Counted from the stretch's first letter, positions 1 to 64,000 are shown. The stretch: DNA of 64,000 nucleotides from Candidatus Omnitrophota bacterium (GCA_003485765.1 DNHS01000051.1:2314-66313), one strand, 5' to 3'. The notes: generated by a model not told the origin, from the letters alone. Program-made: numbers and translations.

Positions 1-1994
1 AGGGTTAGTTCCTTTAACCCGCTTTCTTCCAGTTCTGAAAAATATATGAAGCCCCCTTTATAATGTTTCGCGACTACATCTCCTTCCAGCCGTATCGCAT
101 CCATTACCTCCTTAGTAGTGCGGGCCCTGTCTTTTATAGGAACTAATTTAATATATATCTTTGAAGACCCTGGCTCAATCCTGGATGTAAACGTCTTTAT
201 CTCTTTTATATGCTTAAGCTTCTCTTCTAATTCCTTTGCCATTTTATCAGTGACATCTAATTTAGCGCCTGGTTCCAGCTCAACAAAGATTGTAAAACGG
301 CCTTCTTCTGCGTCTACCATAAATTCTTTTTCCAGTTTCATTCCAAAAAATAATGCTATACCTAACATCAAAAATGCCGCACCCATCAATAAATACCTGA
401 ACCTGAGCGCCATAACCAGCCCTTTTCTATATATGCCTTTTATTTTAATAGCTAAACTTTTCTTTAACGCCTTTTGCTCCTTTTTTTCTATTGGCTTGCG
501 CGCCATCTGGCTCAATAAAGTAGGCACCAGAGTCATAGCTACAAATAAACTCGTCAATAGAGAATAAGTAACAGTAAAGGCAAGCCCGCTCCAGAGCATC
601 CTTGTCTCTTTATTTACAAATGCAAACGGAAGAAACACTATGATAGTAGTTATAGTGGACGCAATTATTGCTAACCCCATTTCTGAGGCGCCTTCTATAA
701 CCGCGTTCTTATCCTTATCTCTCCAGCCAGGTAAAGGTAAAATCTCAGACCTTTTTTTATCCACATTATCAAGCACAACTATAGAATTATCCACAAGCAT
801 ACCTATGCCGAGCGCAAGCCCGCTCAATGTCATTACATTCAATGAAAGCCTTTGAAAATACATGAGGATGAATGTAAACATAACTGAAATTGGAATAGTG
901 ACGCTTATTATAAACGTCGGCCTTAAATCTCTCAGCGTTACCAAAAGTATCAATATTGAAAGAAACGCTCCGCTTATAAGGGAGCTTTTGACTGCGTCTA
1001 TAGCATCGTTTATTATATCTGCCTGATTAAGCGTAGCCTTCGTGTAAATATTCTTATCTATTATATTCTTGATCTGATTGAGTTCCTTCTTTATGCCTTC
1101 AACTACTTTGATTGTATTGGCTGTAGATTCCTTCTGGATATATATTGAAACTACCGGTTCCACATCGGTCCTGGCGTAATTTGAAGGATCCGCATAAGAA
1201 TCTTTCACAGTTGCAACATCTTTAAGTTTTATAACACTGCCTTGCGGCGTAACACTCACGCCTATGTTTTCTATGTCTTTAATGCTCTCAAAAATTCCTA
1301 TAGCCCGTATAAGATATTTATTCTTAGCTCTGGGAAGGTCGCCCAAAAGCAGGCTGAAATTATTCGCTCCTAATGAACTTACTACATTATCTATAGGCAC
1401 ATGATGAGCTTGAAGCCTTGCCTGATCTATTTCGACAAGAATCTTTCTTTCCCTTCCACCATATACATCCACATTTGCCACGCCTTCCACCCTTAATATT
1501 CTCTCCTTAATCTTTTCATCGACAACCCTTCTCAATGTTTCTACTGTATGGGCCTTGCTTGTAATCGCAAGCACCATTATAGGGGTATCAGATTCCTTGT
1601 ATTGGGCTAATATTGGTTTTTCAATTTCTTTGGGAAGTTTGTCTTTTATCTTTGAAAATTTCTCTCTTGTCTCCAACGCGGCAAAATCCATATTAATGCC
1701 TGGTTCAAACTCAAGCCATATCCTGGACTCTCCTGCAGTTGATTTGGAATAGATATTTTCTAGATGGGTAACTGTAGATACAGCTTCTTCTATCGGCTTT
1801 GTAACCATACTCTCTACTTCCTGCGGCGGCATGCCTCCTCTTACTGCTACTATTATACTTATATCTCCATAGGAAATATTTGGTTTCAACTCAACAGGAA
1901 GCCTGAGCAAAGAAACTGCTCCAACAATAACAATGCCTATAAAAAACATTGTTATGCTTACAGGCTTATTGACTGAATAACTCGAAAGGCTCAT
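1..1994 (-). CDS. RND (HAE1/AcrB-like) efflux permease, second of two tandem copies. The 3' end runs off the window.
   Basis: I translated the reverse complement from the ATG at 1994. It reads MSLSSYSVNKPVSITMFFIGIVIVGAVSLLRLPVELKPNISYGD..., a classic AcrB N-terminus. The start overlaps the stop of the upstream RND gene as ATGA. It is absent from the ORF track because the stop lies outside the window. Confidence 0.8.
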   Translation of the reverse strand, partial: MSLSSYSVNKPVSITMFFIGIVIVGAVSLLRLPVELKPNISYGDISIIVAVRGGMPPQEVESMVTKPIEEAVSTVTHLENIYSKSTAGESRIWLEFEPGINMDFAALETREKFSKIKDKLPKEIEKPILAQYKESDTPIMVLAITSKAHTVETLRRVVDEKIKERILRVEGVANVDVYGGRERKILVEIDQARLQAHHVPIDNVVSSLGANNFSLLLGDLPRAKNKYLIRAIGIFESIKDIENIGVSVTPQGSVIKLKDVATVKDSYADPSNYARTDVEPVVSIYIQKESTANTIKVVEGIKKELNQIKNIIDKNIYTKATLNQADIINDAIDAVKSSLISGAFLSILILLVTLRDLRPTFIISVTIPISVMFTFILMYFQRLSLNVMTLSGLALGIGMLVDNSIVVLDNVDKKRSEILPLPGWRDKDKNAVIEGASEMGLAIIASTITTIIVFLPFAFVNKETRMLWSGLAFTVTYSLLTSLFVAMTLVPTLLSQMARKPIEKKEQKALKKSLAIKIKGIYRKGLVMALRFRYLLMGAAFLMLGIALFFGMKLEKEFMVDAEEGRFTIFVELEPGAKLDVTDKMAKELEEKLKHIKEIKTFTSRIEPGSSKIYIKLVPIKDRARTTKEVMDAIRLEGDVVAKHYKGGFIYFSELEESGLKELT

Positions 1995-4900
1995 TTTAAC
2001 TCATACCATCTTCCAGGCCCAAGCGGGCCCTCTGCTTTTAAAAAACCTTTATCCATAAGATATCTCAAATCCCGCGCTGCAGTAGGTATTGATATCTTAA
2101 ATAAATCCGCATATTCTTTTCTTGTGATCTTTCCAGTCTCTTTGATGCGCTCCAATAATTGAACCTGTCTTTTGGTAAGCTGCGCGTCTTTGGGTTCTTC
2201 TTGCTTTTTAGCAGAGAACGGTTTTAAACCGTTCTCTACAGAAAGTTTTTCCAAGGCCTTTGTAGGCATTATAATTATCTCTTTTGCAGGTTCAGGCTCT
2301 ATTTTAACTGGCTCAAACTCAGTCGACACTACAATAGGCGCAACCTGCGGTCTTCTTTTTTCTAACCACGCTGCGGCTGTAATATAAAGCGCCGGGATTA
2401 CGAAAAGTGTCAGGAAAGTGCAGACAGTAAGGCCTCCCATTACAGTTATTGCCATAGGAGCTTGAAGCTCAGAACCTTCTCCAAGGCCAAGCGCTAACGG
2501 AAAAAGGCCTAAAACTGTAGTGAATGATGTCATCATTATGGGCCTTAGCCTGTTTGACCCTGCCTGGCTTACTGCTGTAATAAGATCTTTGCCTTCATTT
2601 CTAAGAACGTTTATCTTATCTATCAAGACAATTCCGTTATCTACAACAACTCCGCCGAGCATGATAACACCCAGTATAACCACAACGCTAATAGGCGTAT
2701 GTGTTAAAAACAGCACCCATGCAACGCCTATTAAAGATAAAGGCAGGGTAAACATAATAATAAACGGCTGCCAGAATGATTCAAATTCGCTCGCCATAAT
2801 CATATACACCAGTAACACTGAAAGGATCAACGCAAACATCAAGCTTAAAAATGATTCTTTCATCTCTTGATTCTCTCCTGCCAGTTGTATCGTAAAATCT
2901 TTTTCAACTTGTCTTGCGGCCTGCTTTTTGATATCAGCGTGGCTAGCCATTACAGAATCTATTGCTTTATTAGCGTCGTCTATTACTTTATTCAAGGCTC
3001 TTCCTGTGACATTCGCAGTCATCATGATTACTCTTTGCTGGTCCAATCTTTTTATTTCGCTTGGGCCTACGCCGTGTGAAATATAAGCAACCTCTGAGAG
3101 CGGGACATCTATTCCTAATGGCGAATGCACTAATATGCTTCTTATGCTTGAAAGCTTTTTCCTATCCTCAGGCCTAAGCCTTACTTTTATATTTATCTCT
3201 CTTCCCTCTTCTTTAAACTTTGTAGCAGTAACTCCCTTAATAGCGATATGAGCTGCCTGAGATATAGAGGCCACTGAAAGATTATATAAAGCAGCTTTAT
3301 CTTTAATAATATTCACTTTTGTTTCTGGCGCAGGGGACGCAAGGCTCGTTCTTATGCCATATACGCCAGGTATCTTAGCCAGCCCAAAATGAAGTTCTTC
3401 ATAAAGCTTTTTTATAAAATTAAGATTGTAGCCTTTTATCTCTATCACTATAGGAGCGCTGCCCATCAATGCGCTCTTAAAAATACTTTCCTGTAAGATA
3501 TATTCTACTTCCGCGCCTTCTAGATTCTCTTTATCCAGTTCTTTTTTTAGATTCTGAATTATTTCAGCAGTAGCAAACTTGCCCTTCTCTTTGCCTTTTT
3601 TAAGATTAACTATGATATTCGCCTGATGCGAACCAAGGGTCTCAATCATGTCTCCCGCGCCTTTTTCTTTGCTGGAGCCAATAGTAACTGCTACGCTATA
3701 GACGTCCTTATTATTTAAAAGTTTTTCTTCTATCTTTCTAACGCTGGAATCTGTTATCTCAAGCTTTGTGCCTGTTGGTAAATTAACTTTCATAACAAAT
3801 TCGCGCTGATCTATTTTTGGCATAAACTCTTTATTAAGAAACCGAAATATAATCATGCTGAATAAGAATAAAACAAGAGCTCCAAGTATTATCAGCTTTT
3901 TATTTTTCAGCGCAATCGGCAGAGACTTGCCATATACAGTTCCCATCCATTTAACTAATTTAAACTCTGAACCTACGGCCATAGGCGCTTCTTCGCCAGA
4001 GCCGGGCTTCTTCTTCCTGCTACCTATAGTCACAAACAAAGGGATTAACGCTAAAGACACATACAAAGAAGCCATAAGAGAATACGTAACAGTTATGGCG
4101 ACTTCTTTAAAAAGCTGTCCAGCAATGCCTGTAACAAATATCATAGGTAAAAATACAACTACTGTTGTCATGACTGAGCCCCATATAGGGCTCTCAACCT
4201 CATTTGCGCCAATCCTCGCAGCCTCTTTTAATTCTTTCCCGCTCTGAATATGATTTGATATATTTTCAATAACTACAATCCCTGCGTCTACAAGCATGCC
4301 TATACCCAACGCAAGCCCGCCTAGAGAAAGCATATTGAGCGTTATGCCGCTAAAATACATAAGGGTAAATGTAATCATTATTGAAATAGGGATAGACATA
4401 GCAACTATCAGGGATGGTTTTAATTTCTTTAAAAATAACCACAAAACCAGGAACGCTAAAAGTCCGCCCTGCCACGCAGCGTCTCCAACATCTCTAATTG
4501 ACTTTCTGATAAAAATAGACTGATCATACACTATATTTACATTTATGCCTTCATGCAGGTCCTTTTTTATGTCATTAAGCCGCTTCTTGATTTTGTCCGC
4601 CACTTGCAATGTATTAGAGCCTGCCTGTTTTAAAATAGCTACAGATATATTTTCCTTCCCATTAAACCTGGAGATAGAGGCGCGCTCCTGGAATGTATCT
4701 TTTATTTCTGCGATATCTCTAAGGTATACAAGCCTCGCCCTCTCTTCTTTTTTCTTTTGAGCCTCCAGGTTTTCTAAAGCAGGCCTCTGATTTTCAGGTT
4801 CGTCAGTCCCTACGACTGTATCCTTTATCTGAGAGATTATTTCAAATTCCCCTATGGTGCGTATAAGATATTCGTAAAAATGCTCCTCTATGGTGCCTGC

Positions 4901-5542
4901 GGGATAGTTAAGGTTTGAAGATTTGAGCGCATCCACTATTCTATTTATTCCTATGCCCGATGCCCTTAGCCTTGCCTGGTCAATTGATACAACTATTTCC
5001 CTTTCCAGCCCGCCTGTTATATTACAGGACGCAACGCCAGGCACTTTCTCAAGTTCATCTTTTATGAATTTTCTGGTAAGTTTTAAAAGTTCTGAAGACG
5101 TTTTCTCACCTGTAACGCTAAGGGTCATTACAGGTAATTCGAACGGATTAAATTTCATTACAATAGGGTCTGCGGAACCAAGAGGCAATCTTTCTTTTAC
5201 AAGGTCTATCTTTTCTCTCACGCCTAGAGAAGCAAAATCCATATTAGTTCCCCAGTTGAATTCTGTTGTTACAAGGGAAATACCTTCCTTTGAATTAGAG
5301 CTGATCCGCTTAAGATTGCCAACAGTGCCTACTGCTTCTTCTATAATCTTAGTTATAAGGGTTTCTACTTCTTCTGGCGCGGCGTTTTCATATGTTGTTA
5401 CAATGGTAAGCTGAGGATAGGAAATAGCTGGAAACAATTCCTGGGGAAGCCTGCCAAGGGAAATCAGGCCCATCAGCACTATCCCCAAAAAAATCATTGT
5501 TACAGTTACAGGTTTATTTATTGAGAGGTCTGGTAGTTTCAT
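1991..5542 (-). CDS. RND efflux permease (AcrB family, 1183 aa) with a C-terminal extension of about 140 aa that ends in a winged helix-turn-helix.
   Basis: The N-terminus MKLPDLSINKPVTVTMIFLGIVLMGLISLGRLPQELFP and the 12-TM architecture are typical of AcrB. The C-terminus LTKRQVQLLERIKETGKITRKEYADLFKISIPTAARDLRYLMDKGFLKAEGPLGPGRWYEL resembles the wHTH found in Fic/DeoR-type DNA-binding modules. Confidence 0.85.
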   Translation of the reverse strand: MKLPDLSINKPVTVTMIFLGIVLMGLISLGRLPQELFPAISYPQLTIVTTYENAAPEEVETLITKIIEEAVGTVGNLKRISSNSKEGISLVTTEFNWGTNMDFASLGVREKIDLVKERLPLGSADPIVMKFNPFELPVMTLSVTGEKTSSELLKLTRKFIKDELEKVPGVASCNITGGLEREIVVSIDQARLRASGIGINRIVDALKSSNLNYPAGTIEEHFYEYLIRTIGEFEIISQIKDTVVGTDEPENQRPALENLEAQKKKEERARLVYLRDIAEIKDTFQERASISRFNGKENISVAILKQAGSNTLQVADKIKKRLNDIKKDLHEGINVNIVYDQSIFIRKSIRDVGDAAWQGGLLAFLVLWLFLKKLKPSLIVAMSIPISIMITFTLMYFSGITLNMLSLGGLALGIGMLVDAGIVVIENISNHIQSGKELKEAARIGANEVESPIWGSVMTTVVVFLPMIFVTGIAGQLFKEVAITVTYSLMASLYVSLALIPLFVTIGSRKKKPGSGEEAPMAVGSEFKLVKWMGTVYGKSLPIALKNKKLIILGALVLFLFSMIIFRFLNKEFMPKIDQREFVMKVNLPTGTKLEITDSSVRKIEEKLLNNKDVYSVAVTIGSSKEKGAGDMIETLGSHQANIIVNLKKGKEKGKFATAEIIQNLKKELDKENLEGAEVEYILQESIFKSALMGSAPIVIEIKGYNLNFIKKLYEELHFGLAKIPGVYGIRTSLASPAPETKVNIIKDKAALYNLSVASISQAAHIAIKGVTATKFKEEGREINIKVRLRPEDRKKLSSIRSILVHSPLGIDVPLSEVAYISHGVGPSEIKRLDQQRVIMMTANVTGRALNKVIDDANKAIDSVMASHADIKKQAARQVEKDFTIQLAGENQEMKESFLSLMFALILSVLLVYMIMASEFESFWQPFIIMFTLPLSLIGVAWVLFLTHTPISVVVILGVIMLGGVVVDNGIVLIDKINVLRNEGKDLITAVSQAGSNRLRPIMMTSFTTVLGLFPLALGLGEGSELQAPMAITVMGGLTVCTFLTLFVIPALYITAAAWLEKRRPQVAPIVVSTEFEPVKIEPEPAKEIIIMPTKALEKLSVENGLKPFSAKKQEEPKDAQLTKRQVQLLERIKETGKITRKEYADLFKISIPTAARDLRYLMDKGFLKAEGPLGPGRWYELK

Positions 5543-6753
5543 TGAGCTGGGGTATTTTCCTGGACTTCTATAACTTGAACAGGCATCTCTTCTTTCAGCT
5601 CCTGAGGAGTTTCTGTAACCACTAACTCGCCTTCGCTGAGGCCTTCGCCTATAACAGAATAATCTGTAGTAACATATTCTACCTTGACCGGCTTGATGTG
5701 CGCTTTATTTTGCTCGCTAACCACAGATACAGTATACCCTTCGTCTCCCTTATTCAGGCTGAGGCTTGGAATAACTATCGCATTGCTGAATTCAGCAACT
5801 GTTATCATGGCCCTTGCAAACATCCCAGGCAAAAGCTGAGCATCCGGATTAGGGAGTCTGACCTTGGCAGTCAGAGTCCTGGATTTTCCTTCTATAACAG
5901 GGTAGATATAATCTATTTTGCCATTAAATGCGGCTCCGGAATGCGCATCCACCGTTACTACAACATTCTGTCCAAGCGTAATTTTATCAATGTCCTTCTC
6001 CACTATGCCAAGTTCTACAAATACTTCCTTTACGTCATAAATAGTTGCGATTTTATTATTTGGCGTCACAAATTCGCCTGCTTCAGCTTCTCTTGCGCCA
6101 AGGACTCCTTCGCGAAACGCATATAGATCTGTCTTTTTAAACTCTGCCTCTGCAGATTTAAGTTCCACTTCCGCTGACTTAGCCTGCTCGCTAGCGCTTT
6201 TTGCTTCCAACTCCACTTCTTCTAATTTTGCCTTTATAATGCCGCCTATATCATAAAGATGCTTATGTATCTCATATTTCTTTTTTGCAGCAAGGGCTTG
6301 TGTCTTTGCGGATTCCAGTTTACTTTTTGCATAGTCTATTTTTAATTGCGCGTCTTTTTTATTAAGGGACGCTATTATCTCGCCTTCATTTATCACATCG
6401 CCTTCCCTGAAATTAATAGAATCTATCATGCCATTAACCTCAAATTTAAGAGGTATTTCTAATGCCCCCTTTACAGTGCCCATGCTAGGAAGATCATCTT
6501 TAAAATCCATAGGCGTAACTTTATAGCACCTCACAGGAACCGCTTCTTGTTCTTTCTGTTCCTGAGCCACGCCTTCAGGCCCTGATTTTTTAGCCTCCTG
6601 CTTCTTTCCTATATTTCCAACCATCTGTTTTATCGAATCAAGGCCTTTTCCTGGCTGGCCTTTCTTTCCGATACTCTTTATCCACATAACTCCAAAAACC
6701 AGAACCCATAAAGCTATAAAACCTATTATTAATGCTTTTGATCTCTTTTTCAT
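5539..6753 (-). CDS. RND efflux periplasmic adaptor (membrane fusion protein, HlyD/AcrA family).
   Basis: It has an N-terminal TM segment, coiled-coil hairpin segments (EVELEAKSASEQAKSAEVELKSAEAEF) and beta-barrel/lipoyl-like regions. It overlaps the RND gene by 4 nt. Confidence 0.8.
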   Translation of the reverse strand: MKKRSKALIIGFIALWVLVFGVMWIKSIGKKGQPGKGLDSIKQMVGNIGKKQEAKKSGPEGVAQEQKEQEAVPVRCYKVTPMDFKDDLPSMGTVKGALEIPLKFEVNGMIDSINFREGDVINEGEIIASLNKKDAQLKIDYAKSKLESAKTQALAAKKKYEIHKHLYDIGGIIKAKLEEVELEAKSASEQAKSAEVELKSAEAEFKKTDLYAFREGVLGAREAEAGEFVTPNNKIATIYDVKEVFVELGIVEKDIDKITLGQNVVVTVDAHSGAAFNGKIDYIYPVIEGKSRTLTAKVRLPNPDAQLLPGMFARAMITVAEFSNAIVIPSLSLNKGDEGYTVSVVSEQNKAHIKPVKVEYVTTDYSVIGEGLSEGELVVTETPQELKEEMPVQVIEVQENTPAQ

Positions 6754-6887
6754 AATATCCTCTTTTCATACATTCGCGGCCACAAAACTGCGCCCCTCAG
6801 AGCGTGGATGGAGCTTGGCCGCTCAGTATTCCGCCCAAGCCTGCCTGCCGATAGGCAGGAAACCTTGGGCTTTAGCCCAGATAAGCT

Positions 6888-8720
6888 TCATTTTCTATTA
6901 GCTAATTTAAAACTCTCATCATCTAAAAACAGCGCGTATCCTGTGGCTTTATTCAGCTTTGCCAGAGACTGATACAAACTCCCAAGCGCCTCTACGTAAT
7001 AAGCCTTTTCATCTGTAAGGCTCATATAGGCTTGGATTAATTCTGAAAGCGATGCCTCATTTAATTCTGCGCGGGCTTTGATAATCTTAAATTCCTCTTC
7101 TTTATATTTAATCTTATTAAGATTTGTCATTATTTGGATTAAACCTTTTTTATAATTTAAATATGATTCTTTGACTTCTCTAACAATACTGTCTTTTACC
7201 TGCTCCAGCTCATCCTTTGCTTTTTTATACCCTATCTCCGCGGATTTTTCTTCAGAAAAATGTTGAAGCCCGTCCAATAGCCCGTATTCTACAGATTTAC
7301 TGATAGATTCTGTCCTTGTCGACTGACCATGTTTCTGGCTTGTCTTATCCTTCGTAAAGGTACTAGAAAGAGTATTCCCGCCCAATGGTTTTGACACCTT
7401 AAACCCTAGATACCAGTCATTCCCCAGAGTTAAGGGTTCGCTTTCATATGCGCCACCGGATTTCCCATATGTTCCGGTCAAGTCCACTCTAAGCTGATTC
7501 TTGCTCTCTGTAATCTTGCGCTCATAGTCATTAAATTCCAGCATATATGTTTTTGCCTTAAGATCTGGCCTGGATCTAAAGGCTAAATCCGCGCATTCTT
7601 CTAGAGTTACATCTACCACAATTGGCTCCAGGTCTTTTCCCGGCTCTTTATCTATTATCTCTATTGCTTTTTCTCCTCCCTTGGCATTAACTGCCTGCGC
7701 CAAAGTAAGTTTTGCCATAGCCAGTGTGTTCTCGCTCGATATAACCTGGTAATTTATCTGCTGCATTTGAGATTCTATCTGTAAAAATTCTGCCCTGGTA
7801 ATTAAGCCAAGCTCAAGCCTTTTCTTAGCTCCAGCGAATATACTGCTTGTCTCTTCTAAAAGCGCTTTGTGTAATTTTATATCCATCTTGCTGGCCATAT
7901 ATGCGTAAAATGCTGATTCCACCTCGGCTCTTAAATCCTGCAATGTCTTATCATAATTTGATGTAGACGCTTTAAGATTACTCATCGCCTGTTCAACTGC
8001 ATATTTAAGCCTCCACCCATAATACAATGGATACTCAAACTTAAGCTTGTATTCCTTATCTGTAAAATCCTGAGTTGTGCCGGCAGTCTTTCCTGTAGTC
8101 TCTAAATAATTCAAGGTTGCTGCTGGATAAAGGCCGCGCCTGGCTTCCCGTATCTTGAGTTTAGATAATTCTATTTCTTCCTGGGCTATTTTTGCAGCCA
8201 TATGATTTTCCAATGCTATGTCCACTGCGTCATTGATACCTAAATTTGTTACTTCTCGATTTGCGGAGTTTATCTCAAACGAAGTCAAGGGGCTCGCTCG
8301 AGAACTATCAATATCAAATATGATCGGCACATCTATCCACAAATCTTCACTCCCTAAAACCTCTGGAAATGGCTGGTATCTTTGATACATCCAAACTGTC
8401 TTTAAACATAAATTATCTAATTCTCTATTGTCAGAAGACTCAGAAATATACACATCCTTAAGTTCTCCCCAAGGAGAAAGAAAAAGCTTTAGCTTTACCT
8501 CGCCTTTTGAGCTATATAAAATAGAGGGATCTGGTTTTGGAATAGACCTATAAATATCTTTAGATATATCTATTATATATTGTGCTATCTCTTCTTGTGA
8601 TTGGCTATATGCAGATGATACGGTAGGATTTATTACTGTAACTACAATGAATACAAAGAAATATAATAATATGATACGCTTTATACGCATCCCTTCTCCT
8701 ATTTTTGAGAAGTATATCAT
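6888..8720 (-). CDS. TolC-like outer membrane efflux protein with an extra N-terminal domain of about 150 aa (TonB-C-like).
   Basis: It has a signal peptide, then GEVKLKLFLSPWGELKDVYISESSDNRELDNLCLKTVWMYQRYQPFP, which is similar to a TonB C-terminal domain. Two TolC/OEP repeats with long coiled coils follow. It is the first gene of the efflux operon. Confidence 0.7.
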   Translation of the reverse strand: MIYFSKIGEGMRIKRIILLYFFVFIVVTVINPTVSSAYSQSQEEIAQYIIDISKDIYRSIPKPDPSILYSSKGEVKLKLFLSPWGELKDVYISESSDNRELDNLCLKTVWMYQRYQPFPEVLGSEDLWIDVPIIFDIDSSRASPLTSFEINSANREVTNLGINDAVDIALENHMAAKIAQEEIELSKLKIREARRGLYPAATLNYLETTGKTAGTTQDFTDKEYKLKFEYPLYYGWRLKYAVEQAMSNLKASTSNYDKTLQDLRAEVESAFYAYMASKMDIKLHKALLEETSSIFAGAKKRLELGLITRAEFLQIESQMQQINYQVISSENTLAMAKLTLAQAVNAKGGEKAIEIIDKEPGKDLEPIVVDVTLEECADLAFRSRPDLKAKTYMLEFNDYERKITESKNQLRVDLTGTYGKSGGAYESEPLTLGNDWYLGFKVSKPLGGNTLSSTFTKDKTSQKHGQSTRTESISKSVEYGLLDGLQHFSEEKSAEIGYKKAKDELEQVKDSIVREVKESYLNYKKGLIQIMTNLNKIKYKEEEFKIIKARAELNEASLSELIQAYMSLTDEKAYYVEALGSLYQSLAKLNKATGYALFLDDESFKLANRK

Positions 8721-8784
8721 ATTATTATTATTTTGTCAAGAATGATACGGTTATGATACAGTAGGGAACAGGCATGCCTGTTCC

Positions 8785-10041
8785 CTACGCCTGCACAAAA
8801 ATATCTCTTATTACAACACTTGCTGCGCCTAATGCCACAGAATCTTCTCCAAGCTTTGCTGGTATTATTTTAACAACATTTGCAGGCTCTTCAAATGCCC
8901 ATTTTCTAACAGTCCTTCTTAAGGGCTCTAAAAGCAAACTACCAGCCTTTTCAATTCCTCCTCCAATAACCACTATCTCAGGATTAAATAAATTTACAAG
9001 ATACGCAATCCTTATTCCAAGATTCACAGCTCCATCTTCCAGGAGTTCTATTGCAAGAGTATCTCCTGCCTTTGCAGCTTCTATGATATGATCCACTGTA
9101 AGATTATCCAGTTTATTATCGCAGAATTCAAGTATCTTTGTCTTAACATCGTCTTCTTTTATAAGTTTCTTGACCTGGCTCACTAACCCTAAATCAAGCC
9201 CTGTAGGAAGAAGAAAAGAAATATTCTTTGAAACCTGCAGATATTCTTCGTTGCGCGGATAATTAATCCTTATCTCTCCTGCGCTGCCTGATGCTCCGGC
9301 ATACATGGCGCCTTTTATAATAATGCCGCTTCCTACATCGGAATACATGTAAATCACATCCTGTATATCCATAGGAAGAGCATGCATCTTTTCTCCGAAC
9401 GCAGCAAAAGTTGCGTCGTTACCTATAAAAGAAGGAAACCCAAATCTTTGTTCAATTATCCCTTTTATGGATACATAACTAGCCCTTATCCCATTCTTTG
9501 CAGAGTCCCTCACTGTGCCGAGATGTTCATCTATAATTCCGCTTACCCCTATACCAACACCTTTTATTTTATTTTTGTCCACGCCTTTCTTCTTTAACAA
9601 CTCATCTATTAGTTCAAGCGAAGCTTCTATAATCTTATCCATACTATCTTTTATTCTTACCTTTTTCACCTTGGTTACAATCCTTCCTGCAAGATCAGTC
9701 ACAAGGCCTATCATAGTTGTGCCAAAGACGTCCAAGTGGCCTAAATCAAGCCCTATTACATGCATACTATCATCATTTAATTTAACAACCGTGGGTTTCC
9801 TGCCTCCCGTAGAAACCTCCATACCCCCTTCTGAAACCAGTCCCTTATCAATATAACTATTTATATAATTAGAAACAGTCACTATGTTCAGGTCTGTAAC
9901 CTTTGAGATATCAGCTCTTGTAATAGGGCCATTTCTGCGTATGAGTTCAAGTATCGCAAAATTCTTTCTCTCGTGGTCTGAGAACATATAATTATCGTAC
10001 ATCCTGCCTTTCCTGATAGCCATACATGCCTCCTTGTCCAA
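8785..10041 (-). CDS. ROK family transcriptional regulator (N-terminal wHTH plus sugar-kinase-like fold).
   Basis: The N-terminal HTH is ELIRRNGPITRADISKVTDLNIVTVSNYINSYIDKGLV. The ROK kinase core includes the glycine-rich motifs GLDLGHLDVFGT and GSGIIIKGAMYAG. Confidence 0.8.
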   Translation of the reverse strand: MDKEACMAIRKGRMYDNYMFSDHERKNFAILELIRRNGPITRADISKVTDLNIVTVSNYINSYIDKGLVSEGGMEVSTGGRKPTVVKLNDDSMHVIGLDLGHLDVFGTTMIGLVTDLAGRIVTKVKKVRIKDSMDKIIEASLELIDELLKKKGVDKNKIKGVGIGVSGIIDEHLGTVRDSAKNGIRASYVSIKGIIEQRFGFPSFIGNDATFAAFGEKMHALPMDIQDVIYMYSDVGSGIIIKGAMYAGASGSAGEIRINYPRNEEYLQVSKNISFLLPTGLDLGLVSQVKKLIKEDDVKTKILEFCDNKLDNLTVDHIIEAAKAGDTLAIELLEDGAVNLGIRIAYLVNLFNPEIVVIGGGIEKAGSLLLEPLRRTVRKWAFEEPANVVKIIPAKLGEDSVALGAASVVIRDIFVQA

Positions 10042-10233
10042 CTTACTGTTTTTAGTTAATATTACTATTTTATATTATACTTCTTTTTGCGCTCCAACGT
10101 CAATAGTTTCTTTTTAAAATACTTCTTAAATTTAATTTATTAACTCTTTTGCAAATTTTTAAATTATGAGAGGAATTAAATTGCGTCTAATCTTGCTCTA
10201 AATTGATTAGTTTTTATAATGGCCTGGTTCCAC

Positions 10234-10276
10234 AAAAAAAAACTTCCGAAGCCGCCATACGGCAACTTCGGAAGTT
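10234..10276 (-). terminator. Rho-independent terminator after the small membrane-protein gene.
   Basis: On the minus strand a stem CTTCCGAAG/CTTCGGAAG with a 13-nt loop is followed by a T9 run. Confidence 0.55.
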
Positions 10277-10300
10277 GGTTAAATTCAGATATATAAAAAT

Positions 10301-10549
10301 CTATACGCCTTTTTCAACTTTTGAACGTATTTCTAAAAGCAGAGTTACTACTTCTGCTGTAACAAGAAATATGAAGAAATACACTATTCCTAATAAAAGC
10401 CCTATAAAACCTGTTGCTTTAGGAGCCTCTGGTGTGCCGCCTCCTATGAATATGACAATAGCAGCTACTATCCCTATTGCCAGAGAAGCCCAGGATAAAA
10501 CCTTGAATACTACAGAACTAATTTCTAAAACTTTGTATTTTTTATCCAT
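10301..10549 (-). CDS. Small hypothetical membrane protein (82 aa, two predicted TM helices).
   Basis: It has two hydrophobic helices (LSWASLAIGIVAAIVIFIGG and FIGLLLGIVYFFIFLVTAEVV) and is followed by an intrinsic terminator. The antisense plus-strand ORF 10203-10568 has a junk-like composition. Confidence 0.5.
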   Translation of the reverse strand: MDKKYKVLEISSVVFKVLSWASLAIGIVAAIVIFIGGGTPEAPKATGFIGLLLGIVYFFIFLVTAEVVTLLLEIRSKVEKGV

Positions 10550-10679
10550 TACATCCCCCTTTCTTTAACTTGTTTATTTTAAAATAGTTACGCTATACGA
10601 TACGGTTATTTGACCTTTGCCCTCGCAACGCCATGAAAAAAACAAGAGCTGCTCGGGACAGTTTTTGCTTTGCAAAAAC

Positions 10680-10757
10680 TGGTAGCCCCAACCGGATTTG
10701 AACCGGTGTCTGATGGCTGAGAACCACCTGTCCTAGACCAGGCTAGACGATAGGGCC
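10680..10757 (-). tRNA. tRNA-Glu (anticodon CUC) with encoded CCA.
   Basis: I folded the cloverleaf by hand. The acceptor is GGCCCUA/UGGGGCU, the D-stem GUCU/GGAC, the anticodon stem GGUGG/CCAUC with loop UUCUCAG, and the T-arm ACCGG-UUCAAAU-CCGGU. The discriminator is A, followed by CCA. Confidence 0.7.
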
Positions 10758-10942
10758 TATAGTTCTCCAATCCGCATCAGTACCCGGCCTTTTGCCTATT
10801 CCTAAATTATATTAAAGAACAAATTACAAGATAACCAAATTTACTATAGCGTAGACATCATTTTAATGATTTTTCTGAGTTTGTCAAGCTGAAATTTGAT
10901 TTTGATCTTTGTTTTTGTTATTTAAGAAATCAATAAAAACAT

Positions 10943-10972
10943 TGACATAGTATATCTTATTAGGTATTATTC
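10943..10972 (+). promoter_or_regulatory. Sigma70-like promoter for the FIST/HK/RR operon.
   Basis: TTGACA, a 17-nt spacer and TATTAT lie about 20 nt upstream of the FIST gene start region. Confidence 0.35.
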
Positions 10973-10988
10973 TTGATGAGAACAAAAA

Positions 10989-12176
10989 ATGGCTACTGTT
11001 ATAGGAACTGGTATAAGCACTAAATTAGATTCCTTCGCTTCAGGTAAAGAAGCTGCCTTAAGCGCCTATTATCAAATCGAAAAAAAAGACCCTAGTATAG
11101 TAATTACATTTATATCTACAATATTCAATCAAGAGGCCGTAATAAAAGGTATACGTTCTATAATAAGAGATGCGCCATTAATAGGATGCTCCAGTATAGG
11201 GTCTATTTCTACCTATGGTTCTCACAGAGACTCGGTAGCTGTATTTATAATCAGCTCTGATTCTATTGAATTTTCTTATGGGATAGGCCGCGAGATTAAT
11301 AAGTCTTCGCGTTTAGCAGGGCACAAAGCTAGTAAACAGGCTTCTGACTCAACGCACAGTCCAAAACAGCTTTATATGATGTTTTCTGACAGCCTGTCAG
11401 GAAACAGCGCTGATATTCTAAGAGGCGCGCAGGAAGTGCTGGGAACAAGTTTTCCTATAATAGGCGGCGGCGCGTGCAATAAATCATGCATTGAAAAAAC
11501 ATATCAATATATAAATGGCGATATACATACAAATTCTGTAGTGGGAATTCTATTATCAGGAGACATAAAGTTAGGCATGGGGCAATCCAGCGGATGGCAG
11601 CCTATAGGAAAACCGCATAAAGTCACAAAAGCAAAATCTAATACCATAAAAGAAATAGATAAAAAAATCGCCGTGGAAATATATGAGGATTATTTTGAAA
11701 AATCTGCTGAGAAACTTAGAAATGAAGATATTTGTAAACTAGGTCTTTATTATCCTATTGGCATGCGTTGGATCAATAAAGATAAAGAGTATCTTACGAG
11801 GATCCCTTTAACAATAGAGGAGAACGGAAGCCTTATTTTAAACGGAGATATACAAGAAGATGAGTATATAAGCTTGATGATAGGCGATAAAGATCTTGTT
11901 TTGGAATCTGCAAAAAAGGCTGCGTTAATGGCTATAAGTAATAGCAAAAACGCAAAAATAGAATTCGCCATTATGTTCAGCGGCATAAGCCGGCTATTAT
12001 TACTAAGAAAAGACGCCTACAAAGAAATAGATACTGTGAAAAAAATTATAGGTAAAAATATACCTATCTTGGGATGCTACACGCTAGGAGAATACGCGCC
12101 TTTTAACGCAGAAGAATCTAAAGGCCAGTGTCATTTTAATAACCAGAGTATCTCTATAGCATTATTTTCAGAGTAA
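10989..12176 (+). CDS. FIST-domain sensory protein (FIST_N + FIST_C).
   Basis: It is about 395 aa and soluble. The N-terminal region (GISTKLDSFASGKEAAL ... DPSIVITFIS ... APLIGCSSIGSI) matches FIST patterns. It sits immediately upstream of the histidine kinase in the same operon. Confidence 0.55.
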   Translation: MATVIGTGISTKLDSFASGKEAALSAYYQIEKKDPSIVITFISTIFNQEAVIKGIRSIIRDAPLIGCSSIGSISTYGSHRDSVAVFIISSDSIEFSYGIGREINKSSRLAGHKASKQASDSTHSPKQLYMMFSDSLSGNSADILRGAQEVLGTSFPIIGGGACNKSCIEKTYQYINGDIHTNSVVGILLSGDIKLGMGQSSGWQPIGKPHKVTKAKSNTIKEIDKKIAVEIYEDYFEKSAEKLRNEDICKLGLYYPIGMRWINKDKEYLTRIPLTIEENGSLILNGDIQEDEYISLMIGDKDLVLESAKKAALMAISNSKNAKIEFAIMFSGISRLLLLRKDAYKEIDTVKKIIGKNIPILGCYTLGEYAPFNAEESKGQCHFNNQSISIALFSE

Positions 12177-12178
12177 AT

Positions 12179-13648
12179 ATGGACATATATATAATAATCT
12201 CTGTTTTAATTATTGGCGTTCTTTTTATATTATATTATTTTGAAAGAAATAGGCGTGGAGGGTCTGAAAAACTAAATAAAAGACTACAGGATATAATAGA
12301 CCAGTTGGATAGCCAGGCAAGGATAATCATAAAAACTGACTTGGCGCTTAATAGGGCGCAAGAAGACCTGGACAGGAAAATAACAGGCCTATACACGCTT
12401 CACGAACTTGGCAAAGAGGTAAGTTCCACTTTTAATATAGAAAATATTTTTAGCCTGATAAACCAGCCTTTTGTGCTTAAATTAGGTTTTTCAAAATTAT
12501 TGATTATGTTAAAAGATAATCTCTCAGGAATGCTCGTGACAAAAAGTTCCATAGGTTATTCTGATGCTGAAATAAAAACAATAGAACTAGATCTCAATAA
12601 AAGAAAGTTTGCTAATTTGCTATTTAAAAAAGAAAAACCCATGCTAATCAATAGAGATACTGAAAGCGCGAGCCAGGAATACGCTCTTCTGGATATCTTA
12701 AACACAGAATCTTTTATAACAGCTCCTATTGCAGTAAAAGACGAATCCGTTGGCTTTATACTTATGGGAAACACTTCTCTGTATGGCAAAGTCGTTGAAG
12801 GCGATTCAGAACTTTTGTCCATATTCGCCAACCAGATAGGGGCAGCTATTGAAAATACAAAACTCTACACAGAACTTTTCGGTTCGCATAAGGAACTGGA
12901 AAGAAGGGTTGTAGAACGCACCCAGGAACTCGAAAAATTGAATGAAGAGCTTAAAAATCTCAATAAAATGAAATCTGATTTCATATCTAGCGTATCTCAT
13001 GAACTGCGTACGCCTCTGACATCCATAAAAGGCTATGCCTCGATCCTGATGACAGGTAAACTGGGGGATGTTTTGCCAGCTCAGAAAGAACGGCTGGAAA
13101 AGATAGATAAACACTCCAATAGCCTGGTCCATCTGATAAATAACCTCCTGGATATAGCCAGGATAGAATCTGGGAATGTCCAGATGGAGATGAAAGACAT
13201 CTCTATAAAAGAAATGCTAGATTCAATTGTGGATATAATCATTCCCCAGGTTAAAGAAAAAAATATCTCCTTAAAAATAAATTCTAAAATAAAATTCGAC
13301 AGGATAAAAGTTGACCCGAGCCAAATGGAAAGGGTGTTTTTGAATCTTTTAAGTAACGCTGTAAAATTCACTCCTGAGAAAGGTATGGTAATCATTGAAA
13401 TAAAAGAAAAAAATGATGATATCCAATTCAGCATAGAGGACACAGGCATAGGGATTCCTACTCAGGATATACCAAAAGTATTTCAGGAATTTTTCAGGGC
13501 AGACAATGCCCTGGACCAGAAGATAAAAGGATCCGGGCTTGGCCTATCTCTTGTTAAAAAAATAATAGAGGCTCATAAGGGCAAAATCTGGTTTGATAGC
13601 GAATTAGGCAAAGGCTCAAGATTCACATTTACGCTGCCCAAATATTAA
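12179..13648 (+). CDS. Sensor histidine kinase (TM anchor, GAF domain, HisKA, HATPase_c).
   Basis: It has an N-terminal TM helix, a coiled coil and a GAF-like region. The H-box is SHELRTPLTSIKGY. The N, G1 and G2 boxes are NLLSNAVKFT, DTGIGIP and GSGLGLS. Confidence 0.85.
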   Translation: MDIYIIISVLIIGVLFILYYFERNRRGGSEKLNKRLQDIIDQLDSQARIIIKTDLALNRAQEDLDRKITGLYTLHELGKEVSSTFNIENIFSLINQPFVLKLGFSKLLIMLKDNLSGMLVTKSSIGYSDAEIKTIELDLNKRKFANLLFKKEKPMLINRDTESASQEYALLDILNTESFITAPIAVKDESVGFILMGNTSLYGKVVEGDSELLSIFANQIGAAIENTKLYTELFGSHKELERRVVERTQELEKLNEELKNLNKMKSDFISSVSHELRTPLTSIKGYASILMTGKLGDVLPAQKERLEKIDKHSNSLVHLINNLLDIARIESGNVQMEMKDISIKEMLDSIVDIIIPQVKEKNISLKINSKIKFDRIKVDPSQMERVFLNLLSNAVKFTPEKGMVIIEIKEKNDDIQFSIEDTGIGIPTQDIPKVFQEFFRADNALDQKIKGSGLGLSLVKKIIEAHKGKIWFDSELGKGSRFTFTLPKY

Positions 13649-13662
13649 AGGAGCTGGAGTAT

Positions 13663-14598
13663 ATGCTAAAAGAAAAGATACTAATAGCAGACGATGATCT
13701 GGATATACTGGATGTCATAAAAATAACTCTTGAAACAGAAGGTTATGAAGTTTTAGAGGCTCATGACGGCAAAGAAGCTATTGAGATGATAAAAAAATCC
13801 ACTCCTGACCTTCTTATAATAGACTTTAAAATGCCTAGGATGTGCGGAGATGAGGTATGCAAAATATTAAAACAGGACATACTGATACAGCACATGCCTA
13901 TTATAATGCTTACAGGTAAAGGCGAGGTAACTGATAAGATATATGGCATCAACGCAGGCGCTGACGATTATATGGTGAAACCTTTTGAGCCCCAGGAATT
14001 AGTAGCCAGGGTAAAAATGGTGCTTCGCAGAACAGCCAGGGATCTGGATGCGAATCCGCTTACAAGGCTTCCTGGTAATGTTTCTATAATAAATGAGCTA
14101 CGCATCCGAATAAATAAAAACGAACTTTTTGCAGTGTGCTATGTTGACCTTGATAAATTCAAGGCATTTAATGATAAATACGGATTTGAAAAAGGCGATG
14201 AGGTAATAAAAAATACCGCCAGGATACTGATAGACTCTGTGCAGAAAAAAGGCACGCCTCAGGATTTCATAGGCCATATAGGAGGCGATGATTTTGTAGT
14301 AGTAACAGTTCCTGATAAAGTAGATGAGTTGTGCAAAAAAATCATAGCTGACTTCAGCTCAATGGTTCCTGGGCTATACAATAAAGAAGACCTGAAAAAA
14401 GGCTATATAATAGGGAAAGATCGGCAAAAAAAAATCAGAAAGATCCCTCTTCTTTCAATATCAATAGGAGTTGTAACTAACGAGAAGAATGAAATCAATC
14501 ATGTGGGAGAAATTGGCGAATTAGGCGCTGAACTAAAAGAATACGCCAAAAGCCTTCCTGGAAGCAACTACGTAAAAGAACGAAGAGAGATTAGTTGA
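13663..14598 (+). CDS. Response regulator with REC plus GGDEF domain; the active-site motif reads GGDDF (non-canonical).
   Basis: The REC region is ILIADDDLDILDVIKITLETEGYEV...DLLIIDFKMP. The GGDEF fold is LTRLPGN...CYVDLDKFKAFNDKYGFEKGDEVI...GHIGGDDFVVV. Confidence 0.8.
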   Translation: MLKEKILIADDDLDILDVIKITLETEGYEVLEAHDGKEAIEMIKKSTPDLLIIDFKMPRMCGDEVCKILKQDILIQHMPIIMLTGKGEVTDKIYGINAGADDYMVKPFEPQELVARVKMVLRRTARDLDANPLTRLPGNVSIINELRIRINKNELFAVCYVDLDKFKAFNDKYGFEKGDEVIKNTARILIDSVQKKGTPQDFIGHIGGDDFVVVTVPDKVDELCKKIIADFSSMVPGLYNKEDLKKGYIIGKDRQKKIRKIPLLSISIGVVTNEKNEINHVGEIGELGAELKEYAKSLPGSNYVKERREIS

Positions 14599-14663
14599 AT
14601 ATCCTTCCCTTCACTCAGCATTGTAGGCCCTTCGACTGCTCTTTATTCAATCGCAGTCTCAGG

Positions 14664-14690
14664 ACCAAATTTGCCTTCGGCAAATTTGGT
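14664..14690. other. Perfect 12-bp stem hairpin that includes the encoded CCA end of tRNA-Leu.
   Basis: The sequence is ACCAAATTTGCC-TTCG-GGCAAATTTGGT. No U-tract follows on either strand. Confidence 0.5.
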
Positions 14691-14773
14691 GCGCGGGACA
14701 GGATTTGAACCTGCAAAGGATTGCTCCCAACAGCCCCTCAAACTGTCGTGTCTGCCAATTTCACCACCCGCGC
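14687..14773 (-). tRNA. tRNA-Leu (anticodon GAG), type II with a long variable arm and encoded CCA.
   Basis: The acceptor is GCGCGGG/CCCGCGC, the anticodon stem ACAGU/GCUGU with loop UUGAGGG, the variable arm UGGGAGCAAUCCUUU, and the T-arm GCAGG-UUCAAAU-CCUGU. The discriminator is A, followed by CCA. Confidence 0.8.
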
Positions 14774-14842
14774 GCTAAAATCTAGAGCTATTATATAAAA
14801 CATAGTATTAAATATCAAGCATAATTGACTAAAAGATACGTT

Positions 14843-14884
14843 AAACAACTTTACAAATTGACAATGTCAATTTGTAAAGTTGTT
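14843..14884. repeat. Copy 1 of the roughly 40-bp palindromic element family (AACAACTTTACAAATTGACAATGTCAATTTGTAAAGTTGTT).
   Basis: It is a near-perfect dyad. Related copies are at 32337-32491, 47110-47150, 53082-53123 and 53864-53900. It lies between the 5' side of tRNA-Leu and the 3' end of the acyl-CoA ligase gene. Confidence 0.7.
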
Positions 14885-14907
14885 ATACATTGGGAGAACA
14901 ACTAGAA

Positions 14908-16452
14908 CTATATCTTTTCCCGCAGCTGTCTTTTGAGTATTTTCCCTGTAGATGTCCTAGGAAAAATCTGCTTAAATTCTACAAATTTAGGAATTTTAAA
15001 TAAAGCCAGATTTTTTCTTAGATATTTAATAACCTCTGATCCGCTGAGCGTTTCATTTTCTTTTAAAATAATAAATGCCTTTGGCACCTCTCCTTTAAAT
15101 TTATCAGCTATGCCTATAACTGCCGCTTCTTTAATCTTAGGATGCTTCAGCAAAACCTTTTCTATTTCTACTGGATAAACATTAAAGCCCCGAACATTGA
15201 TCATGTCCTTTTTTCTATCTACAATATAAATATATCCATCTTCATCAAGCTTGGCTATATCTCCTGTATAAAGCCAATTATCTTTTATGACTTCTTTTGT
15301 TTCAGCATCGTTATTAAAATACCCTTTCATTATATTATCTCCCTTAACCAGAAGCTCGCCTACCTCATTACAAGTTAACTGGTTATTCTTATCATCAACT
15401 ATTTTTACTTCTACGCCCTCAATAGGTAAGCCCACTGAACCAGGTTTTCTTATTCCACGCGCTGGATTAAATGATACCACAGGCGAAGCTTCTGTTAATC
15501 CATACCCTTCCACAAGAGGAACTCTGAATTTATTTTCAAAAGCCTTTAAAACCTCTGTTGGTAATGCCGCTGCGCCTGAAATGCAGAGTTTAATAGGATC
15601 TATAAGCTTAAGCACTCTGGAAGTAAACACATGAGGTATCTCCATATGAGCTAAGACATTAAATATGGCAGGTATGCCGATAAATACAGTGATTTTCTTT
15701 TTTATTATATTTCTAATAACCCTGCGAAAAGGCCTTACGTGCTCGATTATAGTAATGCTAGCCCCCACTGCAAGCGGCAGAAGAATACAGACAGTGAAAG
15801 CAAAAGAGTGAAACATAGGCAAGACGCAAATAAAGTTATCTTTTTCAGATACATCTATGCCGGATATACAACTCTTAACATTGGAGAGAAAATTTTTATG
15901 AGTGAGCATTGCGCCTTTAGGGTTACCGGTTGTGCCAGAAGTATAAAGTATAGAGGCGACTTCATCTGGTTTTATCAAAACATCTTCTTTTTTTATAATA
16001 CTCCGCTCTATTATTTCATAAAAATTAAAAGTATTGGGGACTAAGCCATCTATAATAACTGTATATTTCAAATCAGGAGATTTCATCTTCGCTAAGTTTA
16101 TAATATCTAAATTTGCGACTGAGCTTATAATAAGCTTTGCGCCGGAATCCTTTAAAATGAATCCAAGCTCCTCCTCCTTTAGCATATTATTTATAGGCAC
16201 GCAGATTGTCTCTATATTAATAATGGCAAAATAACTGACTATAAATTCCGGGGTATTATGTAAAAATAACGCTACCTTATCTTTCTTTTTAATACCCAGA
16301 TTTTTCAAGCCCTGGCCCAACCTGCTGGCTGTATGGTATAATTCTTTATAACTAATCTTTTTATCTAAAAAAAATAAAGCAGTTTTATCGGGAAATTTAT
16401 CTGCGCTTTTTTCAAACATCATTGTTAAATTTTCAACTAATCTATCTCTCAT
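14908..16452 (-). CDS. AMP-dependent synthetase/ligase (long-chain fatty acid-CoA ligase, FadD-like).
   Basis: The AMP-binding motif is YTSGTTGNPKGAMLTH. The C-terminal end carries GEL, DGYIYIVDRKKDMI and the lysine region. Confidence 0.85.
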   Translation of the reverse strand: MRDRLVENLTMMFEKSADKFPDKTALFFLDKKISYKELYHTASRLGQGLKNLGIKKKDKVALFLHNTPEFIVSYFAIINIETICVPINNMLKEEELGFILKDSGAKLIISSVANLDIINLAKMKSPDLKYTVIIDGLVPNTFNFYEIIERSIIKKEDVLIKPDEVASILYTSGTTGNPKGAMLTHKNFLSNVKSCISGIDVSEKDNFICVLPMFHSFAFTVCILLPLAVGASITIIEHVRPFRRVIRNIIKKKITVFIGIPAIFNVLAHMEIPHVFTSRVLKLIDPIKLCISGAAALPTEVLKAFENKFRVPLVEGYGLTEASPVVSFNPARGIRKPGSVGLPIEGVEVKIVDDKNNQLTCNEVGELLVKGDNIMKGYFNNDAETKEVIKDNWLYTGDIAKLDEDGYIYIVDRKKDMINVRGFNVYPVEIEKVLLKHPKIKEAAVIGIADKFKGEVPKAFIILKENETLSGSEVIKYLRKNLALFKIPKFVEFKQIFPRTSTGKILKRQLREKI

Positions 16453-16460
16453 ATTTTTTT

Positions 16461-16513
16461 ATCCAGACTCTTAAAAAAAATAAGGCCCGGCGTTATACTA
16501 TAGCCGGGCCTTA
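16461..16513 (-). terminator. Rho-independent terminator after cspA; may act bidirectionally.
   Basis: An AAGGCCCGGC...GCCGGGCCTT stem is followed on the minus strand by a T8 run. Confidence 0.6.
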
Positions 16514-16525
16514 TTTGCATCTAAG

Positions 16526-16729
16526 TTATACCTTTACTACGTTTGTTGCCTGAGGTCCCTTGGGCCCCTCTCCGATTTCAAATTCAACTGCCTGTCCTTC
16601 GCTTAAAGATTTGAAACCTTCGCCTTGAATTGCATTGTGGTGAACAAAACAATCTTTGCTTCCATCATCAGGTGTAATAAATCCATAACCTTTTTGGTCG
16701 TTGAACCACTTAACTTTTCCTTTTGCCAT
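16526..16729 (-). CDS. cspA: Cold-shock protein (CspA family).
   Basis: [35 protein letters not shown]... carries the RNP1 and RNP2 motifs. The 150-bp upstream region is typical of a csp 5' UTR. Confidence 0.95.
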
Positions 16730-16882
16730 TGTCCGCTACCTCCTTCCAATAAAATTTTAGCAAATAATGGCAGAAAGAAAAACCGCAAGGCGAATTCTAT
16801 TTTACCTTACGGCTATAAACTTCTACTCACCTATTTACTATTGAGTTTAGTATACCTTAGTTCTCTCTAGTTGTCAATAAAA

Positions 16883-19360
16883 TTATATATTAAAATCTAA
16901 TACCCTGTGATCTCTTTTGATGTCTTGTATTGTCGCCGGACTGAGGTCGTCTTCTATAAGGTCCTTACTTTTAGCTATCTCCGCAGCTTCAAGGTGCATT
17001 TCGAGATCTAGGCTGGCATTGCGATTGTGAATTAAAAATCCCGGCATACGATCCAGACCCATGAGTTTTCTGAATTTATTATAAGTTTTGCCAACTACGG
17101 AGCGACTCATAGAAAGCTTACGGCCGATTTCTCTATTTGATAATCCTTGGATCTTATAGCTAAGAATCCTGCTTCCATTTACAATAGTTTTCAGCAACCT
17201 GACATCAGCTTTTTCGACAAGGCCTATTTCATCAGCTATCCCAAAAACATAAAGACATTGCTCGAGTTTAGCAGCGTAACCCTCATCTCTCACAGGATAC
17301 AACCCCAGCTTTTTTATGGCGTTAATGTAATATCTCGCATTAAGAGCCTCGGTGACGCCTTTCTCTAATAACAGTTGAGGCACACGAGCCAATGCTTCTT
17401 TTTCTCTCGGATTGAGCTGAGGCAAGCCTAGAAATCGTCTTAACAAAGCAAAATCAACATTGACCACTCCATTTTCTCTAGCCTGATTTAATTCATCTGA
17501 GCTCGTATAAGTATAGATCAAGGCCCTTTTAAATGCTCTGTAAATATCTTCTTGCCTGTATTTAAAATCTGTCTGTCCACGTAAAGCTCTTGCCCATATG
17601 ACAAAAAAGTACAAGAACATACTGCCCTCTAATTTTCTAACTTCTCCATGCCCTGATTTATAAATAAGAATTTTATCCACGACATTTTCATAGCTATGGT
17701 CTGTTGCGTTATTTCTCCACGCTTCAATTAATCTATCCACGTCCATTCCTACATCAACACTCTTTGCTCCAAATTTAACCGCTTCTGTCAATATCTTTGC
17801 TAACATTGAATTTTCATCCGGGACCTTTCTCTGCCAGAATGTGTCCAATTTGTCGAGCGCAATTAGCATATCAAGTTTTAACATTGCCTCACAAGCGTCA
17901 ATAAGGAGTTTCTGTTCCCTGGCATCGGCCGGATGGTAGAATCCAGGACTTTCGCTTAATTTACCAAATTCTATTTTCTCTGACCATGGCTTGTCGTTCT
18001 GATTAACAACCTTGTCTTTTTCATCTATAATTGTGGCACTGACAGGCTCTCTGTAGAGAAAACGGACCTTAACAGGCAAACCTGCGGCTTCATTGCGTGG
18101 CTCAAAGTATGTTAAATACTTACCAAATATAAACAGGTTTGCTTGCTGACTAAGTCTTGGCCCGAAAAGATAACTATCCGCGGCCCCATCCAATACATCA
18201 AGATTGACTTCAGTCCATAGATAACGGGCATCTTCTTTATCGCCTTCGGCTTGACCTATCCACCTGCCTGTAATATTATCGAAAATAGCATACCTAAATC
18301 CTCCTTCTATTGTCTTTTCATCCAAATCCCTTTCTCGTATAGGATATAATCTAGCCACCTGCCTTCTTACATACCACTGATGCCTCTCTGAAACAGGCCT
18401 TATATCAAGCGTAAGAGGATTCCCCAGATAGTCCATAATGGGGTTGCCTCTATAATCCAGGGTAGGCTTTCCATCTTCATCCACAAATCGCATCCTCGAC
18501 ATATAATAGTCTGCGTGCTTATTTTTCCGCGCAGTTGTCCAATCGAATTCTGCTTCAAATCTTGCCCCTTGCAGCCTTTTGTCTTCAAGCGTAACCCACC
18601 TTTTAGGCATTTTTTGCTTGGGACTAGATATTGTGTTTAGCCCTAAGGACACAGTTCCGTCTTTCTTGCTCACACAGGCCTTCTCTCCTCTTATTAAGAT
18701 CCTGCGCCCTTCAAATCTCATCATCCTGCTCCTGCTTAACCTATTGCAAGAACCTGCAAGCTTTAATTCACCATTGTCTTCGATAACGTATATAAGAAGC
18801 GGCTCTATTATCTTGATTATGCTCTCGTCTTTTACAATCCTAACCTGTGTCACCTGGCCCTGGATAACATCAAACTCTATTTCCAAGCCTTCGTGCTCTC
18901 CTAAATTTAATCTGTGCTCTCCGCCTATATGAAGTTTACTCGATGATGAGAAATGACCTATAGTAACCCTATCTAACTTTAAAAAATCCTCTCCAGATAT
19001 TCCTTTTGCCGGGTCAAAGTAAACAACATCCCCTGTATCCCAGTGATAAATAAAAGCTTCATTACCTCTCCGGCCGATATGTGCGCCAGTGGCAGGGTCT
19101 AGCAACCTGTCATGGGCTATCTGTAAATTATTGGCCGCCTTTTTATCATCCGGAATACCGGCAAGAAATTTCTTCCGCTCACTATCCCTTAAACTTTCTA
19201 ATAATCTCTCCCGGCCATCTTTGTTATTAGAAATAAGCTGAGGCCTCAGATTGGTTTTTTTGGGTAGCTCTATACCATAGCATGTACTTGTAACAGTGAA
19301 TGTTACAAGTACAATTGTTGATATTATCCTGATGATGAAAAGTTTTTTAAAGTTTAACAT
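16883..19360 (-). CDS. Large hypothetical protein (825 aa) with an N-terminal signal/anchor and a C-terminal LuxR/sigma70-region-4-type HTH.
   Basis: The N-terminus MLNFKKLFIIRIISTIVLVTFTVTSTCYG is hydrophobic. The C-terminus LSNREIGRKLSMSRSVVGKTYNKFRKLMGL matches the LuxR-type HTH. I recognised no other domains. Confidence 0.5.
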   Translation of the reverse strand: MLNFKKLFIIRIISTIVLVTFTVTSTCYGIELPKKTNLRPQLISNNKDGRERLLESLRDSERKKFLAGIPDDKKAANNLQIAHDRLLDPATGAHIGRRGNEAFIYHWDTGDVVYFDPAKGISGEDFLKLDRVTIGHFSSSSKLHIGGEHRLNLGEHEGLEIEFDVIQGQVTQVRIVKDESIIKIIEPLLIYVIEDNGELKLAGSCNRLSRSRMMRFEGRRILIRGEKACVSKKDGTVSLGLNTISSPKQKMPKRWVTLEDKRLQGARFEAEFDWTTARKNKHADYYMSRMRFVDEDGKPTLDYRGNPIMDYLGNPLTLDIRPVSERHQWYVRRQVARLYPIRERDLDEKTIEGGFRYAIFDNITGRWIGQAEGDKEDARYLWTEVNLDVLDGAADSYLFGPRLSQQANLFIFGKYLTYFEPRNEAAGLPVKVRFLYREPVSATIIDEKDKVVNQNDKPWSEKIEFGKLSESPGFYHPADAREQKLLIDACEAMLKLDMLIALDKLDTFWQRKVPDENSMLAKILTEAVKFGAKSVDVGMDVDRLIEAWRNNATDHSYENVVDKILIYKSGHGEVRKLEGSMFLYFFVIWARALRGQTDFKYRQEDIYRAFKRALIYTYTSSDELNQARENGVVNVDFALLRRFLGLPQLNPREKEALARVPQLLLEKGVTEALNARYYINAIKKLGLYPVRDEGYAAKLEQCLYVFGIADEIGLVEKADVRLLKTIVNGSRILSYKIQGLSNREIGRKLSMSRSVVGKTYNKFRKLMGLDRMPGFLIHNRNASLDLEMHLEAAEIAKSKDLIEDDLSPATIQDIKRDHRVLDFNI

Positions 19361-19430
19361 AATATAGACAAAAAAATAACCTTTCCAAATAAATTCCCAG
19401 TTTCGGTTATGTATTTAAATTTTGATAAGC

Positions 19431-20309
19431 CTAGCTCGCCTTATTTTTATGCTCTTCTTTCTTCAATGGCAATATTCCCGCCATTTCGCCAATCACGTTC
19501 ACCAATTCCGTATTCGCTGGAATCACAATCTTCGCGTTATTGGCTAAAGATTTCTCCACTGCCTCAAGTTTACGCAATACCTGGGCATTGCCGATAAAAT
19601 ACTTTTCCGCTGCTTCGTTTAACAGGCGGATTGCCTCTGCCTCGCCCTCTGCTTCCAGAATTCTAGCCTGCCTGAAACCTTCTGCTTTTTTAATCTCCGC
19701 TCTTTTCTGGCCGTCGGCTGCGGTTTCCGTGGCAGTAGCAAAATCCACTGCTGCGATTTTTTCATTTTCCGCCTTAACCACCTTGTTCATTGTTTCCTGC
19801 ACATCCTTTGGCGGATCAATCTCTTTTAATTCTGTGCGCACAATTTCAATACCCCAGCTCGAAGTCTCCTCCATTAAAGTTTTATGCAGCTCCGCATTAA
19901 TCTTGCCCCGCTCGCTATTTGCAGATTTTAAAGTCAGAGTGCCTATAATATTCCTCAAGGTAGTCCTGGCCAGGTTTACAATCTGGTATTGATAATTAAA
20001 AACATTGTACTGGCAGCCTTTGACGCTTTCCTGATCTGCCTTCACTTTAAAATATATCTGGGCATCCACCTTGGCATTAAGATTATCGTTGGTGATAATC
20101 TCCTGAGGGTCAGCATCCACCATTTTTTCGGTAATGTTTATCTGGTACATCTTATCTATTCCTGGGATAATCCAGTTAAAGCCGGCATTAGCAAAAGTAC
20201 GGTATTTTCCTAATCTCTCAATTAACCCGCGATGAGTAGGCCTGACAATCCTTATCCCTGCAAAAAATATCACAATCACAGCCATACCAAGTAAATAAAA
20301 AATATTCAC
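19431..20309 (-). CDS. SPFH/band-7 (stomatin/prohibitin/HflKC-like) membrane protein. A GTG start is likely.
   Basis: An N-terminal TM helix is followed by the SPFH core (IERLGKYRTFANAGFNWIIPGIDKMYQINI...QIYFKV) and a C-terminal coiled coil. An AAGGAGG RBS sits upstream of the GTG. Confidence 0.85.
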   Translation of the reverse strand: MNIFYLLGMAVIVIFFAGIRIVRPTHRGLIERLGKYRTFANAGFNWIIPGIDKMYQINITEKMVDADPQEIITNDNLNAKVDAQIYFKVKADQESVKGCQYNVFNYQYQIVNLARTTLRNIIGTLTLKSANSERGKINAELHKTLMEETSSWGIEIVRTELKEIDPPKDVQETMNKVVKAENEKIAAVDFATATETAADGQKRAEIKKAEGFRQARILEAEGEAEAIRLLNEAAEKYFIGNAQVLRKLEAVEKSLANNAKIVIPANTELVNVIGEMAGILPLKKEEHKNKAS

Positions 20310-20424
20310 CTTGCTCCTCCTTTTTTTAAAGCATTATTAAAACAACCTTTAAGCAGACTAACTATATTATTATACTACCCCCTATTAACAAATCAAGCAG
20401 CAAGAAGCAGCGCTGGGAATCCGG

Positions 20425-21522
20425 TTATATTTTTTGCACTGATAGGCTGCTCGTTCTATTTTCGCCATGTTTTTGGCTCCACTTCTCATACACTTCTTTT
20501 TGTATACGCGCTTGACGACATAATTCTGACGACGTCGTCAAGAAAGAACCTGTTTCAAAATAAGTGTAGGAAGGGCAATAACTACAATAAGAAAGCGATG
20601 GACACCCCCTGCAGTGCTTTCTATCTCGCATACGTGATGCCCTTAAGCTCTTGAATAACTTATTATCACACCATATACGAATGAATGAGGCGCGCTTCAG
20701 GCTATTCCCATTGTTAAATCTCAATCGCACACACGGATTTAATTGGCCGTAAGGGGTTATGTTGCTTACCCTTCTTCCTGCGCCGCACAATGGTAGATTT
20801 GGGTCAATGTTCAAAAGTTTGTTCGAAGATCTCATAGGCTGGTGACGATATAGCCCATCTTCTATATAATGTTTCATCTGCAAATCACTCAGTGCATGAT
20901 GTAATGGTCCTGTACTCGCATCATCGCAAGGGAAAATACGATATAATCCCTTGGAATCAAGAAACTGCGCTTTAAGCGTATGCTTTACAAATTGCCGCAA
21001 CTTCCACAGTTCATGCACATTATATTGTAATACAGTGGTCTTAACCAGTACATTTACTCCCATCTCAATCAATTTTGCAATGGCATTTATAGTTTTAGCG
21101 AATGAACCTTGCATCCGGGTAACCTTCTCATGGGTATTCTTAAAGCCATAAAGGCTAATTTCAACAGCGCTTGGAACTATCTTTCTAATTTTTATAGCAG
21201 CTCTCTTATCTATTAAGGTACCGTTTGTAAATATTCGAATGTCAAAATCTAAGCTACGGGCGTGTTCAAGAATTTCAAAAATATCCTTTCGAAGAAATGG
21301 TTCTCCTCCGGTGAATATCAAATGTAAGCATCCCGCATTCTTGAGTTGCTTCAAATATGTTACAATTTCTCCTGTGGTTAGCTCAGCTGTTTTTTTTCGC
21401 ACAATATAACAATGAATACAATGCATATTACATTGATAGGTAAGCTCAAAATGGCAAGAAATTGGGAATTGTCTGTTATGGACAGCTGCTATGAAATCTT
21501 TAGCAGTTTTTATGGGGGCCAT
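20425..21522 (-). CDS. Radical SAM enzyme with a C-terminal SPASM domain (peptide-modifying maturase type).
   Basis: CNMHCIHCY is the CxxxCxxC radical-SAM cluster motif. The C-terminal cysteine-rich SPASM region is CGAGRRV...CVRL...CRGCPSLSYCSYCPSY. Confidence 0.85.
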   Translation of the reverse strand: MAPIKTAKDFIAAVHNRQFPISCHFELTYQCNMHCIHCYIVRKKTAELTTGEIVTYLKQLKNAGCLHLIFTGGEPFLRKDIFEILEHARSLDFDIRIFTNGTLIDKRAAIKIRKIVPSAVEISLYGFKNTHEKVTRMQGSFAKTINAIAKLIEMGVNVLVKTTVLQYNVHELWKLRQFVKHTLKAQFLDSKGLYRIFPCDDASTGPLHHALSDLQMKHYIEDGLYRHQPMRSSNKLLNIDPNLPLCGAGRRVSNITPYGQLNPCVRLRFNNGNSLKRASFIRIWCDNKLFKSLRASRMRDRKHCRGCPSLSYCSYCPSYTYFETGSFLTTSSELCRQARIQKEVYEKWSQKHGENRTSSLSVQKI

Positions 21523-21658
21523 TAAAAGTATGTACTTATGATAGAATAGAAACGGCTAACAACATGACCCAGGGGACATCAAGGCTCCACTGGTCCCGGA
21601 ACACCCGCTATACACACGCCATTCATGTTCTTTAATTTCTATGTGTTTTATAAGCGGC

Positions 21659-21994
21659 TTAATCCACTGTTTTTTCTTTTTTTCCATTTTCATGGATTAC
21701 CTCTTCCAACTCAATGAGATCTTTCTTTGTCAACCAGCCTAAAAAACTCGTTATGTCCGATTCGGCTTCTTTAAAATTTACCTCATAGTCATCAATAATT
21801 CTTTTAATTATTTCTGCGACCGTGCTCTTGCCATCTATTGCCTCCCAAATCGCTGTGCCAGTTTGATTGCACACTTCAAGGCTTTCGCGATCTATCGTTT
21901 GTCTTTCTGCAGGTATTAAAACTGCTTCCCCTTCAATAACCCGCCATGCGACATTTTTCTTTTTCTTAGGAATTGTCCTGAGCCACTCCATCAA
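21659..21994 (-). CDS. PqqD-family peptide chaperone (RiPP recognition element).
   Basis: WRVIEGEAVLIPAERQTIDRESLEVCNQTGTAIWEAIDGKSTVAEIIKRIIDDYEV...DITSFLGWLTKKDLIE matches the canonical PqqD/RRE pattern. Confidence 0.75.
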   Translation of the reverse strand: MMEWLRTIPKKKKNVAWRVIEGEAVLIPAERQTIDRESLEVCNQTGTAIWEAIDGKSTVAEIIKRIIDDYEVNFKEAESDITSFLGWLTKKDLIELEEVIHENGKKEKTVD

Positions 21995-22820
21995 CTATTC
22001 TCCAAAATGAATCGTCAGGTTTAAAATCCAGCCAATAACACTTTATATTATTGCTTAGATCCTGACATGTGTCAAGCAGAACACTAATTATCTCTTGGTT
22101 AACCGGTATACAATGATTATGTCTTAATAATGCTACCATCGCTTCAACCTTGGTCATAGGTTCAATCTTGTTTGATGTATTTTTGCGAAGGAAAAAAAAT
22201 TCTTTAATACAGTGTGAACCATTCGAATAGTGGCGTACATTTCCACTCCAGGGAGTGCCATATATTTTGTATAATCTTTTCTCTTTACGTATCACAATGG
22301 TCTCATCATTTAGAATTTTTAGCCCACGTTTAAGCGCCAATTTGGCTATTGTAGATTTTCCTCCTCCGCTGGCAGCAAGAAATAAATATGCCTTTTTCAT
22401 ACCCACAACTCCACAACTATGCAACATCAATGACTGTGTTTTCGGTAATAGTAAACTGTACCAAAATTCTGGGAAAAAGTTTTCTACAATCCTTCCGGAG
22501 GGCTCTTTGGTATATAATAGTATTTTTTTCATAGAGGTATCTAAATACCCTGCATAAAAATATTTCCCCTTATCAGGAAAAATCAAACAAAATCTTTCAT
22601 CTATTTTACCAAACTTCCAGTTACGAGCTTGAAAAATTATAGAATCCAGAGTAGGGCGCTTTAAGCCAGGCTCATATTTCACTTCTATATGTATATCCGG
22701 ACTTCCGCTAGCTGTGTAATGCCTATAGTATTGTTCGAGACGCCTCCTAATCGTAGGGTGGGATATTTGAAAGGCAAAAGAGACTCCGCCTATACTATAC
22801 ACTAGTTTATGATGATGCAT
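21966..22820 (-). CDS. HPr kinase-related (HprK-like) P-loop protein, of the type associated with PqqD/radical-SAM cassettes.
   Basis: The glycine-rich P-loop LAASGGGKSTIAKLALKRG and an HprK C-terminal-like fold are present. It overlaps the PqqD-like gene. Confidence 0.65.
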   Translation of the reverse strand: MHHHKLVYSIGGVSFAFQISHPTIRRRLEQYYRHYTASGSPDIHIEVKYEPGLKRPTLDSIIFQARNWKFGKIDERFCLIFPDKGKYFYAGYLDTSMKKILLYTKEPSGRIVENFFPEFWYSLLLPKTQSLMLHSCGVVGMKKAYLFLAASGGGKSTIAKLALKRGLKILNDETIVIRKEKRLYKIYGTPWSGNVRHYSNGSHCIKEFFFLRKNTSNKIEPMTKVEAMVALLRHNHCIPVNQEIISVLLDTCQDLSNNIKCYWLDFKPDDSFWRIVDGVAQDNS

Positions 22821-22865
22821 ATAGATAGGTTTTATTAAATACTGGCACAGTTTAATGGGGTCAGG

Positions 22866-23951
22866 TCAAGGCGTATTTAAACAAACCTCTGCCTCTGTAA
22901 CAAGTTCACAGATCAAGTCTTTGACTGAGATTATCTTTTTAATCCGGTAGGCATTACTGCCACACATGGCAAATCCCTTGTCCAACTCTCCTCGGTAAGC
23001 ATTCAACAGCGCTTTGGCAATACAATAATTAACTTTTTTGGCGTCACAAGTATACAAACATTTATATTCGCAACCAAAATCCATACGTTCCCCTTTAGAA
23101 ATCCTCTGCACAAATTCATTACGAATAACTCTTCCCGGCATCCCCACAGGACTCTGGATAACTACAATATCCTCTTTCCTGGCTGAGATATATGCCTCTT
23201 TATATTTCAGAGATACATCACACTCGTGCGTACATACAAAACGTGTAGCTATCTGTACCCCGCTTGCGCCTAAACGCATAACCCTGGCAATATCTTTACC
23301 ATCAAAGATTCCTCCAGCGGCAATAACAGGAATACGCGATTTATCGTTCTCAAAAGCACGCGTAACCGCCAATACCTCGGTCAGGATGCTATCCAGAGAA
23401 AAATGCTCTTCATCAGCAAGCTCGGCCATACTATAGCCCAAATGTCCGCCTGCAAGCGGCCCTTCGACAACAATAGCATCAGGCAGGCGCTTATACCTCC
23501 TGGCCCAAGTACTGCAAATAATCTGCGCTGCGCGGCCGGAAGAAACAATCGGAACAAGTTTAGTCTGATCATTTTTAATCAAAGATGGCAAACGTAACGG
23601 TAGGCCTGCCCCGGAAATAATCACATCCACAGATTCAGCTTGAGCCGCCTCCACTAACTCATCGTAGTTAGTAAGGACACACATAATATTTACGCCGAAC
23701 GGATTTTTCGTCATGCTCCTGGTATCTCGAATGATATTTGTTAGTTCCTCGCGCGAACGCATCTTATAATCACGTTTCTCATTACCGCATTCCTCCCCCA
23801 GCCCCACCGCGGCAATAATCCCAAGCGCCCCTTCGTTGGATACTGCCGAAGCTAATGAAGACGAAGACACACGCGCGCCCATTCCACCTTGAATGATCGG
23901 CAGCTCTATTCTTAAATTACCTATATCTAGATTCTTAAACTCTATATTCAT
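22866..23951 (-). CDS. Nitronate monooxygenase / FabK-like FMN-dependent oxidoreductase (NPD family).
   Basis: LPIIQGGMGARVSS...GALGIIAA is the typical NMO/FabK N-terminus. The FMN-binding TIM-barrel motifs are present. Confidence 0.85.
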   Translation of the reverse strand: MNIEFKNLDIGNLRIELPIIQGGMGARVSSSSLASAVSNEGALGIIAAVGLGEECGNEKRDYKMRSREELTNIIRDTRSMTKNPFGVNIMCVLTNYDELVEAAQAESVDVIISGAGLPLRLPSLIKNDQTKLVPIVSSGRAAQIICSTWARRYKRLPDAIVVEGPLAGGHLGYSMAELADEEHFSLDSILTEVLAVTRAFENDKSRIPVIAAGGIFDGKDIARVMRLGASGVQIATRFVCTHECDVSLKYKEAYISARKEDIVVIQSPVGMPGRVIRNEFVQRISKGERMDFGCEYKCLYTCDAKKVNYCIAKALLNAYRGELDKGFAMCGSNAYRIKKIISVKDLICELVTEAEVCLNTP

Positions 23952-24135
23952 AAATTCTTGTTGTTAAAACATGTTCCCTATAAGCTGCCTGCCGTTTCTC
24001 TAAGGAGTCCCCCAGTCCTGTATATATAGTATTTTTTTTGATTATATCACTTTTATAACTATTTGCATAATAATTATAACTTTTTTCAAAAATTTTATAC
24101 TATTGCTTTTGGTTTAAGGGGGTCTTTTAAGGGGG

Positions 24136-24861
24136 TCAGACACCGGTTAACGCTTTTATCTCCTCCGGCTTAAGATAGCGAAACTGCCCAGGATTTATTC
24201 CTTCTAGCTTTAAACAGCCTAAGGCAACACGCTTAAGCTGGATGACTTCATGGCCGAGGGATTTGAATAACCTGCGAATTTCCCTATTTTTCCCCTCGGT
24301 TAATTCTACGATCAAGTGTGATTCCTTATTGCTGGCCTTGCGCAGCATTATTCTAGCAGGCTTTAAAAACTCCCCTTCATCCCAAATCCCCTTAGCTAAG
24401 TTTAGTAGTTTTTCTTGCGTGAGATTTCCCTTAACAACTACCACATAAACACGCATAACAGCGTTTGCCGGGTCTGTCAAGTAAGCGGATAGCCTGGTAT
24501 CGTTAGTGAGCAGTAATAACCCGGTTGTAGCCATATCCAAGCGGCCAACGGCATGAAGATACCTGAGTTCTCTAGGTAATAGATCAAAAACCGTAGCTCT
24601 GCCGCGTTCATCGCATCTGGTGGTAACAACAGATTTAGGTTTATACAGCATGATCGTCTGGGGGCTATTCTTCTTGAGAGGCTGGCCGTCTAAAACAAAC
24701 TTATCTTTCTCAGGTACGACCAAATAAAGCGGATCCTTGATAATCTTCCCATTAACCTTAAGTTTCCCATCTAATATCCATCCTCTAGTCTGGGTACGGG
24801 AAGCCAAACCCATTTTCGATAAAGCCCTCTCTAATGCAACTTTTCCAAGCTTCATAGTCAT
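24136..24861 (-). CDS. Pseudouridine synthase (RsuA/RluB family) with an S4 RNA-binding domain.
   Basis: The S4 region is RLDKALSKMGLASRTQTRGWILDGKLKVNG. The catalytic motif is HAVGRLDMATTGLLLLTND. Confidence 0.9.
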   Translation of the reverse strand: MTMKLGKVALERALSKMGLASRTQTRGWILDGKLKVNGKIIKDPLYLVVPEKDKFVLDGQPLKKNSPQTIMLYKPKSVVTTRCDERGRATVFDLLPRELRYLHAVGRLDMATTGLLLLTNDTRLSAYLTDPANAVMRVYVVVVKGNLTQEKLLNLAKGIWDEGEFLKPARIMLRKASNKESHLIVELTEGKNREIRRLFKSLGHEVIQLKRVALGCLKLEGINPGQFRYLKPEEIKALTGV

Positions 24862-25004
24862 GGTAACTATTTTACATCAAACAAAAACTCTCTGCAACGA
24901 ATACTACCGCAACCACATTATGCTGCGGATGGCGAATTCTTCGCCTAAATGCCAATTAAATGCCCGCGATTAAATAATAGCCAATATAGAGATAAAGAGA
25001 TGGT

Positions 25005-25358
25005 TCAATCGCGGGATTTGCTTGATTGCTTAAGGAGCGATTTATTGTGGGATATGAAGGCTAATTTTTTCTTTTTAGTCCATTTTTTAATCTGCGCTTC
25101 GCGCGACTGGGCATTGGATCTATTTAGGTGGATTTCTTTATAGATAAGTCTGACTGGGTGGCGGATTCGGGTGTAGCTGCCACCTTTACTGGAGTTATGT
25201 TCTTTTATTCGACGACAAATGTCGGTAGTGCTGCCTGTGTATAAACTGCCATCTTTACAGCGGAGTATGTAGACATGCCACATAATTTCTTTTGAGTAGA
25301 ACCATGGCGGTTCGACGCGGCCGCCTTTGGCGGCTTTGCTCACCGTCACCTTGAGCAA
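25005..25358 (-). CDS. GIY-YIG nuclease family protein (UPF0213/YhbQ-like). The true start is probably the internal Met at about 25283.
   Basis: WHVYILRCKDGSLYTGSTTDICRRIKEHN carries the GIY...YTG motif. The first 25 codons of the ORF-track model overlap hairpins and look like 5' UTR. Confidence 0.75.
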   Translation of the reverse strand: MLKVTVSKAAKGGRVEPPWFYSKEIMWHVYILRCKDGSLYTGSTTDICRRIKEHNSSKGGSYTRIRHPVRLIYKEIHLNRSNAQSREAQIKKWTKKKKLAFISHNKSLLKQSSKSRD

Positions 25359-25544
25359 GCGAAAGGTGGCTGCCAGAGATAGATTCGTATAACTATATCT
25401 TTACGGCATTGTAACTTGGATTCTAACTTTTTCTATTATCGCTTCTTATTGCAATATCTATGGTTATATTAATAGCATAAAACTATAATGGTCTCTTTGG
25501 CTGTTTTTCATTGTTCAACTGCGAACTTTTATTTAATAGACTGC

Positions 25545-25814
25545 TTAATGCGTCTGGGCAATCCTATGTATAACCTCGGAGACAAAAGTCTGGTATTTAA
25601 TCCCGAGCTTCTGGGCCCTTTGTTTAATAGTAGCCAGGTCGTGGCTATTTACGCGAACATTCAAAACAGCATCTTTTCTTCTTGCAGCGATACTTTCAGC
25701 GATAGACGCAAAGTTACTCTTGCTGACATTGATATATTCACCTTTTAAAAGGCTATCCTCAATGGTTTTTTCTTGTCTAGTCAGATTAATCTTTTTCTTC
25801 AACATAAGGAACAA
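25545..25814 (-). CDS. BrnA-like antitoxin (CopG/RHH-like, DUF4415 type).
   Basis: The C-terminus VLNVRVNSHDLATIKQRAQKLGIKYQTFVSEVIHRIA matches the BrnA pattern. The gene overlaps the upstream BrnT-like gene. Confidence 0.55.
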   Translation of the reverse strand: MFLMLKKKINLTRQEKTIEDSLLKGEYINVSKSNFASIAESIAARRKDAVLNVRVNSHDLATIKQRAQKLGIKYQTFVSEVIHRIAQTH

Positions 25815-26001
25815 TCCAAATATAGCCCTTAAGCTTAAAGAGCATAATGTTTTGATCCACTCTTTTGGGATGGCTTTTAACAGCGATTAATTGTGAAGAA
25901 ATAATCTCTTCAAAAGAAACACCTCTTGTTCTTTTAAGCCTTTCGCTCTTTAACTGGCTCCAGCGTATATCTTTCATTCGGCCTCTAGTTTGTATATACA
26001 A
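25786..26001 (-). CDS. BrnT-like toxin (DUF497), apparently C-terminally truncated or frameshifted.
   Basis: MKDIRWSQLKSERLKRTRGVSFEEI resembles the BrnT N-terminus. The expected C-terminal residues, similar to INLTRQEKTIE, appear in the overlapping frame of the antitoxin ORF. Confidence 0.5.
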   Translation of the reverse strand: MYIQTRGRMKDIRWSQLKSERLKRTRGVSFEEIISSQLIAVKSHPKRVDQNIMLFKLKGYIWIVPYVEEKD

Positions 26002-26174
26002 TTGTATGTCAAATACCTTAGGATGTCAAGCAAAATCTGCTCTTCTGGCAGAAACTTTAGCAGATTTTGCGCAGACCCTGAGCAAGGCCGAAGGCCGCGT
26101 CGAAGGGTCAAGTCGAAGGGTCAAATTGAGCACAAATATGTAACTCTCTTATTTACAATTACTTACGATAAATC

Positions 26175-26248
26175 TGGCTGGAGGAGATGGAATCGAACCA
26201 TCATACCGGGTTCCAGAGACCCGTGTCCTACCGTTAGACGATCCTCCA
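26175..26248 (-). tRNA. tRNA-Gln (anticodon CUG), U1-A72, discriminator G, encoded CCA.
   Basis: The acceptor is UGGAGGA/UCCUCCA, the D-stem GUCU/GGAC, the anticodon stem CGGGU/ACCCG with loop CUCUGGA, and the T-arm GAUGG-UUCGAUU-CCAUC. Confidence 0.75.
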
Positions 26249-26254
26249 AAAAAT

Positions 26255-26611
26255 CTAAATCTTTCTTCTTTCCTTTATTTCATTCTCAATATACATCTTA
26301 AAACGTTTCTGATCGATCTGGCTGATGCCTTTAAAAATAACTCCTACTTCAAAAGTTTTGGAATTCTCTTCGCCTATTTTTTTTATCCAAGCTATTTCGC
26401 CTTTAGCGAAAATGGGCATTGAATCAAAAGGCACTTCAAGCTGCACATCTAATTTAGTGCCTTTCATAAGTCGTTCGTAAACTATAAACCGCGCCCCGCC
26501 TTCGCTTATATCTCTGCCTACAATCTGATCCTGAGCGCAAGGCTCCTCTATGGTTTTATATTTTATTATAACAGGCCATTCAATCCTTACAAATTTTCTA
26601 TTCTCTTCCAT
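26255..26611 (-). CDS. PilZ-domain protein (c-di-GMP receptor).
   Basis: The RxxxR motif (RKFVR) and the DxSxGG motif (DISEGGARF) are both present. Confidence 0.7.
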   Translation of the reverse strand: MEENRKFVRIEWPVIIKYKTIEEPCAQDQIVGRDISEGGARFIVYERLMKGTKLDVQLEVPFDSMPIFAKGEIAWIKKIGEENSKTFEVGVIFKGISQIDQKRFKMYIENEIKERRKI

Positions 26612-27878
26612 AACCCGCCCCTACAACTCTTTCCAATCTTTTTATAACCTTATCTTTGCCTAAAAGAGCTAAGACTTCGAATACGCCTGCTGAAACAGCT
26701 TTACCTGTCACTGCAACCCTTAATGGATGTATTAGATCAGCGCTTTCTATCTTCAGCTCTTCTATCAGTGCCCTGGATTCTTTTTCTATATTTTCCTGCG
26801 TAAAAGGGCCTACTTTTTCAAGCCGCTCTCTTGTTATGCTTAGTATACTTGAAACTTTGTCTTTTTTCAAAAATTTTTCTACTGCCTCTTCATTGTACTG
26901 CACATCGTCTGAGGTAAATATGCCAAATTCTTCTTTAAATTCAACTAGGGTTTTAACCCTGGGATGATAAAGCTCTGCGAATTTTCTGAACCACGCCTCG
27001 TCGCATTCAGGCCTGATAAAATCCATCCCTATCTTTACAAATTCATCCAGAGTAAGCTTTCTTATATGTTCCCCGTTAATCCATCTTAATTTATCCTGGT
27101 TGAATTCAGCGCCTGTTTTATTTATACGTTTCAGGCTGAATTTTTTTATAATCTCCTCCGCAGTCATGAATTCCTTGTTGTCTCCGGGCGACCACCCCAG
27201 TAGCGAAAGATAATTAACCAGCGCCTGAGGCAGATAGCCCATCTGGCGGTAATCAGTTATTGAAACTGCGCCAAAACGTTTAGATAAAGGCGCTTTGTCA
27301 GGCCCGAGTATCAAAGGTACATGCGCAAATTTCGGAGGCTTTACCCCAAGCGCATCATAAACCGCTGCTTGTTTATTGGTATTTGAAATATGGTCATCGC
27401 CTCTTATTACATGCGTTATCTGCATCTCTATATCATCCACAACACACGCAAAATTATAGGCAGGGCTTCCATCTGATTTCATCAGCACCAGGTCGTCTAT
27501 CAGGGTATTGTCCACCTCTATCTCGCCGTGCACAAGATCGTATATTTTTATCTTTTCATCCAGTATCTTAAAAATAATTGCTTCTCCGTCTTTATAGGCC
27601 AGCTCTTTTTCAAGCAGCCTCTGAGCATAAGATCTGTAAATATCAAATCTATTTGTCTGAAAATAAGGCCCTTCGTCCCAATTTAAACCAAGCCATTTTA
27701 AATCTGCGATAATCTCTTCCAGGTAAACATCGCTTGAACGCTTCTGATCAGTATCTTCTATTCTCAATATAAATACTCCTGCCTGAGACCTTGCGTATAG
27801 CCAATTAAATAATGCTGTTCTTACGCTTCCTATATGTAGATAACCTGTAGGGCTTGGCGCGAACCTAACGCGAACCAT
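26598..27878 (-). CDS. gltX: Glutamate-tRNA ligase.
   Basis: MVRVRFAPSPTGYLHIGSVRTALFNWLYAR carries the HIGH motif. The KMSKS-type motif is LSKRFG. Confidence 0.9.
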   Translation of the reverse strand: MVRVRFAPSPTGYLHIGSVRTALFNWLYARSQAGVFILRIEDTDQKRSSDVYLEEIIADLKWLGLNWDEGPYFQTNRFDIYRSYAQRLLEKELAYKDGEAIIFKILDEKIKIYDLVHGEIEVDNTLIDDLVLMKSDGSPAYNFACVVDDIEMQITHVIRGDDHISNTNKQAAVYDALGVKPPKFAHVPLILGPDKAPLSKRFGAVSITDYRQMGYLPQALVNYLSLLGWSPGDNKEFMTAEEIIKKFSLKRINKTGAEFNQDKLRWINGEHIRKLTLDEFVKIGMDFIRPECDEAWFRKFAELYHPRVKTLVEFKEEFGIFTSDDVQYNEEAVEKFLKKDKVSSILSITRERLEKVGPFTQENIEKESRALIEELKIESADLIHPLRVAVTGKAVSAGVFEVLALLGKDKVIKRLERVVGAGYGRE

Positions 27879-28404
27879 ATTCGTACCCCTTTCTTATAGC
27901 CTTTTCATTAATAGGTATCATGTTATGATAAGAAGCTGGAAATATGTCTTTGAGCGCGTCTATCAATGTTATTAAAGATGCTATTTTTTTTCTTGCCAGA
28001 AGCGCTCCCAATATAACCATATTTGCTACCTTGAGATTCCCCAGTTCTGAAGCCATGCTAGTTGCAGGAATATTCAGAATATCAATGTCTTTTCTTTCAG
28101 CGTCTATATTTATAAGCGATTTATTAACTATCAGAAGGCCATTTTCCTTCACCCTGGTTTCGAATTTTTGAAGAGAAGGCCTGTTCATCACAATGCATAT
28201 GCCCGGCTCTTTTACAATAGGTGTCGCGATAATTTCATCTGAAATAATCACCATGGAATGCGCAGTCCCTCCCCTGACTTCTGCGCCATAAGAAGGCATC
28301 CATGTAACATGTTTCCCATCGCTCATGGCTGCATAAGATATGGCCTTGCCCATCAACATTATTCCCTGGCCGCCAAAACCTGCGAAGATTATTTCTTCTT
28401 TCAC
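27865..28404 (-). CDS. 2-oxoacid:ferredoxin oxidoreductase, gamma subunit.
   Basis: FAGFGGQGIMLMGKAISYAAM is the POR/KOR gamma-subunit signature. It is the last gene of the four-gene operon. Confidence 0.85.
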   Translation of the reverse strand: MKEEIIFAGFGGQGIMLMGKAISYAAMSDGKHVTWMPSYGAEVRGGTAHSMVIISDEIIATPIVKEPGICIVMNRPSLQKFETRVKENGLLIVNKSLINIDAERKDIDILNIPATSMASELGNLKVANMVILGALLARKKIASLITLIDALKDIFPASYHNMIPINEKAIRKGYEYGSR

Positions 28405-29138
28405 GTTATATCCTTAAAAATTTTTAAAGGGTATTCCTTTGTCATCTCTTCTCCTACCCATTTCACTGCTTCCTGCGGCGAAAGCCCCAGATATGTGGGG
28501 CAGGGAGAAAGAACTTCAACTATTGAAAAACCAACATTTTTAATCTGATTTTCAAATGCTTTCTTTATTGCCCGCTTTGCCTTTAACACATTCTGCGGAT
28601 TATTAATAGCAACTCTTTCTGCGTACATGACACCTGACAAATTAGATAATAGCTCGCAAACCCTTAATGGGAAACCATGTATTTTCTGGTCTCTTCCTAA
28701 AGGTGTAGTTGCTGTCTTCTGTTTTAACATCGTTGTAGGCGCCATCTGGCCGCCTGTCATCCCATATACCGCATTATTCACAAATATTATTGTGATATTC
28801 TCTCCTCTGTTAGCGGCGTGGATTATCTCTGCTGTCCCTATCGCAGCCAGGTCTCCGTCTCCCTGATAACCGAAAACTATTTTATCAGGCCTTGTCCTTT
28901 TTATGCCTGTTGCAACGCTTGGGACTCTGCCATGCGCTGCCTCTGTCACGTCAAAATTCCAGTAATCATAGGCTATGACAGCGCATCCTACAGGAGCTAT
29001 ACCGATCAGTCTTTCTCTTATATCAAGCTCATCTACTATCTCGCATATAATACGATGCACAATGCCATGGCCGCAGCCGGCGCAATAATGGGTAACAGCG
29101 TCTTTCATACTTTCTGGCCTACTGCTAATTTTATTCAT
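28401..29138 (-). CDS. 2-oxoacid:ferredoxin oxidoreductase, beta subunit (TPP-binding).
   Basis: The sequence carries the YCAGCGHGI cysteine motif and the GDGD TPP-binding motif. Confidence 0.9.
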   Translation of the reverse strand: MNKISSRPESMKDAVTHYCAGCGHGIVHRIICEIVDELDIRERLIGIAPVGCAVIAYDYWNFDVTEAAHGRVPSVATGIKRTRPDKIVFGYQGDGDLAAIGTAEIIHAANRGENITIIFVNNAVYGMTGGQMAPTTMLKQKTATTPLGRDQKIHGFPLRVCELLSNLSGVMYAERVAINNPQNVLKAKRAIKKAFENQIKNVGFSIVEVLSPCPTYLGLSPQEAVKWVGEEMTKEYPLKIFKDIT

Positions 29139-30192
29139 AGATTTTTTCTATCTCTTTTATTATTTCGCTCTCGCTGGGCACCTGTCCCCCGCTTCTTCCA
29201 TAAAAATAAACAGGCTTTGAACAATCTATGGCAAGCTTCACATCTTCCACCATCTGGCCGCAGTTCATCTCTATAACTAAAAATGCTTTTACTTTTTTCG
29301 CCAGTTTCTTAAATTCTTTCTCAGGAAAAGGCCATAAAGAGATAGGCCTTAACATCCCTATTTTTTTACCAGTTTTGCGCAGTTTTTCAACAACGCTCCT
29401 TGTGATTCTGCTGGGAGTGCCATAAGCTACCAGCATAACCTTGCTATCGTCTCCGTATAAAATTTCGCAGCGCTCTTCTTTATCTTTTATTTCGTTATAT
29501 TTCTTCTGCAATTTCAAATTCAATCTCTCCAGTTCCCCTTCGGCAAGCAAAAGAGACCTTATTATCCGCGGTTTCCTTCCCTTGCACCCGTCCAGTATCC
29601 AGTCTTTTTTACCAAAACTTTTAACTTTAGACTTTAAACTTTTAAACTCTACTGGCGCCATCATCTGGCCTAATATTCCATCGCCCAGTATCATAACAGG
29701 CATCCTGTATTTATCCGCCAAGTCAAACGAAAGCATTGTTAAATCAGCTATCTCCTGCACAGATGCCGGCGCAATAACTATTTGGTGATAATCGCCATGG
29801 CCTCCGCTTTTAACTGCCTGGAAATAATCGCTCTGGCTTGGCCCGATATTACCTAATCCTGGCCCGCCTCTCATAATATTAACTATAACTGCTGGAAGTT
29901 CGCATGCAGCAAGGTAAGATATCCCTTCTTGTTTCAAGCTAATGCCAGGGCTTGAAGAAGAAGTCATCGCCCTGACGCCTGTAAGAGACGCCCCGAAAAC
30001 CATATTTATCGCAGAAATCTCGCTTTCAGACTGTATAAAAACTCCACCCACTTCAGGCATGCGTTTTGACATATAGCTAGGGAGCTCATTTTGAGGCGTA
30101 ATAGGATAGCCTGCGTAAAACCTGCAGCCTGCTATTATAGCCGCCTCTGCGATTGCTTCGTTTCCACACATTAAAACTTTTTTCATTTCCAA
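29131..30192 (-). CDS. 2-oxoacid:ferredoxin oxidoreductase, alpha subunit.
   Basis: The N-terminus MCGNEAIAEAAIIAGCRFYAGYPITP is typical of the POR/KOR alpha subunit. Confidence 0.9.
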   Translation of the reverse strand: MEMKKVLMCGNEAIAEAAIIAGCRFYAGYPITPQNELPSYMSKRMPEVGGVFIQSESEISAINMVFGASLTGVRAMTSSSSPGISLKQEGISYLAACELPAVIVNIMRGGPGLGNIGPSQSDYFQAVKSGGHGDYHQIVIAPASVQEIADLTMLSFDLADKYRMPVMILGDGILGQMMAPVEFKSLKSKVKSFGKKDWILDGCKGRKPRIIRSLLLAEGELERLNLKLQKKYNEIKDKEERCEILYGDDSKVMLVAYGTPSRITRSVVEKLRKTGKKIGMLRPISLWPFPEKEFKKLAKKVKAFLVIEMNCGQMVEDVKLAIDCSKPVYFYGRSGGQVPSESEIIKEIEKIYE

Positions 30193-30202
30193 CCTACGAA
30201 GT

Positions 30203-30406
30203 TTATTTATAAATCGTTATGCATAGATCAGGGCATATAATTGCGCAAAAAGAGCACCCTGAGCATCCGTCTTTTTCTATAAATCCAACAGGATACACGC
30301 CTTTTTTATTGAGCGACTTGGATTGTTTTATATGGCCTTTTGGACAATATAAAATACAAAGCCCGCAGCCTTTACATTTTTCTATATCAATCTTTATCTT
30401 AGGCAT
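30203..30406 (-). CDS. 4Fe-4S ferredoxin-type delta subunit of the 2-oxoacid:ferredoxin oxidoreductase.
   Basis: Two cysteine cluster motifs are present: CKGCGLCILYCP and CSGCSFCAIICP. Confidence 0.85.
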   Translation of the reverse strand: MPKIKIDIEKCKGCGLCILYCPKGHIKQSKSLNKKGVYPVGFIEKDGCSGCSFCAIICPDLCITIYK

Positions 30407-32315
30407 AGTTATTTTTTATAGTTTCTGCTATTTTTTTAGAGGATAACCCATACTTATCTAATAATAAAGCCCTGTCCCCATGTTCAATAAATTTATCAGG
30501 CAAGGCTATATTTTTAATTATAATATCTTTCTTTATTTTATCAATGATTAATTCCAAAACGCCTGAACCAAACCCTCCTTCAAGAACGCCTTCCTCTATT
30601 GTAAACAATCTGCCTGTCTTAAAAACTGACTGCGCTATTAATTCTATGTCCATGGGCTTTATAAATCTCGCATTTATGACTTCGCAGTTTATGCCTTCGT
30701 CCATTAAAAAAGATGCTGCCTCCAACGCAATATTAGACATATAACCAATATTTACTATTGTAGCGTCTTTGCCTTTTTTTAATAGCTCTCCTTTGCCTAA
30801 AGTTATAGGAGTTCTCGACTCGTCCGCCAATGCCGTAATAGCGGACTTGCTCGAACAATACTTGTAGCTTGCGCCGCGCGGATATCTTATTGCAACAGGG
30901 CCTTTATCATAAGAAACAGCCCAGCTAAACATATTATTCAATTCTTCTTCATTTCTTGGAGCCATAGACACAATATTCGGCAAATGCCTTATATAACTCA
31001 TGTCAAATGTTCCGTGATGCGTAGGCCCGTCTTCTCCCACAAGGCCTGCCCTATCAAGCATTAAAACTACATTCAAATTCTGGAGGCACACATCATGGAA
31101 CAACTGGTCATAAGAACGCTGTAAAAAAGTAGAATATATGGCCACCACGGGTTTAAAACCAGCCCTTGCCAAGCCCGCTGCAAACCCCACAGCATGCTGT
31201 TCAGCCATGCCTACGTCAAAAAATCTATTAGGAAAAAGATTCGCAAATTTATCAAGGCCTGTGCCTTCCGGCATTGCAGCTGTTATAGCTACTATCCTTT
31301 TATTCTCTTTAGCTATTTCTACTATTTTATTGCCAAATGCCTTTGTAAAACCTTCTTCAGGCGTAATATCTTTCGCTAGAGCTATTTTCTCGCCTGTATT
31401 CACATTAAAGCTAGATATGCCGTGAAATTTTTCAGGCCCTTTTTCTGCAAAACTATAGCCTTTTCCTTTTTTTGTAACCACATGCAGCAGAATAGGCTCA
31501 TCCAGGTTTACAATATTTTTCATGGTATCTATAACCGTAGTCACGTCATTTCCGTCAATCGGCCCAAAATACCTGAACCCAAGTTCTTCAAAAAGCATTC
31601 CAGGAACAAGAAGATTTTTAAGCCCTTCTTCTAACCTTCTTGCTGAACGTATAACGCTGAAACCAAAGCGAGGGACTTTTGAAAGAAGTCCCTCAATATC
31701 TTTTCTTATCCTGTTATATGCAGGCGCTGTAATAATTCTATTCAAATATTTACTCAACGCCCCAACACTTTTGGATATACTCATCTCATTATCATTCAGG
31801 ATAACAAGCATGTTTTTATGCAAATGGCCTGCGTGATTTAAGGCCTCCAATGCCATCCCTCCTCCAAGAGACGCGTCTCCTATAACTGCCACAACTTTAT
31901 AATTTTTATGCTCTATATCCCTCGCCGCAGCCATACCGAGCGCTGTAGAAATAGAAGTTGAGCCGTGGCCTGTGGTAAATACATCATACTCGCTTTCATA
32001 TTTATTCGGAAACCCGCTAATGCCTCCTGCTTTACGAAGCGTATTGAATCTGTCTTTTCTACCCGTTAAAATCTTGTGGGCATACGCCTGATGCCCCACA
32101 TCCCATATGATAATATCTTCAGGCGCGTTTAAACAATAATGAATGCCTATTATAAGCTCGACTGCCCCAAGGCTTGACGCTAAGTGCCCACCCGAAGAAG
32201 CCACATTGTTTATAATAACCTCTCGTATCTCCTGCGCTAAAATAGGTAATTTATCTACGCTGAGTTTTTTTAAATCTAATGGGCTATTTATACTATCCAA
32301 CAATCTCTCTGCCAT
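30399..32315 (-). CDS. dxs: 1-deoxy-D-xylulose-5-phosphate synthase.
   Basis: The sequence carries GHLASSLGAVELIIGIHY, DVGHQAYAHKILTGR and TPP/transketolase-like motifs throughout. Confidence 0.95.
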   Translation of the reverse strand: MAERLLDSINSPLDLKKLSVDKLPILAQEIREVIINNVASSGGHLASSLGAVELIIGIHYCLNAPEDIIIWDVGHQAYAHKILTGRKDRFNTLRKAGGISGFPNKYESEYDVFTTGHGSTSISTALGMAAARDIEHKNYKVVAVIGDASLGGGMALEALNHAGHLHKNMLVILNDNEMSISKSVGALSKYLNRIITAPAYNRIRKDIEGLLSKVPRFGFSVIRSARRLEEGLKNLLVPGMLFEELGFRYFGPIDGNDVTTVIDTMKNIVNLDEPILLHVVTKKGKGYSFAEKGPEKFHGISSFNVNTGEKIALAKDITPEEGFTKAFGNKIVEIAKENKRIVAITAAMPEGTGLDKFANLFPNRFFDVGMAEQHAVGFAAGLARAGFKPVVAIYSTFLQRSYDQLFHDVCLQNLNVVLMLDRAGLVGEDGPTHHGTFDMSYIRHLPNIVSMAPRNEEELNNMFSWAVSYDKGPVAIRYPRGASYKYCSSKSAITALADESRTPITLGKGELLKKGKDATIVNIGYMSNIALEAASFLMDEGINCEVINARFIKPMDIELIAQSVFKTGRLFTIEEGVLEGGFGSGVLELIIDKIKKDIIIKNIALPDKFIEHGDRALLLDKYGLSSKKIAETIKNNYA

Positions 32316-32336
32316 ATCCTAATCCTAATCCAATTC

Positions 32337-32491
32337 AAACAACTTTACAAAATGACATTCAGACTGTGTTACAATCGGTAGCCGCAGGCTTTAGCCTGCG
32401 ATATGTTGCGCAACCTAAAGGTTGCGGCTACCATATATAGGCACCGATGAGGATTACAACACAGTCTGAATGTCAAAATGTAAAGTTGTTT
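32337..32491. repeat. Expanded composite copy of the palindromic element: 35-bp inverted arms flanking an 85-bp GC-rich nested-hairpin core.
   Basis: The arms are AAACAACTTTACAAAATGACATTCAGACTGTGTT and its near-perfect reverse complement. The core contains GGTAGCCGC...GCGGCTACC enclosing the hairpins GCAGGC-TTTA-GCCTGC and GCAACC-TAAA-GGTTGC. The right arm supplies the last 5 codons and the stop of ispA. Confidence 0.7.
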
Positions 32492-33288
32492 AGCATCAAA
32501 TCGCCTAATTGTGCTAACTTATCTGCTTTTTTGCCAAAAATCTTTAGATAGCTTTTTGCTTTGTTTGCTAAAGCTCTGGCTTTTTCTTTTGTGAGATATT
32601 CGCCATATAGTTTTACATATCCGTCTTTATCCTTTAAATCATCAAATAGCTGAAATGCAAGGCCGATATCTCTTCCGAAATTTCCCAAAGCATTTATTTC
32701 CAGCTTACTTGCGCCTTTAATAATCCCGCCTGATTTAACTGCAACTTCAAACAGCACTGCTGTCTTCTTTAAATTAATATATTCTATCTCTGCCCTCTGC
32801 CCTCTGCCCTCTGCCCTTTTTTTTAAAATATCCACAACCTGTCCGCCTATTGTACCGCGAGTCCCAACTGCTTTTGATATCTCTTTTATTGCCTTTATGC
32901 TGCCTGATTCTGCTATCACCTGAAATGCCAGAGTCAGAAGTCCGTCCCCTGCTAGAAGCGCTATATCTTCTCCGTATTTTTTATGGCATGTTTTTTTGCC
33001 GCGCCTGAAATTATCATCATCCATACATGGCATATCATCGTGCACAAGGGTATAGGAATGCGCTAATTCTATGCCGCACGCAACAGGTATTATTGAGTTA
33101 CCTTTTCCTCCGCATGCCTCAAACCCTGCAATAGCAAATATAGGCCTTATTCTTTTGCCTCCTGGAAATACTGAATACCTCATGGCCCTGTGTATAATCT
33201 GAGGCTTCAGCGAACATGAAGGAAGATATCTATCCAAAGCCCTATCTATTATCTTCTTTTTATCTAATATATACTTTTTAATATCCAT
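32473..33288 (-). CDS. ispA: Polyprenyl synthetase (farnesyl-diphosphate synthase / geranyltranstransferase).
   Basis: The first and second aspartate-rich motifs are LVHDDMPCMDDD and FQLFDDLKD. A (CTCTGCC)x4 tandem 7-mer lies in the CDS. Confidence 0.9.
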   Translation of the reverse strand: MDIKKYILDKKKIIDRALDRYLPSCSLKPQIIHRAMRYSVFPGGKRIRPIFAIAGFEACGGKGNSIIPVACGIELAHSYTLVHDDMPCMDDDNFRRGKKTCHKKYGEDIALLAGDGLLTLAFQVIAESGSIKAIKEISKAVGTRGTIGGQVVDILKKRAEGRGQRAEIEYINLKKTAVLFEVAVKSGGIIKGASKLEINALGNFGRDIGLAFQLFDDLKDKDGYVKLYGEYLTKEKARALANKAKSYLKIFGKKADKLAQLGDLMLNNFTF

Positions 33289-33292
33289 GCGA

Positions 33293-33514
33293 TCATTCTT
33301 TAAAAGGTTCCAGCGTAACCTTGCCGTCTTTTTTAATGAGGACTTCTACCTTGCGTTTTGTCTCATCCAGCCTTTTTCTGCAAGCCTGGATCAATTTTAC
33401 TCCCTCTTCATATTTTTTTAATGACTCCTCTAGAGGCATATTCCCGCTCTCAAGCTCATTTACAATCTCTTCCAGCTTTTTCATCATCTCTTCAAATTTT
33501 AATTCTTTTGCCAT
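33293..33514 (-). CDS. xseB: Exodeoxyribonuclease VII small subunit.
   Basis: FEEMMKKLEEIVNELESGNMPLEESLKKYEEGVKLIQACRKRL matches the XseB signature. Confidence 0.9.
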   Translation of the reverse strand: MAKELKFEEMMKKLEEIVNELESGNMPLEESLKKYEEGVKLIQACRKRLDETKRKVEVLIKKDGKVTLEPFKE

Positions 33515-33522
33515 ATATCCTC

Positions 33523-34650
33523 CTACTCAATCCTGCTTGTAAAACTGCCTTTAGAAACTTTTGTTTCTACTAAATCTCCTTTTTTAAGAGATTGGCTATT
33601 TTTTATTATCTTTCTATCTGGAAGTTTGAAACTGATGCTATAACCTCTATCTAAAATTCCAACGGGGCTAAGTATGCCTAATTTTTCAGAAAGCAATTTA
33701 AAACCTTCTTCTTTTAATTCCATATAATGCCTGAATCTTAAGACCATGCCCTCTTCTATCTCATCCAGCCTCTGCTCGTATTCCTTAACTATGTCCATTG
33801 GAAAACCTATTATCTTTTTTTCTATCTCATCAAGCCTGTCCTCAAGCTCGCTCTTTTTTGCTATCACAATTTCTGCGGCTACAGAAGGCGTGGGAGCCCT
33901 CATATCCGCTACAAAATCGCTTATTGTCCAATCTATCTCATGGCCAACTGCGCTTATAATAGGTATCTTTGAGTTATATATGGCTCTTGCCACTATCTCT
34001 TCGTTAAAAGCCCACAGATCTTCCAAGCTTCCGCCTCCTCTACCTACTATCATGACATCCACATTTTTAAGAGCGTTGAATTCTTCTATTGCAGAGGCTA
34101 TCTCTTCCCTTGCCCCATCTCCCTGGACTTTTACAGGATTTATAATCACCTCTACATTAGAAAATCTTTTATTTAAAACATGCAGAATATCTCTTATGGC
34201 AGCGCCTGTTATGGACGTGACGATTCCTATTCTTTCAGGAAGAAGCGGTATCTCTTTTTTATGCGCCTCTTCAAAAAGCCCCTCTTTGAAAAGTTTTTCT
34301 TTCAGTTGTTCAAACGCAAGCTGCAGCTCTCCTACGCCCCTTGGCTCCATCTTTGTTACATAAAGCTGATAAACGCCTCTTTTTTCATATATACTGATTC
34401 TTCCGGAGCATAAAACCTGCATGCCGTCTTTTATTTCAAATTTTATCTTTTCGTTACTGTTTTTAAAAAATACGCATTTTAATTCACTTCTTTCATCCTT
34501 TAATGTAAAATAAAAATGGCCCGAAGAGGGCCTGTCAAAATTCGATATCTCTCCTTCAATCCATATGTTTTGGAATGAGTCCTCCAGCACTATTTTTATG
34601 CTGGCGCTCAACTGGCTTACTGTATAAATATATCTTCCCTTATCTTCCAT
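33523..34650 (-). CDS. xseA: Exodeoxyribonuclease VII large subunit.
   Basis: YTVSQLSASIKIVLE...IWIEGEISNF is the OB-fold N-terminus, followed by the catalytic core. The gene is adjacent to xseB. Confidence 0.85.
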   Translation of the reverse strand: MEDKGRYIYTVSQLSASIKIVLEDSFQNIWIEGEISNFDRPSSGHFYFTLKDERSELKCVFFKNSNEKIKFEIKDGMQVLCSGRISIYEKRGVYQLYVTKMEPRGVGELQLAFEQLKEKLFKEGLFEEAHKKEIPLLPERIGIVTSITGAAIRDILHVLNKRFSNVEVIINPVKVQGDGAREEIASAIEEFNALKNVDVMIVGRGGGSLEDLWAFNEEIVARAIYNSKIPIISAVGHEIDWTISDFVADMRAPTPSVAAEIVIAKKSELEDRLDEIEKKIIGFPMDIVKEYEQRLDEIEEGMVLRFRHYMELKEEGFKLLSEKLGILSPVGILDRGYSISFKLPDRKIIKNSQSLKKGDLVETKVSKGSFTSRIE

Positions 34651-34651
34651 A

Positions 34652-35443
34652 CTAGCGATAATTCTCTATCTTTTCTTTTACCCTTTCTATCAAAAGGCAC
34701 TTGCCGCTTTCATCATCTATCTTCACTATGGCTCCCTGTAATTCCACATTTTTATCCGCTATTTCAAATTTTTTCGGCAGAAGCGTTAAAAAATGCTCTA
34801 CTATTGCGTCGCTTCTTCTGCCTATTACTGAATCCTGGGGCCCTGTCATTCCTAAATCAGTGATATATCCAGTGCCCTGAGAAAATATCTTCTCATCTGC
34901 TGTTTGAACATGCGTATGAGTGCCGAATACAACGCTGACTCTAGAATCCAAGAATATTCCCATGGCTATTTTTTCGCTTGTAGCCTCTGCGTGCATATCC
35001 ACTAAAATAATCTTTGTAACTCTATTGATTTTTTCTATCTCTTTCTCAGCTGCTGTAAAAGGGCAATCAACCGGATGCATAAAAACCCTGCCCAAAAGAT
35101 TTATCACAGCTACCTTTTTCCCGTTCTCCAGAGAAATAACTGTCATACCTGAGCCAGGAGAAGTCTGGGGATAATTCGCAGGCCTTAAAATACGATTGTC
35201 CTTGGAAAGCCTCTCGTATATCTCCTTTTTCTTCCAGACATGGTCTCCTGAAGTTATAACGTCTATCTTATTCTGCAATAGTTCATCTACAGTTTCAGGG
35301 GTAAGCCCTGAGCCTCCTGCAACATTCTCTGCATTTGCAATGACAAAATCAATATCTCTATCTTTGCGTAATCTAGGAACTATTTTTTTAACAGCTTCTC
35401 TGCCAGGGCTCCCGACTATGTCGCCTATTAACAGTATCCTCAT
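34652..35443 (-). CDS. YmdB-like metallophosphoesterase (TIGR00282 family).
   Basis: [18 protein letters not shown]...[12 protein letters not shown] is diagnostic of the family. It lies downstream of rny, as in Firmicutes. Confidence 0.85.
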
Positions 35444-37011
35444 TTAGCATACTCCACTGCTCTTGTTTCGCGTATCACAGTAACTCTTATCTGCCCGGGA
35501 TATTCAAGGCCTTCTTCTATTTTCTTTGTTATCTCCCTGGCTAATCCCATAGCCTGAAGGTCGCTTATCTTTTCAGGCTGTACAACCACCCTTATCTCTC
35601 TCCCAGCCTGTATTGCAAATGCCTTCTCAACGCCTTTAAATGAATCAGCTATAGCTTCCAGTTTTTCAAGCCGCTTTATATAATTCTCAAGGGACTCGCG
35701 CCTTGCGCCCGGCCTTGTAGCGCTAACAGTATCCGCAGCCTGCAAAAGCACTGCATAAATAGTCCCCGGCGCTTCTTCTTCGTGATGGGACGCTATTGCA
35801 TTTATAATATCTGACGCCTCGCCGTATTTTTTGGCCAGGTCTGCGCCTATCTTTGCATGCGGGCCCTCTACTTCATGAGTCACTGCCTTGCCTATATCAT
35901 GCAAAAGCCCTATTCGCTTTGCAAGAGTCACATCCAAATTAAGTTCTCCTGCCATAACTCCCATAATAACGCTTACCTCTTTCATATGTTGAAGCGCATT
36001 TTGCCCGTAACTAGTCCTGTATTTTAATCTTCCTATAAGCCTCACTATTTCAGGATGTATCTTTTGAAGCCCTAATTCAAAAAGCGTTCGCTCTCCTTCT
36101 TCTTTAATAGTAGCTTCCATTTCCTGTTTGACTTTATTGACAACTTCTTCTATGCGGCCAGGGTGAATACGTCCATCCTGCAAAAGCCGCTCTAAACTTA
36201 TCCTTGCTATCTCGCGCTTCACAATATCAAAGCCAGAGAGTATTACAGCCTCTGGGGTATCATCAATAATCACATCCACTCCTGTGGCCATTTCAAGCGC
36301 CCGGATATTGCGGCCTTCTCTCCCTATAATCCTTCCTTTCATCTCGTCATTTGGCAAATTCACAACAGATACGGTTGTATTTATTACATGTTCTGCAGCG
36401 CACTTCTGCATGCTGAGCGAAAGAATTTCCTTGGCCTTTTTCTCCGCAGATTCCCTAGCCCTGTCCTCTATTGCTTTAAAAAGTATTTGCGCTTCTCTCT
36501 GAGCATCAGTCTCCACTCTCTGTAAAAACAGCTTCTTTGCCTCTTCAACGCTCAGGCCGGATATCCTTTGCAGTTTCGCTTTTTCTTCTTCAATAAGCCT
36601 TAAAAACTCATTATGCCTTGATTCAATGGATCTTTCCTTGTCCACCAAAAGAGATTCTCTTCTCTGTATTTCCTTTTCTTTTCTGTCAAGAACATCCACT
36701 TTCCTATCTATATTTTCTTCCTTCTGCACAAGCCTTTTTTCAAGATTGGTCATCTCCTGGCGTCTATCTTTTGTAGTTTGTTCAAAGTCTGACTGTATCT
36801 TGAATTTCAGGTCTTTTACTTCCAGCTCTACCTCTTTTTTTCTGTTCTCAAATTCTTTTCTGGAATTCTCGAGGCTCTTCTTTGCCCTGTCCTCCATCTC
36901 TTTTAGATGCCTCTCTCCGAAAAACTTCCTTATGAAATACCCTGCGAAAAATATCAGGATAAAAACCAGGACTTCTATTGCATAAATTATTATTTTAAGA
37001 TTCGAACTCAT
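35440..37011 (-). CDS. rny: Ribonuclease Y (N-terminal TM, coiled coil, KH, HD).
   Basis: The KH motif is [15 protein letters not shown]. The HD-domain motif is [21 protein letters not shown]. Confidence 0.95.
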
Positions 37012-37047
37012 GTCAGCACCTCCCAGCTATTTTATGTGAAAGCAGCG

Positions 37048-37605
37048 TTAGTCGGTTATGACACTGGCGAGAGGGACATCTCTTCTTGTAGCAGGGACTT
37101 TATCAAGCAGTTGAAATCTGAAGCCAAGGCCTATCTTTGATCTGCCTTTTGGAAGGCGTCTTAGAAAATTATCGTAATAGCCCTTTCCGTGTCCAATACG
37201 GTTGTTGCTTTTGTCAAAGGCAATTCCAGGCACTATTACCAGGTCTATGTCTTTCAACGCTGCAGATTTTTTATTTGAGGGCCCAATTGGCTCATAAATG
37301 CCGTACGGCCCTTTTTCCAATCTCTTGATATCCCTTAGATATACAGGTTTAATATTTCTATCCTTCGCCAATGTAACCGGTAAAACTACTTTTTTGCCCA
37401 TTATAAGGGCTTTTTTTATTATTGGGCCTGTTTCTACCTCCCCAGTCCCTTTAGAAACATAAAGCATCACGCATTTAGATTTTAAAAAATCTTCATTCAG
37501 AAATAACTTTTTGTGTATAGCTCTGCTTCTTTGTCTCCTTTCCGATCCTTTTTGACTTTTTATTTTTATTTTCATCTTTTTTCTGACAATCTCTTTTGCT
37601 TCCAT
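37048..37605 (-). CDS. 5-formyltetrahydrofolate cyclo-ligase.
   Basis: LYVSKGTGEVETGPII...VVLPV and the GxGxGYYD region (GHGKGYYD) match the family. Confidence 0.8.
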   Translation of the reverse strand: MEAKEIVRKKMKIKIKSQKGSERRQRSRAIHKKLFLNEDFLKSKCVMLYVSKGTGEVETGPIIKKALIMGKKVVLPVTLAKDRNIKPVYLRDIKRLEKGPYGIYEPIGPSNKKSAALKDIDLVIVPGIAFDKSNNRIGHGKGYYDNFLRRLPKGRSKIGLGFRFQLLDKVPATRRDVPLASVITD

Positions 37606-37616
37606 AGCCAGTAACT

Positions 37617-38036
37617 CTATTTCTTGTTCTTTTTCAAATAGTCGTCTATTGCTGATTTAAGGGCCTCTTCCGCAAGCACAGAGCAATGCATTTTCACCTT
37701 TGGAAGCCCGCCAAGCGCTTCAGCAACAGCCCTGTTGGAAACCTGCAACGCTTCTTCTATTGTCTTTCCCTTTACAATCTCAGTAACCATGCTGCTAGTA
37801 GCTATGGCTGCTCCGCAACCGAATGTTTTAAACTTTGCGTCAGTAATTCTGTTATCCTTTACCTTGATGTAAAGCCTCATAATGTCGCCGCACACAGGGT
37901 TTCCTACGTTTCCAATCCCGTCTGCGTCAAGGATCTCGCCCACATTCCTTGGGTTTTTGAAATGCTCCATTACTGTTTCACTGTATTGTGTGTGAAAACT
38001 TTCCATAACCACTCCTTTGTTATAACTTATTCCCAA
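37617..38036 (-). CDS. NifU/IscU-type Fe-S cluster scaffold.
   Basis: The three conserved scaffold cysteines are present within NPVCGDIMRLYIKV, KFKTFGCGAAIAT and the LPKVKMHCSVLAEEAL region. Confidence 0.9.
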   Translation of the reverse strand: MGISYNKGVVMESFHTQYSETVMEHFKNPRNVGEILDADGIGNVGNPVCGDIMRLYIKVKDNRITDAKFKTFGCGAAIATSSMVTEIVKGKTIEEALQVSNRAVAEALGGLPKVKMHCSVLAEEALKSAIDDYLKKNKK

Positions 38037-38682
38037 GGATAACTTCCCTCGGCCTATTAACCTTGGAATAATCTTTTGCTGGTTTTATACTTTTCAAACT
38101 ATCCAGCTTGTTTAAATCTTTCAGCCTGTTGTAAATCAATATCCACGCGCAGTCTTTATTCTTATCAACCTCGCACTTGCCCTTATTGGAACCTCCGCAT
38201 GGCCCGTTCAAAAGGCCTTTTGCGCATCTTGTTACAGGACATATACCTGCTGTCGTATTCAGAACACACTCCCCGCACATAGCGCATCTTTCAAAAAATC
38301 CATAACCTGTCGCATCCAATATAGACCCGAATATAGTATCGCAGCCTATATAAACAGGCCTTTTAGCCCTGTCATTTTCAAACACTGACTGGCCGCCTAA
38401 ACCGCACGCTAGCACCAGAAAAGCATCTGAGTCATCCACCATTTTCTTATTTTTCGCAAAATGAAGCTTGGCCTGGCTTGCTACGCAAGGCGCTTTGGGT
38501 ATTGCCCATCCTGTAACAGTCTTTCCATTTGCCTCAAGCATGGCCTTCATCTCTATGATTTCTTTTTCTCCGCCTGTCTTGCAAGTAGTAGCGCACTCCC
38601 CGCATCCTATTATAAAAATTTTTGACGCAGGGCCAAGCGCCTTTAATATCTCTTCGATTGGTTTTTTCTTAGTGACTATCAT
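38020..38682 (-). CDS. Cysteine-rich zinc-ribbon protein resembling the C-terminal domain of methylene-THF reductase (MetV-like).
   Basis: Several CxxC pairs are present (CGEC, CAMCGEC, CPVTRC, CGGSNKGKC). It is adjacent to the folate enzyme 5-FCL. Confidence 0.5.
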   Translation of the reverse strand: MIVTKKKPIEEILKALGPASKIFIIGCGECATTCKTGGEKEIIEMKAMLEANGKTVTGWAIPKAPCVASQAKLHFAKNKKMVDDSDAFLVLACGLGGQSVFENDRAKRPVYIGCDTIFGSILDATGYGFFERCAMCGECVLNTTAGICPVTRCAKGLLNGPCGGSNKGKCEVDKNKDCAWILIYNRLKDLNKLDSLKSIKPAKDYSKVNRPREVILGNKL

Positions 38683-38683
38683 A

Positions 38684-39235
38684 TTACAGAAGCTCCTTTA
38701 TGTCTTTTTCAAATACCTCTTTATCATTATACCCTATATATTTTTTTCTGATATTGCCGTCTTTATCCACAATAAAAGTAGTTGGGATTGCTCTTATGCC
38801 TCCGTATAAATCGCTCACTTCTTCATTGCCAAGCAAAATAGTGTAATTTATCTTGTTTTTTAATACAAATCCAGGCACTACCTTTTCTCCTTGCATATCC
38901 AGCGCAATACCTATTACCTCCAAGCCTTGTTCTTTGTATTGATTATAAAGATCGATAAAATGCGGTATCTCTTCCCTACAGGGCGGACACCAGGTAGCCC
39001 AAAAATCAATAATAATAACTTTGCCTTTAAAATCGGAAAGCTTTTTTTCTATCCCGTTTACATCCTTAAGCGAAAATTTAGGAGCTTGTTTTAAACGCGG
39101 CTTCTTTTGCGCGCTGATTTCCTGCGGGATTTCTTTTATAGGCACTATTTTTGGAACAGTATTAATCTTTACTATTCCAAAAATAATCATAGCTCCGATC
39201 ACTGCCAGAACAATAATAAAAGTCTTATTATTCAT
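38684..39235 (-). CDS. TlpA-like thiol:disulfide oxidoreductase (thioredoxin fold, membrane-anchored).
   Basis: The sequence carries the WATWCPPC active site and an N-terminal TM helix. Confidence 0.85.
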   Translation of the reverse strand: MNNKTFIIVLAVIGAMIIFGIVKINTVPKIVPIKEIPQEISAQKKPRLKQAPKFSLKDVNGIEKKLSDFKGKVIIIDFWATWCPPCREEIPHFIDLYNQYKEQGLEVIGIALDMQGEKVVPGFVLKNKINYTILLGNEEVSDLYGGIRAIPTTFIVDKDGNIRKKYIGYNDKEVFEKDIKELL

Positions 39236-39237
39236 TT

Positions 39238-39957
39238 TTAGCCTTTTGTAAATAGGCTGCTAAGCCTGGAAAACTGCCCGGAAAATAATATTGCGCCCAT
39301 CAATATCAGAAATACACCTGAAACTAAAGGCGCGAAACGCATAAAGTTCTTGAATTTTGCGAAAAGAAACAGAAATTGGTTTATCGCAAGGCTTGCTATA
39401 AAAAACGGCAGGCCTAGACCCATAGAATAGGCTAATAAAAGGGTTGTGGCTTTAGGCAGGCTTTCAAGCGTAGAGGCATATATAAGAATGCTTGATAATA
39501 TTGGCCCCACGCATGGCGTCCATCCAAATGCAAATGCCATGCCCACTAATAAAGACCCTAGATAACCAAAATTCTTTCTCTTTAAACTAATCCCTTTCCC
39601 CTGGCTTAAAAACCTTGTTTTTATTACACCCATTATATTAAGGCCGAATAAAATTATTAATACCCCTCCTATCCTTTCAAGCCATATTCTTTTTATTCCA
39701 AAAAAACTGCCAAAATATGACAGCGTCAGCCCCAGCAATACAAAAATTATTGAAAACCCTAAAATAAAGAATAAAGAGTTTAGCCCAGTAAGCTTTGTTA
39801 TATCAGAGGGCTTTCCGGAGGATTTTATATCCTCAAAAGACCTGCCTGTAATATAAGTAATATAAGACGGGAAAAGCGGCAAGATGCAAGGAGAAAGAAA
39901 TGAAAGAACGCCTGCAGAAAACGCTATAAGAATAGAGACTTCGCTTCCGGAAAACAT
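39238..39957 (-). CDS. ccdA: Cytochrome c-type biogenesis protein CcdA (DsbD transmembrane domain family).
   Basis: The protein is multi-TM and carries the conserved cysteines LSPCILPLFP and GWTPCVGPIL. Confidence 0.85.
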   Translation of the reverse strand: MFSGSEVSILIAFSAGVLSFLSPCILPLFPSYITYITGRSFEDIKSSGKPSDITKLTGLNSLFFILGFSIIFVLLGLTLSYFGSFFGIKRIWLERIGGVLIILFGLNIMGVIKTRFLSQGKGISLKRKNFGYLGSLLVGMAFAFGWTPCVGPILSSILIYASTLESLPKATTLLLAYSMGLGLPFFIASLAINQFLFLFAKFKNFMRFAPLVSGVFLILMGAILFSGQFSRLSSLFTKG

Positions 39958-39972
39958 GACTCCCCCTTCAGT

Positions 39973-40203
39973 TTACCTGGCCGAAGCCCTTACTTTTATA
40001 ATATCAAGCTCCTGACGTATGTCAGTAAGCCGTGCGATTATGTCTTCCTGGTTCTTTAAAACCCTGTCTATTCTCTCTGAAAGCTTTATTGCGTCACTCT
40101 TTGGATCCTGGTTATTTTCTTTGCCAAAGATATTAAGCGTAAATATGCAGAGAGATACAAGAATCGCTCCTAATAGCGATAAAATCCAAATCTTTCTCAT
40201 CAT
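39973..40203 (-). CDS. Small hypothetical protein (76 aa; signal/TM plus coiled coil).
   Basis: Gene-like codon usage, a hydrophobic N-terminus and a position inside the operon support it. Confidence 0.35.
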   Translation of the reverse strand: MMRKIWILSLLGAILVSLCIFTLNIFGKENNQDPKSDAIKLSERIDRVLKNQEDIIARLTDIRQELDIIKVRASAR

Positions 40204-40252
40204 TTATTACCTCTTTTCCAAGTATATATTATAACAAACCCGCCTTGTGCAG

Positions 40253-41962
40253 TCAACCCAAGTTTTTTAATTTCAACTTGCTAAAAATAGCGGTATTTAA
40301 TATGTCATTTTTCTCAAGCCACGCTCTCCTTGCCACTGCCACTCCAAATTTCATCATATTCAAATGTTCTGCAAGATGAGAATCTGTATTTATAACAATC
40401 TTTACGCCGGCTTCCTTTGCCATTCTGGAATTTATGTCATTCAGATCCAGCCTCTCGGGAAAACTATTTATCTCAAACGCCGTATTAGTATCTAAAGCTG
40501 CTTTAAAAACCTCTTTAAAATCCATATCATACGCATCTCTTGAGCCCCACAACCTGCCTGTAGGATGGGCGATTATGTTTACATATTTATTCTGGCATGC
40601 CTTTATAATACGCTTTGTAATAAAAGAGCTTGGCTGTTTAAAGCCTGTATGTATTGCGCCTATTACAATATCCATTCCCCGAAGCAAGCTATCTGGATAA
40701 TCCAGATTCCCATCTGAATCAATGTCAACCTCTGAGCCAAAAAGAATCTTTATGTCCCTATATTTTTTATTTAACTCATCTATCTCTTTTCTTTTAAGTT
40801 CTAGTTCATGCGTATTTAATCCGCCCGCTATCTTCAGACCTTGAGAATGATCGGTAATAGCTATATATTCATAACCCAGCTCCATGGACTTTATCACCAT
40901 CTCTTCCATAGAGTTCCCGCCATCAGACCATGTTGAATGCATGTGAAGGTCGCCTTTTATATCCTCTATCTTTACCAGATCCGGCAATGCGCCTTTAAGG
41001 CTCGCTTCAAATTCTCCTCTATCTTCTCTTAATTCAGGCTCTATATATGAAAGGCCGAGTGCTTTATACATCTCTTCTTCTGTCTTACCTGCTATTCTTC
41101 TTTCGGCCTTAAATATCCCGTATTCATTCAGTTTCAGGCCATGTTTAATCGCAAGCTGGCGAAGCTTTATATTATGCTCTTTGGAGCCTGTAAAATACAT
41201 TAAGCTAGCTCCGTAAGACGACTCGCCCACTACCCTCGCATCTACCTGTATATTGTCTTTTGTGCGGATTGATGATTTTGCAGGGCCTTTTGCAATTACA
41301 TCTTTTACATCCGCTAATGTTGTAAATGCATCCATTATTTTTTGAGGGTTGTTTGAAGAAATAAGAATATCTATATCCCTTACTGTGTCTTTCATCCTTC
41401 TCAGGCTTCCCGCAGGATTTATTCTTTTCACATCTTTTAATTTCTCAAGCTGGGCTACAAAACCTTCAGCCACTTCCGTTGCGATTTTTAAATCAAGCCT
41501 CTCCCTCGTTTTTTTAAAAAGCTCTATGCCGGCCAATATATTCTCTTCTGTCTTCTCTCCCATGCCTTCAAGATCCCTTATCTTTCCTGCATGCGCCATC
41601 CTCTCAAGCATGACTACATCCTGTATATCCAGTTTTTCATACAATAATTTTGCTGTCTTAGGCCCTATGCCGGGCACATTTAAAATCTCAATCAGGCCTT
41701 CGGGTATATCCTTTTTTAATTTCTCCAGATATTCAAGTTTTCCTGTAGATACAATCTCTTTTATCTTCTCCTCCAGATCCTTGCCTATGCCGGATATGTC
41801 TTTCAATTTATCTTCCTTTACAAAGGCCTCTATGTCATCCGGAAGCGACTCTATGTTCTGACTCGCCCTTTCATACGCGCGGATCCTGAAATGATTCTCT
41901 CCCTTAATTTCCAGAATCTCTGCAATATCCCTGAAAATCTTGGCAACGAGTTTATTTTTCAT
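40253..41962 (-). CDS. polX: DNA polymerase X family protein with a C-terminal PHP phosphoesterase domain.
   Basis: The helix-hairpin-helix regions are GIGKDLEEKI and GIGPKTA. The Pol beta-like core is followed by PHP histidines (DLHMHSTWSDG). Confidence 0.9.
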   Translation of the reverse strand: MKNKLVAKIFRDIAEILEIKGENHFRIRAYERASQNIESLPDDIEAFVKEDKLKDISGIGKDLEEKIKEIVSTGKLEYLEKLKKDIPEGLIEILNVPGIGPKTAKLLYEKLDIQDVVMLERMAHAGKIRDLEGMGEKTEENILAGIELFKKTRERLDLKIATEVAEGFVAQLEKLKDVKRINPAGSLRRMKDTVRDIDILISSNNPQKIMDAFTTLADVKDVIAKGPAKSSIRTKDNIQVDARVVGESSYGASLMYFTGSKEHNIKLRQLAIKHGLKLNEYGIFKAERRIAGKTEEEMYKALGLSYIEPELREDRGEFEASLKGALPDLVKIEDIKGDLHMHSTWSDGGNSMEEMVIKSMELGYEYIAITDHSQGLKIAGGLNTHELELKRKEIDELNKKYRDIKILFGSEVDIDSDGNLDYPDSLLRGMDIVIGAIHTGFKQPSSFITKRIIKACQNKYVNIIAHPTGRLWGSRDAYDMDFKEVFKAALDTNTAFEINSFPERLDLNDINSRMAKEAGVKIVINTDSHLAEHLNMMKFGVAVARRAWLEKNDILNTAIFSKLKLKNLG

Positions 41963-42035
41963 AGTAAGATTATTTTACCATAGATTTTTTTATGTAGAAA
42001 GGATATAATGTCTTAAAATTAATAAGGAGAACATT

Positions 42036-43457
42036 ATGCTATTAAAATTCTTACGCAAACGTAAAAATATGAGGCGTATTATGTGGGCGCTGGCAATACT
42101 GATAATTCCTGCTTTTGTCATATGGGGAGCTGGCTCATCTGGTAAAGATAAAGGCAATAAGCCTGACTACGCAGGAAAACTCTTCGGCAAAAAGGTTTCC
42201 TATGAGGACTATCATGATATGTGGAATGTGTCAAGAGACTATGCTGTAAAGTCTTTCGGCAATAACGTGCCTGTGGAATTCATAGACCAGATGGCGTGGA
42301 GCCGCATAATACTAATAGAGGAAGCAAAAAGGCAAAACCTCCGCGCGACTGACCGGGAGGTTGTAGAAAAAATAACCTCTTTCCCTGCATTTCAAAGAAA
42401 CGGTTCTTTTGACAAAAGGCTTTACAAATCAATGCTCCAGGATACAGCCAGGTCCTTTGAAGAAAAATTAAGAGACGACCTCTTGATATCTAAACTAAAA
42501 GATAAAATCACGTCTGACATTAAGGTAAATGACGAAGACGTTAAAAATGAATATAAGAAAAAGTTTGAAAAGATAAAATCCGCTTATGCGCTTATACCTT
42601 TTATCGACTCTGAAAAAGATGCGCAATATGATGATTCTTCCTTGGAAAATTTCTACGAGCAGAATAAGCAGGCTTTCGAAAAGGACGAACAGATCAATAT
42701 AAAATATATAGAAATCCTGCTTTCTAACCCAAACGCTGAAGAGCTAGCTTATAAAGTTTTAGACCAGGTAAACACAAAAAAGAATTTAGAAGAACCTGCC
42801 AGAGTTAATTCGCTGGAAATAAAGGAAACTGGGTTCTTCTCAGCTAATGAAGAAATACCTGATATAGGCTGGTCTTATGATTTCGCTAAGAGAGGCTTTG
42901 AACTGCAGAAAAACGAGATAAACCGCATACTGGTAAAAACAGATAAAGGCTTATACATTATACAACTGAAAGAAAAAAAAGATCCCTATATCCCTGATTA
43001 TACGGAAGCTAAAGACATTGTTAAAAAGGAATTTATAAAAGAAGAATCCATTAAGTTATCCCAGAAAAAATCAGAGGCTATATACTTGGATATAGCCAAT
43101 GGCATTAAAACTAATGAAACGTTTGAAAGCGTTGTAAAAAAATACGGCCTTCAGGTAAAGCAAACTGATTTCATAGCCAGGGATGGCTATATACCTGAAA
43201 TAGGGCCTGCCAAGGAATTTATAGACATTGCTTCCTCTATAAAAATAGGCTCTATCTCAAAGCCTTTAAAAACCCTTCAGGGCTGGGTTATACTAGAGCC
43301 TCTTGAATTTAAGAGTATAGACGAGGTAAAATTCATAGAAGAAAAAGATAAATTCAAAGAAAATCTTCTTGCTAATAGGAAAGAGGAAGAATTTAACAAA
43401 TATTTTCAGGATCTGAAAACAAAGGCTGATTTTGTAAGCTACACCGAAAAGCGGTAA
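42036..43457 (+). CDS. Periplasmic chaperone / peptidyl-prolyl isomerase of the PpiD/SurA type.
   Basis: It has an N-terminal TM anchor, a SurA-N-like chaperone domain and a PpiC-type parvulin region near the C-terminus. Confidence 0.75.
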   Translation: MLLKFLRKRKNMRRIMWALAILIIPAFVIWGAGSSGKDKGNKPDYAGKLFGKKVSYEDYHDMWNVSRDYAVKSFGNNVPVEFIDQMAWSRIILIEEAKRQNLRATDREVVEKITSFPAFQRNGSFDKRLYKSMLQDTARSFEEKLRDDLLISKLKDKITSDIKVNDEDVKNEYKKKFEKIKSAYALIPFIDSEKDAQYDDSSLENFYEQNKQAFEKDEQINIKYIEILLSNPNAEELAYKVLDQVNTKKNLEEPARVNSLEIKETGFFSANEEIPDIGWSYDFAKRGFELQKNEINRILVKTDKGLYIIQLKEKKDPYIPDYTEAKDIVKKEFIKEESIKLSQKKSEAIYLDIANGIKTNETFESVVKKYGLQVKQTDFIARDGYIPEIGPAKEFIDIASSIKIGSISKPLKTLQGWVILEPLEFKSIDEVKFIEEKDKFKENLLANRKEEEFNKYFQDLKTKADFVSYTEKR

Positions 43458-43458
43458 T

Positions 43459-43917
43459 CTATTTAGTGTGATTTAACAGGTCCTTCAGCTCTTTCATGAA
43501 TTGATTAATATCCTTAAACTGGCGGTACACAGAAGCAAATCTCACGTAGGCAACCTCGTCAAGCTTATAGAGAAGCTCCATTAATAATTCGCCCACTTCT
43601 CTGGATGGCGCTTCTTTTTCAAATTTACTCTGGAGAGTGTATTCAATTTTATCTGCCAGCGCTTCAAGCTGTTCTGTGCTTATGGGCCTTTTTTCGCACG
43701 CCTTTGTAAGCCCGTTTAATATCTTTTTCCTGTCAAACGGCTCTCGTCTTCCGTCTTTTTTTATAACTATTAAAGTAGTTTCTTCTATGTTTTCATATGT
43801 CGTAAAGCGCCTCTGGCAATTAAGGCACTCTCTCCGCCTTCTTATCGAACGGCCTTCTTCGCTGGACCTGGAATCAATAACCTTGTCTTCATTATGTCCG
43901 CAGAATGGGCATTTCAT
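43459..43917 (-). CDS. nrdR: Transcriptional repressor NrdR.
   Basis: [42 protein letters not shown] is the zinc ribbon, followed by the ATP-cone. Confidence 0.95.
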
Positions 43918-43931
43918 AAATGTCTCCTTGT

Positions 43932-45188
43932 TTAGATTTTGTTCAGTTCAGGATAAAGAGGAAATTTCTTTATTAACTTCTCCACATCTTTTTTGCATTC
44001 ATCTAACTTATCATGGCAATCTCTATATTTAATGGCATTATTAATAATCTGGGCTATCTTCTCCATATCTTTTTCATTCATACCTCTTGTAGTAACCGCG
44101 GGCGTGCCAAGCCTTATGCCGCTTGTAAGTGTAGAGGGATTCTTGTCAAAAGGTATAAGGTTTTTATTTACTGTTATGTGAATCCTGTCCAGAATTTCGC
44201 TCGCAACTCTCCCTGTGATATTTTTTGAAGTGAGATCAACCAGAAATAAATGGTTATCAGTCCCTCCTGAAACTATCCTGTAGCCTGATTTATTTAATGC
44301 GCTCGCAAGAGACCTTGCATTTTTTATAACCTGCGCCTGATATTGCCTGAATTCTTTTGTGTCTGCCTCTTTAAGCGCAATCGCCTTACTGGCTATTATA
44401 TGCATCAAAGGCCCGCCCTGTTCGCCTGGAAAAACTTCTATGTCTATCTTTTTAGCGAACTCCTGTTTACAGAGTATCATACCGCCGCGCGGCCCTCTCA
44501 GTGTCTTGTGAGTTGTAGTGCTAACTACATGAGCGTATTCAACCGGGTTAGGGTGCAGCCCTGCTGCTACAAGGCCTGCTATGTGAGCCATGTCCACGAA
44601 AAGATATGCCCCTACTTTATCCGCTATTCCCCTGAATTTTTTGAAATCTATCACGCGCGAATAAGCAGACGCTCCTGCAAGTATCATCCTCGGTTTATGT
44701 CTTTTTGCCAATGATTCTATCTCGTCATAATCCAGCATCTCTGTATCTTTATTGAGCCCATACGAAACTACATTAAAGAACCTTCCTGAAAAATTATGCT
44801 TAAGCCCATGCGTGAGATGCCCCCCGCAGGCAAGGTCCATTGCCAGGACTGTGTCGCCCGGCTCTAGCAGAGCAAAATACACAGCCATATTTGCCTGGCT
44901 TCCTGAGTGCGGCTGAACATTTACATGTTCTGCTCCGAATATCTTCTTGGCCCTTTCTATAGCAAGGCTTTCAACATCATCCACATGTTCGCATCCGCCA
45001 TACCACCTTTTGGAAAGATACCCTTCTGCGTATTTATTTGTCAATACAGACCCTGCTGCTTCCAGGACAGCGAGGCTGGTAAAATTCTCGCTTGCAATAA
45101 GCTCTATATTATTCTGCTGCCGCTTAAGTTCTTTGCGTATTAAATTATAAATTTCAGGGTCTACTTTTCTTAATGCCTTCATATTCAA
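43932..45188 (-). CDS. glyA: Serine hydroxymethyltransferase.
   Basis: [10 protein letters not shown] is present, and the PLP-lysine region is [15 protein letters not shown]. Confidence 0.95.
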
Positions 45189-45624
45189 AGCCCTCTATTT
45201 TTTTGATCTGACTCACTCTCCTGGCGTGTCTATCGCCAAGATGTTTTGCCATAAGCCACGCCTCTAAAATCTTTTTTGCTTTGCTAGGTGTAACTATATT
45301 TGCCGCAAATACAAGGATATTGCTGTCATTATGCTCTTTGCTTGAACGGGCAATATCCGGCCTGTCGCATAATGCAGCCCTGACGCCTTTTACCTTATTC
45401 GCAACCATTGACATGCCTATCCCGGTTTTACAGATAAGTATTCCTCTGGGGTAAGTTTTGGCTGCAACAAGTTTTGCCACTTCATAACCTATCACAGGGT
45501 AATCGCAAGCTTCCTCTGAAAAAGTCCCCATGTCTTTCACTGCGTGGCCTTTTGCCTTTAGAAATTTTATAAGTGCCTCTTTTAATTTAAATCCGCCATG
45601 GTCTGCCCCGATTACTATCCTCAT
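45154..45624 (-). CDS. rpiB: Ribose-5-phosphate isomerase B.
   Basis: [18 protein letters not shown] and [13 protein letters not shown] match the RpiB/LacAB family. Confidence 0.9.
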
Positions 45625-46674
45625 CTATTTCTTCTCCTCTTTAAATATCTCCAGAAATATATTACTAACCTCTTCTTTTATAACACCAAGGATATTTTTA
45701 TATTCTTCTAAAGACCTTCCTATAGGGTCAGGTATATCCTGGCCTTCTTTAAGAAGCCTTACCCGGTCTTTGATTTCAGGCATCAGATTTATCATAACAT
45801 CTCTATGAAATTTTTCCATCACAAATACAATATCTGATCTTTTCAAAATGTCCTTATTGATATTCTTGCTTATATGCCTTGAAACATCTACGCCTTCTTC
45901 TTTCATAACAGAAATTGTGTTAGGGGCTGCTCCTATACCGGCAAATGTTGAAGTCCCTGCAGAATCAATATGCACCTTTTCAGAAAGGTTTGCTTCATTT
46001 ACAAACTTTTCCATTAACCCTTTTGCCATCACGCTCCTGCAGCTATTTCCAGTACATACAAAAAGTAATACGTAATCTGTTAACGCCTCTTTAGCGGGTA
46101 TGGCTCCCTGCCTCAATATCTTAAAAGGCTTTTCTGTTACATCCATAACAGTTGACTCTATGCCTATCCTTGCCCTTCCGCCATCCAGTATTATATCCAC
46201 ATGGCCGTCCATCTCTAAAAGGACTTCTCCAATTGAAACAGGCGGTTTATTTCCTGACAGATTAGCGCTGGGCGCAACCACGCTCACTCCTGCTTTTTTT
46301 ATCAATGAAACTGCAATCCTATTATCAGGCATGCGAAGGCCTATCTTTTCTTTTTTATCATTGAGCGCTACCAATGTCAACGGCCCTGGCCAGAATCTTT
46401 TAGCAACCCTCTCCGCGTCTTTTGAAAGAACAATCCCTAACTGCTTTAATGAATCAAAATCAGCTATATGGACGCTGAATGGCTTGTCCTTTGGCCTTTT
46501 TTTTATTTCATACAGCCTGTCTATGGTGTCTTTATTAAGAATATTCGCAGCTATGCCATAAACTGTTTCAGTAGGGAATACTACCAGGCCTCCGTTTTTT
46601 AAGACCTCGGCTGCTTCATTAATAAGCCTCTCTTCTGGAAAATTTGGATTCAGCTTTATAACTTTTGTTTTCAT
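45625..46674 (-). CDS. tsaC: Fusion protein: L-threonylcarbamoyladenylate synthase (TsaC/YrdC domain) plus low-molecular-weight protein tyrosine/arginine phosphatase.
   Basis: The N-terminal YrdC fold is GGLVVFPTETVYGIAAN ... FWPGPLTLV. The C-terminal LMW-PTP P-loop is VCTGNSCRSVMA, with DSAGT and the D-loop. Confidence 0.8.
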   Translation of the reverse strand: MKTKVIKLNPNFPEERLINEAAEVLKNGGLVVFPTETVYGIAANILNKDTIDRLYEIKKRPKDKPFSVHIADFDSLKQLGIVLSKDAERVAKRFWPGPLTLVALNDKKEKIGLRMPDNRIAVSLIKKAGVSVVAPSANLSGNKPPVSIGEVLLEMDGHVDIILDGGRARIGIESTVMDVTEKPFKILRQGAIPAKEALTDYVLLFVCTGNSCRSVMAKGLMEKFVNEANLSEKVHIDSAGTSTFAGIGAAPNTISVMKEEGVDVSRHISKNINKDILKRSDIVFVMEKFHRDVMINLMPEIKDRVRLLKEGQDIPDPIGRSLEEYKNILGVIKEEVSNIFLEIFKEEKK

Positions 46675-46676
46675 TA

Positions 46677-47114
46677 TTATTTAAATGCTTTTAATATTCT
46701 TACTGCGAATATAGCAGCGTTTTTAGCGCCTGCTTTACCTATAGCCATACAAGCAACAGGAACGCCTCCGGGCATCTGGACTGTTGATAAAAGTGAGTCT
46801 AAGCCTTGCAATGATTTGGTTTCTATTGGCACGCCTATAACAGGCAAACTAGTATGAGAACTTACAACGCCGGCTAGAGCTGCAGCCATCCCAGCCCCGC
46901 ATATTAGAATCTTTATGCCTCTTTTCTCTGCTATCTTAGTGTATTTACGCACTGCGTCAGGATTCCTGTGCGCTGAAAGCACATTTATCTCATAAGGAAT
47001 TTTATTTTCTTTCAATATCTTTTCTGTCTCAACCATTGTCTCAGCGTCTGAAGCGCTTCCCATCAATATCCCTACCAAAATTTTCTTGTTTTTAACCATG
47101 CCCCCTCCCAACAA
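46677..47114 (-). CDS. purE: N5-carboxyaminoimidazole ribonucleotide mutase. The real ATG is probably at 47099.
   Basis: [16 protein letters not shown]...SAHRNPD matches purE. The ORF-track start is a TTG inside the palindromic element; the GGGAGGGGG RBS precedes the ATG at 47099. Confidence 0.9.
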
Positions 47115-47150
47115 CTTTACAAATTAACAATGTTAGTTTGTAAAGTTGTT
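47110..47150. repeat. Copy 3 of the palindromic element (AACAACTTTACAAATTAACAATGTTAGTTTGTAAAGTTGTT).
   Basis: It lies immediately upstream of the purE start. It also encodes the last 10 codons ([12 protein letters not shown]) and the stop of purD. Confidence 0.7.
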
Positions 47151-48418
47151 TGCTTGATTGCTCTATCGCCAATGTCTTTTCTATATTGCATACCTTCGAA
47201 TTTTATATGCTCTATTGCCTTATACGCATTGAGTTTAGCTGATTTAATATCCTTCCCAAGGCTCGTTACCCCAAGCACCCTGCCGCCATTTGTAAGGATC
47301 TTTCCGTTTTCATTCTTTGTGCCTGCGTGGAATACAATTATATCTTTTATTTTTTTTGCCTCTTCCAGCCCGAATATCTCTTTATTTTTTTCATACTCAT
47401 CCGGATATCCTTTTGAAGCGCATACCACGGATATACAGGGAGATTTATCCCATTTAACATCTATTTTATCAAGCGTTCCATCTACGCAGGCCATCATAAT
47501 ATCCGCAAGATCTGATTTTAATCTCGGCAATATCGCCTGCGTCTCAGGATCCCCGAACCTCACATTAAATTCTAAAACCATAGGCCCATTTTTAGTTATC
47601 ATTAAACCTGCGTATAAAACGCCTTTATAAACTTTGCCCTCTTTTTTAAGGCCTTCTACCACAGGCCTGAAAACATTTTTTATAATTTCTTCCAGCATAT
47701 CTTTTGTAACTACAGGCGCAGGCGAATAAGCCCCCATGCCGCCTGTATTAGGGCCCTTATCTTTGTCAAAAATCCTTTTATGGTCCTGGGAGGATTCTAA
47801 AGGCACGATGGTTTTCCCATCTGTAAAAACCAGCATAGAAGCCTCTTCGCCTTCCAGGCAATCTTCCAGAATGATTCTATTTCCGCTATCTCCAAAAATC
47901 CTTTCTACCATTATAGAATCTATTACCTTTAATCCTTCTTCTATTGTCTTTGGTATTATCACGCCTTTACCGGCTGCCAGGCCGTCTGCTTTTATTACAA
48001 TGGGTATACCTTTTTCATTCAAATATTTTTTTGCGCCGTTAGAATTATCGAAAACCTTAAATCCCGCCGTAGCTAGGCCGAACTTTTTCATTACATTTTT
48101 AGAAAAAACTTTACTGCCTTCTAACATTGCAACGTCTTTAAAAGGCCCGAATGCCTTTAATCCGTTTTCATTGAAGATATCCACTATGCCTTTTACTAAA
48201 GGCGCTTCCGGGCCTACCACAGTCAAATCTATCTTATTATTTTTTGCGAAATCTAAAAGCTTGGGAACATCATCTGGTTTTACATCAACTAATTCCGCAA
48301 TCTCTTTTATACCGCTATTTCCAGGAGCGCAGAATATCTTTTTCACTTTTTTACTCTGGGATAATTTCCACACTATAGCATGTTCCCTTCCCCCAGAGCC
48401 GATAACCAAGATTTTCAT
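47117..48418 (-). CDS. purD: Phosphoribosylamine-glycine ligase.
   Basis: [19 protein letters not shown] is the purD N-terminus. The ATP-grasp motifs are present. Confidence 0.95.
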
Positions 48419-49404
48419 ATTATAACTTCTCCATTGCCTTTGATAATCTCGCCGATAGTCCAGGATTTTAATCTAAATTTTTTTATTACCTCATGCACTT
48501 TTTTAACGTCAGATTTGCTGACAACTATCACCATGCCTATCCCCATATTGAATGTCCTGTACATCTCTTCGTAGCTGATCCCAGCCCTTTTTTGAATGAC
48601 TCTGAATATCTGAGGGACTTGCCATAGTTCTTTATATATCAGAACGGATTTGTCGCTCGGCACAACCCTTGGAATATTATCATAGAAGCCTCCGCCTGTA
48701 ATATGCGCAATGGATTTTATTTTGACCTTCTCCATTAATTTTAAAATCGTCTTTACATAAATTATTGTCGGGGTCAAAAGGATCCTGCCGAATTTTCCTT
48801 TTAATTCGCTTTTAGAAAATAATTTTCTTATTAAACTAAAACCGTTTGAATGGGGCCCGCTTGAGCCTATGCCTATCACTATATCGCCTGCATTTACAGA
48901 CGACCCATCTATTATTTTGGTTTTTTCAACTATACCCACTGAAAATCCCGCCAGATCATATTCTTCGCCATTATACATGCTGGGCATCTCTGCGGTTTCT
49001 CCTCCCACAAGAGCGCACCCAGCCTGCCTGCACCCTTTCACTATACCTTTCATTATATCCACAGCCTTTTTACTATTCAATTTTCCTGTTGCAAAATAAT
49101 CCAGGAATAGAAGCGGCTCTGCGCCTGTAACCACTATATCGTTCACAGACATTGCCACAAGATCTATGCCTATTGTGTCGTGCTTATTCAGGCTATCGGC
49201 AATTTTTAATTTTGTGCCTACCCCGTCAGTGGAAGATACAAGGATAGGCTCTTTATATTTTTTTGGGATACTCGTAAGAGCGCTGAATCCTCCTATGCCG
49301 CATATAACCTCTTTGCGTCTTGTAGTTTTGGCCATGCGGCCAATATTCTTTACAAAATCATTTGCCCTATCTATATTTACTCCTGAGCGTTTATAATCAA
49401 TCAT
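48415..49404 (-). CDS. purM: Phosphoribosylformylglycinamidine cyclo-ligase (AIR synthetase).
   Basis: YKRSGVNIDRANDFV...GIGGFSAL...SSTDGVGTKLKIA matches purM. Confidence 0.95.
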   Translation of the reverse strand: MIDYKRSGVNIDRANDFVKNIGRMAKTTRRKEVICGIGGFSALTSIPKKYKEPILVSSTDGVGTKLKIADSLNKHDTIGIDLVAMSVNDIVVTGAEPLLFLDYFATGKLNSKKAVDIMKGIVKGCRQAGCALVGGETAEMPSMYNGEEYDLAGFSVGIVEKTKIIDGSSVNAGDIVIGIGSSGPHSNGFSLIRKLFSKSELKGKFGRILLTPTIIYVKTILKLMEKVKIKSIAHITGGGFYDNIPRVVPSDKSVLIYKELWQVPQIFRVIQKRAGISYEEMYRTFNMGIGMVIVVSKSDVKKVHEVIKKFRLKSWTIGEIIKGNGEVII

Positions 49405-50207
49405 AGCTTCTCCTTTATATAATCCACGCCATTTTTAAAAATCATAAAGCCGTCGCCGCGCTCTTTTAAGCCTTCGCGGGTCCATCTGGGATGCTGCGTG
49501 CCAAGGACATGCCTTTCAGGATGTGGCATCATGCCCAGGACCCTGCCTGTTGTATCGCATATTCCTGCAATATCATCTATTGAGCCATTGGGGTTATCAA
49601 CATACTTGAAAACGATTTGTCTATTTTTTCTTAACTGATTTAAAACATCATTATCTCTTGGTATAAATTTTCCTTCTCCATGCGCAATCGGAAGATATAT
49701 AGTTTCTGGAAGATTTTTTGCCCAAACACATTTATTAACTCGCCCCTCGACTTCGCTCGGGACTCGTAATAATGTCCATTTATCGATGAAACTCCCGGAA
49801 TCATTAAAACTAAGAGTTGATTCTATTGTCCCGCTGTTTATACCGGGTAAAATCCCTGCTTTTACAAGCGCCTGAAAACCATTGCATATCCCTATCACAA
49901 GCTTTCCGCTATTTATAAAATTTTTAAGGTCTGCGTTGAGTTTATATTTAATTTCATTTGCAAGGATCTTGCCTGATGCAATATCGTCCCCGTATGTAAA
50001 CCCCCCAGGAATGGCTAGTATCTGAAAATTCTTTAAAAATTTTTCATCCCTTGCCAATTCATTTATATGCACAAGTTCCGAGTCAGCGCCTGCCATTTTA
50101 AACGCAGCATGGGTTTCATTATCGCAATTTGTTCCTGCGGTCCTTAAAACTATAACCTTTGGTTTTTTCATAAGATGTATAGTTACCAGCGCAGCGGCTT
50201 CTGCCAC
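49401..50207 (-). CDS. purQ: Phosphoribosylformylglycinamidine synthase, glutamine amidotransferase subunit.
   Basis: KVIVLRTAGTNCDNETHAAF...AIPGGFTYGDD...GICNGFQAL carries the triad cysteine. The start is probably MKKPK. Confidence 0.9.
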   Translation of the reverse strand: MAEAAALVTIHLMKKPKVIVLRTAGTNCDNETHAAFKMAGADSELVHINELARDEKFLKNFQILAIPGGFTYGDDIASGKILANEIKYKLNADLKNFINSGKLVIGICNGFQALVKAGILPGINSGTIESTLSFNDSGSFIDKWTLLRVPSEVEGRVNKCVWAKNLPETIYLPIAHGEGKFIPRDNDVLNQLRKNRQIVFKYVDNPNGSIDDIAGICDTTGRVLGMMPHPERHVLGTQHPRWTREGLKERGDGFMIFKNGVDYIKEKL

Positions 50208-53086
50208 GCTTCTTTTAATTTATCCAAGCTTGTATCCACTATTTTCTTGCCGCTAAGCCCATAAATCTTTAAATCTTTTTTGCCCGAAACTTGGCCTATT
50301 AATCCAATGGAAATACCTTTCATTAAATTCTCAAATTTATTTTTATCTTGTTTTTTAACTTCAGCAATAAATCTTGTATTTGATTCTGAAAATAATATTA
50401 TGCTGTCTCTTTTCGCTTTTGAACTTTTAGCTTCATAAGGCGCTTCTTTAAGCTCTGCCTCTATGCCAAATCCTCCGCTGAAAGCCATCTCAGCCAATGC
50501 GCAAGCTATGCCGCCCTCTGATAAGTCATGGCAAGCCCTTAATAACCCTAGCCTGGTTGCCTCGCTTATTCTATTAAAAATCTTTAGGCCTTTTTTAGCA
50601 TCCACTGTAGGCGCATTATTGCCCACGCAATTATTTATAAGATTATAATGAGAGCCTCCCATTTCATCCTTTGTCTCGCCTATAATGTATAAAAGATTAC
50701 CTTTTTCTTTCAGATCCATTGTAATAGCCTTTGTTACATCATCCATTACTGATATTGCTGAAATTAAAAGCGTACATGGTATCGCAATAGATTCGCCGTG
50801 CACAGAATATTCATTATTAAGGCTGTCCTTGCCGGAAATAAATGGGACGCCGTATGTCTTTGCAATATCATAACAGCCGAAACTCGCCCTTACTAAACTC
50901 CCAAGCCTGTCAGGCTTATCAGTATTGCCCCAGCAAAAATTATCTAAAAGCGCGGTCCTATTTAAAGACCCGCCCACTGCTATCACCTGGCGAAGCGCTT
51001 CATCTATCGAGGAAGCAGCCATCCAGTATGGGTCTATAAATCCGAACCTGGGATTTATCCCGTTTGAGATTATAATACCTTTCTTAGAATTAAACTTTGG
51101 CCTTATGATACTGGCGTCTCCCGGCCCGTCATTTTCTATGCCCACCAAAGGTTTCAAAACACTTTGGCCCTGCACCTCATGGTCATACTGCCTTATGACC
51201 CATTCCTTGCTGCAGACATTCCAGCTTGAAAGAATCTTTAATAAATCCTGAGTGAAATCTTTTTTGTCTTTTGCATCACATTCTCTGTGGCTAGGCTTTG
51301 ACCACACTGCTTTTCGTTCAAACCTCGGAATTCCACCATGCAAAAATTCCATATCCATGTCGCATACCACATTCCCGTTATATCTTAATTTAAGCCTTTT
51401 ATTTGAAGTAAAACATCCTATCACAACTGCTTCGACATCCTCTTTCTTGAAAATATCCATCAATTCTTTCAAATTTTCCCTGGGAACAGAAAGAACCATT
51501 CTTTCCTGAGCTTCTGATATCCATATCTCTGTATAACTTAGGCCCTGATATTTTAAAGGCGCTTTTTCCAAATCAACTTCTGCGCCAAGGTCCTCGCCCA
51601 TCTCTCCTACAGCGCTTGAAAAACCTCCTGCCCCGCAGTCAGTTACAGCTGTGTATAAATTTTTGTCGCGGCCTTTTAGAAGAGTATCTGTAAGCTTTTT
51701 TTCCGTAATCGGGTTTCCTATCTGAACTGCGCCGCCTGATACAGTCTCAGACTCATGAGTAAGCTCTCCTGAAGAAAATGTAGCGCCGTGAATCCCATCC
51801 CTTCCTGTGCGGCCGCCTACAGCCACAATCAAATCTCCGCATTTCGCGGCTTTAAATGATTTATCCTTGGGCATTATGCCCACTGTGCCGCAATACACTA
51901 AAGGGTTTCCGATATAACGTTCGTCAAAAAGCACAGCGCCATTTGCAGTAGGTATGCCCATGCGGTTGCCATAATCTCTTACTCCGCTTACAACGCCTTT
52001 CATTATGCGCTTTGGATGCAGCATGCCCTTAGGCACATTTTTATGCGGCGTATCAGGCAGGCCGAAACAAAATACATCTGTGTTCATAATAGGCTTTGCG
52101 CCTAATCCTACTCCCAATATATCCCTTATAACGCCTCCTATGCCTGTCCCGGCTCCTCCGTAAGGTTCAAGCGCAGAAGGATGGTTATGCGTTTCCACCT
52201 TAAAACAGATATTGTCGTCCTCGTCAAATCTAATAACCCCTGCATTATCCTTAAACACTGACACACACCATGGTTTTTTCAGTTCACTCGTAACTTTCAT
52301 TATTGTGTTTTTAAGCAGGTTGTCGATTATCTTTCTCTTCCCATCTTCCTCATATTCTATAACTCCGCGGAATGTCTTATGGCCGCAATGTTCTGACCAT
52401 GTCTGGGCAATTGTTTCAAGCTCGCAATCAGTAGGATTCCTGCCTAATTTTTTAAAATGGTTTTTTATCTGGGTCATTTCCTTTAGATTTAAAAACAACT
52501 GGCCGTCCTTGCTAATCTTTGTCAATCTCTTGTCATCTGCGCCAAGCAGGTTTACTGTTACCAATTTAAATTTATACCCATTACTACGCTCTATGCGCTT
52601 TGCGCTATGCTCTTTTACCACATGCTGTATAACTTTATTATAGAGCAGCTTTTCGCATATATTCCTGAAATCATTTTCTGTGATCTTCCCTTCTATAAAA
52701 TATTTTTTTTCTGTCCTGAGAGATTTTACTCCATAAATCCCCATATCTTTTATTGCTTTTCTCGCGCTTTCTTCTACAGGATCCATCACGCCTGGATTAT
52801 ACGCAATCTCCACAACCCTTCCCTTTGCCCTCTGCCCCGCCAGGCCCTCTGCCCATAATAAGTATTCTTCAGTTATAGAGTCTACCAGCAATTCCCCGGC
52901 TATCCTCTTAATATCAGATTCAGTGATGTCTCCGGAAATAATAAAGACCTGGCTAACATTAACTTTCTTCACGCCGCTAATGCCCAGATCTGATATATCT
53001 TTTTTAACCCCGTTTCCTAAAGGGTCAAAAACACCTTTTCTATTCTTTATCTCTATCTTCCATTCCATGCTATTCATCCTCAACAA
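50183..53086 (-). CDS. purL: Fused PurS-PurS-PurL (FGAM synthase II with two N-terminal PurS-like modules). The real start is probably MNSMEW or MEWK, a few codons in.
   Basis: The two PurS-like segments are IEIKNRKGVFDPLGNGV... and VEIAYNPGVMDPVEESARKAI.... The PurL core then follows, including HNHPSALEPYGGAGTGIGGVIRD. The ORF-track start is a TTG inside a palindromic element. Confidence 0.9.
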   Translation of the reverse strand: MLRMNSMEWKIEIKNRKGVFDPLGNGVKKDISDLGISGVKKVNVSQVFIISGDITESDIKRIAGELLVDSITEEYLLWAEGLAGQRAKGRVVEIAYNPGVMDPVEESARKAIKDMGIYGVKSLRTEKKYFIEGKITENDFRNICEKLLYNKVIQHVVKEHSAKRIERSNGYKFKLVTVNLLGADDKRLTKISKDGQLFLNLKEMTQIKNHFKKLGRNPTDCELETIAQTWSEHCGHKTFRGVIEYEEDGKRKIIDNLLKNTIMKVTSELKKPWCVSVFKDNAGVIRFDEDDNICFKVETHNHPSALEPYGGAGTGIGGVIRDILGVGLGAKPIMNTDVFCFGLPDTPHKNVPKGMLHPKRIMKGVVSGVRDYGNRMGIPTANGAVLFDERYIGNPLVYCGTVGIMPKDKSFKAAKCGDLIVAVGGRTGRDGIHGATFSSGELTHESETVSGGAVQIGNPITEKKLTDTLLKGRDKNLYTAVTDCGAGGFSSAVGEMGEDLGAEVDLEKAPLKYQGLSYTEIWISEAQERMVLSVPRENLKELMDIFKKEDVEAVVIGCFTSNKRLKLRYNGNVVCDMDMEFLHGGIPRFERKAVWSKPSHRECDAKDKKDFTQDLLKILSSWNVCSKEWVIRQYDHEVQGQSVLKPLVGIENDGPGDASIIRPKFNSKKGIIISNGINPRFGFIDPYWMAASSIDEALRQVIAVGGSLNRTALLDNFCWGNTDKPDRLGSLVRASFGCYDIAKTYGVPFISGKDSLNNEYSVHGESIAIPCTLLISAISVMDDVTKAITMDLKEKGNLLYIIGETKDEMGGSHYNLINNCVGNNAPTVDAKKGLKIFNRISEATRLGLLRACHDLSEGGIACALAEMAFSGGFGIEAELKEAPYEAKSSKAKRDSIILFSESNTRFIAEVKKQDKNKFENLMKGISIGLIGQVSGKKDLKIYGLSGKKIVDTSLDKLKEAWQKPLRW

Positions 53087-53123
53087 CTTGACATTTTAAC
53101 AATGTTAGAGTGTCAAGTTGTTT
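53082..53123. repeat. Copy 4 of the palindromic element (AACAACTTGACATTTTAACAATGTTAGAGTGTCAAGTTGTTT).
   Basis: It lies directly upstream of, and overlaps, the purSL start region. It sits between purC and purSL. Confidence 0.7.
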
Positions 53124-53135
53124 GAAATCGCAAAA

Positions 53136-53882
53136 CTATGTCTTTATTCTTTTAAGAACTTCCTGGTAGGCTTCCTCAATCTTTCCTAAATCCCGTCTGA
53201 AACGGTCCTTGTCCAGCTTCTCATTTGTAACCTTATCCCACAACCTGCATGTATCTGGGGAGATTTCGTCTCCGAGCAATATTTTTCCTTTATGCCTGCC
53301 GAATTCCAGCTTGAAATCAACTAGTTTCAAACTGACCTTGTCAAAAAAATCCTTCATGATCTGGTTCACGCTGAACGAATAATCCTTTATCTTCTTCATT
53401 TCCTGAGGAGTTGCAAGTTTAAGGATATCTATGTGATAATCGTTTATCAACGGGTCATGAAGGCTGTCATCTTTATAATGATATTCCAGGACAGGCGTTT
53501 TCAAAACAATGCCTTCTTCTATCCCGAGCATTTTTGACAGCCCGCCCGCTGATATATTTCTTATAGTTACTTCTACCATGATTATCTTTAATCTCTTAAC
53601 AAGCATATCCCTGTCGCTTAATTTTTTTACAAAATGCGTCGGGATGCCTTTTGATTCCAGAAGTTGAAAAATAGCCGAAGATATCTCGTTATTTATAACC
53701 CCTTTCCCCTTTATAGTGCCTCTCTTTGTGGCGTCAAAAGCAGTTGCATCGTCTTTAAACTCCTGTATCACTAAATCAGGGTTATCTGTATCGTATAAAA
53801 TCTTTGCTTTTCCCTCGTATATCTTATTCCCTTTTTCCATAACCTTCCTTCCCTCTCTAAATATAAGTTGACACTGTAACAA
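53136..53882 (-). CDS. purC: SAICAR synthetase. The real start is probably MEKGNK at about 53840.
   Basis: [29 protein letters not shown] matches the purC N-terminus. Confidence 0.9.
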
Positions 53883-53900
53883 TGTCAGAGTGTCAACTTA
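53864..53900. repeat. Copy 5 of the palindromic element (TAAGTTGACACTGTAACAATGTCAGAGTGTCAACTTA).
   Basis: It lies about 25 nt upstream of the likely purC ATG and just downstream of the purB stop. Confidence 0.7.
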
Positions 53901-53901
53901 T

Positions 53902-55233
53902 TTAGATGCCGACTTTTTTGAAAATAGTATTTACGTGTTTTGTATAATATGCAACTTCAAAGAAACTACTCATTTCCTTGGGTTTCACAAATTTCATAAA
54001 ATCGCTGTCATCCCGTAACGCATCTTTGAAATTAATATCTTTTTCCCAGACTTTCATGGCGCATCTTTGAATAATATTATACGCCTTTCTGCGCTCAAGG
54101 CCTTTTTTCTCAAGCTCTACCAGAATCCTTGCAGAAAATACAAGGCCTTTTGTTTTACTGAGATTATTCACCATGTTTTCTGGATACACTAAAAGCCCTC
54201 TTATAATCTCTATCATCTGGTTCAACATATAGTCCAGTAATATTGCGCTGTCAGGAATAATAATGCGCTCTGCTGAAGAATGGCTTATATCTCTTTCGTG
54301 CCACAGCGCAACATTTTCCATGGAGACAATTGCATTCGCCCGTAAAACCCTTGCAAGGCCTGTAATCCTTTCGCACATAACAGGATTTCTCTTGTGAGGC
54401 ATTGCGCTGGAACCTTTCTGGCCTTTTCCAAAAGGCTCTTCAACCTCTCTAACCTCTGTCTTCTGGAGATTTCTGAATTCCGTCGCTATTTTTTCAAGAG
54501 TAGCGCCCACAATAGCTATTTCTGACAAATATTCCGCATGCCTGTCTCTCTGGAGAATCTGCGTAGATATATTAGCAGGCTTAAGCCCTAATTTTTTGCA
54601 TACATAATTCTCAACATAAGGCTCTATATTTGAATATGTGCCTACAGGCCCGGAAATTTTGCCTACGGATATAATTTCCCTGGCTCTTTCAATCCTAACA
54701 ATGCTTCTATTTATCTCATCAAAAAATAACGCTAATTTTAGGCCAAATGTAGTTGGTTCAGCGTGCACGCCATGGCTTCTTCCGACCATAATAGTATAGG
54801 CGTATTTTTTAGCCTTTTTTCTCAGTTCTTCTTTTAATATCTTCAGGTCTTCCAGAATAATATCGGCTGATTCCTTCATCATTATAGATAAACCTGTATC
54901 CAAGACATCGCTTGAAGTAAGGCCCTGATGCACAAACCTTGAAGAATCTCCTATATATTCAGCTATATTGTGAAGAAACGCTATTACGTCATGGCGGGTT
55001 GTTTTTTCTATTTTTTCTATGCGTTTTACATCAAATTTTGCTTTGGATTTTATTTTTCTAAGCTCTTTTTTCGGTATTTTGCCTAGACTAGTTAGGGCTT
55101 CGCAGGCTAGAATTTCAACATCCAGCATCTTCTGGAATTTATTCTCATCAGACCATATAGCAGACATCTTAGGAAGCGAATATCTTGGTATCATAAGGAC
55201 TATAATATACCATATATAGATTATATGCGTCAA
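53902..55233 (-). CDS. purB: Adenylosuccinate lyase. The start is probably the internal MIPRYS.
   Basis: RYSLPKMSAIWSDENKFQ...TSSDVLDTGL...GSSAMPHKRNP matches the fumarate-lyase signature. Confidence 0.9.
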   Translation of the reverse strand: MTHIIYIWYIIVLMIPRYSLPKMSAIWSDENKFQKMLDVEILACEALTSLGKIPKKELRKIKSKAKFDVKRIEKIEKTTRHDVIAFLHNIAEYIGDSSRFVHQGLTSSDVLDTGLSIMMKESADIILEDLKILKEELRKKAKKYAYTIMVGRSHGVHAEPTTFGLKLALFFDEINRSIVRIERAREIISVGKISGPVGTYSNIEPYVENYVCKKLGLKPANISTQILQRDRHAEYLSEIAIVGATLEKIATEFRNLQKTEVREVEEPFGKGQKGSSAMPHKRNPVMCERITGLARVLRANAIVSMENVALWHERDISHSSAERIIIPDSAILLDYMLNQMIEIIRGLLVYPENMVNNLSKTKGLVFSARILVELEKKGLERRKAYNIIQRCAMKVWEKDINFKDALRDDSDFMKFVKPKEMSSFFEVAYYTKHVNTIFKKVGI

Positions 55234-55240
55234 TTAAAAA

Positions 55241-55270
55241 ACCCTCTCCCTTTTTAAGAGAGAGGGTAGG
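55241..55270 (-). terminator. Rho-independent terminator downstream of the 55287-56003 gene.
   Basis: On the minus strand a stem ACCCTCTC/GAGAGGGT is followed by a T6 run. Confidence 0.55.
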
Positions 55271-55286
55271 GTAAGGGTACTCTTCC

Positions 55287-56003
55287 CTATTTTTTCTTAG
55301 AAGAATAAAGTATAAGGACTAGTATAAAAACAGCTATCAAGAGAAGCAGTAGAGTAATACTTTGCATAAAGCGCATTGACAAGCGGCCTGATTTTTCTTT
55401 TATTATCACAGAGCCATCTAAATCAGAAACAGGGGAACCATTTTTTAATCTGAGATTACCCAGCGTATCCACCCATAAATAATATACTCTACCTTGGATA
55501 TCAGCCAGCACAATCTTGCTCGGCCCGGTTGTATCACCTTTTAAGATCAGGTCTTTTCTAAGAGTGAGTGATCCTGACATTACAGAATCTATGTCATTTC
55601 TTAATAACTGGCTTGAGTTTATCATATCAATGGATTTTGCATTCAAAGCATAAACAGAACTTGCAAGTTTTATGCGAGGTGTCATCTCTCCATCACTCGC
55701 AACCTCCATGCCAAACCACAAATCTTTATTAAAATCTATTTCCAGAGGTTTCACAGAACCCATGAGCACATTGAACAGGCCATTTTTAATATTAAGGATA
55801 TGCCCTTCTTCCCAGATAGACAGGCCGTCTTTTTCCATATCATAAAACCTGAATGTAACTAAAAAATTGCCTGTTAAGGGGTTGTCGTCTTTATCAGTAA
55901 GTCTCCCTTGATAGTTTATGACACGCGGAATAGCAGCATAGGTAAGAGCAGTTAAACATAAGATTCCGATTAGAATAAAGAGTGTTATGCGAAATTTTCT
56001 CAT
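55287..56003 (-). CDS. Hypothetical envelope protein with an N-terminal signal peptide and a C-terminal TM anchor plus KKK tail.
   Basis: The N-terminus is MRKFRITLFILIGILCLTALTYA. The C-terminus is ITLLLLLIAVFILVLILYSSKKK. The conserved-looking motif INYQGRLTD is of unknown function. Confidence 0.5.
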   Translation of the reverse strand: MRKFRITLFILIGILCLTALTYAAIPRVINYQGRLTDKDDNPLTGNFLVTFRFYDMEKDGLSIWEEGHILNIKNGLFNVLMGSVKPLEIDFNKDLWFGMEVASDGEMTPRIKLASSVYALNAKSIDMINSSQLLRNDIDSVMSGSLTLRKDLILKGDTTGPSKIVLADIQGRVYYLWVDTLGNLRLKNGSPVSDLDGSVIIKEKSGRLSMRFMQSITLLLLLIAVFILVLILYSSKKK

Positions 56004-56127
56004 TTACTGCCTCCTTTTTCAAGTGGTGCCGAGGAGAAGAGTCAATCTCTTCTCTCATATAAGTCATTATGTTATCATCGGTTTTAAACATTGTCAAGCC
56101 CCTCTTGGGACTTTAAGGGTACGATAA

Positions 56128-57240
56128 TTATTTGCCGTCTTTAATTTCCAAGGAAAATTTATCTTTGAATATCTTCTCCATGTAACTTTCTGATAGATGC
56201 TTATACTTTTCCATGGTCTTAGGATTCCTCCAGCCCCCTATCTTCTGTATCACATCTAAAGGAACCCCGAGTTGGCTACTTTGAGAAGCCCAGGTATGTC
56301 TTGTCTTATGTTGCATCTTCACGGGAACGCCTACAGACTCGCATATCTTCCTGAATTCTCTCCTGATGGAGTCCTGAGCAAGATAGTTACCAACTGAGTT
56401 AGTAAAGACCCACCTATCGTGTCCATGATGTAAGGCTTGTAATATACACATTAGCTCAGGTGCGATAGGAACATCTCTAATTTCCTTGTTCTTAACCCTG
56501 AAATAAAGGGTAGGGCTGACCTGCTTTGGTCTTATATAGATCCTGCCTCTGCTGAAATCTATATCATCCCATGTTAAAAATCTCAGCTCATTTCTTCTTA
56601 GTCCAGCATAGAATAAGGTAGCGAGAATAGCATGCCAGTTTATTGATTCACTAAGAGTCTTGGCTTTTTCAAGAATTAATTTTATCTCCTCTAAGCTATA
56701 AAAGAACTCGTCTGCGTCAGGCTCAGCAAAAGGCTTTACCTTCTTTTTGACTGGATTTTTTAATAAGAGGTCTCTCTCATCTATTAAATATTTAAACAAA
56801 CTACTTAGAGTGTCCCTTTCAAAATTAACTGTCCTAGGATGCCTCCCTTTTTCATCCAATCTATAACGCATGAATTCTGCGATGTGGTTGGACTGGATTT
56901 CGTCCAGATACTGCAAAGAAGGATATCTATCCTTTAAGAATTTCTTAAAATTATCCATGACAATGCGATACCTTATATAACTAACGGGACTTCCTAATTG
57001 TTTCTTCTTTGCCTCTAAGTAGGCCTCTATGCCTTGTTTAATCGTAACTCTATAAGAAGAGCAATTAGACTTTTTGCTTTTAAGCTGTCTAACGTAGTCG
57101 CCGTAATTAATGATAGCCTCTTCCCTTGTTTCACCAAGTTTAAGCCAGGACCTTGAGTTATCAGGATTAGTTACTCTAATTGCTAAATATTTTCCACGGC
57201 GTTTAGTTGGGAATTTTGGTATTCTTAATCGCTTTCTCAT
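56128..57240 (-). mobile_element. Tyrosine-type site-specific integrase (phage integrase family). It marks the left edge of the mobile/defence island.
   Basis: The C-terminal catalytic region is HKTRHTWASQ...IGGWRNPKTMEKYKH (R..H..R..Y). An N-terminal SAM-like region is present. Confidence 0.9.
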
Positions 57241-57428
57241 AATAGTTTAGTGTTTACTGAATTTACTAGATGCTCTGTGTTCCAGGCATCGAGATCCTGT
57301 TCCCTGAACCGAAGCAAGCCCCTTATCTTAAGATGAGGGATAAATTTTTTTGCTGTCCATTGATAGAGAGTCCAAAGCTTTATGCTGTATTTCTCGCATA
57401 CCTGCTCTGGAGTTAAAAGGGTGCTCAT
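57237..57428 (-). CDS. Excisionase/AlpA-like small HTH protein.
   Basis: LLTPEQVCEKYSIKLWTLYQWTAKKFIPHLKIRG has the AlpA/MerR-like excisionase pattern. It overlaps the integrase gene. Confidence 0.6.
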   Translation of the reverse strand: MSTLLTPEQVCEKYSIKLWTLYQWTAKKFIPHLKIRGLLRFREQDLDAWNTEHLVNSVNTKLL

Positions 57429-57649
57429 CGCTGTGCCCCTCCCTCTTCTAGAACATAGAACTCTTTGGGCTCCTTATTAAGCGCTATACCGAGCAAAACC
57501 AGAAAATGCCCGGATGGTGTAGATTTTCCGCTCTCCCACATTGACACCAACGGCCTGTCGACGTCAACTCTTGCAGCTAATTCTGCCATAGTGAGCCCTA
57601 ATTCTTTACGTCTAACTTTTAATCTTTCACCTTGCCATATTGCCTTCAT
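57425..57649 (-). CDS. XRE-family (Cro/CI-type) HTH regulator.
   Basis: LKVRRKELGLTMAELAARVDVDRPLVSMWESGKSTP matches the HTH_3 domain. Confidence 0.7.
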   Translation of the reverse strand: MKAIWQGERLKVRRKELGLTMAELAARVDVDRPLVSMWESGKSTPSGHFLVLLGIALNKEPKEFYVLEEGGAQR

Positions 57650-57891
57650 GATTACGCCTCCTTAATGTTATAGAATCGAACGTCTTGTTTAAGCCATTTC
57701 CAAAACTCAGAAGCAAAAGCATACAGTCTTTTACCCCCTTAAATATTATGCTCAATTTTCGGATAGACCTTTAATCAAAATTCAAAAAATATTTCTAATT
57801 TAACCTATTTATTTACAATGTCTTATAAAAGCAGACAAAAAAATATTTTTCGAGCTAATAACTAAATATCGCTTTAACTGTTGCTAAAAGT

Positions 57892-58374
57892 GTGCTATTA
57901 TACTCACTTATGGACAAGTGCTTACCTTGCCAAAAATGTCATAAACCAACTTCCTATATACGCCATGGGAAATTCGCTCTTAAAACTGGCAGACACGTGC
58001 AAAGAATTCGCTGTAAGAATTGTGGAAAGACATCCATTATTAGTTACTCGCCCTTTTTCTTTGACAGAATGCATACAGACCCAGAAAAATTTAACAAAGC
58101 TATGTCACTTTATAAAGAGGGTTACTCTATAAAAAGCATTGCCCTGCAACTTAAAATGCGACCAAATACGGTAATTGACTGGATTAAAAAAGTCAAACAG
58201 TATAAATACCTATATATAAGTTATCTAAAAAAATACCGTTCCTATAATTACCGTCAGGTTGCAGAATTCTTTAAAGATTTCAGCCGTCTTGCCAAAATAA
58301 AAAGAACAAAACAGCTTAAGCAATACAGGAAGAATCGGCCTGTGGAACCATCATCCTCCTTTGCACCCTCATAA
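57892..58374 (+). mobile_element. IS1-like InsA-type protein (zinc ribbon plus HTH); transposase N-terminal fragment.
   Basis: CLPCQKCHK...RHVQRIRCKNCGKTS is the zinc ribbon. The HTH is SLYKEGYSIKSIALQLKMRPNTVIDWIKK. No DDE domain follows. Confidence 0.45.
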
Positions 58375-59140
58375 ATAATCGCTTGCTCACTATCGACTCG
58401 TGCTTACCTCGACTTTTTATTTCGCCGAAAGTAGCCTCGCCATAATAAATCGTATTCCTTAATATATACTTCACAGACTCAATTTGAAAAGGCTTGCCTC
58501 GTCTTGTCAACATCCCACTCTTATTAAGATTTTCAGCGATTTTGGAGTAACTTAGTCCTTTAGCAGCCCAGCGAAATATCTTCTCCACGAATTCTGATTC
58601 CTTGGGGTTAATCTCCAACAGATCTCCTGTCTTCGAATACCCGAACGGTAAAGCACCACAGGCTTTCTTCCCATTCTCGGCAGATTCGATTCGCCCTTCG
58701 CGCAGACGAAAAACAATAAGTTCCTTTTCAAGTTGACTGAAGACATGGGTTATATTACGAAAGGCAACCTGCAGAGGGTCATTGGTATCAAGCTCGGGGT
58801 CTAACACAGAGCTAAGTTCTATATCATATTTCCTGAGTTGTGTCTCAATCCAAATAGCTGTAGTAATTTCACGAGCCAATCGGTCATGCCTAAAAACTAC
58901 TACCCTCTTAATCTTGCCTGTCTCACAATCCTTTAATAAACTGAGCAAAGCCGGTCTGTCTCTAACGGCTCCACTAACGCCTTTCTCCTCATAGAATCTT
59001 GCTAATTCAAATCCTTTCTCATTACAAAATTCAGTTATTCTCTTCTTTTGAATTGCAAGCCCTGCACCGTTTTCCACCTGATTCATACTACTGACTCTTA
59101 CATATCCAATAACAATACCTTCGGAATGCATAACAATCAC
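58316..59140 (-). mobile_element. Serine recombinase (resolvase/invertase N-terminal catalytic domain plus recombinase domain).
   Basis: The catalytic serine region is VIGYVRVSSMNQ. This is followed by GLAIQKKRITEFC...RVVVFRHDRLAR. Confidence 0.85.
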
Positions 59141-59348
59141 CTCCTAAACTATATAGATAACCATCGAGATTTTTGCTTGTCAAGAAAAAATGTATAAAAG
59201 TTTTAATCTTTTATGGGGTTTTACCGACGGAGAACAACTCTGAAATGATAAGCAGGGATTTACTAATTACTTATATCGATAGGATTTAGGCTAAAAAGGT
59301 AAAAGTTTTTTAGAGAAAACTTGAGGACTATTTTAAAAAATAGGTTAG

Positions 59349-59858
59349 TTACTTGGGGTTATCATAATGCTCACGAACTTCGTGCGCCCATTTCACAATA
59401 ACCTCATTCAATGCTTTCTTATTCTGCCTCGATAACTTACCCAGGGGCATTCGATGAATAAATAAGTCAGTAATACCTTTCTCAAAAATACCTCCTGAAA
59501 CATTATCTTCACAAAATACCAGAAGAGGCAATCTCAGAGCAAATAGTATACCAGCTTCTATTTGATTCCAAGGCGTAGGGAATGCTATAAGCTTATTCTG
59601 CTTCGATTGCGAACGTGTTCCCTTCTTCCACGTGCCTGTTTTGGTTTCAAATTGTGAAAAACCGAGAATAAGTCCTCCGGAACAGTGTTTGGCGAGAACG
59701 TGAACTTCATGTAAAGGACACTTAGTAGGATAGTCTGTTTGGCCTAAAGACCTCCATTCTAATTCTAAACGGTCTAATTGGCGAAAAATCATTTTCTTCG
59801 CTTCAAACTGGCGACTATTAATAAGCGTCGGACAAGAACCAAAAATAGGAATTCGCAT
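59349..59858 (-). CDS. Hypothetical protein, third gene of the TIR-SLATT cassette. It may be a nucleotide-sensing (SLOG-like) module.
   Basis: It is 169 aa, soluble and co-oriented with a 16-nt gap after the SLATT gene. The only weak similarity is GG-containing Rossmann-like segments (HCSGGLILGF, SGGIFEKG). Confidence 0.45.
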   Translation of the reverse strand: MRIPIFGSCPTLINSRQFEAKKMIFRQLDRLELEWRSLGQTDYPTKCPLHEVHVLAKHCSGGLILGFSQFETKTGTWKKGTRSQSKQNKLIAFPTPWNQIEAGILFALRLPLLVFCEDNVSGGIFEKGITDLFIHRMPLGKLSRQNKKALNEVIVKWAHEVREHYDNPK

Positions 59859-59874
59859 AGGTTACCCCGCTACT

Positions 59875-60375
59875 CTATTTGTCGGTAGTATCTTGCTTAC
59901 CACAAGAGGAAGCTATATCACCACCTTTATGACGAGAAAACCATCCAGTGCCTTCGCTTATTATCAACGCTTCTACTCTGTCTACAAATAAACACTTCTT
60001 ATCTGGTGCATTCCTGTATTCACCACAGTCTGCGTTATACCAATGAAGCTCATGCCCTAACGCATCCCATGTAGCCCTATAGCTAAGCCAATTTCCATAG
60101 CAACGAAAAAGAGACAGAAGGCCGGCCGCAAGAGCTACTGTTGGTGAAAGAATCGATACTATAACCTTGCCTCCAAATGTAAATGAACCAATTTTTATAA
60201 GAGAATCTGGCAAAAGATTCAGAATTGGAGTAACCGCTACGGAGACTACCAGAATATATGCCGAATAAAACCTATACCAAAACCTGCTACGATTAGCCTT
60301 GTCATCATAATACTTCATTATTTTACTGTAGCGGTCATCCTTATAAACAACAAATTCTTGGTCTGTCATAATCAC
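59875..60375 (-). CDS. SLATT-family (DUF4231-like) two-TM effector protein.
   Basis: Two hydrophobic helices (YILVVSVAVTPILNLL and IVSILSPTVALAAGLLSLF) are followed by NWLSYRATWDALGHELHWY. This matches the DUF4231/SLATT signature (NW.rYR..aE.L..E...Y). Confidence 0.6.
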   Translation of the reverse strand: MIMTDQEFVVYKDDRYSKIMKYYDDKANRSRFWYRFYSAYILVVSVAVTPILNLLPDSLIKIGSFTFGGKVIVSILSPTVALAAGLLSLFRCYGNWLSYRATWDALGHELHWYNADCGEYRNAPDKKCLFVDRVEALIISEGTGWFSRHKGGDIASSCGKQDTTDK

Positions 60376-60388
60376 CTCATTTTAAGAC

Positions 60389-60787
60389 TTATTGAGTTAG
60401 CTCTTCCATCTTCTTAACAATGGCACTTATATTCCACGTTAATCTTGGGTGTCCGTCCAAGGGTGCAGGATAATACTTTGTCCGACCGTCACTATAAAGA
60501 TTCACCCCCATAATAGGCTTACCCAGCTCTAGAGCTTTATTCAATTCCCATTCCACCCACTTACTCTTAGAAGTAGCTGGCCCATAAAGGCAAATTACAA
60601 GACTTGAATATTTTATCTGGTTCGTGATACCTCTGGCGATATAGTCGGAATTATTACTATCGAAGGGTTCCTTTATCGAATAATCATCGAATTCCAAATC
60701 AAGGTCTTCATTCTTAGCCTGCCCTCGAAAAAGATTGACGAGATTCAAGTCTTCTTCAACGAAACTTAAGAAAGCGCGTATTGCCAT
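60389..60787 (-). CDS. TIR-like domain protein (DUF1863/ThsB-like).
   Basis: The N-terminus is IRAFLSFVEEDLNLVNLFRG. The central region is SLVICLYGPATSKSKWVEWELNKALELGKPIMGVNL. It matches the MTH538 TIR-like flavodoxin-fold pattern. Confidence 0.6.
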   Translation of the reverse strand: MAIRAFLSFVEEDLNLVNLFRGQAKNEDLDLEFDDYSIKEPFDSNNSDYIARGITNQIKYSSLVICLYGPATSKSKWVEWELNKALELGKPIMGVNLYSDGRTKYYPAPLDGHPRLTWNISAIVKKMEELTQ

Positions 60788-60992
60788 AGTAACCTCCTTA
60801 TCAGATCTTTATTTATCGTTAAGCCTCACGGCAAATTTTAGAGGGGGCCTCGAAGCCCCACTTAACATATACACTTTAAGATGTATGTGAAAAAGGAGAA
60901 ACTCCCTCTGGTAAACCACTATAATTATAACAGCTACTCACTAATACCTCAATAATGAAAGTATTTAGATTGCTGTCTATACAATGACTTTG

Positions 60993-61060
60993 GAAATCCC
61001 AAAAGGTAAAATCCTTAACTAACCTAAAAAGTCCTTTGCTAAGTCAAACTAAAGCCAAAG
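60993..61060. repeat. Direct repeat A (about 65 bp), paired with repeat B at 62398-62462.
   Basis: AATCCCAAAAGGTAAAATCCTTAAC...TAAAAAGTCCT...CTAAGTCAAACTAAAGCC is about 88% identical to repeat B. It ends 5 nt before the ImmA stop codon. Confidence 0.7.
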
Positions 61061-61064
61061 ACAA

Positions 61065-61571
61065 CTACACTATTTTCAATTTTAACAACCTAATCCAAAG
61101 AGCATCTTTACTAACCCTATATAATTTAGCCACCTCTTCTACATTTCTTGTTTTCTGAAAGTCTCTCTTTAACATAAACAAAGGCATAAGAAGCTCCCCG
61201 GCAAAATAATTTGCTTCTTGCTCTTGAACTTTATTATGTTCTGAATCCGAAGCGTCAAATCTACCTTCTGATATTTCAGACATATCTACAAAAATATCCT
61301 TATAATGTCCTAACAAATAGTGACCTATCTCATGAGCAATAGAAAATCTTTGCCTATTAGGATGATGAGCGTTATTAACTCCTACAACTAGCATGTCGGA
61401 TTCTTTCAGGAGTATAGCAGATACTTTCTCAGGAAACGGATACGGAAGAAGGTTTATTCCTACGTGGGAAAGAATTTTATTAAGGTCAACTGGTGGAATA
61501 TCGGTTTTTGTTTCGCTTATAAGTTTCTGCGCAATTTTTGTGGCGTGTGAATATCGCGGCTTGTCAATCAT
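61065..61571 (-). CDS. ImmA/IrrE-family zinc metallopeptidase (COG2856; CapP-like).
   Basis: The HEXXH motif is AHEIGHYLLGH. The N-terminal region is typical of ImmA. It overlaps the upstream HTH gene by 4 nt. Confidence 0.8.
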   Translation of the reverse strand: MIDKPRYSHATKIAQKLISETKTDIPPVDLNKILSHVGINLLPYPFPEKVSAILLKESDMLVVGVNNAHHPNRQRFSIAHEIGHYLLGHYKDIFVDMSEISEGRFDASDSEHNKVQEQEANYFAGELLMPLFMLKRDFQKTRNVEEVAKLYRVSKDALWIRLLKLKIV

Positions 61572-61933
61572 TTAGTCTTTCCAAACTTCTTCTTCGCGAG
61601 CTCAGTAAAATCAAGGATACTTTTCTCTGTCTCCTTGTCCAATTTATCATAATTCGCCCTTAGCTTTATGGCGAATTCCTTAGGTTCAATCTGTGCAGTA
61701 GCTGCTTTTGGAAGAAAATCTTCAACTGTTTTATTCAGCACCTTGGCAATTTTTATCAGATCATCTATACTTACCTTTCTCGCCCCACTTTCAAAATAAG
61801 AAATTGCGGTAGCGCTATCCTTACCAATTAGTTCTGCAAGCTGAACTTGAGATAGTCCCTTTTGAAGCCTGAACTCTAAGACTTTCCTCCCTATAAAACT
61901 ATTTATCTGCTGGTCAATGTTCTCGTTCGCCAA
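61568..61933 (-). CDS. XRE-family HTH regulator (ImmR/CapH-like).
   Basis: The HTH_3 domain is KVLEFRLQKGLSQVQLAELIGKDSATAISYFESG. It is translationally coupled to the ImmA-like gene. Confidence 0.8.
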   Translation of the reverse strand: MANENIDQQINSFIGRKVLEFRLQKGLSQVQLAELIGKDSATAISYFESGARKVSIDDLIKIAKVLNKTVEDFLPKAATAQIEPKEFAIKLRANYDKLDKETEKSILDFTELAKKKFGKTK

Positions 61934-62009
61934 TCGAATCCTCCTTCAATTTAATAAAATGTTACCATTAAATTAAGCACATGTCAACACTTATTATTAA
62001 AAGAAACAC

Positions 62010-62037
62010 TTGACATCACTTACCAAAATGGTATAAT
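62010..62037 (+). promoter_or_regulatory. Strong sigma70-type promoter (TTGACA-16-TATAAT), divergent from the XRE gene. It is overlapped by the inverted repeat ATGTCAA...TTGACAT.
   Basis: The sequence is CTTGACATCACTTACCAAAATGGTATAATTG. The dyad ATGTCAACAC...CACTTGACAT at 61981-62016 is a candidate operator. Confidence 0.5.
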
Positions 62038-62193
62038 TGTATCGCACAAAAAGCAAACCCGCAAAGGCCCTTGGTGGGAGCTCTACTAAGGTTTGCTAAT
62101 GTGTTTCTTACGATTGATTTGATTTTATAATAGGCCTTAAGGAAAGTCAATACAATTTCCTCCCTTCCCACAAAACAAGAAAGGAGGAAAGCT

Positions 62194-62319
62194 ATGTCTA
62201 AGCCAAAGGGATATAAAATCGGGCGAGATGCCGGTTCAGGTCAGTTTATTCCAGTAAAAGAAGCTCAAACACGAAAGTCAACAGCCGTAGTTGAGGTAAT
62301 GCCCCGGAAGAAAAAATAA
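62194..62319 (+). CDS. Small basic ORF (41 aa, MSKPKGYKIGRDAGSGQFIPVKEAQTRKSTAVVEVMPRKKK).
   Basis: A perfect RBS (AAGGAGGAAAGCT) precedes the ATG. It lies downstream of the strong promoter and is followed by an intrinsic terminator. It falls below the ORF-track size cutoff. Confidence 0.4.
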   Translation: MSKPKGYKIGRDAGSGQFIPVKEAQTRKSTAVVEVMPRKKK

Positions 62320-62349
62320 TAGCTGTTAAAGACAAAGGTGATAAGCAGT

Positions 62350-62384
62350 AAACCCTCTGGTTCGAAAGAGCCAGAGGGTTTTTA
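62350..62384 (+). terminator. Rho-independent terminator.
   Basis: A stem AAACCCTCTGG/CCAGAGGGTTT is followed by T5. Confidence 0.6.
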
Positions 62385-62397
62385 GTGTAACATATAT

Positions 62398-62462
62398 TAT
62401 AATCCAAAAGGTAAAATCCTTAACCTATCTAAAAAGTCCTATACTAAGTTAAACTAAAGCCT
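62398..62462. repeat. Direct repeat B (partner of repeat A).
   Basis: AATCCAAAAGGTAAAATCCTTAACC...TAAAAAGTCCT...CTAAGTTAAACTAAAGCC. It ends about 25 nt before the stop of the GmrSD-like gene. Confidence 0.7.
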
Positions 62463-62485
62463 TACATAGCTACTTAACAAAAGGT

Positions 62486-64000
62486 TTACTCATCGCCATT
62501 ATCGACGTGCTTCTTGAACGCTTGCCTCACTAAAGCCATAACATCATCCAATTGACTGGTAGAACTCAGATGAACCTCCACATCTCCATTACCCCATCTA
62601 CCCAAGTTGGTCACGTCCTTACATAAGTTTTTAGGGTCAATGACTTCGTCAAATCGCATATTAAGCGCAAGTCTCAAACGGCTTTTCTGCGGCACCACAT
62701 CAACGAAATTAGTCGTGGTCTTATAAGCAATGTATAGCTTTAACATTTCTTCTTTAACCGAAGAATCTAAATTAAGCACATGCTTACGAAACTGCTCAAA
62801 CAGCTCTCGCATTTCCCCGGTTAGATGGGGGTAGTTATCAATTGTGTAAGTTTGTTCCTGTAAAATTTCTCGCTTACGATATTTAGTTAACACATCCTCC
62901 GACAATACCGGATACCCCCAAACTTGGGTAACAATTCCTGCTAATACCTGTGCGCGTTTTTGTATCTCCGCCTCATTCCATATAGACAAACTGGCTAAAT
63001 CTCTGTTGAGTCGAATAGGACTATCGGCAAAACCGCCTTTCATATTTCTTTTCTCAAGAAATGATTTATCGGAAAGTTCTGGGTTATAACCTGTTAAAGT
63101 TAAGTTACCGAGTGTATGTAAATAACGAGACTGAATATCTTTCCAATGCTCACCTAAATCCTTTCTCCATTCCGCTGATAGGTTAGGATTTTGCGGCATA
63201 ATATGCTCTGTAGTGTATCCTTCAGTATCAACCATTTCTTTACGGTTGTAATTTTCAAGTTTAAATAGCAGGTAATTTTTACTTCTAAAATTATAGACAT
63301 CTTTCACACCAAGCTCACGAATGAATTCACTATCATCGGGGAATCGCCGGTAAGAATCCTTTAAAAGAAGGGTTGCCTTAAAGCTCTCAAGATAATTTGT
63401 TTTATCCAATTCTCTACTAAGCGTAGCAAAGGTTTTGTTCAATGAGTTAGTAGGTATGCCACAGATTGCTCGGCGGAAGACATAGCTCTCAATTGACTTA
63501 AGAATCTCTATGAGCTCATCACGACTTATGCGCTTCTTCTTATAATCATCATAAGCCTCTAATATAAAAGGGTAGGCTACGTCGACTTTTAAAATATTTA
63601 TGTCACTAAACAACTCTCTCAGCTCCTCATCTGATTCCTTTTCAAGAGCTGTATTAACAAAATGCTTTGCGTAAACATAAATGTCGCCCACAATATCTTT
63701 TATTGATATAGTCCTATGTTCCTTCACATAAGCTTTAAATTCCTCATATACCTCATTAATCTTCGGAATACTGCCCGTCTTTATTGTCAAATAATCTCTC
63801 ATAAAACGGTCGAACTGAGTAACGTAGTCGATTTGACCAAATCCCTGCTCCATCTGAAACCAGTAATCGTTATAAAGAGATTCTTGCTCCTTTGGTTCAA
63901 GCCCCATCAAAACATAATTCCTTATTAAATCAGCTTGGCTTAACTCAAGTCCCGTTGAATTCAGGCTTTCAAAGATAAGCTGTGGGTTATCGTGGTCTCG
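62486..64000 (-). CDS. GmrSD-like type IV restriction endonuclease (DUF262 + DUF1524). The 5' end runs off the window.
   Basis: The DUF1524 HNH-like motifs are TEHIMPQNP and LHTLGNLTLTGYN. The reading frame stays open to the window edge, encoding ...QLIFESLNSTGLELSQADLIRNY, which matches the end of DUF262. Confidence 0.8.
   Translation of the reverse strand, partial: RDHDNPQLIFESLNSTGLELSQADLIRNYVLMGLEPKEQESLYNDYWFQMEQGFGQIDYVTQFDRFMRDYLTIKTGSIPKINEVYEEFKAYVKEHRTISIKDIVGDIYVYAKHFVNTALEKESDEELRELFSDINILKVDVAYPFILEAYDDYKKKRISRDELIEILKSIESYVFRRAICGIPTNSLNKTFATLSRELDKTNYLESFKATLLLKDSYRRFPDDSEFIRELGVKDVYNFRSKNYLLFKLENYNRKEMVDTEGYTTEHIMPQNPNLSAEWRKDLGEHWKDIQSRYLHTLGNLTLTGYNPELSDKSFLEKRNMKGGFADSPIRLNRDLASLSIWNEAEIQKRAQVLAGIVTQVWGYPVLSEDVLTKYRKREILQEQTYTIDNYPHLTGEMRELFEQFRKHVLNLDSSVKEEMLKLYIAYKTTTNFVDVVPQKSRLRLALNMRFDEVIDPKNLCKDVTNLGRWGNGDVEVHLSSTSQLDDVMALVRQAFKKHVDNGDE

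Follow-up and report, generated by a model that had tools for sequence, protein, structure and literature searches.

The closest described relative of the locus reported here is type VII Thoeris, a validated system in which ThsB acts with ThsH and canonical cADPR serves as the signal (Yirmiya et al. 2025, bioRxiv 10.64898/2025.12.03.692087). The combination of a TIR protein with a SLATT protein had been predicted in 2022 (PMC9503650), and it was also validated in 2024 under the name Shaseng (bioRxiv 10.1101/2024.12.27.630466). The latter work raised the question of how the signal is perceived by SLATT and caspase-type Thoeris effectors, and both the SLATT and the caspase-like (CHAT) effectors have been noted in the literature as carrying neither a SLOG nor a Macro sensor. 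In addition, rare operons combine SLATT and CMP-hydrolase effectors (bioRxiv 10.64898/2025.12.03.692087), and HTH and zincin-peptidase genes were occasionally noted beside TIR-SLATT pairs (PMC9503650).

We analysed a 64,000-nucleotide stretch of DNA from a Candidatus Omnitrophota bacterium, referred to as the window. Five co-oriented ORFs were present on the minus strand with the same boundaries as in the preliminary description, and all the motifs quoted there (FLSFVEEDL, SLVICLYGP...SKWVEWEL, NWLSYRATWDALGHELHWY and AHEIGHYLLGH) were found again. In the direction of transcription, the features of the locus were the following:

61568..61933, minus strand: XRE-family HTH regulator of 121 aa (HTH_3, PADLOC capH)
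61065..61571, minus strand: ImmA/IrrE-type M78 zinc metallopeptidase of 168 aa with the HEIGH motif (Peptidase_M78)
60924..60952, minus strand: promoter-like site, TTGAGG-17-TATAAT with an extended TG (consensus scan)
60389..60787, minus strand: thsB-like TIR gene, 132 aa (ThsB_TIR, PF08937)
59875..60375, minus strand: thsH-like SLATT/DUF4231 gene encoding a two-TM protein (SLATT_1; DUF4231, PF14015)
59349..59858, minus strand: third gene, encoding a soluble 169-aa protein of an unannotated family with a predicted TIR/DrHyd(NDT, MilB)/SLOG-class Rossmannoid fold

The TIR, SLATT and 169-aa genes were separated by gaps of 13-19 nt and each had its own ribosome-binding site. The SLATT gene was preceded by a GAGGTG site and started 13-19 nt past the TIR stop codon, its start being probably the ATG at 60369 (164 aa) and not the GTG at 60375. 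The 277-bp gap between the ImmA and TIR genes contained the promoter-like site at 60924..60952, a weak pattern match with 10 out of 12 consensus positions that could be the promoter of a three-gene operon. Regarding the surroundings, a Pfam scan identified a GmrSD gene as well as tyrosine integrase and serine recombinase genes, which agrees with the earlier placement of the cassette in an integrase-bearing island adjoining GmrSD. Genes for an integrase, an excisionase and a recombinase are present in the island itself. Between 50 and 64 kb in the window no tRNA attachment site was found, and the region gave no Rfam match. The GmrSD reading frame extends past the window edge.

The TIR protein matched ThsB_TIR in Pfam (PF08937, 6e-19) and ThsB1 in PADLOC (1.8e-12), confirming that it is a TIR-like protein of the ThsB type, and it shared 29-32% identity with TIR domains of validated type VII systems (E-values of 5e-10 and 2e-11). 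In a set of 30 diverse ThsB TIRs, among them validated domains of types I, IV, V, VII and VIII, its catalytic glutamate E81 was invariant while F6, S8 and W77 were nearly so. We predict that this protein is a phage-triggered generator of an NAD+-derived signal. The PADLOC candidate PDC-M50B was considered for the locus and rejected: the TIR protein matched it and neither the SLATT nor the 169-aa protein matched any PDC-M50 component. The second protein was recognised by NCBIfam SLATT_1 (1.1e-22) and by DUF4231 in Pfam (3e-10) and was hydrophobic in two stretches, around residues 34-54 and 67-88, so that its description as a two-TM SLATT/DUF4231 protein stood, while the Pfam identifier originally given for DUF4231 (PF14355) had to be corrected to PF14015. 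There was no ThsA (SIR2-SLOG), the effector of type I Thoeris, and the scanned window proteins contained no SIR2, SLOG or Macro domain. The locus had been proposed as an undescribed Thoeris variant in which a free-standing SLATT protein takes the place of ThsA. The pairing of the TIR with a free-standing SLATT was correct; its novelty was not, since type VII Thoeris and Shaseng have this composition.

In order to place the locus among its relatives, we surveyed 49 metagenomic loci that encode a related TIR and extend for 1.1 kb or more beyond it on the downstream side. SLATT was detectable by phmmer in 32 of them and about 10 more carried a protein of ~300 aa. The idea that TIR loci without a detected SLATT use a different effector was discarded when the four ~300-aa proteins that were checked turned out to be tandem SLATT_3+SLATT_1 proteins, indicating that this TIR clade stays linked to SLATT. 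The order TIR-SLATT-169aa was found in 26 of the 49 loci, corresponding to 26 out of the 32 with a single SLATT, and every locus combining a close TIR (about 63% identity or higher) with a single SLATT had the 169-aa gene. Six related loci carried a TIR and a single SLATT of similar size and lacked the 169-aa gene. Because of these six loci, and because validated type VII systems have two genes, a receptor role of the 169-aa protein is not an obligatory one. In the tree, the 169-aa proteins from the trios formed one clade, and differently ordered trios (L021, L026 and L070) arose elsewhere. SLATT and 169-aa genes overlapped or abutted at several loci, and two or three TIR genes were common in those containing the trio.

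As in type VII Thoeris, a small ThsB-type TIR with its catalytic glutamate thus lies directly beside a SLATT two-helix effector in one operon, a pairing that is kept across the TIR clade; multiple TIR genes per locus and a setting in defence islands or mobile elements are likewise shared. Unlike the validated type VII systems, which consist of two genes or of TIR, TIR and SLATT, this clade adds a conserved third gene. It also differs from them in its host, an uncultured member of the Omnitrophota, in the modest TIR identity given above, and in being known here from sequence. The 169-aa gene appears to be a conserved third component and the only new element of the locus. We consider it quite probable that the locus is a type VII-like TIR and SLATT system to which a conserved third gene belongs and that the XRE/ImmA pair is located outside the system.

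The 169-aa protein had no family match in Pfam, PADLOC, NCBIfam or PHROGs, consistent with the initial remark that it carries no recognisable domain, and a sequence-profile search of the PDB returned nothing at E-values up to 10. A confident AlphaFold model assigned it to the TIR/deoxyribohydrolase/SLOG fold class. In structure comparisons, the best neighbours of the model were enzymes, namely MilB (the best), NDTs and the TIR of TIR-STING. A SLOG-like fold had been suspected, and the predicted fold is of the TIR/NDT/SLOG class. Members of the TIR/DrHyd/SLOG (TDS) class are defined by polar residues that follow strand 1 and by others in the helix past strand 3; the inactive members are sensors, and the characterised catalytic members all cleave or transfer N-glycosidic bonds (PMC9503650). 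Residues of both kinds were found in the 169-aa family: S8 and P10 were invariant after strand 1 (residues 3-8), as were W97, N98 and E101 where helix 96-107 begins, past strand 3. These positions match the published TDS definition, and the invariant glutamate occupies the catalytic position of the fold class. On the evidence of its predicted structure, the family belongs to the TDS class. Moreover, its motifs [ST]-x-W-x-x-x-E and F-x-S correspond in position to the TIR βA and αC motifs.

At the sequence level, no Pfam TIR match was obtained at an E-value below 1. Two assignments were tried by hhalign, in which the comparison with the 30 ThsB TIRs gave a probability of 0.3% and that with the Yersinia ThsI a probability of 0.1%, and no TPR-S domain was present. 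Since neither match was significant, we filed the protein neither as a TIR nor as ThsI. The sole segment aligned with ThsB was TPWNQIEAG against SKWVEWEL. The 169-aa domain resembles the SLOG domain of ThsA and of TIR-SLOG effectors in being found fused to effectors. Compared with ThsA (SIR2-SLOG, type I) and the type IX TIR-SLOG proteins, it has no sequence similarity to SLOG families and, in this window, it is a separate, unfused protein. It recalls ThsI (type VIII) in its best structural match, as MilB is a CMP hydrolase, and the rare ThsH and ThsI operons in sharing one operon with a SLATT effector. Unlike ThsI, a CMP hydrolase with TPR-S, it measures 169 aa instead of 417 aa. A further parallel is provided by the CARF domains of type III CRISPR systems (ring nucleases and effector fusions), small nucleotide-binding domains that are both free-standing and fused to many effectors, although the two have unrelated folds and signalling chemistries and the likeness is one of analogy only.

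The 169-aa family comprised 1,156 clusters at 50% identity from bacteria and archaea, and no Pfam, NCBIfam, PADLOC or PHROG model covers it. The mean column identity was 63%, with about 50% identity between bacterial and archaeal members. Among the 150 top cluster representatives, 35 carried extensions, which fell into 29 unrelated extension clusters. Its fusion partners were SLATT, TIR_2 and CHAT protease and, as a weak case, HTH. One natural fusion of the 169-aa domain with SLATT (P0125) adjoined a TIR_2 protein, and another fusion shared an operon with TIR_2-SLOG and ThsB_TIR genes; several contigs encoding fusion proteins were short, leaving little readable neighbourhood. In species-representative genomes searched with phmmer, the gene was solitary among unrelated housekeeping genes in 64 out of 80 loci, in agreement with Pfam scans of the neighbours. 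Four loci combined it with SLATT and had no visible TIR. Only one match was found in 2.9 million viral contigs, and the idea that the 169-aa gene is a phage counter-defence gene was rejected on this ground.

Altogether, these results led us to propose that the three packed genes would constitute a type VII Thoeris system that comprises an additional, conserved component. If the locus works as the validated type VII systems do, phage infection would activate the ThsB-type TIR, which would convert NAD+ into a cyclic ADP-ribose-type signal; the identity of this molecule is assumed from distant relatives, at 29-32% TIR identity. The ThsH-like SLATT protein would then assemble in the membrane and stop growth before the phage cycle is completed, as in abortive infection. 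The 169-aa protein would bind the TIR-made nucleotide and function jointly with SLATT, either as receptor or as regulatory subunit, and it might also cleave the N-glycosidic bond of the signal and so set an activation threshold. We assign a probability of roughly 55% to this account as a whole, that is, a type VII Thoeris with a 169-aa receptor or regulator and with XRE/ImmA outside. Its receptor or regulator step, taken alone, is a tentative proposal at somewhat less than even odds.

Several observations bear on what else the 169-aa protein could do. The prevalence of solitary genes is hard to reconcile with a protein that only senses and depends on a partner, the four loci with SLATT and no visible TIR better fit a signal-generating enzyme, and the invariant glutamate of the catalytic position would suit an active N-glycosidase just as well. 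The protein could accordingly be a TIR-like or deoxyribohydrolase-like N-glycosidase serving as an extra signal generator, modelled on the additional ThsB genes common in these loci, or as a second effector that depletes NAD+ or nucleotides, modelled on the type VIII CMP-hydrolase effector ThsI. Such a role is somewhat doubtful. It would agree with the correspondence to the TIR βA and αC motifs and the TPWNQIEAG/SKWVEWEL alignment, with the enzymatic nature of the nearest neighbours of the model, with a TIR-like distribution, mostly solitary and at times beside SLATT in the absence of a visible TIR, with the frequent fusions to C-terminal regions that vary and might sense phages, with the two or three TIR genes of the trio loci and with the SLATT and CMP-hydrolase dual-effector operons of the type VII paper (bioRxiv 10.64898/2025.12.03.692087). 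However, the profile similarities to ThsB TIRs and ThsI were not significant and TPR-S was lacking, the family is far more conserved than the usual phage-sensing TIRs, the stand-alone protein has no variable domain, and a generator fused to the pore beside a separate TIR, as P0125 would be, makes less sense than a fusion of sensor and effector. The same chemistry could instead make the protein an off-switch that breaks the cADPR-type signal by hydrolysis of its N1-glycosidic bond and resets or buffers the system, by analogy with stand-alone CARF ring nucleases, with the solitary copies guarding against stray signal. The N-glycosidic chemistry common to the characterised catalytic members of the fold class (PMC9503650), the invariant glutamate, the occurrence of the family both free-standing and fused to effectors, like CARF domains, and the add-on character of a gene whose partners work as a pair elsewhere are in line with this function. 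We nevertheless judge it quite improbable: solitary copies in genomes with no signalling system nearby would have no obvious substrate, the family is nearly absent from phages even though signal degradation would benefit them, and fusing a signal destroyer to the pore would be counter-productive unless it were a self-limiting sensor. Finally, the predominance of solitary members with unrelated neighbours would also be expected if the 169-aa gene were functionally independent of TIR and SLATT and a mere neighbour of them. This is highly improbable given its fixed position after SLATT in 26 loci from diverse metagenomes, the dedicated clade of the trios, the repeated and independent origin of its association with SLATT or TIR, the covalent fusions to both, and the intergenic gaps, which measure 16 nt at most, with occasional gene overlaps.

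The remaining alternative concerns the regulators. The preliminary description had considered the XRE/ImmA pair as part of the system and as a CapH/CapP-type switch that derepresses the TIR, SLATT and third genes upon DNA damage, all five genes forming one unit. The XRE protein matched HTH_3 in Pfam (2.8e-12) and the ImmA protein Peptidase_M78 (1.2e-24), and their best PADLOC matches were capH (1.2e-12) and capP (1.1e-30), respectively. The two genes overlapped by 4 nt (ATGA), in support of the claimed translational coupling between the XRE regulator and the HEXXH peptidase. They are co-oriented with the cassette and directly upstream of it, promoter-like sites occurred in both intergenic regions in the consensus scan, and HTH and zincin-peptidase genes sometimes accompany TIR-SLATT pairs (PMC9503650), all of which would suit a five-gene unit. 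Against it, an XRE gene was found upstream in only 1 out of 44 related loci (phmmer), and Pfam recognised one HTH_3 and no Peptidase_M78 among 39 ORFs located upstream in related loci. In addition, CapP has a C-terminal GAF domain forming an ssDNA-binding groove (PMC13228613), whereas the 168-aa ImmA aligned to positions 3-153 only of the 242-position capP profile and consequently has no such domain. Hence, the pair shares with CapH/CapP and ImmR/ImmA an XRE HTH coupled to a HEXXH M78 peptidase upstream of an immune operon, but it is not conserved with this operon, and its ImmA consists of the peptidase domain only. As the central HTH and the GAF domain are both missing, the ssDNA-sensing mechanism of CapP cannot be assumed. 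The size of ImmA fits the short, peptidase-only type found in mobile elements, and the pair could instead regulate the integrase, excisionase and recombinase genes of the island. We therefore regard a five-gene unit as unlikely. The XRE/ImmA genes are a locally acquired repressor/protease pair of the ImmR/ImmA type, outside the conserved system, that may control transcription in this particular island.

As the TIR and SLATT core is that of type VII Thoeris, the significance of the locus lies in its third gene. Since no Pfam, NCBIfam, PADLOC or PHROG model exists for the 169-aa family, defence-system finders miss both the family and the three-gene variant. The absence of the CapP sensor from a pair that is a local addition also advises caution against over-annotating such pairs as DNA-damage switches. 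A conserved domain of the nucleotide-binding type is genetically tied to just those effectors, SLATT and CHAT/caspase type, for which signal sensing was in question, and this question becomes testable with one small soluble protein. A bolder generalisation, which we hold to be speculative and rather less probable than not, is that the family constitutes a fourth kind of TIR/DrHyd/SLOG-class domain, a receptor for TIR-made signals, whose solitary copies tune or terminate immunity. If true, it would explain how SLATT pores and CHAT proteases perceive the signal in some Thoeris systems, the receptor being either a subunit of its own, as encoded in this window, or part of a fusion protein (P169-SLATT, CHAT-P169 and P169-TIR). 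Stand-alone 169-aa copies would then bind or cleave the signal and represent the Thoeris counterpart of the CRISPR ring nucleases.

The five co-oriented minus-strand ORFs that the preliminary description placed at 59349-61933 were present, four of them with significant domain matches:

61568-61933, minus strand: XRE regulator (HTH_3, 2.8e-12; PADLOC capH, 1.2e-12)
61065-61571, minus strand: ImmA peptidase (Peptidase_M78, 1.2e-24; PADLOC capP, 1.1e-30)
60389-60787, minus strand: TIR protein (ThsB_TIR PF08937, 6e-19; PADLOC ThsB1, 1.8e-12)
59875-60375, minus strand: SLATT protein with two hydrophobic segments (DUF4231 PF14015, 3e-10; NCBIfam SLATT_1, 1.1e-22)
59349-59858, minus strand: P169, the 169-aa product of the third cassette gene (no family match)

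The XRE and ImmA genes share a 4-nt overlap (ATGA). Ahead of the TIR gene lie 277 bp of intergenic sequence that contain a promoter-like site. Gaps of 13-19 nt separate the TIR, SLATT and P169 genes, all of which have a ribosome-binding site of their own, and the ATG at 60369 is the probable start of the SLATT gene. P169 was unmatched in Pfam, PADLOC, NCBIfam and PHROGs, and its sequence is identical (100%) to that of a protein on record from a Candidatus Omnitrophica MAG.

The combination of TIR and SLATT has been validated as type VII Thoeris (ThsB plus the SLATT effector ThsH) by Yirmiya et al., who scanned about 600 million proteins; in this type, canonical cADPR is made by the TIR upon infection, externally added cADPR is toxic to system-carrying cells, and about 2% of genomes have type VII or type VIII (bioRxiv 10.64898/2025.12.03.692087). 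An earlier preprint validated "Shaseng", a SLATT protein with one or two TIR proteins, and pointed out that other Thoeris effectors have a SLOG or Macro sensor which SLATT and caspase effectors lack (bioRxiv 10.1101/2024.12.27.630466). Compared with the TIR domains of validated type VII systems, the window TIR showed 29-32% identity (E 5e-10 and 2e-11), and it retained the invariant catalytic glutamate (E81). Thus, the proposal of a Thoeris TIR working with SLATT was borne out, while the view that the combination was undescribed has been overtaken by these two validated systems. What appears new here is that a third gene is conserved, and that it stands for a large, so far unannotated family of the TIR/DrHyd/SLOG (TDS) class of Rossmannoid domains (DrHyd, deoxyribohydrolase). 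For the core of the system we favour, with a probability of roughly 0.8, a reading in which phage infection would activate the TIR, the activated TIR would make a cADPR-type signal, and the SLATT protein would then assemble in the membrane and arrest growth.

Metagenome contigs were scanned with the window TIR, yielding 80 loci, 49 of which had at least 1.1 kb downstream of the TIR. The order TIR-SLATT-P169 (the trio) was found in 26 of these 49 loci; six had one SLATT beside the TIR but no P169, their TIRs all being more distant (50-55% identity), and 17 had neither SLATT nor P169 by phmmer. In about 10 of those 17, a membrane protein of about 300 aa was encoded directly after the TIR. All four that were checked (L099, L134, L137 and L152) were tandem SLATT_3+SLATT_1 proteins with four predicted helices, so that this TIR clade is firmly linked to SLATT; the corresponding proteins of L136, L139, L154 and L158-L160 are probably of the same kind. 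In this TIR clade, single SLATT came with P169 and double SLATT without it, the tandem protein being an alternative effector that never lies beside P169. Close relatives with a single SLATT all had P169. A second TIR gene was found in 11 of the 20 trio loci with room for one, and a Pfam scan of 39 upstream ORFs from related loci returned TIR domains as the sole recurrent family.

The XRE/ImmA pair was not conserved: an XRE gene lay upstream in 1 of 44 related loci (phmmer), and the 39 upstream ORFs contained no Peptidase_M78 and one HTH_3 by Pfam scan. Sensing of ssDNA by CapP and IrrE takes place in a groove flanked by the peptidase domain and a GAF domain at the C-terminus (PMC13228613). The window ImmA has 168 aa and its match to the capP profile (242 positions) is confined to positions 3-153, so it consists of the peptidase domain alone. 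Short ImmA proteins of similar size belong to ImmR/ImmA pairs on mobile elements, and it is these that the window ImmA resembles, whereas the GAF domain of CapP is missing. With this domain absent and the pair not conserved in relatives, there is no support for a CapH/CapP-type DNA-damage switch as a feature of the system. The pair, which lacks the sensor domain of CapP, is a local addition and may repress the Thoeris operon locally. The island has further genes of its own, namely an integrase, an excisionase-like gene, a second XRE and a serine recombinase.

The cassette has as neighbours this serine recombinase, the tyrosine integrase module and a GmrSD gene running off the window edge. The mobile-element module extends over 56128-59140:

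56128-57240: tyrosine integrase
57892-58374, plus strand: HTH/IS-like ORF, after the integrase/XRE chain
58316-59140: serine recombinase

The integrase, a 63-aa excisionase-like ORF and the 74-aa second XRE are linked via 4-nt overlaps. No tRNA gene that could serve as an attachment site was found in the 50-64 kb part of the window. The gene at 55287-56003 (minus strand), flanked by purB (adenylosuccinate lyase-like, 53902-55233) and the integrase, encodes a 238-aa protein with a signal-like hydrophobic segment at the N-terminus and a hydrophobic anchor at the C-terminus, and is a probable marker of the island's chromosomal edge. On the other side, the TTG listed as the start of the GmrSD-type gene (63910; gene at 62486-64000, minus strand) is not its true start; the frame is open to the window edge and the upstream part resembles the N-terminal half of GmrSD (…FESLNSTGLELSQADLIRNYV…), so the gene runs off the window. 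It also carries an additional C-terminal DUF5655 domain (6.5e-13). The promoter-like site of the XRE gene (61959-61987, minus strand) lies back-to-back with a perfect sigma-70 consensus (TTGACA-16-TATAAT, 12/12; 62010-62037, plus strand), and the paired sites look like a divergent switch. Downstream of the plus-strand site are a hairpin with a 16-bp stem (62156-62190) and a 41-aa ORF (62194-62319, plus strand; MSKPKGYKIGRDAGSGQFIPVKEAQ…).

The P169 family is large and strongly conserved, with 688 homologues found, mostly 53-65% identical across the full length and none with a Pfam domain; 26 columns were invariant in an alignment of 45 sequences. It was found in 208 species-representative genomes from many bacterial phyla and Thermoplasmata archaea, an exhaustive profile search gave 1,156 cluster representatives, and the family was essentially absent from viral contigs (1 locus). 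In one Thermoplasmata archaeon, a partial second copy (L001, 9224-9409; E 2e-14) lies on the chromosome some 2.7 kb downstream of the full-length gene. The AlphaFold2 model of P169 was a confident α/β fold (pLDDT 89.5, pTM 0.84), with concordant structural neighbours in Foldseek searches against the PDB and viral models. The predicted fold falls in the TDS class, in agreement with the SLOG-like fold suspected beforehand. The class, as the Aravind group defined it, includes catalytic members that work on N-glycosidic bonds and inactive ones that serve as sensors (PMC9503650). P169 fits the definition because the invariant S8 follows strand 1 and the invariant W97, N98 and E101 stand at the start of the helix following strand 3. 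By sequence, P169 was rejected as a ThsB-type TIR (hhalign probability 0.3% against ThsB TIRs) and as the Yersinia type VIII effector ThsI (0.1%), a 417-aa protein with a TPR-S domain whose gene adjoins MobA/TraD genes. Dual-effector ThsH+ThsI operons exist (bioRxiv 10.64898/2025.12.03.692087); since P169 has no ThsI match, the window is not one of them.

Most P169 genes were solitary, 64 of 80 species-genome loci being without SLATT or TIR (phmmer) and having unrelated housekeeping genes, occasionally defence genes, as neighbours. SLATT was the sole recurrent neighbour (about 13 of the 80). Window-type trios formed one clade of the P169 tree, and trios with other gene orders (L021, L026 and L070) fell on separate branches. 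Six loci had P169 and SLATT only, two of them also with large TIR-STAND proteins and four with no TIR seen. Large TIR_2-nSTAND-TPR and DUF4062-nSTAND1-FGE proteins adjoin P169+SLATT pairs or the ThsB-type TIR (L007, 302-3367; L016, 6577-9126; L120, 824-3511), an arrangement suggesting that the input to this same SLATT/P169 module can also come from NLR-like TIR proteins. Fusions joined P169 to SLATT (P0125, beside a TIR_2-DUF4062 gene), to TIR_2 (P0122 and P0178), to an upstream CHAT domain (P0215 and P0237, beside a TPR-S protein), to upstream pentapeptide repeats and to a weak HTH match. The CHAT-P169 gene is divergent from genes for a 147-aa ORF and a MAP3K_TRAF_bd/TPR-S protein (L162/L163 (P0215) and L173/L174), TPR-S being the same "sensor TPR" as in ThsI. 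Many unrelated C-terminal extensions were seen in 35 of the 150 top representatives (29 clusters), and one such fusion shares an operon with TIR_2-SLOG and ThsB_TIR genes.

We tentatively favour P169 as a nucleotide-binding receptor or regulator subunit working with SLATT, a reading that falls short of even odds. It is suggested by the fusions, in which a constant domain is joined to interchangeable killing domains as in a sensor module, by the P169-SLATT fusion beside a separate TIR gene, which reproduces the canonical Thoeris layout of generator and sensor-effector, and by a family conservation far above that of usual phage-sensing proteins. An active TIR-like or DrHyd-like N-glycosidase, acting as an extra generator or second effector, would better explain why P169 has solitary copies and why some P169+SLATT pairs have no TIR; we consider this main rival rather unlikely. 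That P169 is an off-switch hydrolysing the signal appears improbable. The interest of the P169 family is that it may be the receptor or processor of TIR signals that has been missing for SLATT and caspase-type effectors.
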